A DNA stretch of 64,000 nucleotides from positions 2,369,370 to 2,433,369 of the forward strand of contig MU057744.1 in the NCBI GenBank assembly GCA_013265495.1, given 5' to 3'. This stretch comes from Vicugna vicugna (taxonomy: Eukaryota). How positions within the stretch are numbered: position 1 is the stretch's first letter; each line of letters starts with the position of its first letter. Positions 1 to 64,000 of the stretch are shown here, in pieces. Under the pieces are notes generated by a model, which saw nothing but the letters and a program-made list of their open reading frames with translations, was not told where the DNA came from and did no database searches. The translations under genes and the position numbers were made by a program.

Positions 1-499
1 CTTAAGGTGCATTTTTAAACAAGCGGAAGTCGACTCCTGGCCGCCGAGGTCACGTTCAATAAGCGGCACATTCGGTCTGCTCACTGTTACTGTTGCTGTT
101 CTTAAATTCACCTCCCCGGAGAGGCTCAGAAATACTCTGCTGTAGCAGTTTGTCCTCTCGGTACAAAGAAGTTTCGGTTGAGCCACAGAGCTCGAAACAG
201 TGGTGGCAGAAACCAGGAAAGAAAATGCACTTGAGACAGGAAGGAGACCTTCCGCCCGGTTAGTAAGCGTGAGCCCTCGAAGACACTCGCACATTCGCAG
301 AGCGATCTTGGCGCTCCTTCATCCCCGTGTAGCGAACGGCACACGCACCACCGACAGCCTCCGCCTTTTCACTCTGTCTTCTTTTTCTTTCCGCAGTCCT
401 GGTGGGCTGACAGCATTATTTACTTAGCTTTTCCTTGTGAATTGCCTGTCCTCTCTCACTAGAATACAGGTTCTTTCAGCGCAGGGCCTCTGTTCCCTT

Positions 500-615
500 C
501 AGCGCCGTTTCCTTCCCCTGACACCAGCGCCGTGCCTGGAGCTAGCAGACAATCCACTGAAAAACCAAACCTTTGTGAGGGATGAGCAAACGAACGAACG
601 AATGGCGAATGAGTG
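500..615 (+). mobile_element. L2 LINE 3'-terminal fragment
   Basis: ccagcgccgtgcctggagctagcag...gaacgaacgaatggcgaatgagtg resembles the L2 3' end and its (TGAA)n tail, here shifted to (CGAA)n. Confidence 0.5.
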
Positions 616-929
616 CAGTTCTTTTCAGCAGTACTCAGGGTGTGAGCCAGGGCTTTTTTTTCCACTTTTATTTTTCCCAAATTATGCGAGAGAAGACCAA
701 AAACCTTAGGGGTGGTGGTAAGTGCATTGGTAAGCCGAGGAGATGAATCACTGGCTCTAAGTCAAGAAAACTGAAGACACGATGGGACTGACAGCTTAGA
801 GGAACCCGATGAGCCTCAAGGAGGTTGAAAATACTTTGCAGGAAACACTAAGAGATTGTGTTCAGAATAAGGTGAAGAAAAGAAAGCATTTTATCATTCC
901 ATGTGCAGTTTGGAATGGAAATGGTTCAC

Positions 930-1083
930 GGGGGAGGGTGTAGCTCAGCGGTAGAGCGTGTGCTTAGCATGCACAAGGTCCTGGGTTCAATCCCCAGTCC
1001 CTCCATTAAACAAACAAACAAACAAACAAACCAAACTACTCCCCCCAACAACAACAATAAAAAATATATATATAAAAAAAGAA
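930..1083 (+). mobile_element. tRNA-Ala-derived SINE (camelid Vic-1 type)
   Basis: Head 934-1005 is close to tRNA-Ala(AGC), with A box tagctcagcggta (941-953) and B box ggttcaatcc (984-993). It has an (AAAC)n/A-rich tail and a degenerate TSD gaaatggttcac (918-929) / gaaatgattcat (1084-1095). Confidence 0.9.
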
Positions 1084-1351
1084 GAAATGATTCATACAGA
1101 GTTGATGCTCAAACCCTAAACCTCTTGGCTCCAGAAGTATCTAAATGTAAAACATAACTTAAGTAAGTGAAGTTTCTGGGGTTAAGCTAGCTGTTTCCAG
1201 AAGGGCCCTGTCTTCACTCACTGTCTCACTGAACACAGGAGGGAGCTGGTGGCGGACGCCGGGGTCTCTGCCGCTCTGCCGAGGGCTCTGACATGCTGCC
1301 ACTGATGGCAGAATTTCGGATTAGACAATGAAGTTCAGATCTGAGTGCACA

Positions 1352-1558
1352 GTCCTGTACTGTGATGGCTACCGGTCACACGTGGCTGTTTAAGTTAAGG
1401 TTCATATTAATTCAAATTAATGAAATAAAAACCCCATTCCTCAACCCAGCCAGGTAAACTAAGTGCTCAAGAGTCACATGTGACCAGTGGCTACCGTTTA
1501 GGGCAGAGAGGTATAGAATGTTTCCGTTGTCTCAGAACGTGCTATTGGAGAGTGTTGG
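1352..1558 (-). mobile_element. MER3-like hAT-Charlie MITE
   Basis: cacgtggctgtttaa...aagtgctcaagagtcacatgtgaccagtggctaccgttta...tatagaatgtttcc...ctattggagagtgttg follows the recalled MER3 consensus in reverse orientation. Confidence 0.75.
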
Positions 1559-2792
1559 CGGAGCAGAGAGTTGGCAAGGCACTGGGCGAGCTCAGGAGAG
1601 CTGCAAAATACTTCATTTCGGTGTCTATATTCCTGAATATAAATAACCTGTTAGTTCACTAATGTTGACATACTAGTGTTTGCTCATTTGCATGACAGAT
1701 ACTGAGCCATCATCTCTCTCAAAAGGTAGCACCGGTGTTCTTGAATAAGTTTTTAAATAAGACGTATGGTAGTTATTAGGGATATCAAAGACTCTGAGCA
1801 GATGTGTTCCCCTGGAATCCAGTAACTGATGAATTAAAGAAACTGTGGACGAGATTCTCCCAATGGCAGGAAACAGAGATATTCCCCATACTTGAAAATT
1901 TCATATTAGAAATGCCATGTCTGTCTTAATTTCAACTGCAAATGACATTTTAGACTTCTGTAATTTTCAGAAGGGTCAAAAATAAAATGAGTCGTTAAAA
2001 GAATATGTTAGAGAATAGTGTGCTCAAAGAGCAACATCCTTGGTCTCCCGTGGACTCACTGCAAAGTGGGATGGTGCTCAGCAGGAAGGCTGCACCCCAG
2101 GAGTGGGAAATGACCTGCATACAATCAAACACAGCAAGTAGGAGGTTCCTGCTCACACCTCAGTTTATGCTGCGTTTTCATTCCCGGAATGTATTTCAGG
2201 ACTGAAGAAACAGCCCACTAGTAATACTTATCTGTAAGGCAATTAGTAAACAATGCCCGCAAGGTAGAAGTGCAGGAAGAAACGGAGAGTCACGGGATCC
2301 GTGCCGGGAGGGGACTCGACAAACAGCTCCTTCCAGAGAAAACCCATAAGATGTAATTGAGGGTGGACCTAGGCACCCCACGCCTTCAGGGTGCGAATCA
2401 GTCACGTCGATGGGGAGCAGCCCACGCTCCCCATGTGCAGACTCACAAGCTAGGTTTCACCAGGGAAGACCTCATTGGCCAGAAAAGACAACTGGGTACT
2501 GGATTCTAACTGATCACTCATAGTTCTGGGGCTGGGGCGGCAAGGATCGTGGCTCTGTCAGGCCTACAACTCTGTGTGCTGCCCGGGGGTGTGGAGAACG
2601 GGGTGTGACAGACCCAGACGCACGAGGCGGCACACATGTGAAACAGTACTGAAAAGTAGGAGGCGTATGTGACAGTTTTTGTCCAGTCAATATTGACTGA
2701 AGAGTGACCTGTGTTCCTCCAACATGATGTTTAGTGCTCCTGCAGGGCCTGTTTAGAACACAGTGAGTGGTGCCGGAATGTGTCCCGTAAAC

Positions 2793-2995
2793 CTGCACTG
2801 CCCAGCGCGGAGCCATCAGCCCGGGTCCCTGCTGAGCACTTGAAATGCGGCTGGTCTGAACGGAGACGTGCTCGCAGAGGCAAACGCACGCTGGAATCCA
2901 CAAATGTGGCTGGATAAAAGGATGTGAAGTATCTCACTGAAAATGTTATATTAGTCGCATGTGAGCATAACAATGCTTTGGGTAGATGTGTTGAG
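2793..2995 (+). mobile_element. MER33-like hAT-Charlie fragment
   Basis: ctgagcacttgaaatgcggctggtctgaacggagacgtgct...gatgtgaagtatctcactgaaaatgttatatt matches the recalled MER33 5' half. Confidence 0.65.
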
Positions 2996-3270
2996 GGGCT
3001 GGTTTGATCGGTAATTTATCTTCTGTCCGATTGGACCAACACCCACCCTAATCTGCCTCACTGCGAAGTGTACAGCTAATTGCATCACTGCTGGTCAATG
3101 AGAAATGTCTGGCGATTGTTACTACACAGTGTGCCAAGATCTAGCAGAAGTCTAAAAGGTGTTCTTTTCTTTCATATCAATGGCGTTTTTCTGATTTGAA
3201 ACAATAAAGAGTAAATGCTTTCAGATGAAGGCTGGGTAATAACCCACCTGCAGAAACGTGAGTGGGAAAC

Positions 3271-3679
3271 TGTTACGGAAATGACAGGCCAGCCAAGAAA
3301 CAAGCACCACTCGGAGGGTTGGAGTACTCAGATTTATTACGCCGGCGGGCTCAGAGGGGCTTCTGCTCTGAAGCTCTGAGCACCTCCAAGACGTGCACAT
3401 GAGGTTTTATAGGGTTAATTACAAGTATGGGGCTATTAGCCAATAAGGTTCAAACAACAAAAAGCAAGGAATCAGTACACTGAGCTTATCAATTTGGAAC
3501 AGCTCACGTTACTGACACTTGTTGAGCTTGGATTTATGAGTTAGCTTGTTAGCCCAGTAAACTGACACTAAACTTTAGATTTACAAGTTAGCCCGGCAGA
3601 ACTTACATCAGTAAACCGACACTTATCACACTTAGATTTGTGACTTAGCTTGTTAGCCCAGCTGGGCTTTTCCTTCACA
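3271..3679 (-). mobile_element. Young solo ERV1-class LTR (409 bp)
   Basis: TG...CA termini with perfect 4-bp TSD aaac (3267-3270 and 3680-3683). Minus-strand TATAAAA at 3405-3411, AATAAA at 3333-3338, CCAAT at 3440-3444, and repeated U3 motifs. Confidence 0.9.
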
Positions 3680-4377
3680 AAACTACCCCTTGAAGTGTAA
3701 GGTTCTACTACAAAAAAAGAAATCCTGGAGGCTCTGCCCCGAACCATGTGTGTTAACAAGCCTCTGGATTTCTCTGACGCCCACCAACCTTGGAAAACCT
3801 CTGCTCGCAACGTGATTTGAAATCGTTTCTCCTGGAGGAAGAACACCGACCTTGTGGGAATGGCTAGACAATTTCACGATTCTTTCACCAGAGATTTCCA
3901 TCTCAGGGGAGTTCCCTTTTAACACAATGACACAGAGGCCATCGTGGGAAAGAGGGTCGAGGAAATGATATTCGTCACTCTAAGCTTTCCCAAACCAGTT
4001 TTGGGCAAGGTCACTTTGTGTCCATCCCCAGGCTGGGGGAGGACTGCGGCGGCCACCCCAGGCGGGCTGAACGGCAGTGTGAGAGGCGCTGGAGGTCCGA
4101 GAGTTCAGGAGAGTCTCCTCATCCAGTCTTGGGTTACAGGCATTTGGGTGCGGAGTAGGTATTATGGCCCTAAATTATTAAAGGCAAGGTGCTTCATAAT
4201 TCTGTCATCTGGGTGGGGAGTACTTCTAACTGGAAAGGATATATTGGATAACGAAACCTCTCAGATTCCCTGAAACACGATTGTTTGTGAATTACTGCAT
4301 CAGAATACAATACGGTGTCTTTCAGATGAATGGTTCTTGTCAAGCAGATCACCCTCAGCTGTTTCCTGTCACACCTA

Positions 4378-4758
4378 AGGCCATGCTGCTCAAACCTCAG
4401 TGCTCTACACATCACTGGGGGAATCTGATAAAATGCAGGTTGGGACCTAGTAGGTCTGTGTTCCTAATGAGCTCTTAGTTAACGCTGGTCCACTGACCGC
4501 ACTTTGAATAGTAAAGACATTCACAGACCTTCAGAATCTAAATCTGCATTTTAGCAAGATGTGTGGGTGACTTTTCGGCACATTAAAGTTTGAGAACCAC
4601 AGACAGGAATGATCCACACTGACTCTCAACTCTGGCTGGACTTCATAATCACCTAGAAAGCTCGAATACAATCTGAATTCTTGGACTTAGTCTGGAAGAA
4701 ATGAGTAATTGTGGGGTATAATGTAAGTCACCACATATTTTGAAAAGAGTTCCCCCAG
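4378..4758. mobile_element. MER5A/MER5B-like hAT MITE fragments
   Basis: tgctgctcaaac...ataaaatgcagg, aatctgcattttagcaagat...cacattaaagtttgagaaccac and aatcacctagaaagct are typical MER5 motifs. Confidence 0.6.
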
Positions 4759-4759
4759 T

Positions 4760-5252
4760 CATAGACTCTCAAAGAGGTTCATGTCATAATCCTGAGAACC
4801 TGGATTCTCTTATATGGAGACAGTGACTTTGCGGATGTGATTCATGTTTAAAGGGTCTTGCAATGGGGAGCGGAACCTAGATTACGCAGGTGGGCCCAAC
4901 ATAATCAGGAGAATTTGTAAAAGCAGAGAATGCTTCCCAGCTGTGGTCAGAGAGACTGATGACAGGAGAGGGTGGTGCACAGGAAAAGGGCTGTCCACCT
5001 ACCCATCCTCGCAGGTTTGAGAGTGGACGGATGGGGCTGGCAGCCAGGGAATGACAGAAGCCTCCAGAAGCTGGAAAAGACAAGGAAATGGATTCTCTCC
5101 AAGAGTCTCCAGAAAAGGAGTCAGCCCAGCCAGCACCCTGGTTTTATCCCTGAGACACCAACCAACTTCTGGCCTACAGAACAAGAAGATACATTCCAAG
5201 GCTCTCTGCCTCTGTGATAATTTGTTACACAGCAGGGAAGGAAACCGATACA
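4760..5252 (+). mobile_element. MLT1D/E-like MaLR LTR
   Basis: gactttgcggatgtgatt, gattacgcaggtgggcccaacataatca, agaagctggaaaagacaaggaaatggattctc and 3' end aatttgttacacagcagggaaggaaaccgataca. Confidence 0.8.
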
Positions 5253-6379
5253 CTGGTGGTATTAATACGCAGCCCCTGCTCTTGTGGTCTGCAGAAAGAA
5301 GTGGTTCCCCGAGCTCCCTGTATATAATAAGGGTCCTTAGGTCTGAGCGTTCTTCAAGAATTTCCCAACCAGACTAACCACTCAGATCAGTGTCTGCCAC
5401 GCAGGGGTCTCTGAAGGACTGGGGAACCACTGTTTACCTGCAACCTTGAAATGAAGTACAGTTTTCCTGTGGTGGATGCATTCTGCCCTTAGTCATCTGT
5501 GTGTGATACGCCACAGAGAGCAAGACTTTTTTGGAGAGGACTGGGGAGGGGGGTATCGAGGGTCAGGAAGTAGTTGGAAAAAAGAAGGCAATTGCTTTCC
5601 TCAAGTGTTCGCAGGATTTTCTCATCAGAGTGAAGAACTATTTCATGTATTTATGCTTCTTCAAGTCACTGGATTCTTGAACTATCAACAAAATAGCTAC
5701 ATACCTTTCTTTACCCAAGTTTCTGTCATTTATTAAATTATAACTAGAACATTCAAACAGCTTTTAATAGCTGTCATTAAAAAGACACTTCTGGAAAACA
5801 TTAGAAATCAAAATTTAAGAAAAAATTCAAATTTGGGAATTTCAAGTTCCATGATATGATGGTTTATTTAACCCATCTAAAGTATAAATTAAAGAACCAT
5901 TTTTATTAAAAAAGTGAATTTATGGAGCATTCACTCCTTCCGAAAGGCCTTAATTCAGCAAACTGCGAGGAATGAAAATGGCGATGTAGCTACCTGTGAT
6001 GCTAGTCTTCCTAAGTTCAGAATGTGTGTTTCTGTTCTGCTTAAATGTTTAAATTCTTCCTTAAAAGCAACCTGGACTTGAAGACTGACTGGGGGTACAG
6101 TGCGAAATATAAGCATGGGACGTCTTGATCGCCCGTGTGTTAGCCTGAAAACCGCGTTCTCCTAGAAGCTAGCGGGAGGTTCCATACGATGGTTCACGTA
6201 CTTGTGACGGCAGAGGAGTGACATTTTGCCCACAGCACTGGAGACCTACCTATACAAAGGGGGATAAAAGTATGTTAGCAGAGACAACATGTCCAGTTAT
6301 GAAGGGACATGCAGGCAGTGCAGTTTAAAAGGTGTGCTACAGGTTCAAAATGAAGGTATGAAAATACTGCAGTGATGCT

Positions 6380-6627
6380 AATAATGATATCACAATGGCA
6401 ACCGTCTGATGACTGTGCCCCAGCTGCTGGGTGAGAGGCATCGCTCTTAACCCATCCCATGTGATCCCAGTAAAACACTGGTAACGGCCATGTTTACCTA
6501 TCTTACAAATCATGGAACCGAGACTCACAAAGGTTAAATATCTTACGTAAGGCGACACAAGTAGTCAGACCCTCGGTTTCAAAACCCACTCTTTCTGAAT
6601 GTAAAACCAGTATTACTAACCACTGTG
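6380..6627 (-). mobile_element. MIR SINE
   Basis: Core-like cctatcttacaaatcatggaaccgagactcacaaaggttaaatatctt...aaggcgacacaagtagt. Confidence 0.65.
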
Positions 6628-6944
6628 TTTTATTAAAAGATTAGAATATGGTGGATATAATGCAGTTAAGTCTCAGCAACCTGCCAGGATTCAGAAGACA
6701 AAGAAACACACACACACACAGGCATTCATGCTCTCACACCAACGTATACATTCCTATATTACACAGACCCAGCTTCATTCTAAATAACAGCTTTAGATTT
6801 ATGTGTAAGTAGCAAAATGTGCCAAGACCTAAAACAAGTCACTCCAGTCCGCAGTCAGCAGATGAATGACTTGGATGTGATCAATCAGGAGGTTCGAATT
6901 GCTCTTGGAAGTGGCAGACACACATAAGCACCCTCACTTGGTGT

Positions 6945-7800
6945 ATCAGCCTCTCAAACTTCATATGCCAAAACCATATGCCAACTCTTCCGCTTGCTGC
7001 TCAGGACAACTCTGGCCTCACCTTAACATCTCTCGTCTCTCCCACCTCCCATCTCCTCTGTCAGCAAATACTATGTTTTAGACGCATCCAGGTTATAACC
7101 GTGACGGACACACTGATACCACCGTCGTGGGCTCTCAGACCTGGTCCTCGCTGGGCGTCTACAACAGCTGCCTCTTAGTTGCTGGCCCTTCTTCAGGCCT
7201 TAACTGCTGTCAGTCTATTCTCCACACAGCAGCCAGGCGGAACCCACACAAACTCAAGCCCAGCGGTGCCCCTCTTTGCGCACTGCTCTGCTGGCTCACC
7301 ATCCAGTCAGTCCTCCTTCTTGCCGACGCCACTCGAGACCAGGAGCCCTGAAGATGACCTCACTGCAGTTCTTCCTTCGCTTCCCGCTCATTCCACGAGT
7401 CTTCACGCCTCCTCGGACACCCTGAGAAGACGCCTGCGTCGTGGCTTTGGGCCCTTCCCTCTGCGCTAAGAGGCCTTCTCTGTCTGTAGGACTCACTCAC
7501 GTCTTCCAGACATTTATCCAATGTGTATCTTTTTTCGCTTTCACCAAAAATCTTCCCTCTCCCCCGTACATGCACGTTTTCTCTCTCTCTCGTTTGCTTC
7601 ACTCTTCTGTCTTTGGTTCCTCTCACTCCCTGGCTCACGCTCTCCACGCCTGCCTTCCTTATTGCTATTTCCCGTGCTGCAGACACTCGGAGGCAGCCTC
7701 CATGGGAGCTATGACCGGCGTCCACCTTCTTCTCAGCTGCCGGGGCGGTGATCTGTCCCCTGCAGGCATTCAGTATGTATTTGCAGAGTGAATAAAATAA
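6945..7800 (+). mobile_element. L2 LINE 3' region
   Basis: ctctcaaacttcatatgccaaaac, cagtctattctccacacagcagccag and terminal aggcattcagtatgtatttgcagagtgaataaataa. Confidence 0.75.
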
Positions 7801-7834
7801 AAACAGTGCCTTTTGAAGAACTAATACTTAAGAC

Positions 7835-8060
7835 TGATTTACTACTCAGCAGGCATCAGCGCTGTGTTGAATGCATTATTCGCATGATTTCATTTGCTCT
7901 TTACAACGAATCTATGAGGTATGTCCTAATAGCTGGACACTTTCCAGAGGAAGTAACAGGCTGGGGGACAAATACGGGACAGATGTGGTCACGAGATATT
8001 TTGGTGATGTAGTCTGAGTCTTCTGACACCAGAATCCTCGTCCTTTAACTCACCATTATC
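7835..8060 (-). mobile_element. MIR SINE
   Basis: atttcatttgctctttacaacgaatctatgaggtatg...tttccagaggaagtaacaggct...ctgacaccagaatcctcgtcctttaac. Confidence 0.55.
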
Positions 8061-11000
8061 TAGGTGTGCTCTAAAGCGGTTGTTCATTTATAAATTAGAA
8101 GAACTTTAAACAGTTATTCTGACAAACCATTGGACAGAATTGTACAAGCTGGTAGAGTTGAAGAATTATTTACAGAAAGTTGCCTTTGTTTTAGCTCCTT
8201 TAGCAAAATTCATCATTTTGAAAGAACAGAATTCAACCAAGTTCAGCTTTCTCTCTGAGGACACGTTATGTCACCCTTTCCCCCGAAGGGCCTCCGAGTC
8301 TGTGCGGGAAGGAGAGAGGGGCCCCGGACAGTCATGACCTGCACCGTCTCAGGGTTACAGCTGCTGTAACTCAGGGTTATAGTTCTAGAGAAGAACTGAA
8401 AGAAACACATGCTTCTAGATTGGGCCCAGGGCATATGTGACTCATTGTATCATTTTTAAACGTGCCAGAATTGATGAATATAGCCAGTAAGGAACCTGTG
8501 GTACCCAAGGACTTCACGTCCTTGTGTATCATTTTCATTTTCAGGTCGCTGTTCCCCAGCGTGTGTGAATGGTGTTTATCTCCTCAGGAACGAAGCAGCT
8601 TTCCTTAATCAGAAACAGAGCTCAAGGTGAGGTAGATAGAACGTCACTCTCCTTCAGAGGGAATTGGGCACCTGTAATTCACTCCCTCTGCTGTGGCTGG
8701 GATCTTTGACAGGAAAAGGAAGAGCATTAGAAGAAAAATTAGTGAAAAACAGAATAGTGATTTAAAAATAATCACTGAGACTGCGTCCACCTGGCAGGGA
8801 GCCCTTTTAACTTCCATACCTTCCTGATGGCTAGTTACCACCTTCAGACACAAGCGCAGCTAACGCGTTGTCACGTTTGTATCATTACTTTAATGATATC
8901 ACCAATAAGCAATTGGTTTATGCTAATTAATAATAGTAACCTGAAGTTCAAATAATTCTGAATTATGCTGATAACTAGCCATCTGAATATTCAAATACTT
9001 AATTAAGCACCAAGATAACACTGGAACTTTAAGGTCGAATCCATGGACAAGAGCAGAGAAGCTATTCAGAGATTGGAGCCAAGTAAAATATTAACAATGT
9101 TCCTTCTAATTGTGAACTTGGAGCCAGTTCTAGTTCCAAGTACTTCTAGAAAATATTTCGTAATTTCATGTTTGAACCATGGAATTGCCAATTTTCCAAG
9201 TTGATTGACCTTTTCCACAGGACAAAAGAATTAAATAATCTGGCGTATTGTTGCTCATCAATATCAATTTAAAATCCCACTAGGACAGAAAACCTGCAGT
9301 TTCTGAGGACATACCAATTAAGCAACCAACAGCTGTGTGTTGAAAATGTGCTCTGTGTATGCACTGCCCTGAGGCTAGACGCAGGAAAAAGTATAAGGCC
9401 TCTTCCTTGAGTAAGACATACTCTATTTGAAATATGCAGCCATAAAATAGACCATGGACGATGTTTTTAAAAATTAACGTGTCCAATCTGTTAAGGGTTT
9501 TGATTCCAATGTTTAGAGAGGGGATTAATAATTTAAATGTGAATAATGCGTTTGTGTGTTGGGTTGAATTTTGGCGGAAGAAAGGAAAACGGATAATAGT
9601 AGAAAGACGGGATTTGTATCAGGATGAACAATAAAGCTGAAGAGAAGAAACCACGCAGAAGCCACTGAGGAGTCAAACGAGTAAGTTGCTAATGTGCACT
9701 GGCGTTCTGTTATTACAGCGTTTACTGTGTGAATGGTTTCTGGACTAAGTTCTTGTGTTTCCTACCATAGATGCAAATAATAGCATAAATTCACACGGTG
9801 GGTGCTCATTCTAACCTCACGTTCCCTTTTTTCCTGCCTAACTCTATGTTGACATTTTGAAATACACAGGCTAAGTTTTACTCTACATTATGGCATCATG
9901 AAGTCTGAAATGGCAGCCTTCCGGGGGTTCAGGTCAGTAGGGTGTCTGTGGGGCAGGGACAGAAATTTATGAATGACAAAGGTCAATTCCAAATAAAATA
10001 GCCAAGTGAAGATTTGTGGATATTAAGCTAATGGGCTGAACATAATAATCCAATATTTGGAAAAAGAAAAAAAGAAAAACATACTTTTGTTAACATCCTG
10101 TGTATATGCACATATTTTAAGTGATATTACCTTTGAAAACATGTTTTTTTATTGTTATGATGATCTAAACTTGCCAGGGTTATGAAATCTAAGAGTCTGA
10201 ATAGAAAAGTCATCTATCTTTCATTAAAGGAAGTTTTAATTTACCGTTGTAAGTTTTACACATTCATGGTGAAAAGTCATGTCCTGAATCAAGATTTATT
10301 CATCTTACAACAAGTACCTACTTGAAAATAACCTATAAAAATCTGGAAACAAACCATATGATTCTTGCTCTAAATAAAATTCTAACCTAAGATATAAACC
10401 TACACAAAACTAAAACCTAGGAAGGTTGACACAACCTATGCAAACAAAAACGCCTTTGAGAAAGATTAAACACTCACCTACAATATATCAACCAGACATG
10501 GAGCTCGGAGAGTGATTATTCTTGTTGGAGCAATTTGAAACTGTCTTAAACTTTAAGGAATTTGTACGTAAGGAGAGACTGAATTGGCAGAGAAAGGTGT
10601 GAGGAAGTAATGTGGGAATAAGTCTTTTCATAATTATTAAGCGACTGTCAAATTGATGCTATAATTATTGCTATTTCATATGAACATTTACATAAGGTAA
10701 ATAAAGAAATTAGATATTACTATGGACGTGAGCAGCTGAATCATTAAGAGAGAGGGAGAGAGAGCCTGACTAATAGCTGAATGCAGTAACAGTCACGCGT
10801 CCGTGATTAGAATTAATCCAGCTCTGATCCCTGGTCTAAGACTGAGCAGAGAGAGAAGGAAAGGAGAGGGAGGGAGAGAGAAGGAGCAACGGTAACCGCC
10901 CTTCAAGTAAAGGAGGAGATTCATTTAGACAAGCAAAGAAAGAGGAGAGTGAACGCGCCAACACCAGTGGACAGCAGTCTTCATTGTACGACCCAGCCAA

Positions 11001-11859
11001 AGCTGTTGCTGCTCGTGAAGGGGAAACGCCACCAGCAGATGAGCATTCACTTCTGAACGGTCCTGCTCACCTGCGATGGGCGTCAGCGATGAGGGCACGC
11101 TATACATGCACCTCTTAGGCCCTCTGCTTGGTGTACCAGGCCCTCATTTCCAGGTATTGCTACGTATTGTGCAAGAGACAAAATTTTGCCTTTTAAATTA
11201 CTCATAACAAACTTATGAGTAGACTTGCAGGTGTCTTCCCCGTTCTTCCCAAAACTAAGTGTGAGACTGAAGACGACTAAGGTTTTGGTTTGTCACGTGG
11301 CTTTGGCACAGAGGTGCTTCTAGAATTCTCTATAACTGTTAATGAGTTCTGATGACTAAATCCACATTTTCATAATCACGTGTCGCTGTTATCCGGCAGG
11401 AGGGACTTTCTGTGTGGGAAACTCAAGACTCACGAGTCACTCTTCTTTTATCTGAAGGCTGAGGGTACGACCAGGGCAGGATCTGAAAGGGACATCTAAC
11501 CAGTCAAGGCCTCTGAGGAGGGTTTGTCTCTGACTTATTTAAGAGTTACACTCAATGTAATTTTATTATTAAATGAGTAACTTTTCTGGAATCCCATCTT
11601 TTTTCCACGGTGATGGTCTTTCATTATTCTAGTACAGTCATTGTTCTGAAACTTAATTTACATACTGAGATCCATCTATAGTATTATGATTTTTTTAACT
11701 GCCCTCTTCTACAGCATAAATTACAGATTTAAAAAATTAATTGGGTAACATTTCATTTTTCTCAGCCATAGAAATTTGTATCTTAAGATAAGTAATATAT
11801 CTGCTTTTTGTCTTTGGTAAGAGAAACTCTGAAAATCACTTTTTCAATTTCAGCCGCCT

Positions 11860-12205
11860 GAAGGCTTCCATGTCAAGGGAGAACCATGTAGAGACAACTT
11901 GGAAAGAAAGAGAGAGAGAGGTGGAGACACACAGAGAGACAAAGAAAGAGACAGAGAGGTACCATCCACGGAGCCCCACCACTGCAGCCACCAGCTACTC
12001 TAAGTCTTCCCTTCCTAGGAACCAGGCAAGTGAATAAAGAAGCTTTACAGAAGGTCTCAGCCCAGCCACCATCTGACCACAAACTCTTGAGGAAGCCTGA
12101 GTGAGAGAGTTACCTAATTGAGACACTGAAGCAAAATAAACACAAATAATTATTTAAGCCATGGTTTTGGGATCATTTGTTCCACAGCATAGATAACTGG
12201 ACCAA
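11860..12205 (+). mobile_element. MLT1H-like MaLR LTR, 3' part
   Basis: cagcccagccaccatctgaccacaaactcttgaggaagcctgagtgagag...tttaagccatggttttgggatcatttgttccacagcatagataactggaccaaca. Confidence 0.7.
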
Positions 12206-12750
12206 CATTCATTTTTAAAATTCATAACTATTTAATTGAATTGACACGGACCACAGTTGTTAACATACTGCAAAAATTTACACATGCGTAGATGTTCACA
12301 CTCAAAAGAATATTCTTACAAATGGCTCTGAGATTGTGCTTTTCTCAACAATATGCACACACACGTGAGAGTACACACACACATTTAACACGATGTTGAC
12401 AGGGAAAATGTCTTTCATCAGTATATTCATTGACATTTTAAAATCGAGAAATAAAGTGGTTCCAAATACCCCTTTGTCTTTTGTTTGAAATTGAGGTGGT
12501 AGGCATCTGTGCAGGACCAGCAATTCTCTTGCCCCCAAATTTCTTGCCATTATCTGCCATGGAGGCATGTATAGCAGAGAGGTAAGGGTTTGCAGGAGAT
12601 GTCACAGTGACAATTTCTCTGGTGAGGGCTGGAGGTGTAATGTGGACGTCATCTCCCCCACCCCAGGTAAGTTAAAACGCTGCTGATGACTGATTTAGAA
12701 TCATCCAAGTGGAGGAAGCTTCAGGGAACTATTAAAAAACTGACTTACTT

Positions 12751-13154
12751 GAAGTAAGCCAGGAAGAGAAAGGAATATACCATATGATATCACTTATATG
12801 TGGAATCTTAAAAAAAAAAAGAAAGAAAAAAGGGGACACTAATGAACTCATCTACACAACAGAAACAGACTCGCAGACATAGTAAACAATGTCATGGTTA
12901 CCGGGGGAAAGAGGGTGAGAAGGGATAAACTTGGGAGTTTGAGATTTGCAAAGGTTAACCACTATATATAAAAACAGATTAAAAAAAAAGTTTCTTCTGT
13001 ACAGCACAGGAAACTACGTTCTATATCCTGTAATAACCTTTAATGAAAAAGAATATGAAAACGAATGTATGTATGTATATGCATGACTGGGACATTGTGC
13101 TGCACACCAGAAACTGACACATTGTAACTGACTGTATTTCAATTAAAAAAAAAA
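12751..13154 (+). mobile_element. 5'-truncated lineage-specific L1 (3'UTR + poly-A)
   Basis: gaagtaagccaggaagagaaag...acagcacaggaaactac...acattgtaactgactgtatttcaatt then A10. Imperfect TSD aaaaaactgactt / aaaacacctgactt. Confidence 0.9.
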
Positions 13155-14199
13155 CACCTGACTTGATTTCCCTGCATTTGAAGTGGACAGAACCAGGACT
13201 GGTGTCAGATTCCTGCTGGAGGATGGTCTAAAGCGAGAAACCGACCAACATTAACACCTTACAGCTAGTAGACAGGGCTGAAGGACTGCAGGTTACATTT
13301 TTTAAATTCGAAAATAAAGATAACATTTACTGTCACAAGTTTCATAAAAACAGCTTTCACACAATGATTTTTGACAGAAAAATATTTTAATACATTGTGG
13401 TATTTGCAAGAACACCACACAATGCCTGTATAGTTGGCTAGTATTCCAAAGAACCTACATTTGTCATAATCAAAATATTCAGTATTTACCACAATCATCT
13501 TTGGGAAGAAGTTCATAGCGTTTTCTGAACAAACCAAAGCGTTCACTCATTAGGGGATGCTCCCGTGCCTGGGGTCACCTGCCGTGCGCGGAGCACGCAC
13601 ACACACTGTGATGGTGACAGATGATGGCGCAGGAGGGGCGTGTGGGTCATCAGTCCACCCTTCACTGCACAGAGGAGACGAGGGCCAGAGAGACTGAGAC
13701 GTCTTCTCAGTAACTCACAGGTCAGAAGTCACAAAGGTTTAAAGAGTTAATGACTTCACCACTGTACGATTATAAAAATGAGCTTTTAAATTTTCTTAGT
13801 GGTTTCCATAGTTCATCTTTCTGAAATGTATGTGGTACAGTTCGAGCTAAGGCTACGGCTGTATTTCTTTCCCAATGAGTCATCAACCAGTCTATTCATT
13901 TAATGAAGCATATATCCTTTCTTTATTGCTAAAAAGACTCAGTTATATCAATACCTATATTGATGGCTCTGTTCTCTTTTGAGTTGTGGTCATTTCCATA
14001 TTTGACACTTTACTTGTTTTTATTTCCTACTTATTTAGACTATACTTCATTTTTTAAAAATCCCAGTAATATATAGGAAAGGGCTTAATACGACCATGAG
14101 ATTTTGGGGGGACACAAATTCATTTCTGCTCTTAGGCTCAACAAACAAACTACTGAATCATGGAATGAGTTCATCTACCAACACAGTCTGGGCAGAGGG

Positions 14200-14620
14200 T
14201 ACTGGTGATTTAGTAAAGTAGACCAGTGAGTCCAACAAAGCTGACTTAGCTGACAAAAGGGAACGTGTATTATCAACAGAAATAGAAAATATTTTATCAA
14301 CAGAAATACAGTATTCAGGACAGAGAAGAAGGTTGGTCTCCTAACTTTATGCATTTAATTTTAAAATCCACAGTTCTGGAATCTATGAATATCACTATGT
14401 AGGTCTTCAGACAAACCGCCCATGAGTAAGAAAACTGAACAATAAATCATACGGGCAATTGTGAGAAATCTATTGAGAGTCACGGTTTGTGTGGGTGGTG
14501 GTGGAAAATAGCTGCGCATGCTAATGGGAAAGAAGATTTATATTCATTCTGTGTGAATTGCTTTGGTCCATTGCTCATCTGAAGAAATCTCTATGCAAGG
14601 AGGCACTGCATTCCCCGAGC
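14200..14620 (+). mobile_element. Possible L3/CR1 LINE fragment
   Basis: tgagtccaacaaagctgacttagctgacaaaag...atcaacagaaatacagtattcaggacagagaagaaggttggtctcc weakly resembles the L3 ORF2 3' region. Confidence 0.35.
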
Positions 14621-16639
14621 GAGCGTGGCTGCCGAGAGATTAAGTTTACGGTCTGATGACTGAGTTACTCCCACTCCGCTGTGGACCGTGCGGGACAGCT
14701 CACGTTCTCAGTCGGGGAGACAAAGACTAGAAAGCCCACGTTCCTTTCACCAGAGTGTTTATTATTTATTTATTTATTCCTTTACTAACAGACTGAACTA
14801 AAAGTTTGTAATGGCAGATGTTAAGCCTGAGACTTGGCTCCCAGGTAAGAACGTGCTTTGCTTTTGCTCCTTCTGATTTCTCTTTTGCTGAAATCCCGTA
14901 TCTCATCCACGAAGTTAGCCCCAGCAAGACTCACCAAACAGAACAAAATCCTAACCCAGCAAATCCATAGTTTCTTCGCAAGGCTCAGTTTTCTGTGCAT
15001 GTGAAAAACGGGACTCAGAAGTTGATTAGTGATCAGAAATATTTCAAACATCAGTATTGGAAGAACCACGGAAGCCCAAAGTGGCCATGGTAGAAGGGAA
15101 ATGTTTCCCCTATTGTGTGTCCCATGTTACAGGCAAAGAGAAAAGGCGGTAGAAACATACGAAGGGAAGTTACAGGGTAGACCCTCAAAGTTAGGTTGAA
15201 AGTACTGGTAATGACCCCTCACCTTCCTTTGTAATTTCGCTTCTGTATTTCTTTGTCATTTGGGGTCTTTAGCTAATTGTCTGTGCAACAGAAGTCAGCT
15301 TATTTCTCTTAGTAAATTGTTCTGAGGAACACATGGCTCTAACACAGGAAACTAGGACTTGTGGGTAGAAATCAAAAGGAAACAGGAAAGCTCTGGCAAT
15401 TAGATTTGTCCTTGTAAAGTATCACCATCTTCTGTGTCTTCACAAGTTCTCCACGTTCTTTTATTACAGGGTTTTTCATTTCTAATGGGAGCCAAATTGT
15501 AATATCATTGAGAAAAAATGGCATATTTCATTAAATACTCATTTTGTAAATGACTGATATCACATACTTTCTAAGGGCAGGATTTGAAGTGTGACTTTTC
15601 ATAGGAAAGAGTGAGGTACAATTATGGAGAAGCAAGATTTACATATATATGACAGAAGAAACTGGGCTAATACATACAAATTTTTCTTTGAATTGGGCCA
15701 AACCAAATTATGACTTTTAATTTACTTTAGTAATTAAACATTGTAGGTCACTCTTCTAACACATCAGCTCTGACTTGCTTTTTATCATTCTGCCACCCCA
15801 GGGAAAATGTGCTTGGGACAGTTCTTAAAGTAGAATGATACACCTTGCAAAGCAAAGACGAATGAGACTTGGTTATGAAAATGCCAAACATCAATGTCTG
15901 TCTGCAAATCAAATGCATTAGGACCACTCCCGAGACCCCAGATGAATAAAATACCACATACGTTCGGATGATGCCGAGATAAATGCGATATCCAGAGAGA
16001 GAAATTATACAGCAGAGATCATTTTCTCTCCTGGATTGTGCATCAAATATATGGTCACGCTGCTTTTATTTGCTTGGTATATTATCATGTCCCAGATGTA
16101 AATTGATAGTCCTATTAAAACTGCCAAAGGTGTTGGTGACATTTATTTGCTAGCTGATGTTTCATATGCAACTGTTTTTCATCTGATGAACAATTCATTT
16201 ACACCGACAGCTCTAATTTTACAGAATTGCTCTTTCAGGACATATATTCGAGGTGGTTGTTTGTATCAGTATTCTATGACTTCCTTCATATCTCCCCACT
16301 CACTGCCCCTCTTAGAATGACCTGCGCATGTTATGGCGAGTGTCACTGCTGTCATCACCAACAGGCAGAGGAAACCAAGCAAACGTTCTGGCAGCAAGCA
16401 TTTCAGGGGTGCAGTTCAGAACTTAATGGCCACTGTCCCAGAACAGTGACAAGTCCCCTGAACAAGCGCTGAGCAGTTGGCTTCTTTTTTGGTCTGTGAA
16501 GTCTGTCACATGCACCAAAATGCGTATAAAACAGGGTCCCTTTTTTATGTAAGGAGGAATGCAGAATAATTACGTTAATCTGCTGGCACTAGTTGAATGT
16601 GACCCATTGGATTTTTATAAAATTAGCAAACACTGTTGT

Positions 16640-17876
16640 AAAACGTTACAGAAAAGTTACTTTTGGCTTCTCGCTGCACGCACTTCTCCCCACACGTGAC
16701 ATTAAATCTGGAAATGTGCACCTCTTATCTGCTTCACCCGTTTTGCCCACCCCCAACCACCTTCCTTTTTCCAGCCATCAGTCTGCTCTCTGTATCTGTA
16801 AGTTTTATTTTTCATTTGTTTTTAGATTCAACACAAGGATGGGATCGTACGGCATTTGCCTCTTCTCTGTCTATTTCACTTAGCATAACGCACTCAGGGT
16901 TCATCCCTGTTGTTACAGGTGGCAAGATTTCACTCTCTTACGGTCGCAGAGGTGGTCCCAAGGTGACGTCTGGCCTGCTTTGCAGGATCGTAATTTTCTT
17001 GCTTCTGGTGTCTGCTCCTGGCGGCTGGTCTAGAGGCTCGGTCTGGCTCCCTGGTGGAAGAGGCTGAGGTCTGCCCACGGGTGGGTGGAGCTGGGCCTTG
17101 GCCCTCTGCTGGGCTGGGCCGTGGCTAGGGGTGAGCCCAGATGTGGCTGTGGGCTCTTCAGTCTTTAGGCAGCCCGTCTGCTTCGGGGTGGGCTGTGTCC
17201 CCGCCCGGTTGGCTGTTTGGCCTGAGGCGTCCCAGCGCTGAGGCTGCAGGCTGCTGGGGGGGCCAGGCCTTGGAGCTAGTAAGCTGGGGTGTCAGCCGAG
17301 GTGTCAGCCGCGGACATCAACATGCTGACTCGGCTGAACGTTCCCCAGTATGTCCCAGGGTGAGCCCCAGCCGCCCCCTGCCCCTCCGGGAAACTCTCCA
17401 GGCCCAGCCAAGGTTCCTATGAAATTACTGCTGTTTCCCTGCGTCTGGGTGCAGGGAGATTTTGCACACGTCCTGTCTCTGTTTCCCCCAGGCCAGCGGG
17501 GCTCTTGCAACTAAAGCCTCGCTGGCCTTCAAAGCCGAATGCTCTGGAGGCTTGTCCTCCTGGTGCCGCACCCCCGGGCTGGGAGCCTGACGTGGCTCAG
17601 AACCCTCACTCCTCGGGAAGAGCCTCTGCAAAGCAATTCTCCTCCCGTCTGGGGGCTGCTGGCTGGCGTGCATGGGGTTTGACCGTCTTGCAAGGGGGCC
17701 CCTCCTGCCTCTCTTGCTGCGGCTCCTTCTCCACGCCTTCCGTTTCAGAAGACCTCTTGTGGCAGGCTCCAGTCTTTTCCACAGACGGCTGTTCTGCAGA
17801 CAGTTCTGGGTTTGGTGCGCTCGTGAGAGGGCGTGAGCTCAGGGTCTTTCTGCTCTGTCATCGTGGCCACGCTCTC
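16640..17876 (-). mobile_element. Internally deleted L1 (5'UTR joined to ORF2 end/3'UTR, L1MA9-like)
   Basis: The minus strand starts gagagcgtggccacgatgacagagcagaaagaccctgagctcacgccctctcacgagc (L1 5' terminus-like). After ~930 bp of GC-rich 5'UTR it switches near 16945 to gtgaaatcttgccacctgtaacaacagggatg...atgctaagtgaaata (ORF2 end/3'UTR). Confidence 0.75.
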
Positions 17877-18249
17877 ACGGTTATTTTTAAATAAAGAGTT
17901 AATTTAAATAATAGGAAAAGAAATCTTGTACGTTGTCATCACGTGGGATGCCCTTCGGCCCTCTGCACAGATGACTGCGTCCATCGGCAGTGTTCTTCCT
18001 GTCCGCAATCCACTGTTACTGTGCTGGAAGTGTGCGGTGGTGACGCTGAGGTGTGGGGGACGGAAAGCATTCTGGAACCTTCTGTGTGGGTCTTCGTCTC
18101 TGGAAGTCCTGTGTCCCCAGGTGGTGACCTTCACCAGTCTGGGTCAGGAAGGCTGAAGGGGACTGAAGTGGGGACACACCCTGTTCACCATGAAAGACAA
18201 GGCTGGGGTACAGTGTTCTCCATGAGGCATAAGCTTTTGTCTGTGACAA

Positions 18250-19200
18250 CACTCCTGGCGTCTTTAAAGATGGTACTTCCCCTTCCTCCTGCCAGAGCTG
18301 TTTGGGGGTTTTCTCGTGGCCCTTCATGGTGAGAAATCATGCTTTCCCTGGAGATAAAACCCACGGAAGTGCAGAGGCCTCCTAGGACCACAAGAGTTTC
18401 TTTGCTGCTGCGCCAACAGGAACTTGTCAAAATGATCATTTAAGTGTTCCTACCTGTTTCTTGCTCCAGTGGCTTCTGACCAAGGTAAGGGGATCTTGGC
18501 TGTGTTCTCTGTATTTGCCTGATTTTCCAGAATTTTAGGTGGAAGTTTTGCTACTTCAGTTCTCTCTTCGTTTCAAGAAAACACATTGATAATTAGTTTG
18601 TTTGAGTTTTACTTCTTCTAAGGATGTGTGGGATGACTTCCAAGGTCTTTACTTGTTGGACCTGAAGCCAGAGAGGGAAATCCTCTTAGCAACTGGCCTG
18701 ACGCCTTCCTCTGTTAAACCAGCATCCGTGCCAGCGCTGACTGTGTGCAACTGATTGACCTGTCTCTTCTTTCTTCATCTTATGTTCCCTCTTTCTTGTA
18801 GGCCTGGAAATCTTTTGCGGGATGCCAGACGTTGCAAACTGTACCTGGTCAGCGGCCTGGATGTTTTATATTTCTACAAATTTGAGCTTTTTTGGGGGGG
18901 GTGTAGGTATGTTACTTGGAAATTATTTGATTTGGATATTGGTTTTATGAATTTTTTGGATAAAACTAAAGCCATGTCAGCCCACAGGTAGTTGTCTACT
19001 GGGGTAAGGCTCTCCCATATAACTGTCCCAGTGTCTCGTGGATCAAGAGGTTTCCAGTCCTGCTGGAGGAGCAGCACTGTCCTTAGGACGGGCACTCCCC
19101 CGTATTATTCTTCCAGGTCACCCTTTCCCATGCCTCTCACTGGCCTCTCACTCTATTTTCACCGACCTGGGTATTGGGTTCTTAGTCTTTATTATTTGGA
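18250..19200 (-). mobile_element. Ancient L1M (L1MD/ME-type) 5'-region fragments
   Basis: gatgacttccaaggtctttacttgttggacctgaagccagaga and gggatgccagacgttgcaaactgtacctgg...ttacttggaaattatttgat resemble old L1M 5' ends. Confidence 0.5.
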
Positions 19201-19688
19201 TAGTAATATCTGTATGTTAGAACAGTTTTAATTAAATGAAATAAAACATAACAGGAAACTGGCGTAAAACCTGTCACAGGGAAACCCAACAGATCAATAT
19301 TTTTATTCTAACGTTAGCCTAGATCGTGCGACAGCTGATTTTTGAAAACAAAAACCAAAAAACCCGCCAAAAAACCCCGAACACTATCAGGATCCCAGAG
19401 AGACAAATGAAAAGCATTACTGAGGGCTTAGAGGGTCACATAAAAGTTGCAGAACCAGGAGCAAACTGGAGGTAACAGAAAAGGTAAATGGAAGGGTAAC
19501 TGGAGGGGGAAGGCACCTAACCCAGAAGGGGTGTGATGATTTGAAGGGACGTGTGTTATACAGACCTTGGTTTCTGAAAACACCATCCTCACTGAAGCAA
19601 TGACTATTTCTCTCTCAGTGTTCTGACTGGGGTAAGAAAAGTAATGAATGACATCCCGCAATTTAAGCTGCATACACACCCGCTCATG

Positions 19689-19710
19689 CACACACACACA
19701 CACACACACA
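19689..19710. repeat. (CA)n microsatellite
   Basis: About 11 uninterrupted CA units. Confidence 0.9.
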
Positions 19711-20209
19711 GACGTGCTAACACTACACACATAATTCCACTGGCCGCAGCAGACAGAGGCGTCTAACTGAAACCCGCCCCAAGAGCGTGACGTACAACTG
19801 TGCCCCTGGCCGTGTGACGGCCATGCCTGCTCACAGGCACTCACCCTGGGTTCACCAGCTCTGCCTCCTGCTCCTCTTACTTGTCAACAAGAGGAACTAT
19901 TTTTTTAAACAACAGGGGAAATTCGGAGGCACAGTGGAAATAAAACATCTCAGGGATATACAGACATTTTGGTAAGTTACAGCCCTCCTGGTGACCTGTC
20001 TCCTGCTGTTACCGTGCCCTGCTGCAAGCCTTAAAGTCGCAGACTGGAAGCTTGGGTTTTTATTTTTATCCGAAAGTGATATATCCTCAGTTGGTAAGTC
20101 AGGTTTTACTCGATGGGCGTGGAAAGATCATATTCCCGGGTAGCCAAAAGGAAATTTTCAAAAAATTAGAAATCATTCCATTCATTATTAAAAAAAAATC
20201 TCTGATCAC

Positions 20210-20751
20210 TCTATTAGACAGTGTTCTCCAGAGAGACAGAGCCACTGGGATATAGAGACACGGGTGGAGGCAGGGGCAGAAACAGACGCTAGTACGGACG
20301 CAGACACAGACATGGACAAGGGGGGATTTCTACAGAAGCCAGCGTGCATGATCTCAGAGGCTGATAAACCCCAGCTCCCCATCTACAAACTAAGAAATCA
20401 GGAAAGCAGTGGTGTGATTCAGGGTGAGCCTGAGGGTCTGGGGACCGGGGCTGCTGATGGGATGGGTCCCGGTCTAAGACCCAAGGCCTGAGAACCAGGA
20501 GGCCCATACGGATGTCCGCGCTCCGGCAGAGCGTGAGCCTCACCTCCTCCCGCTCCGTGCTCCAGGTGGGCACGGGGGACTGCACGGCGCCTGCCTGCAG
20601 CGGTGAGCACAAACTTCTCCGCTCACTCTGCGATCCAGACGCTGATCCCTTCCACAGACACCCTCACAGAGGCCCCTAAGGATGATGTTTTGCCAGAAAC
20701 TGGACGTCTCCCAGCCAGCCAAGCTGACATACAGAACTGACACCCATGACA
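20210..20751 (-). mobile_element. MLT2-type ERV-L solo LTR
   Basis: tctattagacagtgttctccagagagacagagcca...aaggcctgagaaccaggagg...acaccctcacaga...ccaagctgacatacagaactgacacccatgaca. Confidence 0.85.
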
Positions 20752-21097
20752 ATCTAGATATTGCAGAGAAGAATTTTCAACGATGGCTGTCCCGGTATTA
20801 GTCTGACACTCACTTCTCCATCGAGAGCCGGGATTTACGTTTAAACAGATACGACTATTTTATGATGTTAGTGTTCAGAATATCGTTTATGCCTGCAGGT
20901 AAGTTCACTGTGATGAGCATTCGAGTAGCTTCTGGGGTGCTGAAAATATTTTATATGGTCGCATGGCTTTGTCCACCATGCAAAAAAGTCCTGGGCTGTA
21001 GAGTCATGATACGTGCAACTTATTATATGTACGTTATACATCAAATAGAACATTGCAACGTCTTCCTGACTTGTATTCACTAAGCCATGTTTTTATT

Positions 21098-21350
21098 AGG
21101 GGCCGTGAAAGCAAACATCTATACGGGCCGGTGAGATACTACCTACCGTCTAAACGCGACATACTGTGTGCAGCTCCAGGCAAACGCAGTCATGAAGGAT
21201 GTTGAACCCACTGTGGCCATACTTTCTAATACATTAAGGAAGCTATAAATTTTAGATTTTTTTGTGTGGAATTTTCTAGTTTTAAGTATCTGTTTATCTC
21301 CCCACCATGCCAGCAAAAAAATTATAAAATATGTTCGGTGCAGGGGCAAA
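21098..21350 (+). mobile_element. MER102-like hAT-Charlie element
   Basis: cagctccaggc...gaacccactgtggccatactttctaatac...gaagctataaattttagatttttttgtgtggaattttc follows the recalled MER102 consensus. Confidence 0.55.
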
Positions 21351-21997
21351 TGTTTTATGCTCATTGTGATCTTGATATGATCATTAAAATCATGAAACCA
21401 GACTTCTTTCCTTTGCAATTGTTTTTGGGAAAAATTTATACCTCCCCTTTTGCATTTGCTTAGGCAATCTCTGGACACTGCAAGGGAAGTTTTTAATCAC
21501 GGCATATTTCCCCCTCTGGTGCCTTGGCTCTCACAAGTCATTTTCATTCTTTTGCCCAGGTCAGCCGACTGTCAATGAGTGCCACACCGTCCTGAGTCAT
21601 CGATATGGGATGGTTGCAATCCAATTACTTGTCAGGGAATAAAACCTCAAATCTGCTATTGCTCACTATTTATGAAAGGCACAGTTGAGAGAACACAATA
21701 TTTATGGAAAAATTTCTGAATGGTAAGCAGCAAACTCATATCTCTAAATGCTCTAATAGCTAACTGTAAATTAACCCACACTGTAAGTGTACCAGCAGCT
21801 TAGAACACATAATTTTGCCACCCCCTAGTACAAGAGCATTTGCAGAATAACCGTTTGGCAAGAGGCCATTGTCACACAGCGAGGGAGAGTGAAAGAAACA
21901 TCCCTAAGGGATTGTTGCTTCTATGCTACATACCGCTGTTTCCGTGACAGACTCCCCAGGGAAACGGCTCTGTGCTCTCAGGGTCAGAAAGAGGTGC

Positions 21998-22126
21998 TTT
22001 ATTCACTATCTTGTAATAACCTATAAAGAAAAAGAATATATATGTATAACTGAATTGCTATGCTGTAGACCAGAAATTTAACACAATATTGTAAATCAGC
22101 TAGACTTCAATCAACAGGAAAAGAAA
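21998..22126 (+). mobile_element. Very short 5'-truncated L1 3' end
   Basis: attcactatcttgtaataacctataa...gtaaatcagctagacttcaat plus A-rich tail. TSD agaaagaggtgc (21986-21997) / agaaaaaggtgc (22127-22138). Confidence 0.85.
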
Positions 22127-25100
22127 AGAAAAAGGTGCGCCTGGTAGCTGGATTGCTTTTGTGTCACGGACCCCATCACTAGGCTTCTCTGCTTCTCAAA
22201 AGAAGGGCAGCTGGAACTATATCCACATGCAGGAAACCAGGCAATAAATAGTACATACCGGTATTTCTGGGAAAAAAATTACACGCAAATATTCAGAGAA
22301 AATGTTTTGAATTTTTGTGCTCTTTAAACACTCTGTCACATGTGGACACGAATTAATTAATCAGAATTCAATGTCTTCATTTTGATAATTCAGTATTTCT
22401 GTTTTGTTGTTTATTTTGTTCCATGAACATCGTAAAAGCATAAATTTGTAGCATAAGCTTAAAGCTAGTAAAAATGCACAGGATAATTTAGAATGTAAAG
22501 TAGATACATAATGATAAAGTTTATGCCAGACATGGACTAGTTCCTGACATAACCTCTAAAATTTTTGACAAGAAATATGAAAGCATTAACCAATTACACC
22601 AAGACATTTGGTAGAAAACATACTCAAATGCTTACAAAAAATATGTATTGAAATAAAAATGAACTCTGATTCCACTTGTACTAAAAACCCTGAAGTCTGA
22701 CAACCTGAAAATGTAACTTGTCCAATATAGCTATTTATTAGCACTTTGGGGCTTCTGTTGCAAAGACAGACTAAGCAAGTCTATTTACTGCAATATTAAA
22801 GACAGGCTTACCAAAACTGTCATTTTACCACACACTGTTTGAAGCCTGAAATTTCACTTACCCACTACAAAACAAAGTGGTGAGTATCTTCAATTCACAT
22901 GAAAAGATGACTGAGAACTCGAGTGTGAGCGGTAATGACAAGAGAGAAGTGAAAGCTTCCGAAGACTAAGGACAGGACACTGACAACATGTTGGCGTCTA
23001 TTAGAATCAAACGTCACAGTAACAGTCCTGGGTGCAAAACGATCTGTCTGCTCAGGTTTCGAATTTCACGCGATTATGAACGCATGATTGCAAATCAAAT
23101 CAAATCAGGCAAAATAAACATTGCCAGAAGTTCACTTCCTTTCCAAATTTCCCTTAAAAAATGTTCAGGGATGTGTTCCCTCAACAGTAAAGGAATGCAA
23201 AATAATAGCGATATTAGATGTCAAGAGCCCACAGATTTCCCAAAGTGGAAGAAAAATAAATCTCAGGGTTACAGCTGAGTAGAAGGTTACCATGCATGCA
23301 ATCAATTGAAATTTAAAAAGCAGCTCATGGGAGCCCTAGGCGAAGAGAAAGACTTGTGTAATGAAAGTTATGAAGAAGAAACCAGATACTGTTATTGGTC
23401 AGATGATGTAATACATTCCTAAGTCTAAAAGAAAGGCAGAAAGGCAACTGGAAAATTCAGAAAAGTAAAGCTGACGTCAAACGATGTTTCAGTTATCAAT
23501 CAAAGTAAATTATGGTATAGTTTTGAAAATTTGAAGAATGCAAGACAGAATGCATTTAAAATTTGCCCCTGGATCAGTCACTTAAGAGTAAAAGATTTAG
23601 TTGACTTTGGCTAAACCCCCTTTTCTTCTGTTTCAATGTCATAGTTTGTGCATAAAATAGTGTTTACAGCATCATAATAGTGTAAATGCCACTTGCTCCT
23701 CTCCCCTTTAGAATGGGATAGGAGTAGGAAACTCAGAGGCAGCTGAAGTACAGTTGCTGATCAGAGTATAAAAGTTATAAATAACAGGCTCAGTGCTGTT
23801 GAAAGAATATTGTAACAGTAGCTGGTAAGTGAAGAGGCTGTTGCAGAGGGAGAGGAAACCACAGGCACGTACATTCCACTGCCATGCTTAATAAAACACT
23901 GAACCATAATTTCTAATGTTGAGTGATTAAGAAATAATATTAAAATATATCATATAAATGAAAATATCAGAACACATAACACTTGAGAGCAGTGGAACGA
24001 AGAAATGGAAATAGTTTCTGTGAGTAAATTCCTGTGAATAAATTCCTTGTTACTATTCAAGTTAGCAAACGTCTGAAATTAAGGTATGGACACATATGCA
24101 TATAAATTCCACCAAGAGGTTTAGAACTATAAATTTTAGGAGAACATGGTTGAGGATGAGAGAGAGTAGACATTTAAAATTTTAATTGTATGCCCCTCAA
24201 TTTCACTTTAATGCTTTTAATCCATTGGAATATGTTACTGAACATCAAAAATTTTCATAAAGCATGAAAATTTTATTTTGCATCCATTTTTTTTTCTGGC
24301 TAAAAAGAGAGAATTATCATTAATACAACAAGCATAAAAGAAGAATATTTGTTTGTTATTTCCTTCCAGGTGAGCTATCAGTGCATGTTGGCAGACGATG
24401 TTAGCACAATAAAAGAAAAGCTGGTGAAACCTTGGACTGTACATACGGTTAAATTGAACATGAATGCATAATACTGTCAAAATGCTTTTTAACATACTCC
24501 CAAGATGAATTTAAGTAATTGGTTATTAAACGAAAGATAACATTTTTACATCAAAGTTTATGAAAACATTAGATCTTTAATGAAGATACATTTTATATAG
24601 AGTACCTGACTGTAAAACCAATGATGAACACACTTTCTCGTGATATAATTTAAAGTTACTTTAAAAATAATATGTTTGCAGGCAGGACCACTACCGGAAG
24701 CACAGCACATTTCAACAACACTTGCAGACTAACGTACCAGATGTCTCTACACCAGTTGTGGCAACAACTCACCTCCAGGCATTCACTTCAGATTTACGCG
24801 ACGTGGAAAACGTCAGTGTTGTAAAAATGGTACAGTCTGCTAAAATCAGTGACTGATTTTTGATCCTTGTGGAGCTTTTTATGAACAAATGGGAAACAAC
24901 CGAGATGACTTACTCTAATGTAACAGTTAGCATTTATCATGGATTTGCAAAGTCACCATTTAATTGCACCTGACATCACCACAGCGACGAAAATCAAGTC
25001 TGAGTGGTAGATGAAGATGGTTGATTGCTTGAGGCTCCTTTACATTTGATGAAAAGTTAAAACTTTCATTCTAAAATAAATAGCACCATCAGTCAATTTT

Positions 25101-25412
25101 CTTCAGTGAAAATCCTTTGATGAGTATTTCTCTGAGGTAGGAAAAAAAAACCTTTAACTATCGAATCACGGGATCTTTGATTGAATCATATGGCAGAATA
25201 AATTGGGTCTCCAGTCCAAAAAAATACACTTCTTAATACTTTGCTAAAATAATGCAGTGAGCTTCTCTTTCAAGAAGCATGGCGGGCCAATTTCTCAGGC
25301 CGCTCGGAGAAGCTTTTCTCACGCTGAGCAACTATACTTCTAGGTAAAAATGTGTTTAACTTTTTAAATGGATGATTTAGCTGGGAGAATAGTAGAAAAT
25401 ACTCTTAGAGGC

Positions 25413-25482
25413 AAAAGAAAGAAAAAGGAAGGAAGGGAGGAAGGAAAGAAGGGAGGGAGGGAGGAAGGGAGGAAGGAAAGAG
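25413..25482. repeat. (GGAA/GGGA)n purine-rich simple repeat
   Basis: aaggaaggaagggaggaaggaaagaagggagggagggaggaagggaggaaggaaag. Confidence 0.85.
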
Positions 25483-26759
25483 CAAGTGTAAATGAGAACA
25501 AAGGACGTGAATATTCGGAGGTTACCTGCCAAAGGAGGAGTGGAAGCCACAGTTTAAACAAAGCCCGGGACACAGAAGACAGAGCCTGGTGACTAGGTTT
25601 GGGAGCTCAGATCTGACCCTTGTGCAGCAGCAGCCACCTCCAAGGGTGAGCCACTGCAGCAACAGGTGAACTGGGAAACACCAGAGAGCAACAGAGCGTA
25701 TTCTAGACTCTCTCCTCCGGTCACTTGTTCCTTGGCCTTTGGTACTGAGGGGTTGGCTGGCTCCTGTGCATTCTGCAGTCACCTAAGATTGTGGTGAGAT
25801 TTTTAATCTCATTTTGCTTTACCACCCATGGACTGCCTCCTTTCCAGGATTTTCCCTTCCAGTAACCAAACTCCAAGGCAGCCCCAAACTCTACCTCCTC
25901 TGGCACATAAGATGTCTGCTCTTCATGGGAGCGCTCTGGCTCTGTGGGCCCAGATTTGGGGAGTGCATTTGGTGAACCAGCCAATTAGATGTAGGTTTTA
26001 CCTACACTGATCCTCTTCTTTCAAGGATGTATTACCTGCTTAACTTCTTTTCATCACTCTTTAATGTCTTCAAAAAGTTATTTTTCATATTTCCCCCAAC
26101 TTATCATTATTTCTGAAATAAGTTACTTTGCCATCACAGAAGTAAAACACTGTCTCTTTTTTTAAAGCTACGTTGTCCCTTCTAGAATAACATAAAGATA
26201 ACGAAATTGCTCTCATTTCAAACACAGTTTAATGACTGACACAATTTCAATTATGTCAGTATATAGTAACAACAGTAAACACTATTTTCAATTACTATTC
26301 TTTTCTTAAAATAGTAAATACATGGTCCTAGATCTTGAGAGCATAAATATATACAAAATGCAAGACATTTATCATCTCATTAAATCTCAAACATTTGCTG
26401 TTTTCTCAATTATAAATTACTGTCCTCTTCTCAGAATTAAGTTTTGCTGAAGGATGGGTGACTTGTGGACCAAAGCAAATCTGTAAGGTCATGATAAATA
26501 GCTTCCAGAAGATGGTGAGGGTGTAATCATGAAAACTGTAACTAAAAAAAATACTGAAAGTAATCTGTATCATGCTGCTTCCAGTAAAAACACGTACTTT
26601 CCTATTCTACTGTTCAATGCAGTATGCTAGTATCACATGGTTCTACTGATGCAGAAGTAACTGGTGATGCAGAAGAATATATAATACACGTTTCTTGAGT
26701 ATCTCAATCAATCTTGGCCTCCATTTCGGTAATCACCCAGATTTTTCCTTCCTGCGTTA

Positions 26760-27600
26760 CAGGTCCTTCCTGTGGGTTGAAGAGGCGGGTCCCTGCTGTG
26801 ACGCCCCCGCCGGCTGTGCGGATACGTGCCACTGGCTCCTAACAGAATACTCGGGCAGGCCCCGAACCTCAGGGTCCAGAACGGGACTCCGAGCCAAAGC
26901 CTTTTTTCAATTTTGGGTCGAGGAGGAGTACGTGGAAAATTAACATGACGAACAGTGGTGCAACAGAAAGCCAGCACAAAATCATCGAAGTCTCGTGGGA
27001 CCGGAAAACAAGGCTTTGCTCCCGCGACGACAGGGAGGACTGCGAAGAGGAGGGGTTTGCGGTTTTCCACTCGGCGTCCGCCGCGCCGAGGTCTACAGGC
27101 AGACGCGCCTCCATCTGGCGTTCGGCCGTCCTTCTACGGCTCCGAATCGGAGGTGGGCTGCGTGAGTCTTCCGACTAGCCAGGGTTCTCGGTTCCTTGCT
27201 GGCTGCTCCCTAACATCTGGAAAAGCTGAGGACAGCAGTTCACAGACATGCATCCAAAGACAGAGGATGGATAAGCTCTGTTTCACTCTGCAGAGGCTGT
27301 CCTGTGGCAGCAGCCCTCGCGGCACCTTTGGGCGGAGGGGCCGCAGAGGGGGCCGCTCACACAACCAGCGTGGGCTGCTGCCACTTCAGCCGCAGGAACC
27401 GGAAGCGGCTGCGGACACCACGCAAGATGTGGAGCAGCAGCTGCTGCGTTGCAGAAATTAAAGCTCTGAAGTGAGAACGTGTGCTGGACAGAGCTCGTCA
27501 CGGGACGGAGACGCGCTGCGCTGCACAGCGTCAGGCTGGGAGCGTCTGGCTTCTTCAACTTTAAGGTGGAAGGCACGGTCCCCCTTTGTAAAGCGGGGGA
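26760..27600. promoter_or_regulatory. CpG island-like region (orphan)
   Basis: About 60 CpGs in ~840 bp by manual count, visibly GC-rich, inside strongly AT-rich flanks. Contains ETS-like aaccggaagc (27397-27406). Confidence 0.6.
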
Positions 27601-30600
27601 TTCTCACAGCAGAAAATGTGATTCAGAGGCTGGATGCTCAAAAAGAATGGCAGATCTCCACCACGGATGGTCTAGATTTAATTAAAGGCACCCTGGACTA
27701 ATACCAAATAATAATATCAGGAGCTTAAAGTTAATTTAAAAATTCTAATTCCCTCTAATTTTGTTTTAAAGGAAGTCCATCCAAACAATTTTCATAAAGA
27801 ATGAAGTATTGCTCAGGAACTCTCTGAAAGTAATAATGCATCTGGTTCTCAGGAAAACAAGCATTATCCTGAGGGAAGTATCTGTTGGTTCCTTGGCAAC
27901 AGTTCCCCATGCAAATAGCCTTTAAAAAAAATTCTTTCTGCACGTGCATCTGTGAATGTTTACATTCGTAGTTTGAAAGATTTTCTTTCTGTCTAGTTAT
28001 TCTTATCTGTGGGTTCCTCATCAAGAGAACCCCAAGTATATGTTGGTGGTAAGATCAGACAATGGTCTTCCTTACACTGAACTGGCTGTTGAATCATCCT
28101 GTTAAATCAGGCTACTATCTAAACTTCGCAGTTTCAACTATGCTTACGTAGAGCTCTGTTTCTATGAATTCCTACTTCATTATATGTGGTGAAAATTATC
28201 TCTGTTTTGCAGATGTCCATATCAATCTATCGTATTTCATCTAATCTGCTGGATAATGATGATTTTTCTTTGATCACCTAACAGCATCACTTAGGAAGTA
28301 AGAAATTACCAGAAGGTTATCTAGCAGGTGCATGTCAGCACCTATCATGTAAAAGTCAGCCAAGAATAAAGAAGAAGTTATTTAAAAATAAGCAGAGTCA
28401 AACTTCTGTGGGTTTGAGCACTATACCAATTTCTTTTGCAGTTCCTTGTTTTGGATGTTACGCCTATATAATGATTCTAAAGTAAGAAAGGATATATTTT
28501 CACTTAATACAAATATTAAATATTTATGCAAGGAAATGTCCAACAAGAATTTGTAAAAGGTGGTAGTATTTGCAAATAAGGACGTGGAAGACATAAATGC
28601 TAAATAAAGCATTCTCTTGTGAACTCTAGGAACGCATCCTGCTAATGTTCTCTGGTTCTCTGATGTATAATTATATTTGCTCAAACGTGCCCTAAATGTT
28701 CCTTCAATGAATCTAACTTCTGTGATGTCCATTTTCACCTTTATAGCCTCTGTCTTTTGCCTTTAAGCTCAATCAATATTTCCAGTCCCATCTTTCTCAA
28801 ATTCCTCGTGCTCACCCCATTCTGAATCATGGATCTCACTGACTTTACATTCGGGCGATGGAGCTCTCCCCTCCGGCCATGAAGAAGGTCCCTGCAGGAA
28901 GCACTACCTGATATACTGGCTGCATTTACACTGCCGATGTAGCCAGACCACAGTGCAGTCACAAGGACTGCTTCCACAATTCCCACAACTTTGTTCCAGA
29001 ATATAAGGCTGTTTGGCTTTTCTTTATGAAGATGGCTGAAAAGACTACATCAACTATGACACTTCTTTCGTGGGAAGAAAGTAATAAAACCTATGTGTTA
29101 AGTACTACGTTCAAACGGGCATGACGTCTTTACACAATATACAATATAACATGTACGAAAGAACCCTGGCATCCTGGACTAGGGGAACTTTAAGGTACAT
29201 CCTTAAACATTAAATACAGGAGGAAGAACACAAAAGTAATCAGTTTTCTACTCTTTGTCCAAATTGTCTCCAGTGTCCCTTATACATTTACTTTATTTTC
29301 CAACTAGTCCACAAATTCTTAGACTTCCGACTCTCTGAACCACCCGCCATATAACTGAGGGCATAATCAAAATGTTTGCTTGTCCACTGTCTAATTTATT
29401 GATAACTGAGGAAGCAAGACTTTTTTTTCCCTTAAATTTCATTCAAGTCCATAGCTGAGCTCATTTAGCTGGGAAGGTTTGTGCATTATATTAAAAACCT
29501 TGGAATTACACTTACATTGGCCCGATCCCAGCCTTACCATTTTTAGATAGGAAACCTTGCACAAACTAGTAAACGTTCATGAGCTCTTTTTAGAAATGGA
29601 CGATTTAATTTTCACTTATGTACCCTTTGTTATTCTTCAGCTTTATTTAGAAAATGAAGATTACAGCATATTCTTTGCAGTGTAAACATGAGGACTGAGC
29701 TGGCCTAGGGTCTGAATAGTATTACTGTTATTTATTCTGCTATTATTTATTACATCATGGTACAAAATAGCATTTTGGGGACTGAGCTAATAACACGCTT
29801 TTATTATTTATTGTTTTCTGAAAAAAGAGACATAATGTGGGTGAATGATAAATTCACTAAAGTTCATGTTTTAATTATACCATAGAGTTACTTACTTCCT
29901 GTCAGCGTGTCAGGAAATTCGTCTTATATAACCCAAGTACAATTACTGACATTAGGAAGCTATATACTGAATAATACTATTATCTAACATAAAGGCTATA
30001 TTCAAATTTTGTCAACTGCTTCAGTAACATCATTTATAGTGATTCTTTTTTTTTTAAATTAAATATCCATTTACCCCATCTCCCTACCTCTGTTCGTTGT
30101 GAACTGTTCTCCACCATTTTTGTCTCTATCATTGCTGTTACTTAAAAGAATAGTTAGTATTTTTGAAGCATGTTCCTCAACTTAGGTTTGCATCTTTGTT
30201 TCCTTATGATTAGACCTGGGTTATGCACTTTTACCAAGATCATTGTGTGAATACACTTGTGTTTGTTTCACTGCATCTCATCAGGGCCTGGTGTCAGCTT
30301 GGTTCTGCGTCAGTGGTATTAACTGATCTCTTAGCTAAGGGAGGTGTTGACTGTTCAATTTCCCCACTGTTAAAGCAGTTTTATTCCTTTTATGATAAAT
30401 GCGTGTTCTGAGGGCAGATGCTATAAGCAATTGCCTTTAATTTCAGCAGCCATTCATGATTCTTGCTTGAGTTCATTATTATGAGGATAATTGCAAAATG
30501 GGGGATTTTTACTGTATAATTCCATTTGCATGTATTTATAACATTCTCTTCTTCATTTTTACCTTCTGTAATATGTATACATGCATGTATGTGTATATTA

Positions 30601-33242
30601 ATACATGTCTGTGTCCCTGTACCAACAGAGCACTTTACCACATTTCAAATTTTTGATACACTAGTAAGTGAAAAATTATGACATAATAGCATTGTTTGCT
30701 TTATTTATTCGGAGTCAAGGTGAAAATAGTTTCCTATGTTTACAAATCAAATTTATATAATTTTATAAGCTGTTCATATTTTCCCATTTTTGTTTTTACA
30801 AATCTGAATTTGTCTTCTTTTGTCATTATAGTGAAAACTTTAATATATTTTAATCAAAATTTAATTTTTCTTAAATGTTGGTTAAAAGTCCCCTTAGAAC
30901 TAAGATTCCCTTATTACAGAAGGCATTAGCTCTGCCCTGAATTCTGCTTTTTGGCTTAAATAAAAATATTTTATTGTCTAAAATCATTTAGTTTTTAAAA
31001 TCTTAGGAGAACAATGTAGTTTTAAATAATCAGTCCATCACTGTAAATAATAAGATTATATCTTCATTAAAAATGTCTAATTCTTAAAATTATCATGTAT
31101 TCAGAGTCTTGTAAAGTATGAGGCATATGTGATTATAGAATATTTAAATCAACTTTAAGCCCTGAAATAAATAAAATCTATTTTTATTATGAAGAAATGT
31201 TTGTATAAGCCATAATATTTAGTTTCTCATAATAATGTTGAATGTGGAAAATTACAGCAGCATGTGTATGTATACACAAAAGCATATATACCCTCTAGGT
31301 ATGTGTATACACACACAGGACACTATTAATCAACACATTTACTACTATACATGAGTTATCAGTAATTACTTCTGTTTGATTTGTTAAATATTTCTAATAT
31401 TCTTTATTTCTCAGATGGAATAAATTATTAATTTATTTCATTATTAAAATAGTCTTTTTCAGTAATTGTGTAAAAACTTCTTGGGACACATAAAAATGAA
31501 ACCTAATGCTCACTCTAAAATTTAGTTACCTGGCATTATGGATACATTACGGATCTATTGCTGCTAATTTGGGTGCACCCTTCAGTATGAATGTATTATT
31601 TCACTTTGAAATACATGAGGTTCATGCAATCATCGTATTTTAAAGCTCCCTCATATCGTATTTCTCAAACAGATTTTAGAGTCTTGAGAAAGGTCACTAG
31701 AAGTCGGGATAACTATTGGGTCTTTCTGGAAAGCAAGATCTTCCACAGCAAATGTACTAACTAGGATTAAATTGTTAATACATACCTCAACCAGCCTCCT
31801 TTAAACTTTTTTTTTTTGAAAAACTGAAAGGAAAAGAAACACACTAAACATTTTAAATCTGAAATATTATTTTTTACCTTAGACCAGAAGTTTGAGGTAT
31901 ACTATTTTTTTTTTTTTGAAATAAGATTCTTATGAGGGAATTGTGCCAGTGCAAAGAATATATCCAAACACAGAAAGAAAATACGGATTGGAACATTTCA
32001 TATTAACACTCTATAACATCAAGAAACCCTATTTTGTTTGCAGATATTGCTGAGAACAAATGTGAGGGTAGACTGTACAGTCGTTTTCTGAGTTTTTACT
32101 AAAGCTGGTTAAACACTGCAGAAGATGGCTGGTGTTACTTCACACGCGTTTTCCGTTCAGTATAATCTGCTGATGATTGTGGATAGAGTTATCAGTAACA
32201 GCTCTTTCCACAGCAATAAACTAAACCAACAACAAAACATTATGATAAGCTGTGATCGAGGTTAAATTAACTCCTCGGCATTGCACGGAAATACCCTCGA
32301 TGCCAAATCACTGAGGGCCCAGTGCCAAGTACCTGACTGAACCCTGGAGAAGGCGGGCAGGGCTGGCAGAGGGGGAATCGCAGGGCTGAGGTAAGCGGAA
32401 CCCTGGGAAGAGGGAGACAGTTAGCACTTAGAACCGGCTGCTCACGTCTGTCAGTCCGACTGTTAACGGGGACCACTCGGGAACACAGCAGAGACAACTC
32501 CTGCCCTGAGAGGGATTAGCTCTCTTGCAGGCGGACGCAGCCCCTTTTACCTAATGCATCTGCCATCAGCCGTCTTACTCAGTCTCTTGGTCAATTCTAT
32601 TTCTATTTCTATTTCTAACATATTTTTTTAAATTTCTATTTCAAGGTCATTTTATTTTTTCTAAAGAAGTATAATGTTTAGCCATATTTTACTATTTTCT
32701 AGGTTCAGGTAAATTTGAGTCAATAGTTTGCATCATTTTTATATGTTACAAGGAAAATTTTGAGATTGTAGTGTATTTTGAAAAATTAGAGTGTTCTGTA
32801 ATTGAAAAATAATCAAATTTTGGAAATTTCAATTTTTGAAAAGGTATCAACTGATGCTTAGAAAGTATCTAATTCAGTTTCAAACATGTGTAAATTCTTT
32901 TATGAAGATACAGTTGGTAATAATTAACTGTTAATTGCTATAAACTCCATTTCAACGTTAAATTTAAATGCAAAGTAGTATTTGGATAATATAAAAGTCC
33001 TCAAACAGCAAGTGAACAAATTGAGAACAGGACTGTGAAAAGCAAGGCACACAGAATTTTACGGAAAAGTGAGAAAAGATAGGACAGACCAGAACAGACT
33101 CATTTAAGTTTAGAATCTAGAGGAACTAACTAGCTTTTTGAATAGGTAATGCATTTTCTTGACTTTTAGATGCAAGGTGTGGAACCCGCCTTTATGGAGT
33201 TATATACAAAATAGATGTAGTTTTGATAGCTGCTTTAGTATT

Positions 33243-33817
33243 AAAAATGCACTCCAATGTTCACAGCAGCACTATTTACAGTAGCCAAGATATGGAAGTA
33301 ATCCAAGTGTCCATCAACAGACGACTGGATAAAGAAGATATATCTATGTCTATATCTATATTCATATCTATATATAGCAATATATAATAAAATATTACTC
33401 AGCCAGATAAAGAATGAAATTCTGCCATTTGCAAATACTTGGATGGCCACAGAGATGCTTAATGAAATAGAGAAAGACAAAACACTGGGTCATCACTTAT
33501 ACTTGGAATCTGAAAAATAAAACAAACGAATGTATGTAAGAGGACAAAAAAAGACTTACAGATACAGAAAACAAACTAGTGGATACCAGTGGGGAGAGGG
33601 AAGGAGGGAGGGGCAAGAAAGGGGTATGGGATTAAGAAATAAAAACTGTTACGTATAAGATGGATAAGCAACAAGGATATATTGTATAGCACAGGGAAAC
33701 ATAGCCATTATTTTCTGATCATTTTAAATGGAGTATAATCTAGAAAATATTGAACCACAATGCTATACACCTGAAATGAATATAATATTGTAAATCAACT
33801 GTACTTCAATTAAAAAA
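33243..33817 (+). mobile_element. 5'-truncated L1 (ORF2 C-terminus + 3'UTR)
   Basis: atgcactccaatgttcacagcagcactatttacagtagccaagatatggaag...gtatagcacagggaa...gtaaatcaactgtacttcaattaaaaaa. Confidence 0.9.
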
Positions 33818-36351
33818 CCCCAGAAGATCCCAAGATATAAGTAGGGTCTTAAAATAAATGTATATTATGTGGATTAACTAATTAAATACGTATGTTTACT
33901 ATCTTATGCACATTGGAATTGTTATAATGGGCTGGTTACTAATAACAGGAAATGAGAGGAAATATTCTCCCAGTGGTAACTATAAGCACGTTTTCAAAAA
34001 TTGCATTACATCTTCATCGTTAAAATTTTTAAATTTCAGCATCATAACCTCTTCAGCATCGTTAAATTTTTTTCCATTTTACATACATATCATGCTTCCC
34101 TTTTAGTACATATTTTCATATTAAAATATAAAGTTTATCAGACAATTGTTTTCAAGTATGCCAAAATCAATCAATCAATCAACAGAAACTTTAATTTTCA
34201 GTTTTTTTATGTGTCCAATCTTATTAAATCTAAATGTTCCTAGGTAGAAAATTACACGTTAGGAAAGGCTACACATAGTAACCATAATTATATGTTTTAA
34301 TGTTATTTTTATATTTGCCATTAAGAATATCTTTAAACCAATTAAACATCATCTAATTTTTAAGCAAGTCATGCTTTCTTATTGCTTTTATTTTATTATT
34401 ATAAATGTACTCACTAGAAAACAAATTCTCTATAATTTTCCTTAACATTGATAATTCAAATAATCATTTAAAACCAGCAGTACATTAATAAGGGTGCATG
34501 ACTTTCTCATATATAACATGATTACTGTAGTAACGGCGTTATGTTTGAAACTACTGAGCTACAAACTTGACCAGGAACTTCCTACTCTTATAGTCCAGTC
34601 TTTGTTCATTGTTTTAAATAAATACTGAGGATTTGCCTTTGTCAAGGCACTGTGTTTAGCAATAGGCAGAATAAAATAATGAGTCTTAAGGTCTTTGGCA
34701 TTTACAATCTAAGGGGAGAAAAATGTACCCACATTACAACAACAAAATATAGAGAGGGAATCAGTTACAAGCAGTAAAAATCAGAAGTTGTACCACAAAC
34801 AAAAGATGATTAACCATGGATAAATAATCATCATTTAACAATACATGAACTGCAGAACAATTCATTTAAGACTAAAACTCTACAATGTGTAAACTTGATA
34901 CCTTTTAGATTGATAAGGATATTGAATGTCTTAACATTGCTCAAGTTCACCATAGTACATGTCAATCATCCTTATGTCACGTAAATACAAGAGAAGTATC
35001 GGAACCAGGCAGATCTGGTTTTGATTGTGTCTTTGTCGACTGTGTGAACTGCTGCAGGTAAATCTTTTTAAAGATAATTTTTAAAAACCTGAAAAACACG
35101 TAATACATATTTTCTAGTGGTCTTGTGAGAATGAAAGAAAACAATGCCCACATCCCACTGTCAGAGCGAGTGGAGACCCAGAGATGTTTATATGCAGCAA
35201 GTCATCACTCAGGAAGTCAGACACCGTTATTGGCACTCCCGCTGCTAGTGATAATTGAGCACAATGCAGCTTCAGGCAGAGAACTTTGGAGAAGAGTCTG
35301 CCTGCATAGCTCAAGGCACAAGAATGTCAGGGTGTTTTTTTATTAATATGGATTATATAACTATGCACTGCTGAGGCATTTTAAATGCACAAGAGGGAAA
35401 GAACTTTTATATGTTTCATGACATGCATTATTAATCTTTTGAAACATGGTGGTGACTTTCAATATTTTTCATCACTCTCTATTTTGAAATATTGGCAGGC
35501 TGACTTTCAGTTTGCCTTTCCTGTATATTACCATAAGCATCCCTACCCCTTTATGGGTGTTTTTGTCTCTTATATTGGAGAAGAGGAACTAATCTATATT
35601 CTCCCACTTTATGATCTGCCTAAATAAGCAGTGCTGCTCAGCAGCATTTGAGAAACTCACTATTTTTGCATTTGAGTGGCCAAATAAAACCAGCCACAGC
35701 TCTGTGAAACTCTCTTCCTCACAGCTCTCCCCCGCCTCGAAACATTTCAATAAGCACATAAAGTTTTTTTTATAAGCATTCAGTCCAGTTTTTTAATATT
35801 GTTTTATTGCTTCTATCTCTTTTGGAAGCAGGACTTTTCTGCTGGTAATAAATGAATATTACGTGGGGTTTCTCTGTGTGACCTGCTGCATATCAACATC
35901 TCTGGGTCTCCCAGGCAAAGGAGATAAGAGAGCCAACAAGGAAAGGGGAGCAGGGGAAGGAGGGTGTGACCCCTGAGCACCTGCTCTTAACCTGGCTTCT
36001 CTTCTACACCAGGAATAGTCAGATTATTCTTTTATTCATTGCCACTTCTCTAAGAGGTCATCAGTTTCTTCTATAAACAGGCTGTCCTGACAAAATGCTT
36101 TATTCCAAAGCTGTAACTGACAGGATTTTATTTAAAGGGTGATTGAGCTAATATTTTAGAAAAGGAGATCAAATGTCTTTTTCTTTCATCTGAAAGGATT
36201 GCCTACTGGATCTATCCAAATTTGGACCTATCTGAGGTACAGGGACATTTGAATGTAATTATCTCTGCAGGTAGGTTAATATCACAAATTCATTTCTATC
36301 TTTTCTTCTTTGATTATTTTTTCTTTATCTTCATTTAAAGATGCATGAAAA

Positions 36352-36985
36352 CATTAATTCAAAAGATACATGCACCGTCCCCTCAATGTTCATAGCAGCA
36401 CTGTTTACAATGGCCATGATACGGAAGCAACCTAAATGTCCATCGACAGAAGACTGGATAAAGGAGAAGTCGTGTATATTAATTAATTAATTAATCAATT
36501 AATTAATTAATTAATGGAATATTACCCAGTCATTAAAAAAGAATGGAATTTTGCTATTTGAAAAAAACATGGATGAGACTGGAAGGTATTATGCTTAATG
36601 AAATAAGTCAGCCAGAGAAAGACAAAGATTGTATGTCATCACTTATATGTGGAATTTTAAAAATAAAATGATCTAGTGAACCTAACAAAATAGAAAAAGA
36701 CTCACAGATACAGAGAACAAACTAGTGGTTACCAGTGGGGAGAGGGGAGGGTGAAGCATGGGCAAGGGATTAAGAGTACAAAGCACTGTGTCTAAGATAA
36801 ATAGCCATAAGGACATGCTGCACAGCACAAGGCATACGGCCAATATTTTATAATTAACTTTCAATAGAGAGTAACTATAAAAGTTCAGAATCACTATTTT
36901 GTACAGCTGAAACTAATATGATATTGTAAATTGACTATACTTCAATTTAAAAATATAAGTAAATAAATAAATAAATAAATAATAG
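36352..36985 (+). mobile_element. 5'-truncated L1 (ORF2 C-terminus + 3'UTR) with (TAAA)n tail
   Basis: aaaagatacatgcacc...aatgttcatagcagcactgtttacaatggcc...gactatacttcaatt plus (TAAA)n. Internal (ATTA)n at 36479-36515. Confidence 0.9.
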
Positions 36986-37173
36986 AAAATGAGAATAAAA
37001 GAAAAACAGACAAGCTGGACTATATCAAATTAAAATGCTTGTATGACTTTGAGGGAGAAGTCGCTTCATATTACTGAGCTTTGGTCTCCTATTTAACCCA
37101 GATTTATTATGAGTACTATGTAGGGTAAAGTGTGTTTAATATAAAATAGAATAAAATGAAATATTTTCTATAA

Positions 37174-37520
37174 ATAAACCACCAGACACAGACTGTATAA
37201 GTGGCAAATTCTACCAGACATTTAAGATGTAAATAATGCCAGTTATACACATCTTTTCCATAAAGTAGAAGGGTGAACACTTCACAGTTTACCTTATGAA
37301 ACCGGCACACAACAATACCAAAAATAATGAAGACATTGCAGGAAAATAAAACTACAGACACATATCTCTCATGCACACAGACTTCAGAATCCTTAACAAA
37401 ATATTAGCAAATCAAATCCAGCAGTATATAGAAAGGATAGTAACTTATGACTAAGTGAGGTTTCATCAAGTAAGAAGAAACTGCGTCATAATCAATTAAG
37501 GAAATTCATCATAATAACCA
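37174..37520 (+). mobile_element. Decayed L1 ORF2 reverse-transcriptase fragment
   Basis: From 37350 it translates [37 protein letters not shown], homologous to L1 ORF2p [38 protein letters not shown]. Confidence 0.85.
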
Positions 37521-37619
37521 ACCGAATAACAAGAGCCTGTGAGTATGACATCAGAAAAGTCACCCACACTCACGCGTCTAGATGCCATATGGGAGGTAAG
37601 TGTGCTTGTTGTGTATCTT

Positions 37620-38130
37620 CTCTACCTCTGTCCACTGGGAGGGTCTAGAGTAGGGACAGGACCATTAGCCACAAGCACACTCGACTCCCAGACCTTGGTG
37701 TCTATCACCATTTTATAAGAGGAATCAGTGACTGGAGAAAGGATTCCTTGATTTTATCATGAGGGCAGGAAATATGTTAGGTAAGCCTGGAGCACAGTAT
37801 AGTGCCAAGAAGCAAGAAGTACCCATACGACAAGAGGACGGGATATATCAAAGGAACAGGTACCTACAAGGTCTCCCAGGAACCAAAGCCGGAACAATTC
37901 GAGCAACAAAATAAATGATATAGTATTGGATTATAAGCCAAAGCATAATAAACAAAGAGGGGGGAACAGAATTTCCTGAGCAGAAAAATTCCAAATAATT
38001 TATGTAGATAGTACCCCAGCAATGACCTGTGGAATAACCCTCCAGTTGTGGCATGTTCACAGTGACTCGCTTCTAAACAGTAAAGCATGGAAGGTTTGTG
38101 GCTGGGGGTGGAGAACAGCACAGTTAGCAA
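37620..38130 (+). mobile_element. L1MC/L1MD-type 3'UTR fragment
   Basis: ctctgtccactgggagggtctag...gggcaggaaatatg...aaagccggaacaattcgagcaacaaaataaatgatatagtattggattataa...aattccaaataatttatgtagat. Confidence 0.7.
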
Positions 38131-38299
38131 AAAATGTACATTTATTTGAAAAACTCTTAATGCATCATTACAATATACAATTCTGGGTCAGCTGGAAATT
38201 CATAAGGGAAATTAAAATCTAAATACTTTTTCATAAAGGTCTTAGCATTATACATGTCTTATTTTTACTAGTTATTTTAAAATTTCATGCAGTCTATTA

Positions 38300-41170
38300 A
38301 AAATGTCATTAACATTTTGTTAGTATTTTCTAGGAGCTACACAAGTTGAATATAGTTTATTTTAAAGTAAAATGAGAAAGTGCAGCCAGAAAAATCCCCT
38401 AAACAGAGTATTGATGAGTGAGGGGGAAACTGAACATTATCAGAAATAAAAACTTTTTATAAAACTTTTATCATTAAAATTGTATGATATTGGTACCTCT
38501 GTAGAAAGGCTGATGGAACAATTTAGAAAGAACCCAAAAGTATATAAAAGTATAAATAGAAATTTTATACCTGATGAAATGGTAGCTCGAATGGGGAAAT
38601 AAAGCTTATGAAATAAGACAGCAAAATAATATACAAAATAAGAAAATTAATCCCTTTCCCACACTGCAAATGAATCAAACATTTAGATTTAAAAAACATG
38701 CAACTATTGGAGATAAACACGTGTGAATTCCTCTGTAATCTGGTAGGGGGAAGACTTCCTTCTGGCAATGAAACAAAAATCCAGAAGTAAAGAGGGTACA
38801 TATTGATAGATATTTCTGAAGAATTAAAAGGTGACAAGCCTATATTGTAGCTGGATGAAATAAAAGGACACATTGTAGACTGGAAGAAAATACTTGAAAT
38901 TTAAGTCACAGAAAAGAGTCAATGCTCCTCACACGGAGAAATGATGCTGGTTTTTACGCTGTTATTTCAAACTGTAAATGGACTCCTCTGTGCGGTGCCC
39001 TTCAGGCCGGGACTCACAGTCTGCAAACCACATCTCTACCTGTGCCGGGTGTGTCTCCCACAGGCTGCGCCAGCAGAGCACACGCGAGGGAAAGGACGTG
39101 CTCCTCGGTGTTTACCGGCTGTTCCTGCGAGTTTGTCCCCGCGGACAGGCCGGCTGCGGCGAGGCCCCTACCCCGGGCGCTCCCTGGCCAGCCTCGGGCA
39201 CAGCCGCGGGCGCACCAGGAGCTGGGGGCCAGGTCCCATCCACAGCCCCCCCGGGTTCCCCTTCGGAGCTCGAAGCCACCAGCAGAGACCTGCGTATCTG
39301 CTCTGCGTGGCCTCTCCCCCAAGCCTCCCTGGTCACAGAACCCCAGACGTCCCCTTTGCTTCTCCAACTCTAGTCCCTGCGCTTAATCCTTGAATTACGT
39401 CAGTGTAGACTTTTTGCTGCATTAGCTCAGCTTCGGTTTAGCTATCTCCTTATGCCTGTTTTCCTTTGGGGCACCATCTGAGGTCATTTATATTTTCCTG
39501 ACTGTGCCTTCACTGATAGGTTTTCTAAAAATAGAGAAGAGCAAAAACCCAACAGAGCTACAGAGAAGGAGATGAACAAACAAGTCATAGAAAAAGGAAC
39601 ACAAATGAAGCTTAAACAAATACTAAAAAGTGTTCAGCTTCATTTATAGTAAGGCAATTAATATTGCCAATAGCAATTGGTAATATTAATATTAAACAGA
39701 ATTCCTTATTTAGCAGGTTGTTAAAAATCTGAAATTTTAAAAATATATACTATAGAAGAGACTGTGACTGGATCGCATCTTTATGTATTTTTGGTAAGAA
39801 TGCAAAATGTAAAAGCCCCTTTGGAGAGGAGTTCAGCATTTTCTAGCAGCGTTATCAAAGGGTTTACTCTTTGTTCAAGAAACACCACTTCCAGCAATCT
39901 ATTCCAAAATTACTCTGGAACAAATATGAAAAGGTTAGTGAACAAAGAAAGACATTTTCTGCAACACCATTGGTAATACCTCATTTTGAAACAACCCACA
40001 CACCCGTGGGGAAACAGTTGAAGTGATGTGATGCATGTATGTAATATACCGTCACGCAGCTGCCTAAAGGAAAAATAAGAGGTCACTTAACACTGCTGTA
40101 CATCGTTTCCAGGACGTATTGTCCAAAAAACCAAAACAATACAATCAGAAGATGACCTAGTGAACTCTAGTGTAAAATGTAAGATATACATAAATATGTG
40201 TATATAAATTTCTGTTGTCTGAAAAGAACAATGAAGACATCAACCAAAAAATATCCCCAATCCTTACATATAAGAGGAGGGATAAAAAAGAGGTGAGAGG
40301 ATGTTTTTTGATGTAACTAGTTGCATAGGTTTCATTCTAAACCATGCTAAGTTTTACACAGTTAAAAAAAGACTTAATTATATCTAAAAGGAAACAAAGC
40401 AATGGCATATCCCACTGTGGTATTACCACTCACAACTATTTTGATGACGTTAAAATAGAGTATTTTGATTGTAAATACTAAGTAGGCTAACCCAAAGAAA
40501 AAAAATGGCAAATACCTTGAGCTGTATTGAGTAGATGTGTTTTCAGCACTAATATTGATGTCAATATTTAACAACCACCATGCACCATGTTTGTGCACGT
40601 ACTATGGGTGGGTATAGAAAAATTTCAAAAGGTTGCATGACAAGCCACATAGTCTTGTCTGAATAGGAGATGTCAGTATGAAACAATGTATTTTTCTGAC
40701 ACACATCATTTGTTTTACCTATTTCTGTCACTGAAAAACACACGAAGCAATTAACTACGTAGTCACAATGAGCAACAACAGCTCCAAGGCTGTGATCTTT
40801 AAATGACATTTCCCACTAAAAGAAGTGGAGCCTCTCTGGGAAAAAAATGGCTGATTACAAATCTGGATCAGGAAATATAAAACGAGCCAGTCAGAGAGCA
40901 GGAGGCTACCCAGACTACTAAGATAGTGGGATAAGGGGCTTTGACAACCATCAAGAGGCACTGCCAAACAGCCCCGGTTGAAAGCTTGATGGGGAACATC
41001 GTAAACTTTGTAAAGGGCAGAGAAAGCTGGCAACACCTCAACCAATTCATGAACACTGCCATCATTAAAAAGAAGACAGCCAGACATTGCTTCATGGTGA
41101 GGAGTAACAGAGTACGTGGTTGCATCACTTCTGCAGTGTTTTCTGGAAACACTTAAATCTGATTCTAACC
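38300..41170 (+). mobile_element. Ancient L1 (L1MC4/L1ME-like) ORF2-3'UTR, interrupted by an LTR at ~38960-39520
   Basis: Degenerate ORF2-like A-rich tracts (gactggaagaaaatacttgaaat; gtaagaatgcaaaatgtaaaagcccctttggagag) and 3'UTR motifs (catttcccactaaaagaag...aaaatggctgatt). Confidence 0.6.
38960..39520 (+). mobile_element. LTR33-like ERV-L solo LTR, CpG-enriched
   Basis: ctgcaaaccacatctc...ggctgcgccagcagagcac near the 5' end and tattttcctgactgtgccttcactgata at the 3' end resemble the LTR33 family. Confidence 0.5.
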
Positions 41171-41694
41171 AAGATTAGATCGAAAAGCCATGTTATAAGA
41201 AAAGCTGCATAGTATGAACGTAATAAGTCAAGTTCAAAATATGGGAATATTATTGAGATATTTCTACTATGATTATGCATAAAGAATCAATCATGAATAT
41301 ACATGTATACATGTATGCATCATATATTCACATATATAAACAGCATATACTATTTATAAAATATATGGTTTTTATACCTAATGATAAAATTCTTCATAGA
41401 AATAATAAATACCAACTTACTATGTCATTACTTCTGGGAAGAAAAAAGGATAAATCTTATCAGGGAGGATTAATCACAGAACTTTACTTATGTATTCATT
41501 TTTTTATGAGAAAAATGGTATCTGAATATTACCTATCCCTAGTTTTAGGATTCAGCAGAGATAAGTACTCTGTGTGTTACTCTCTAAACTTGTGGTATAT
41601 TTAAAACCTAGGGATGCAAATGACTTTGGATCAATATGCCATAAACTATGTAAATTAGCTAATATGAGATTTCTAATTTTGTAACTTTAGAATA

Positions 41695-41926
41695 TTGCCA
41701 ACTCCACAGGGCTTCTTCTCCAAGCTCCTAGGTTCTGCTAATACCAACTCTTCCCTTGGTTCTCACAGATTTAGGAATAATAGCTGCTTCTTATACTTAT
41801 TATTTCTGTTTTTCTTTGCTGCTTTTTTAGTTCTCCAGTACAACAAATTATCTGTATTAACTCCTATCTGTTGCCTGAAACACTTGTGTGGTTTCAGTTT
41901 TCCTAACCGGGTCCAATGTTGATAAC
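41695..41926 (+). mobile_element. LTR33-like ERV-L LTR 3' fragment
   Basis: aaattatctgtattaactcctatctgttgcctgaaacacttgtgtggtttcagttttcctaaccgggtccaatgttgata. Confidence 0.55.
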
Positions 41927-42114
41927 AAAAAGACTCTATAATCTCTAATCAAAAGATTGTTACACAGGTTACAATGATATAATAAATATAAAATATTCAG
42001 AAACGTCCCTGTCACAGAGTAAACTATATAAACATATTTGATTTTTTATCAAAGTCTGGTTTGATCTATCTCTCCAAATATTTCAATTAAAATAGAAAGA
42101 CTACAAGTAAATAG

Positions 42115-42656
42115 CACTGGGGAGAAAATCTGCTACCCCAAAATATGCCTCTTTGTCATGGGGGTTAATTTAGGATGATTACTTTTAAGTCCCAAAGGCT
42201 TAGGCGGAAACTTTGACCTCCTCCCTAACGTCCTAAAGAGTGTAGGTGGAGGACCTTTTCCAGGAGGGAGCATCACCACAGATAATTATTATAATATGAA
42301 GAGGTGCACAGAGTGGAACCTAGCAAAGTGTCTGTTAAAATTTCTCTCTGTGTCGCACTGTCTTTGCTGACCCTGCAAACATTTGTTTACCAAACGTTTG
42401 CTTTTCTATCTCCATGTGAATTGCCTCCCTCCCCTTTGAGGTCCCAAACTACTACCCACAACATCCTCTTTTGTCGTTAGCCAAAGATGGTATTTAAGGT
42501 GAGGGTTTTGGCCATTTTGGTGAGTCAATCTGTTTTCCATGTATACCTCTTATTAAAGTTTGATTTTTCTCCTGTTAACCTGTCTCATGTCAATTTAATT
42601 CTTAGACCAGGCAGAAGAACCTAGAAGGCTGGAGGAAAATATCTTCTTTCCCAGCA
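42115..42656 (+). mobile_element. MER34-like ERV1 solo LTR
   Basis: ctaccccaaaatatgcctctttg at the 5' end. TATA-like gtatttaag, ATTAAA and ttttctcctgttaacctgtctcatgtcaattt...agaacctagaagg...cccagca at the 3' end. Possible TSD atag/atgg. Confidence 0.8.
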
Positions 42657-42728
42657 ATGGAAATTTCCAGAAGTTATTATTTAAACTGTTAACATTGAAT
42701 TGCATCTTCTTTTTGATTCAGATATTAC

Positions 42729-43964
42729 TGTTACTGAACAAAAGCTTATGTGCCTGATGCACAATGAGACCAAACAAACTGAAACTTCAGAGCTCAGAGC
42801 AGAGGAAGGTTTATTGCAGGACCACGCAAGGAGAAGGGGTGGCTCATGCTCGAAAAACCCCAACTCCTTGACAGTTTTTGGGGAAGAGTTTCTTTCTTTC
42901 TTTCTTTTTTTTTTAATATTTTGAAACAAAATTACAATGTTTAATATGATATACTACTGAGAATTCAAATTTACATAAGTAGTATTAAATTCATACTTTA
43001 GATATTCATTGCCACAATATTTTAAGTATGAAATACATTTCAAAAAGCCTTTTTAAAAGATGTTTGCTGTCCAATGCTGTGACTCCCAAGATCTTTACAA
43101 TCCTTAGTTTTCAGTAGATTTTGTTTATTTATTTATTTATTTATTTTGCAAAGCTAACCATTTATTCAACAGCTACTTCTTGGGCACCTAATACATGTCA
43201 GTCACCTGTATCCACACAGATGCTAGAAAAGTAGTGAAAATTTGTAAAGGAATTATCAAGAATTCTTAGATATTTCTACATTTAAATAGTGTCGTATGCA
43301 AGTATGGCTTTTTTTTTACTGAGTTATAGTCAGTTTACAATGTTGTGTCAATTTCTGCTGAACAGCACAGTTTTCCAGTCATACATGAACATATATTCGC
43401 CCTCACACTCTTCTTCACAGGGGAAGAGTGTTTATAGGCAAACCTGGGGTAGGGACTGCAGCGTGAGTGACCTCCCTCTGGCTGGCTGGAGGGGCGGTAC
43501 CAGGGCACTGCTCCAGAAGTCTGTGCTCAGCTGGACATTACCGTCCTCCACCTGGGCGAGGTTCTCCATTCCTGCAGAGGAAGATACTGTTCTGCTTATC
43601 CCTCGAGGAGGAATCAGGACCCTGCCCCCAGGCTGTGTCCCTGTTTCTTAACTCTTCCTCCCTTGCCTCTGCCTCCTCTCCCTTCTCTGATAAGCAACTG
43701 TTTGAATCTGCCCTTTGGAACTCAGGGAAGGTCGAGGAGGCTGAAGGAAGCCTGTTTCCTACAAGCAAGAGATGGAGGACTCAGAAAGCATTTGTACCAG
43801 GGAGGACCCCACAGGGTCCTGCTCCGTTTTAATCCCCCCTTTTCTTTGATGTGCTTCAATTTTGAGGAGAGCAGGTGTCAGACAAGAAAGGGAATAATGC
43901 TTTGAATAGAGAGGTTAATCATAAACTCGGCAGAGGAACTCAGTGTTAGGCGGACTTCGTTTCA
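42729..43964 (-). mobile_element. MER41-like cetartiodactyl ERV1 LTR, split by an L1 insertion
   Basis: tgttactgaacaaaagc...aaggtttattgcagg (minus-strand AATAAA), then after the insert tttataggcaaa...aactgtttgaatctgccctttggaactcagggaagg...tttca. The halves join across the TSD ggggaagagt. Confidence 0.8.
42880..43429 (-). mobile_element. 5'-truncated L1 with 3'-transduced genomic DNA
   Basis: TSD ggggaagagt at 42880-42889 and 43420-43429. L1 3' end 43318-43419, L1 poly(A) 43309-43317, ~390 bp non-L1 DNA, ATTAAA at 42940-42945 and terminal A-rich tail 42890-42914. Confidence 0.85.
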
Positions 43965-45299
43965 GTTCCTATTGTTCACACTAAATATTATGTGGAATTC
44001 TAGTATGTAAAGCAATTATAATGGAGCTGATCTGAATTTAATCAGCATGTAAGCCGAAAGCCTCAACAACCTCTTCCTTTTAGTTCCCCCATGGTCTTGG
44101 GCTACCTTCCTAGCAACCGGAAGGATGCAGTCTGAACGCCGTGCTGTTTGGGTTCATGATTCTACTTAGTAAGCAACATTCTGGCACAGAGCTGTCAAGC
44201 ACATCATTAATTAAACACACATATAGATTGAATATAATATCCAAGAAGGTCTACATCCCTGTTGGAAAGCACTATGAGGAAATTCTGTTGAAGATGATCT
44301 GTAACTATAGTAAGATTGGTTCTATATTGGCTTTCAAAAACAGTGGAAAGAATAATAATAATAAAAACAAGCTCTTGTCTATTACACTCACTCATTAACC
44401 CTCCAGACACATAAAGAGACAGTTCCTCTCCTGTCCTCAGACTGAACACACACAGTCTGTCAAGTATTTATTTGTTACGGTAGAACTTAAACTGAACACA
44501 TGTATCTTTAAAAAATGGAATTAGATATATTAATGACATATTATAATCTGTTCAGAGTAGAGTAACACTTAATTTCCAGAAATTATCATGATACTAGAAT
44601 TCTAGAACTTTCTAAATAAACTCCAAGACATCAAAGGTTTTAGGAAGGTTAAGAATAAATCACTGTGATCAGTGATTAAAAAAAAAAACTGTAATCAATA
44701 TTGTATTTGATTTCTTATGTCTAATTAATATTTCTGAAAATGCTGAACTACTCAAAAATAATAACATTAAAAATGATGTTTTGTGAATAATTTGACTATA
44801 GCAATCAAATATCTCAAAGGGCTTTGTAAATTCACCTCTGACTCGATGATCAATATTTCTGAAATTGTGCTGACAGGACAAAGAAATTTATATTCAAAAG
44901 TACACACTCAATCAATAGCCTAAGTCACATAAAGCAGGGAAAGCTATTCTCCTTAGTGACATAATCATCAAACATAATTTATTGAAGGCTCGTCTATGTT
45001 TGATGCTGATGAAGTAGAAAGACAGGTGTGCTATTTCAAATGCATGAGACCACAAATTGAGGTTCAAAGCATTGATTCCAAAATAAAAACACAATGCAGT
45101 GCATATGGGACAAGAACTAATAAACACGTTTGGGAATAAAATGTTGCCACAAAATTATAGACACAGTTGAATTAAAATAATGAAAAATAGGAAATCAGTT
45201 TTGCCAAGTAAATCTCAAAAATTAGGTGAAACCAACCAATTTCTAAGGGAAAAAAAAACCTAACAGACTTAATATGGAGTGCACTTAAAAATTAGGTGA

Positions 45300-45915
45300 G
45301 CCATCCTGGGCATATATCCAGAAGAGACGAAAACTCTAATTTGAAAAGATACATGCACCTCAATATTCATAGCAGCACTATTTACAATAGCCAAGATATG
45401 GAAGCAACCTAAATGTCTATCAATAGGTGAACTGGTAAAGAAGTTGTGGTGCATTATACAATGGAACACACTCAGCCACATATAAGAATGAAGTATTGCC
45501 ATTTGCAGCAATATGGATGGAATTTTGGAGATCATCATTCTAGGTCAAGTAACTCAGACAGAGAAAGACAAATACCATATGATATCACTTATATGTGGAA
45601 TCTAAAAAAGTAATACAAATGAATCTATATGCAAAACAGAAACATACTCACAGACAGAGAAAACCAACTTACGTTTACCAGATGGGAAAGGGAGGTGGGG
45701 AGGGGTAGATTAGGAGTACGGGATCAACAGATACAAACTACTCTACACAAAATAGATCAGCAACAAGGATTTACTGTACAGCACAGGGAGCTATATTCAT
45801 TATCTTGTAATAATCTATAACGGGAAATAATCTGAAAAACAAGTTTTGCTGTACACCTGAAGCTTACACAGTATTTTAACTCAACTATACTTCAGTTAAA
45901 AAAAAAAAGAAAAAT
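45300..45915 (+). mobile_element. 5'-truncated L1 (ORF2 C-terminus + 3'UTR + poly-A)
   Basis: cctgggcatatatccagaagagacgaaaactctaatttgaaaagatacatgcacc...caactatacttcagtt plus A-tail. Confidence 0.9.
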
Positions 45916-47308
45916 GTGTTGATCGAAGTTAACTGAGCATCCTGATGCAGTCGCTATGTGCTGACTGGGATAGTTTACTGAGTGACCTGTTAATGATTCG
46001 GTGCGGCTGCACAGAAAATGGAAACAAGTCACACAGCTGCGTGCAGCTCGGTATAGTTACGAATGAAAGCCGAAGAAACTGCAGATCCGATGTATTTCCT
46101 GAGCTGAGACGGCTGACGCCCACTCAGGGCCGCTCTGTTGACGGCGTGGGCCCCAAGGGATGTAACTGGGGCACCGGAAGCTGCACGTGAGACTCAAGAA
46201 CGGGCTGCTATGCCATCACCACACACCTGTGCTGCCTCCCCCTCCCTCCTCTGAAAGCTGCACAAAGGGGTGCTGAGTGGTGTCTTAGTGCCCCGTGGAT
46301 TTGAGAACAAATCTCAACCCAACTTTCACTGATCATTCGAACTGTGTGAGAATGGATGAAGGAAATTTCCTAGGTTTAGTAGAGGTCATCCACAAAAAAT
46401 AAAGTAAATGGCACATTTAATACTGAAAAATGAAAAGTTTCACGTCTGAGTTCAGTATTCAGATGAGAAGAGACACTGCCATTTCCAGTCAGTACTTTAC
46501 TTTAGCTAATCACCAGTGCAATGAAAAGATTAAAAAAAATAGAATGAAAAGGAAGATTTAATACTGTCATTTCCACAGATAATGAAATTATATATGTAGA
46601 AGTGTAAAAAGCCTCTACACATAAAACATTAAATGTAATGAATGGATTTAGCAAGTTTACTGAAACGAAGATCTATACCCCAAAATAAATATATTTCTAT
46701 TCTCCACTAGAAAACCGTTAGAAAAGGAATGTTAAAAAATCACTTACAGAGGCATCAAATATGAACTATGTTGGGAAAAACATAACAAAAACATAAAATT
46801 TTTAAAAAGTGAGAAAATTAATACAATTCCAAATAACGCAGTGTATCATGTACCTAAATTGAATGTTTCAATATTGTAGAAGTACCAATACTCCTCAAAT
46901 TGACTAATGGATTCAGTATGATCCCAATTGAAATTCTAGCAGGATTTGTAAAAATTTATAAACTAATTATGAATTTTTGCTATGAAAATTAAAAGGACCA
47001 ATTCAACCTAAAGAAACTTGAAGAAAAATTTAGAAGTTGAGGAACTATTTTACCAGATGTTTTAATTTGTTATAATGACATCAGTTAGTACAGTGTGATA
47101 TTGGCACAAATATAGACAAAGTGTGGAACTTAATAGAGAATTCAAAAACACAGCTGCACATATATAGAGACTAGATTTTATTTTTGACAGCATGACAGTG
47201 CAAAGCAGTACGGAAATGATAGTCCTTTCACTAAATTTTGCTAGGTCAATTGGACAACTATATGGAAAAAATAAAATTTAGTTTCAGGATAATACCATCT
47301 TTCAGATT

Positions 47309-47535
47309 CAGGACTGGCAAACTTTTTTATAGGCAAGATAGCAAATATTGTATGCTTTGGGGCCAAGTTACATCTGGATATTATATAGGTTCTTATTCAG
47401 CTATTTAAAATATAACTATTTAAAAATGTAAAAACTATTTTTAGCTTAGTGGACACACACACATGGACACACACACATACACACACAAAGTGAGGCAGCT
47501 GGCCAGACCTGGCCCTTCAGTTAAGTTTGGTGACA
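47309..47535 (+). mobile_element. MER58-like hAT MITE
   Basis: caggactggcaaactttttt...agatagcaaatattgtatgctttggggcc...aaaaatgtaaaaactatttttagctt...ggccagacctggccc...agtttggtgac. Confidence 0.7.
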
Positions 47536-48022
47536 GATCAATAAGAAAGAACAGACTTCTCAGTATAAACATCGACAAAGACGCTGAAGAGCTGCTTTAT
47601 AAAAGATGATCTTTTTTTTCTCAGTCTCATGAGTAATCAGACAAATGAAAATTATTCCAATAGATTCTATTACTTCCAGAGTAGGTACACATTAAAATTA
47701 CTTACAATGTCGCATGGTGTGGTGGAGCAGTTGTAAATTTTTCACATGAGTAGAAGTGCAAATTAACACTCACATTTTGGGGAAATGTTTTACTTTGCTT
47801 TTTCATTCAGTTATGTGCAGACTAGAAAGAACACTTTACAATTTTCTCTTAGGCATGGATCCAATGGATATGCATACATATTTGATCCAATACACATGGG
47901 CAAGGATGTATATAGCAACATTATTTGAATAATTTAAGTGGATGATGAGACACTACAGAGCCATGAAAATGAGCAAACTACTGCTGAACACAAAGATGAA
48001 TCTGACATGCATCATGCTGAGC

Positions 48023-48503
48023 AAAAGAAATCACCACATCTTCCTTTATCCACTGGATACTTTTGTCCAGTGGATTAAGGAAGCTGTGGTATATTTATAC
48101 AATAGAATACTACTCAGTCATAAAAAATAATAAACTAATGCCATTTGCAGCAACATGGATGGACCTAGAGATTGTCATTCTACGTGAAGTAAGCCAGAAA
48201 GAGAAAGAAAAATGCCGTATCATCTCACTCATATGTAGAATCTAAAAAAACAAAAAGACACAAATGAACTACTTATTATTCATAACTTAGATGGCTGATC
48301 TCTTGAATATGTGTAAGCAGATCTGACTGTCCATAATGATTGGATCACTGCATTCTGTTGATTCTTATTTTGTGCTTGGCTTTATTCCTTTGATAACTAT
48401 TTAGGTTTAAAAAGCTAAAGCTCTAAACCGTTCTTAGAAACAAGGAATAGTACATATATGTAAATTAAAAATTAAATAGTTCATCTTATAAAAAAAGAAA
48501 TCA
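48023..48503 (+). mobile_element. Chimeric young L1 insertion (5' fold-back + L1 fragment + non-L1 3' segment)
   Basis: TSD aaaagaaatca at 48023-48033 and 48493-48503. L1 ORF2 end (KLWYIYTIEYYSVIKNNKLMPFAATWMDLEIVILREVSQKEK) spans ~48066-48277, followed by unique DNA, ATTAAA at 48471-48476 and a short A-tail. Confidence 0.8.
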
Positions 48504-49992
48504 GCAGAAAGGAATATGTACCATTTAGCTCCATTTCTCTATATTACAAAACAAACAGGCAAAATCAGTTGATGGCGTTTGATATCAGAATACTTGTTAC
48601 CTTTGGGACAGAGAGAAAGGGAAATGAGTCAGAGGGCAACTCTAGGGCACTAGTAATATTCAGATCTTTTATTTGCTCGGCAGTTATTTTAGTGGGAACG
48701 GGCTGCTTTGCGAAAATTAATCATGGTGTACTTTTATCTTTTGTGCATTTTAATTGAAGCAAATATAGATCCATAAAAATGTTTTTAGAAATCAGCTTTT
48801 CCCAAGATCAATATTTGTCATGGAAAATACTTGCTAAAAACCCCCATGTTTCACAGGCTACTTCAGTGCTTTCTTTCTCCACATAACCTCCCTTGCCTGC
48901 TGTCTCCTGAGGAAATGAAACATATAAGAAATAAATAGTTGATGACAAGTTTCTCACAGATGCTGAGCAATACTGAGCACAGAGAGGCATCATGTCGGGG
49001 AGATATCCTGGATTTACCGTCAAAATGCCTGCGTTGTAACAGCCACATGGCAATCAGTCTCTTACCGAAGTTTCTGAATCACTTGCAGTCCATACAGGTC
49101 TCTCACCTGCAACTGCTTCTTATCCCTGAGATCTGGGTTCACCCTCCAGCTCATGGAGGAACCCAACAGCCTTATTTCATTGAGCTGTGGAGTCCAGCCT
49201 CGCCTTTTCTTTGTGTTAGCGGCTTCTGCCCACTCCTGCCACCAGCGTGCATTCCATGTTGGTTCCTAAAAGTAAAGTCCTTGTTTCCTTCTTCGTGATA
49301 TTTTCCATTATCTGATCTGGGGATTCTCCAGGGTCTGACTAGCTGCAGCAGAGACAAGCATTCTCACACTCATTTGTCTTTTACTGTGTGGTGCCGACTT
49401 GCGTTTTTCAAGCTCAGAATTCTGACAGGTGTGGTGACAGACCCGTTAGTTACCGCCGACCCTCACCATCTGCTCTCCCTCACCCTGATGTGCTGCCTCT
49501 GGAGGGGCAATTTATTCTGCAGATGTGGCTGGGCCAGCTATGGCACAGTGTCTAGGTCCTGTTCTGAACGCTTCACAGTACTCACTTCTGAAAGGAGAAC
49601 TTTGTGTCTTGTGTGTCCAGTCCTGGCATTGCTTAAATGAAACAAATTATATTTTGTCAACTAAATACTGATTAGAATCTAAAATTTCAAGCTTTGCTAC
49701 TTTAAAAAAAAATCTTTGAAATCATATAGTGAAATAGTTAAAGTGGAAATTGAAGAAATCAGCAAACTGATTCTAAGCAGATAACATTAATGAAAAAATA
49801 AACCTGCAGCAGAACTATTAAGAAAAGTAATAATGCTATCAAAATTGTCAGTAAGCAGTGATTTATCACAAATTGACAGCGACTCTCAAGGAGACCTCCT
49901 AAGTTATTTACTATGACTTTGATTAGAAATCAATACAATTTGACCATGGGTAAACTGAAAAAAGCTTACCATATTGAGGCAAGTAGAAAGAT

Positions 49993-50056
49993 ACCAGAGC
50001 TATATATATAATATATAGAGAGAGACCAGAGCTATATATATAATATATAGAGAGAG
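49993..50056. repeat. Perfect 32-bp tandem duplication
   Basis: accagagctatatatataatatatagagagag at 49993-50024 and 50025-50056. Confidence 0.9.
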
Positions 50057-50401
50057 AGACTGTTGAGAGCTCAGGTTTTGGGTAGCTACAGGCTGCTAGT
50101 TTTTAATATCTTAAATCATATAAGCATGGATAGCTTAAAATAAATTTTAAAACATAGTTTTATAAACAAAGCTTTCATGATGTCTGTATGAAGGCTAATT
50201 TTGTGCTTAAATAACTTATATCCGAGTAGTCACTTGCATGATTGCCCAAAGGTGCTTATGTGCAAGATCACAATGCGCAAACAGAATGGAATGCACTGTC
50301 CTCCCGTTCCTACCACAAATAGGATGTGAAAAAAGGAGAAACTGCAAGAAAAAAATCTTTTTCAGCTCTAATCACAGACTTAAGGAGTCTCTGATAGATT
50401 T

Positions 50402-51395
50402 TCCTTAGTCTGGGGCCACTTAGGGACAGGCTGTAAGAATTAGGGTGCAGGAAACGTATTCAGGAGGTCATGCCGGGAGCACGGGGAATGCAGTGGGAAT
50501 CAAGGCCGGAGAGAGAGGGGAGACAGCTGCCACACCTGGCCCCTGGGCCTCAGGCACTCCGGTCAGTGCGGGGAGACTGTGTGCAACATGCTTGCAGTAG
50601 CCTCACCCAAAGGATGAGAAACCCACAGACTTAGTCACCAAGGCCCTGCCTGTCTTTGGCAATGCTCCAGAAAGCATTACACTGTTGGCAATTTCAGGTT
50701 GCTCTGTGCAGTTTCCATGCGTCACTCTGCAGCCAGATAAATATCCTGTGGTGAATGACACGTGACAGAGTAAGCAGCCTTGGACAGGTGGAGGTAAAGG
50801 TGGAAGGAGGGGGCAGGACGCTGACTGACAGTGTCTGCTTCAACTCACCCCGTGCTCCACCAGATACACTGGAGCCCCGTGCAAAGGACACTGTCCTCTC
50901 ACTGATTCTCCAAGGTGTGACACGTGACAATTAAAACCAATAGTTGGATGAGTGGAAGAAGCTCAGTCCCTACTAGTGAGGTGGTCCTGAGACCAGAAGT
51001 GACACTCACACCTGTCCTCCTTTACCTTCTATCCTGTGTACCTTTCATCCTTGGGGTTCCTGCTGCCTGAGGCTGCTTGTCTAATGGAGCCTCCCAGCTT
51101 CCCTGGTGGTCTAACCCCATGGCTGTTCTGCCTGCAGAAACATAGTAGCTGTAATTTCCTGTTCATGTCATAGGAACATTCTCCTGTGTCCCTGCTGTGC
51201 AGCAGGAACTCCATCATGGTGAAGTACCCTGGAGTACAGTAATTCCTTTTTCTGCCTGCCGCCTACTGGCATGGGCACCCCAAAGCAGCTACATAAGAAG
51301 CACTTCAGACTTAGCAACGTTGGTAAAGCCCCCCATTTGAAAACAGCAGTGCCTAATGTTACAGATTTCAGAAGTACAAGTTCCTCAATTGCTTC
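50402..51395 (-). mobile_element. LTR16-like ERV-L 3' LTR plus adjacent internal pol/dUTPase remnant
   Basis: LTR16-like 50402-50842 (gggtgcaggaaacgtattcaggaggtcatgccggg). Minus-strand translation gives AEKGITVLQG (51225-51254) and FLLHSRDTGE..MNRKLQ..VRPPGK, similar to ERV-L AKKGITVLAG / LLLHNGGKE / VNGKLQ / VTPPGK. Confidence 0.65.
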
Positions 51396-51397
51396 AC

Positions 51398-52495
51398 GGG
51401 GATTGCCGGAGGGAATGGCCCACCCTTACTTCCACCTCTTAGACACAGTTTTCCACTGTGACTGTACCACCAACAGTGCACAGGGGTTCCTGTCTCTCCA
51501 CATCCTGGTCAACACTTTTTTGTCTCTTGGCCTTTTGACAACAGCCATTCTAACAGGGGAAGTAATAGCACCTGATCGTGGCTTTACTTGAATTTCCCTG
51601 GTGGTTAGTGATGTTGAGCACCTCTTCATGTACCTGATGTACGTCCTCTTTGGAAAAATGTCTATTCAGGTCCTCTGTCCATTCTTTAATCAGATTTTTT
51701 TCTTTTGCTATTGAGTTGTATGGGTTTCTCATATATTTTGGATTTTAAACCCTTGCTTAATATATGGTTTGCAAATATTTTTTCTCACTCTGTGGTTTGT
51801 CATTCTGTTGACTTTCTTTTTCTATGTAGAAGTTTTTTAGTTTGATATAGTCCCACTTGTTCACTTTTGCTTTTCTTGCTAATGCTTTTGGTGTCAAATC
51901 CCCAAAATCATTGCCAAGACCAGCATCAGTGAGGTTCTCCCTGTCTTCTTTTTGGAGTTTTATGGTTTCAGATCTTACATTTACTTTTTTATTCCATTTC
52001 AAGTAAATTTTTGTGAGTGCTATAAAATACAGGTTCAATTTTTTTCTTTTGCATATGAATATGTAAAAACATGGATACACTTTGAGGACATTATGCTAAG
52101 TGAAATAAGTTAGACAGGAAAAAGACACATACTGCATGGAGCACTTCCATGTGGAGTCTAGGGTAAAGCTCAGAAACAGAGTGTAGAAAGAGTTGTCAGT
52201 GGTTGGGGATGGAGGGAAAAGGGGTAGTTTGGTAAAAGGACACAGGATTTCAGTTTTAAGTGCATAAGGATCTAGTGCATAACTTGGTAAGTACAGTTGA
52301 TGACACTGTATCGTAGGGCTGAACTTTGCTGACACAGTATGCTCTCACACACACACAAGTGAGGTGGATGGATGCGTTAACTTGACGAAGGGAGGATCCT
52401 TTCCCTGTGTACACGTACATCAGATAATTCTGCTGTAGACTCTACCTTGCTTATCGTTTCATTTGATAATCATACCTCAATAAAGCTGAAAAAAC
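51398..52495. mobile_element. L1MA9/10-like element with 5' inversion
   Basis: Minus-strand ORF2 at 51398-~52062 (MKRCSTSLTTREIQVK; KVNKWDYIKLKNF) abuts plus-strand ORF2 end/3'UTR ~52063-52495 ending atacctcaataaagctgaaaaaa. Confidence 0.85.
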
Positions 52496-54527
52496 TGTTA
52501 CCTGTAATATAATTGAGTAAGTTTATGAAGTGACATTCCTCGCAGAACAGTGGCTACTATGCAGGTATTAGAGTGAAACATTAGGGACTCTTAGTTTTTG
52601 TGAATAGTACGTTTTCACATACAAACATGGTTTTCCACCTAACACGAAATCTGGGGCTAGTCTTCTCTGTACTTCGCCAGGGCCCTGTTGAAAAGCACTG
52701 ATGCCTCTTAGCGATAATGAGATCTGATGTCGTGCCACGCAAAGTGCGCTCCGTGTCCTGCTCCGACCTACAGACTTTTCTTACAGGTCCACAAGGAGAT
52801 GAATTCAGAAACTGAGAGGAAGCAATCAGAAACCTTTATATCAGTTTGACCCAAGCGATTTGTGTCCATTGATCTAATAAAAATTTAGGACTTTATTTTA
52901 TATATTATTTTTCATGTATTTTTTCCTAGCAATTCACTTATAGCACATTAACTAATTACTAATTAAAAATTTACTAATCACTGAATAGACTTAAGCTAGT
53001 AATTTTTACTACTGTTAGTAATGAGTCTGTTAGCAATTACTAATTGCTGATTTACTATTCCATGAAGGGTTTGAAATTAAAAATAACCCTGTTTCTTCAT
53101 CAAGGTCAGCTTGAGAAGCTCTGCTGTGAGGAGCATGAATCTGAGCTGCAATCTACGAGGCTGTCTGACCGTCCTGGATGCTCTGGCGTTTGCATGTTGC
53201 TCACAGACTCACACTTTAGATAAAACCACAGCAGCCTAATGTGCCTGCTGCAGGGAACCTTATGCTCGATGCTTCACCACGTTTCCACCACTTCCTAGAT
53301 GTTTTCTTACTTTGCACATTGAGCAAGTGACACACTGCTGATACGTCTTTTGATAACAGAATGACAGAAATTGAGAAAATCATTTATAAAAACATCTTTC
53401 AGTTTCCTCTATAACCACTGTTCCACCTCACAGCTGGAGGGAAGTCTTCAAGCAGTCAAGTTACTGCAGAGCCACTGGGCACACAGCCATCCCGTGGCTC
53501 TCCCGGCAGGCCGAGTCAGGAGAAGTCAAACCGTGCACTGCGTCTGCCAACCCAAGGGCCACCTTCCACACAAGAGAATGCGGAAGCCAGATTACTGACA
53601 ACAGATGGCCTGTTTCCTCCCTGACTTCTCCAACCTGGGAGGTTGACACCAAGGACCTCTGAATTGGTATGAGTGCAATTCACGGCCGACCTTCTCAATA
53701 GTCATTGCCATTAGCATTTTAATAAAGTCTGAAGAGCTCTCATTTCAAAATGTCAATGCTGTCACGAGGGACTCAGACTGTCTATGATTAAACCTTTTCC
53801 TGCTTTCTCCTCAGCATTTTGAATATAAAATACATTCTGTGTTGGAGACTTAAAGTGAAGTGTTGGAACAGCCAATGATGGATTGAGCAGGAGCCTGTAA
53901 ACAGGAAAGGGAAATAAAACCTGGACGTTTGGGCTGAAATCTGGGCCTCCAGTTATCTGGGGCTCTCAGTTACATGGAGAGATAAGACTAAGAGAGCTCC
54001 TTGTTTTATACCTTGGTTTGAACGACTGTAGGTCAGAAATTTTAATAACGCTAAACAATAAAATAAAATCATGGATGAAGCACCCAATTATCTGTTTAGA
54101 ATCTGTCAGAGATCCACTTTGGTAGCCTTGGAAGGTTCATTTGAAATGTCCTGAAATGGACTAACCCAATCTAAAGAACTAAATGACCGTGCTTTTTAAG
54201 AAAAAGTGAAACTCAGCAACCTCCCTTGCAAAGATCTTGAGAAGTTCTGAGGGGCCAACCTACGCTGTAATGCAGGAATCTGCTGAGGAAATGCTGTGAT
54301 TCTTCCCACGTCCTGTAGGTCTTTGCACAATTATCTAGAATGAGCCACAGCTGAGGTTCCATAGTTGGAGGACAATGCCAGGAGGGTTCAAGGGCCGGGT
54401 CACTGAGAGTGCTGGGAAAAGTGCGTATGATCAGCAAGGACACGTGACGTCTGTCAGAGAAACGCTGTCAGACAGATCACTGACTTTGCACCAGAGAGCA
54501 AGGACTCAGCACAGAGCCATCTTCCTG

Positions 54528-54646
54528 CTGCTTCCTTCTTCCTTTCCCTTTCTTTTCCTTCCTTCCTTCCTTCTTCCTTCCTTCCTTTCTCCCTCCCTTC
54601 CTCCCTTCCTTCCTCCCATCCTTCTTCCTTCCTCCCTTCTTCCTTC
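54528..54646. repeat. (CCTT)n pyrimidine-rich simple repeat
   Basis: Degenerate ccttccttcc/ctcccttcc array. Confidence 0.85.
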
Positions 54647-54869
54647 AAGTGAGTCTCCCAAAAGCCTGATGTTTGATTACTTATTTTCTTGCCTAATAAG
54701 AAAATAGAAGATAAATTAATAAGTAAATTGAATTATATTAGAAATATACACAGAACCTAGTTAAAATGATTTTACCAATAAAACAGACCCTAAGGATTTA
54801 TTGTTTCTAATTCATTGCTTTAAAATGCTTCTGTTTTAGACATTTTAGTGTTTGCCTACTTTTTTAAAG

Positions 54870-55176
54870 CCACCATAATGATGGATACATTAAACATTTG
54901 TTCCAACCCACAGAATGTACACCACCAAACGTGAACAGTAAAGAGAATAAAAAGTGAGCAGTAACAGTAACGAGAACCATGGATTTGGGGCGATCACGAT
55001 GTGTCAGTGTAGGTTGACCAGCTGTACCGAGTGTACGGCTCTGGAGAAGGGTGCTGATATGAGCAGCTTCTGCACGTGCAGGGGAAGGGAGTATATGGGA
55101 AACTGCAGCATCCTCCCTTCAGTGTTGCTGCAAACCTTCAACTGCTCCAAAAACTAGTCATAGTTAAAAAAAAAAC
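54870..55176 (+). mobile_element. L1MC/L1MD 3' end
   Basis: ataatgatggatac...caaacccacagaatgtacaccaccaa-like motif, gatgtgtcagtgtaggtt, gggagtatatgggaaact...ctgctccaaaaa. Confidence 0.75.
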
Positions 55177-56005
55177 AACCTTGTATATAGTGTTGTTGTA
55201 TGTAATAAATTGATATCAGAACTCTGCTTTTCTTATGCAAACTGAGAGTATTTTAATAGAGAAACCAACACTTTTCTGCTCCATAAGTGTATGTTCCCAA
55301 GTTAAAGGGAGTGTCTTCATCACTCTTATCTGCCACAAAGTGTATACGCTACTTAGGGCTTCTTATGGTGAAAGCATCTCACTGGATGTAATGTAACTGT
55401 ACTGTCTGATGACTTAGAGAGACAGTGAGATGAGACGTTTTCCTATAGGTAGAGTAAATGGTTATGACCAGTTGATATTAACATTTCACCGTAAATAAAA
55501 ATGTCTGCTCACAGTCTCTCTTCAGAATTGAGTATTACCTTCACACATTGCGAAACGGTGTGTACACGTACAAAGCCATCTGCTAGTGTGTTCATCAATA
55601 GTAAAGGCACTGGGAACTACCTAGATATCTCTTGATACAAATTTCTTTTTCAAATTAGGATACAATGTAAAACAGATATTGTGAAATTATATAAAGATAC
55701 ATTATACAGAGGTTAGGCAGGTTATATTACAATATTCAAAATACAAAAATTTATATTAAATATCTATTTTTATGCATGTGTTTACAAAATTCCATGTAGC
55801 TTACATAAGATTTAACATTGAAGAAAAAAGTACATTATTAACTGCACATTTGGATCTTGTATATTATTTACTATTTTATCATAAGCAGACATTAAATGTA
55901 TAATTAATAACAATAATATGTAATTGTCCCAATCTTGTCTTTGTTACCAAATTTAGGCTTTGATTAAAATGATTCTAGTAGCCCAATTCTATTCCTTTCC
56001 TCATT

Positions 56006-56502
56006 AGTTGTGGTATATTCATACAATGGAATACTACTCAGGCATAAAAAAGAATAAAATAATGCCATTTGCAGCAACATGGATGGACCTAGAGAATGTC
56101 ATTCGAAGTGAAGTAAGCCAGAATGAGAAAGAAAAATACCACATGCTATCTCTTGTATGTGGAATCTAAAAAACAAAAAGACAAGTTTATGTGCAAAACA
56201 GAAACAGACTCACAGACATAGAAAACAAACATGGTTACTGGTGGGAAGGGGATGGGAAGGGATAAATTAGGAGTCTGAGATCTGCAGATGCTGACTAATA
56301 TATACAAAATAGATAAACAACAAGTTCATACTGTATAGCACAGGGAACTATGTTCAATATCTTGTAGTAACTTATGGTGAAAAATACGAAAATGAATATA
56401 TGTACATTCATGTATGACCGAAGCATTATAATGTACAGCAGAAATGGATACAACATTGCAAACTGACTATACTTCAATAAAAAAAATATATATATATATA
56501 TA
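56006..56502 (+). mobile_element. 5'-truncated lineage-specific L1 (ORF2 end + 3'UTR)
   Basis: gttgtggtatattcatacaatggaatactactcag...gtatagcacagggaactat...actgactatacttcaataaaaaaaa plus (AT)n. Confidence 0.9.
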
Positions 56503-59233
56503 AAGAAGTGGCTTGTACTTCCATATTAGACACAAAAAGAGGAAAGTAGTCATTTTTCCTGTTCTTTAAGTTATTGTTTGCACATCTTTTAAAATAAGAG
56601 CTTTCAAAAGCCTTAAATTATCAAAAGATTTGTTTACTTAATTTTTCGAAGCATGAGAGATGTAGGCAAGAAAATGTTTTGAACAAGGCAATGGAAATAA
56701 AGGGCTTCAAAGAGTAGCCCAGGTGGCAAAGGCATGGCCACCATTAATCTGTCGGAAACTGTAACCGCAACCCTGAGAACAGGGTGAGTCATCGGGGGAT
56801 TGCCTGGAAGAGCAAATTACAGGACACTTAATTTAGCTACTCTGATTCACTACATCACCACATAGCAGCGCCCACACCATCTACAGGTGGCAGTTAATGT
56901 GTCTGTTTGCTGTACCTCCTTAAAAGTCCCCCTGTCATTCCAATGCCCCAGAAAAAAAAAAAAAAGACAAAAAAAGAAAAAGAAAATCTGTGAATGGTAG
57001 AAAAAATAATTTTTTCCAAGGACTTCTCGTATACCTCGCCATAGAAAAACATAGTGCCTCCAAGTAGAAAAATGAGGAGGCAGTTAAGATAAAACGAGGG
57101 ACACTGAGAAAGAAAAACACTGTGCCAATAACTGGAAAAAATGAAAATAGCAGGTAACACTGTGTTAATTATACTTGTGACCTGGAATATCAACTATATA
57201 TGTATATATAGATATAGATCTTCAGGAGATACAGATGATGAGCTAATAAAAAGTTTCCAACCAATTAAATTAGGTGCTGCACAGGTTGCCATAGCAACCC
57301 ACTTTGATGAGGACCACAGCAGAAATGAACTTGGAAAAACTGGTCTCCAGCTTGGAGTGAAGACTAGGTTTTAAGAAGAAAAGTACCACACTATTTTGGT
57401 AAAAAAAAAAAGTTGAATAACATAATATATACTTAACTTTCTTTGTATGCTTCCTTGAAAATCAGAGTAGTCAGGGGGCTTTGACAGCGGCACCATTGTG
57501 GAAACTCTCCTAGAGGGAATGTAAAGACTGCAATCTGGACAGTGTGTGGAGGTGGGCATATCTGGAGTCTAGAACCTTCCTACGTCTTCATTTACCCTGG
57601 TCTTCCCTCTGTTTAATGTACCAGCTTAGGTTGTGTATATTCCAAATGCCATTCCAACTCACTGACAAATTCTTTTCATTTTTTTACCACTGCTATGGCT
57701 TATCTTAAAATATATTACATTTATATGTATATACAATTTATACATAATAAATAATACTACAAACACTTTATACATAATTTTATTTTAAAATTACTACCAA
57801 AATTGCATACTGTCTGGTATGGTTAACATACACCGTAAGTGTGTAATTATATTCATGCACTTGCCACATACATATTCCCTTCATACTTGGCATCAGGCAT
57901 ATTATTACTGATGACACTATGGGTGTGAACATGCGTGTATACAGTGTTCCGTGTATTCACATGTAAAATCTTTAGTGAAAGAGACAACTGCTTAGAAATT
58001 TTGTGAATATTTCACCGTTCACTGTGCTGCTCTAAGGCTCACTGTAAGTTGAGGCACTGTCTGTACTTCCTAGTGATTATGGTTTAAACAGGAACAAACC
58101 TGTAGCCTTTCCTTCCTGCTTCAGAAGTGACAGTGAAGGAGTCTCTCCCCTCAGAAGAGAAATCAGTAACAACATGTGTGTCGCACCGTGCGGCCTGATG
58201 CCCCTTTTTTAAATGCACTGAAGAAAAATCTCCTGGCCTCCTATCTAAGTCCCCATCAGATTTCTCCTATCTCCATTTCCTGCCAAGTCTCAGCCCAGTA
58301 GCCCCCAGGGAGTCTGGTGGAGCAGGTGCAGGAAGCAGAGGAAATTCAAGAAAGGGAGGGAAAACAGCTGCAAGGCAAAGCAGGTAGAGAAGCCCTGGGA
58401 CACGCGCATTAATCAGTGCTTGCCTTATCACAGGAACAGCAAACTTCGCAAGCCTTGGACTACGATACTGTGCAAGGGCATTACATCATATTTACAACGA
58501 ATTCTTGCTCCATTTCACACTCAAAGAAAACTCTGAAATATTATAGGTTTCGATATGTCTTTCTCCACAGTAATTCTCAATTTGGGGGCAGCATGAAGAC
58601 CTGTATTATGTAACAAAAACTATTAAACATCTTCCAGAAAAATATGAAATTATATATATATTCACAGAATATTTTTCAGAAGATTAGTGAGTCATTGAAG
58701 CCTGTGGATGAAGTACAGACTAAAAACCTACAACCTTCTGAAAGAAAATCTGATTTTCTTATATTTAAGACACTGTAGTTACTAATTTTCATTTTAAATT
58801 AACACATTTTTATTATCATTTTGATTTAAGTCCCATGTAGATTTTTCTGCAAAGAGTAAACTAATGGCTGTTGCATATTATGCATTCTGTGGCTGTTACA
58901 TTAATAATTTACAGTATATCAACTCCTCTGATCTTTGTTTCACATTCAATATATTTTTACTCGCATTCCACTTGGAACTGGAGTTTGAGTTGAAGTGGAA
59001 ATATAAAGATGAAAAAACCAGTGTCCCTGCCCTAAAGAAGTGTTACCGAGGCTGTCACTCCAGAAGCCTGCCCCTCTCTCTGGGTAAGCTTGCAGAAAAC
59101 AGAAACTAACCATATCCTCTAGCTGTGTGTACATCACAGGAACAAAAGAGAGAGTCTAACCACGAGGAAACTGGTGCAAGCTGGTTCAGCTCCAAAAGTG
59201 GGATGATGGTTGGCTTACAGCTCATTATCATCT

Positions 59234-59640
59234 TGTTGTAATAGTAAGATCTCCACCTTCCTATCTACGCCATGATGGTCTGACCTGGTTCCAACCCAGA
59301 TGCCAATGACCACACAAGGGCAGAAAAGAGGTGGCACCCAGTTCCAGGAAGAACCTACCTTTTCCCTGAAAACCAATTCATATGCCACCCATTAGCCTTG
59401 CCTTTAAAATCTTGCCTTCATCCCCTCTCCCACCAGGACAAGGTGGTTTGCAAACTCAGTTCCCACCTCTCCATTCTCTGGCCATTGGATAAGGCTTGTG
59501 CTGTTTCAGTCTCAGCGCTGGTCTTGATATTGGCTTTGCAAATCCAAATGGGAAAAGAACCTTCCCACTCAGGCAGGGGGCTTTGGCTAGGCGGGGGCCC
59601 AAGTAGGGGGTCCACATGGGGAATCTAAGTCTGGAAAACA
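59234..59640 (+). mobile_element. Probable older solo LTR (family uncertain)
   Basis: TG start and ...ctggaaaaca end, TATA-like cctttaaaatc, degenerate polyA ggataagg, and U5-like gatattggctttgcaaatcc. Confidence 0.5.
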
Positions 59641-59934
59641 AATCCTGGCAGCTTACAAGAAAATCAAGCTTTGACGTGAGGACTGATGCAGCCCTTGTTT
59701 TCTTATTATTTTCTTTTTGTTTCCATTGGGAGAAAGATATTGACCTTAAGTTATAAAATGGAAGACTGAGTGATTACTTTATGTTTCCAATATGTTAAGT
59801 GGAGTTAGTGCAAATGAAAAAGGGGTCCTGCCCTACCCATGATTCCTTTTTTAAACCTTGAGGGCATAGAATTAATTGACCTTAAACCTCAGGTGATCAT
59901 GGTTGTGAACATAAAGCCACAGATTTTATTTGAA

Positions 59935-60930
59935 CTATTTTTTTTTTTTAGAAAATTGTTGATTCACATGGACTTTGAAGAAATAATACTGGTAGAGCCC
60001 ATATACCCTGTGTTCAGTTTCCCCAGTGGTAGCACCTTGTAAAACTACGGTGCAACATCACAGCTAGGATATTGGCTTTGATACAGTCAAGGAACAGAAC
60101 AATTCCCTCACCAAAAGCATCCTTCATCTTGGTCTTTTATAGCCACACCCATCTCCATGGAACGTGTTAGCAGAATTGCATGGACTGGAGGTACCACATT
60201 TGTTTAACCATTTATCCACTGAAGGCTGGTTCTGGTTTGGGGGTTCTCGTTTGGAGCCATTCTGAATAAAACTGCTGTGAACACTTGGGTACAGGTTTCT
60301 GTGTGAGCATAAGTGTTCACTCTTCTGGGATAAATGCTCATGAGTACCACTGCTAGGTCATATGGTTAGTTTAGTTTTTCATGGAAGTGCCGAGTGATTT
60401 TCCACAGTGACTACAGCATTCTTCTCTCTCTAACCACGTCCGTGAGTGTGTGCTCCTCATCCAGCACCTCCTCACCCTTGGCAGCATCTGCTGTTGCTCC
60501 TTTTCACGTCAGTGTTACTGGTGTGTATTGTGATGTCTGTCTGTCCTCCCTGGTGACATGTCTCAGCATGGCTTTTGACTATTTTCTAATTGATTTTTTT
60601 TTTTTTTGGCTGCAGTTTGGAAGTTCTTTCTGTATTCTAGATACATGTGCTTTGTTGGATATTCGGTTTGCAAATGTTTGCTCTCAGTCTGTTACCTGCC
60701 TGTTCCTTACTTTCACGTGGGCTTTCAGTTTTTAATCTAATAAGATAAAACTTAACAATTTTTCTCTCAGTAGAGTTTGGTGCCAAATATAAGACCTTTT
60801 GCCTAAATCTATATCCCGAATATCTTCTTTTAACATTTTTTTTGTAAAAATGTTTAGTTTTATAGTTTCTACATAGATCTGTGATCCATTTTAAGTTAAT
60901 TTTTGTGTAAAGTGTGAGTTTAGATTAAGT
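59935..60930 (-). mobile_element. L1MC1-like 3'UTR/ORF2 fragment
   Basis: gaaataatac...cagtttccccagtggtagcaccttgtaaaactac...gatacagtcaaggaacagaaca...ccacatttgtttaaccatttatccactgaagg...tctgggataaatgctc. Confidence 0.8.
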
Positions 60931-60939
60931 TTTGTTTTC

Positions 60940-62050
60940 ATCAACTTTGGGAAGTTTTTAACCGTTATTTCTTCAAATACATTTCAGTTCCACTTTCCCT
61001 TGCCTCTCCTTCAGTGGCTCTGATGACACAAATACTAGCGCTTTTATCATTACCCCAGTGTCCCCTACAACTCTGTTCCTTAAAGTTCTCATTTTTTTTT
61101 CTCTTTTCAAATCGGCCAAGTTCTATTGATCTATTGTCAGTTTCACAGATCCTAACATCCGGCATATCTGCCCTGCTACTGAGCAAATTGAGAGTTTTAT
61201 TTTGGTTTCTGTATTTTTCAACTCTGTAATTTTCATTGGGTTCTTTTTCTTAAACTTCTATTTCATTACGAAAATTTTCCATTTTTCCGGAAGAATCCAC
61301 AGTTGCTTGTTGAACCATTTTTTGCTGACCACACTAGAGCCCTTGTCCGAGGATTCCAAACACCTGCTGACGGTGGAGTTTGGCCTCAGTTGTCTTTTCA
61401 TATTCCTCCTGGGAGTTTTTGGTTCATGGTATGAAGAGTGGTTAGTTTTATTCTATCCTGGGCATTTTGTGTATTTTACTAGGAGACCCAGGACCCTATT
61501 TTACCTTATTTTCCAGTGGGTCAGTCCTCTATTATGTGCAGGCGAAAGCCTCAAGGGTGTGTGTGTTAGCTTCCCATGGAAACTGCCACCAGCCCCCGGG
61601 AAGATGGGGCCCTGGCTCGCGCTGCCTCACTGCAGACGGAAGATCAACTCACTTGGCTGAATGAAGCCTCAGAGGAGGTAATGCAGGTTTTCCACTGGCA
61701 AAGACTGGAATTCAGTGAGTATTGCCAAAATGATTTTATGTTGTCAGGGTGGGGGTTGGCAGGGCTGGGGACAGGGGAGACAGACTCTTTTTGGAATTCT
61801 GTCTATGCCTTTTGGATGGTTTGATGTTGGGGACTATTGCAAAACCCTGTGTGGGACATACGGGAGTTGTAAGAAAATCCAGGAAGATTCAGTCAGAAAT
61901 CCAACAAGAAAAGTCCCCAGATTCCGTAAGTGGTCTGCTTTCTTCTTTCTCCCTGTCAGGGTGTCCATATGCTTGTGTTGTGCTGATTTCAAGGTAAAAA
62001 CTAAAGCTTTTTTAGTTGGAGAAGGGAGGTCCTGGGAGGAAGGGGGTACA
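60940..62050 (-). mobile_element. Decayed L1 ORF1 and 5' region
   Basis: ORF 60965-61186 (LSSRADMPDVRICETDNRSIELGRFEKRKKNENFKEQSCRGHWGNDKSASICVIRATEGEARESGTE) matches L1 ORF1p LNSR..AEERISELEDRSIE..EQSLRDLWDNIKRSNIRVIGVPEGEE. Confidence 0.75.
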
Positions 62051-62199
62051 CCTCCACCTTGAGGGATGGGAAGTCTCCAACGCCACTGCTTTCTTGTTTA
62101 ATCCTACTGTGGCAGGTTTTCCCTGATCTGATCCCCCAGTTCTGTCCTCTAACCTCCTATCCACATGCACATGCCTCCACATGCAACTGGCCAGACTTT

Positions 62200-64000
62200 C
62201 AGTGTTTGTCTTTCAGATATTCCTCAAATATATTTTCATATTGATGGATATCTACAAAAATAGGTAATTTCATTCTGTGTGGTTTTACGTGTCTGTTTAA
62301 ATTTACTTTAACATGTAAAAAAATTACACGAGTGTGTTATGAATTTCATTTGGCTTTTACCTTTTTCACAAATAATTTTGGAAATGAACCCAAAATTTTT
62401 CAAATCAATCTATTAAAATTCTTTTATTGCTGTATCAAATTGCACTTGGGAAAAATGTGTTTTATCTACAGATTTCCAAACTGACACTTAATATGTCTCC
62501 GATTTCTTTTCTGATTTGAATAATGCTGCAGCAAATATCCTTATAAATATTCTCTTGAATATTATTCTGAGCATATCTCTAGATATAGAAATGGAATTGC
62601 TGGGCCAAGGGGCACATACATTTGCCGTTTTATAAGGTATTGCTAAATTTTTCCTCAAAGCAACGCCGATTTACTCTCTGGCCATGTGCTGCTGCCAGAC
62701 TTAGTCTGCGCTTAGTTTTAATAATCTAGTGGATGTGTCCTTTTTAAATTTGCGTTTTTCTGATTTCTAGTGGACTGAGTAAATTTATCCACAAACTGTC
62801 AGGTTCTGTTTGTCTATGCAATGCCTTTTTTTGTAAACTGTCCATTTTCTATTTAATGTGAGAGGGCTTTTTCTTTTTTTTGCTAGTTTGCAGGATTCTT
62901 TTTTTTGCTTTGTTTTTAATAACATAATCTGGGTACGTGAATATAGCACATTTTCTCCCCGCCTGTCATTTGTTCTATATACTTGTTTATATTTTCTTCC
63001 TCATTTGTTTCTCTTTTCTTTATATTTTCTTTAAGGGTTTTTGTTGAAGTACAACCTATGACATACACACTGTTAACTGTGCGTATCCTACACGTATCGC
63101 TCCATGAACCTGCCCACCTGTGTGACCAGATCAAGAGATGGAAAGTGGCCAGCACTTCAGGTGCCTCCGTGAGACCCACCTCCGGCATCACCTCCACAAG
63201 GGAGCCACTATCCTTTTCCAAATGCAGTTCAGTTTTACCTGCCTTTGCACATTTTGTAAAGTGAGTTATGCAGCATGTACCCTTCTGTGTCCTTTGTTTC
63301 ACTCTTTTCCTTTGGGAGTCACATGTGTATTCATAGATTTAAGTTCATTATTTTTCCACTGTCATATAGTCTATTATTTGAATACACTACAATTATCATT
63401 CATATATTCTGTTTGTTTAACATTTTGGCAATTTAATTTTTAATACTGTTGCTATAAATTTTCTTGGACATATTTTTCAAAAGTGTTTTTACCACACATT
63501 TCCACTACTAGTGTTTCAGAGAATCAGTGCATGTGTGTGTGTGTTTCAAGTGCTCCAAGTTTTTTTTTCCCGTATAATTTTGTTGTATTTGGTTTACTAA
63601 CATATTGTTTAGGGTATCTCCACCTACACTGATAAGGGAAATTGCCCTTTAAATATATTTTTAGTACCTTTCTTGCCTGACTTTGATGTCAAGATAATAA
63701 TTTCATAAATTAAATATTTTACCTATCCTCTTTCTTCTACTTATTTCTATCCTTTAAAGGTTTGGCAGAATTGACCCATAAAACATCTGAGGACAAGTTT
63801 ATATTTTGAATTATCTTGTTGAATAATTTTAACTATTAATGCAACTTACTTAATGAGTAAGTGATATTACATTTCTCTTTCCCCATATTTTTCTAGACAA
63901 TTGTTCATTCCATCGAAGTTCTTAACATTTACGGTATGAATCTCTTGGGGGAAAAACCTAAAATGGGGATATGATAGGGTCTTTAAGCGAAAGAATGTTC
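62200..64000 (-). mobile_element. Ancient L1ME-like fragments
   Basis: taatgctgcagcaaatatcctt, aatggaattgctgggccaaggggcac, ttcagttttacctg, gggtatctccacctacactgataagggaaattg, aaggtttggcagaattgaccc. Confidence 0.6.

Follow-up and report, generated by a model that had tools for sequence, protein, structure and literature searches.

A dead, non-coding scar of L1 retrotransposition interrupts an LTR-like element on the 64-kb window's minus strand, the window being the whole stretch of DNA analyzed here. That this insert is a product of the L1 machinery, made by target-primed reverse transcription (TPRT), is well supported by its target-site duplication (TSD), its polyadenylation signal, its poly(A) tail, and its 5′ truncation. 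From its sequence arrangement, the insert probably arose by L1 3′ transduction in cis, most likely concatenated over two rounds.

Anatomy of the insert and its host element

Read along the minus strand, the parts of the locus follow one another in the order TSD (43429-43420), L1 3′ end (102 bp), A9, cargo (394 bp), ATTAAA, 25-nt tail, and second TSD (42889-42880). The original prediction had named the same components (ggggaagagt twice, an L1 end, A9, cargo, ATTAAA, and a tail), and each was found in the place proposed for it. The features are as follows.

42729..42879, minus strand: 3′ part of the host LTR-like element, with AATAAA at 42815-42810 and a CA end
42880..42889, unstranded: TSD copy at the 3′ end of the insert (to 42893 if 14 bp)
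42890..42914, minus strand: final poly(A) tail, 25 nt, A10 plus (GAAA)n decay
42915..43118, minus strand: cargo segment 2, 204 bp, putative flank of an intermediate locus, with no similar copy in the window
42940..42945, minus strand: ATTAAA signal, 25 nt ahead of the final tail
43119..43147, minus strand: internal A-rich tract (TAAA)n, 29 nt with 23 A, putatively a decayed earlier poly(A) tail
43148..43308, minus strand: cargo segment 1, 161 bp, putative flank of the first source locus
43159..43201, minus strand: L2-like 3′ end in sense orientation, with TGTA (43195-43192) and AATAAA (43166) arranged as in L2a
43161..43166, minus strand: AATAAA that terminates the L2-like piece, 13 nt ahead of the internal tract
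43309..43317, minus strand: A9, remnant of the L1 tail
43318..43419, minus strand: 5′-truncated L1 3′ end, 102 bp, recognized by similarity to L1 ends in the window
43400..43413, minus strand: six A-to-G differences (43413, 43408, 43406, 43402, 43401, 43400) from the L1 copy at 13 kb
43405..43431, unstranded: perfect 9-bp inverted repeat over the 5′ junction, arms 43405-43413 and 43423-43431
43420..43429, unstranded: TSD copy at the 5′ end of the insert (to 43433 if 14 bp)
43430..43832, minus strand: 5′ part of the host LTR-like element, with TATAAA (43436-43431) holding the putative cut site
43833..43847, minus strand: polypurine-tract-like run directly upstream of the LTR-like element

The 10-mer of the TSD is exact and occurs just twice in the window when both strands are searched, and its length lies within the 4-25 bp characteristic of TPRT insertions by the L1 machinery. 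Extension to 14 bp retains identity at 12 of 14 positions, and judging from these letters the true duplication is probably 14 bp long. The longer form would place the cut at GTTT/AT, which is near the L1 endonuclease consensus site TTTT/AA, whereas the 10-bp reading would give GAGT/GT. When 20,000 random window positions were sampled, a 10-mer recurring 300-800 bp upstream was encountered at 0.8% of them, and such a recurrence together with an adjoining T-rich tail at none. A chance origin of the TSD and tail arrangement is thus excluded. The 3′ poly(A) tail directly adjoins the TSD, as TPRT by the L1 machinery requires. The GC content is 0.14-0.38 through most of the insert, compared with about 0.40-0.66 in 50-bp bins of the host (42750 to 42899 and 43450 to 43849).

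The L1 piece had been likened to two L1 ends in the window, at about 13060-13145 and about 56400-56480, and the alignments bear this out (77.0% over 87 bp for the end at about 13.1 kb and 79.6% over 93 bp for that at about 56.4 kb). Four weaker L1 ends are also matched, making six in the window altogether. The piece is in sense orientation, reaches the L1 3′ end, and retains A9; its own poly(A) signal is AGTAAA (43320-43315). Between the TSDs, then, non-L1 sequence follows an L1 3′ end in sense orientation, which is what L1 3′ transduction calls for. About 460 bp past the L1 end at 56 kb lies a 35-nt A-rich tract (56952-56986, 31 A) that has no upstream hexamer signal and is possibly the tail of another insertion. 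Elsewhere in the window, a tRNA-derived SINE (933-1035, with its tRNA-like part at 933-1005) is called as tRNA-Ala by ARAGORN and ends in an (AAAC)n tail. Together with the character of the L1 3′ ends, its tRNA-like part suggests a camelid genome. A GC- and CpG-rich, island-like stretch (26700-27620) contains several overlapping long frames, three of which lack a Pfam match.

The host element is presumably an ERV1-type LTR, and the window contains no second copy. The putative cut falls within its TATAAA, about 82 nt upstream of its AATAAA when the insert is discounted. The insertion parts this TATA-like box from the AATAAA of the LTR, and the box now faces the L1 piece and the cargo, both of which have signals of their own. 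Ahead of the polypurine tract there is just about 140 bp of internal-like sequence (43833-43970), a layout that makes the host look less like a solo LTR than like a provirus cut down to its 3′ end. A search for the TSD of the host element itself yielded only 5-6-bp repeats in its flanks, which is the chance level. A second element that we take to be LTR-like (42110-42660) sits just left of the host and runs along the plus strand. Two weak matches to one miRNA model in Rfam, at 27 and 24.5 bits, fall far below its gathering score of 74 and were rejected; the 27-bit match is a weak hairpin in the host LTR (43661-43751) and is probably due to chance.

Composition of the cargo and its route into the locus

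The cargo (42915-43308) has a GC content of 0.28 and contains six AATAAA hexamers. A new poly(A) signal, ATTAAA, lies near its end, as L1 3′ transduction requires. One piece of the cargo (43159-43201) we take to be derived from L2. Similarity within the window did not add to this identification, because the best score (35) was not above those of 30 shuffled queries (31-43). In the accessible text of PMC2553571, the last 50 nt of L2a are described as carrying TGTA and AATAAA and as tending to sit upstream of poly(A) sites, and the piece has both motifs in that same arrangement. The original prediction had reasoned that L2, extinct long before cetartiodactyl-specific LTRs arose, could not have jumped into this LTR by itself, and that 3′ flanks are mobilized by L1 read-through. 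This argument does identify the cargo as older genomic DNA, but it cannot separate transduction in cis from mobilization of a host transcript in trans.

The L2-like piece ends in an AATAAA that is followed by the internal (TAAA)n tract. Among 21 A-rich tracts in the window, only three have A[AT]TAAA located 8-30 nt upstream, namely both tracts of the insert and one of the 19 others; the background rate of such an upstream signal is 4.8%. Apart from the internal tract, the window has just one (TAAA)n array of at least four units, which forms the tail of the L1 at 36 kb. The internal tract was spotted post hoc and falls below a stricter threshold (20 A of 25). Coming after AATAAA, the tract resembles an older poly(A) tail, which suggests two successive 3′ transductions. 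An internal signal and tail between cargo segments is what a concatenated transduction would show, and two rounds of read-through are the simplest reading. The cargo had initially been regarded as a single tag from a single source locus, and this view now seems less apt than one of two tags from two loci. On the other hand, (TAAA)n arrays also form without retroposition, and the tract could be an unrelated microsatellite that was present at a single donor.

In the two-round reading, a source L1 with a weak AGTAAA signal would have read through 161 bp of its flank. The resulting RNA would have been polyadenylated at the AATAAA of the sense L2 end and inserted at an intermediate locus, and transcription of the intermediate copy would in turn have run past its new tail and across another 204 bp as far as ATTAAA. 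At the present locus, the anatomy suggests that L1 endonuclease cut the A-run of the TATA-like box in the host LTR. Tail-primed reverse transcription then ended some 530 nt on, when 102 bp of the L1 had been copied, and repair left the duplication. Both tails might later have decayed to microsatellites. We consider read-through from L1 in cis, by any number of rounds, to be the probable route. Taken separately, the two-round version has somewhat less than an even chance of being correct, and the one-round version is unlikely.

None of the six L1 ends in the window is followed by the cargo, and no donor copy of the cargo is present in the 64-kb window, which indicates that the insert is not a local duplication. 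A comparison of the cargo with plasmids produced a single 36-bp match that is attributable to chance.

Rather than L1 RNA, the template could have been a host transcript, such as an mRNA or lncRNA that bore a truncated L1, perhaps along with an older transduction, and whose 3′ end was reverse-transcribed by L1 proteins in trans, with truncation inside the L1. The cargo is AT-rich and ends in the manner of a 3′ UTR, which would fit such a template. However, the truncation must then have fallen by coincidence inside a sense L1 3′ end. L1 also prefers its own RNA, which counts further against a trans-mobilized transcript. Open frames over the insert are short, and neither an exon junction nor coding sequence was seen. 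The one long frame, of 121 amino acids across the 5′ junction, drew four candidates in a protein search, none with E<=10, and Pfam matched none of 11 open frames, those of the locus included. A copy made from a UTR alone would lack such matches in any case. A host transcript is still a credible alternative source, though a rather unlikely one.

The original prediction of L1-mediated 3′ transduction is thus supported in part: the evidence for insertion by the L1 machinery is good, and the cargo most likely derives from L1 read-through, but the hallmarks on which the prediction was founded are common to gene retrocopies. Retrocopies have a TSD, unique DNA, and a tail just as transductions do (PMC4862182, accessible text), and the nature of the template is something that we infer.

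It is very improbable that the arrangement reflects DNA-level capture or an assembly artefact instead of retrotransposition, since the TSD, endonuclease-like site, signal, and tail stand in the correct order and on the correct strand, and public sequencing runs hold much of the locus. Specifically, 14 public runs from 7 studies under three organism labels contain 0.78-0.89 of the sampled words of 42400-43900. Because 38% of the 31-mers in this interval overlap the insert, even sampling would mean that each run contains no less than about 42-71% of the words in the insert. The insert's sequence is thus common to those labels, whether at this locus or at a donor nearly identical to it. In six RNA-type runs the share of the words is 0.06-0.09, which carries no evidential weight. 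Exact motifs from the L1 end and the host LTR were found at no locus in viral and metagenome contigs, collections that are not expected to hold camelid DNA.

A run of A-to-G differences near the 5′ junction

When the L1 piece is aligned with the L1 copy at 13 kb, which serves as a stand-in rather than as the parent, all six differences in the first 22 columns are A-to-G. Among the 16 differences in the remaining 83 columns, only one is of this type. A run of six of any one type has a simulated chance of 0.00032 given the window's own mismatch spectrum, and in 21 other repeat alignments from the window, with 1005 mismatches in all, no same-type run is longer than five. That longest control run consists of five consecutive A/G mismatches between the L1 copies at 12752-13061 and 45547-45838. 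Measured against the majority letter of the six copies in the window, the insert shows 23 differences, of which 11 are A-to-G, one is G-to-A, and none is C-to-T; the A-to-G set includes the poly(A) signal of the L1 itself. These six references are mostly distant, such that one of the six sites in the run rests on one copy and three rest on two. The run spans 14 nt and was found post hoc.

The reading to which we give the most weight, although it has slightly less than an even chance, is that these letters mark out either an unsampled L1 subfamily of camelids or the source copy, or that they reflect ordinary clustered mutation. The insert has letters found in none of the six copies at 43361, 43324, and 43323, and its departures from all six include sites that are not A-to-G, which indicates that its L1 subfamily is unsampled in the window. 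The in-window copies themselves are of differing length and sequence over the corresponding UTR segment, and a five-long A/G run separates two of the other copies. Nevertheless, six changes of one type that avoid a 5′ G still need a cause, as independent mutation would produce such a run with a chance of 0.0003.

ADAR might have edited the template RNA before reverse transcription, with the inosines then fixed as G. The consistency of the run and its small simulated chance speak for this possibility, as does the sequence context: none of four A residues preceded by G was changed, compared with six of nine preceded by A or T (p=0.049, on small numbers). Depletion of 5′ G next to edited sites is a known attribute of ADAR (PMC4365171, accessible text), and the neighbors of the changed sites conform to it. 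The effects of ADAR possibly extend to the L1's own poly(A) signal as well. However, the few distant references, the unsampled subfamily, the short span, and the post hoc discovery all weaken this case, and no duplex partner within the insert ever outperformed shuffled sequence. The best duplex with the cargo (-16.3 kcal/mol) was equaled in 28-31% of the shuffled sequences and in 69-82% of segments drawn at random, and the fold of the whole insert gave z=+1.02. A candidate stem between the A-to-G block and cargo 43241-43220, in which three of the sites lie opposite C, was rejected because it was no better than shuffles. We therefore regard ADAR editing as a tentative explanation that is somewhat unlikely to be correct.

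Such editing would also bear on the template. In the accessible text of PMC5224506, expressed full-length L1 RNA is reported to be unedited in cells, and edited LINEs are reported to be mostly truncated copies in 3′ UTRs. Accordingly, if ADAR caused the A-to-G run, then the run points to a host transcript, and an ADAR origin would fit a UTR that held an L1 fragment together with an inverted partner.

Fold-back template switching at the 5′ junction could instead have copied target sequence, inverted, into the L1 end, or a quasi-palindrome could have been perfected there later. Three of the six G letters fall within the perfect 9-bp inverted repeat that bridges the junction, and an inverted repeat of this length turns up at just 4 of 2766 positions sampled in the window. 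One base of the flank arm, 43430, is not the same in both copies of the TSD, so this arm may have been converted from the insert. Fold-back leaves 43402-43400 unexplained, and we consider it quite unlikely.

Significance and relation to known systems

A lone old transduction in non-coding DNA is of little importance. However, its two cargo tags could be used to trace a camelid L1 lineage, and the insert provides a presence/absence marker that is younger than the host LTR. One paper has reportedly traced L1 families by transduced sequence. The importance of the locus would rise if the A-to-G run were an ADAR scar. According to the accessible text of a 2016 review (PMC4982230), ADAR editing had been assumed to play a part in the evolution of retroelements, but this part had yet to be determined. 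It is conceivable, although we doubt it, that an ADAR-edited RNA is preserved in the insert as a germline fossil and that an edited signal (AATAAA to AGTAAA) drove serial 3′ transduction. If true, the locus would directly document the reshaping, by RNA editing, of both a retrotransposon lineage and the host DNA that it moved. The edited lineage could then be followed by means of the two cargo tags, and for transduction-tagged L1 copies the tag would lead to the unedited parent. Published ADAR-edited copies of L1 or other retroelements fixed in genomes were not encountered in a search that fell short of most subscription papers.

As a probable L1 transduction, the insert is a new example of a known process, and its sole unusual feature is the A-to-G burst. 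Transductions accompany 10-23% of L1 insertions (PMC12593883, accessible text), and the accessible text of a camelid transposable element survey (PMC8605555) has one mention of 3′ transduction, which treats it as a property of L1 in general. Germline L1 3′ transductions as portrayed in the accessible part of PMC4862182 share with the insert a TSD, a truncated L1, unique sequence, a new signal and tail, and the skipping of a weak L1 signal. The insert differs from them in having two apparent cargo segments, an internal tail, and a 5′ A-to-G run, in residing in a camelid-like genome, and in that its source locus is putative.

Concatenated transductions are likewise established, with 27 cases among 217 transduction-bearing SVAs (PMC12593883), and internal A-tracts ahead of transduced sequence have been described for L1 (PMC6425141), in the accessible texts of both. 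The insert resembles these SVA and L1 cases in its internal A-tract before further transduced sequence. In the same sources, offspring of transduction families act as sources themselves, as the intermediate copy proposed here would have done. The L2-like piece also has its counterpart, as fragments of transposable elements are found within the cargo of 68% of SVA transductions (PMC12593883, accessible text). In contrast with these systems, the two-source reading made here is based on one internal signal-plus-tract, and the element is old and decayed.

The 3′ fragments of gene retrocopies, or processed pseudogenes, are similar to the insert in their TSD, unique sequence, signal, tail, and use of L1 proteins in trans. 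In the insert, by contrast, no exon junction or coding sequence was seen, and the 5′ end falls within a sense L1 3′ end that retains an A9 of its own.

Clusters of ADAR hyper-edited RNA, as characterized in the accessible text of PMC4365171, show the same kind of one-type mismatch run and the same avoidance of a 5′ G. The A-to-G changes of the insert are instead in genomic DNA, number six sites in 14 nt, and have no double-stranded RNA partner found in the insert. Finally, retroelements edited by APOBEC also carry same-type runs, but these DNA-level scars are G-to-A (PMC2873906, accessible text), whereas those of the insert are A-to-G.
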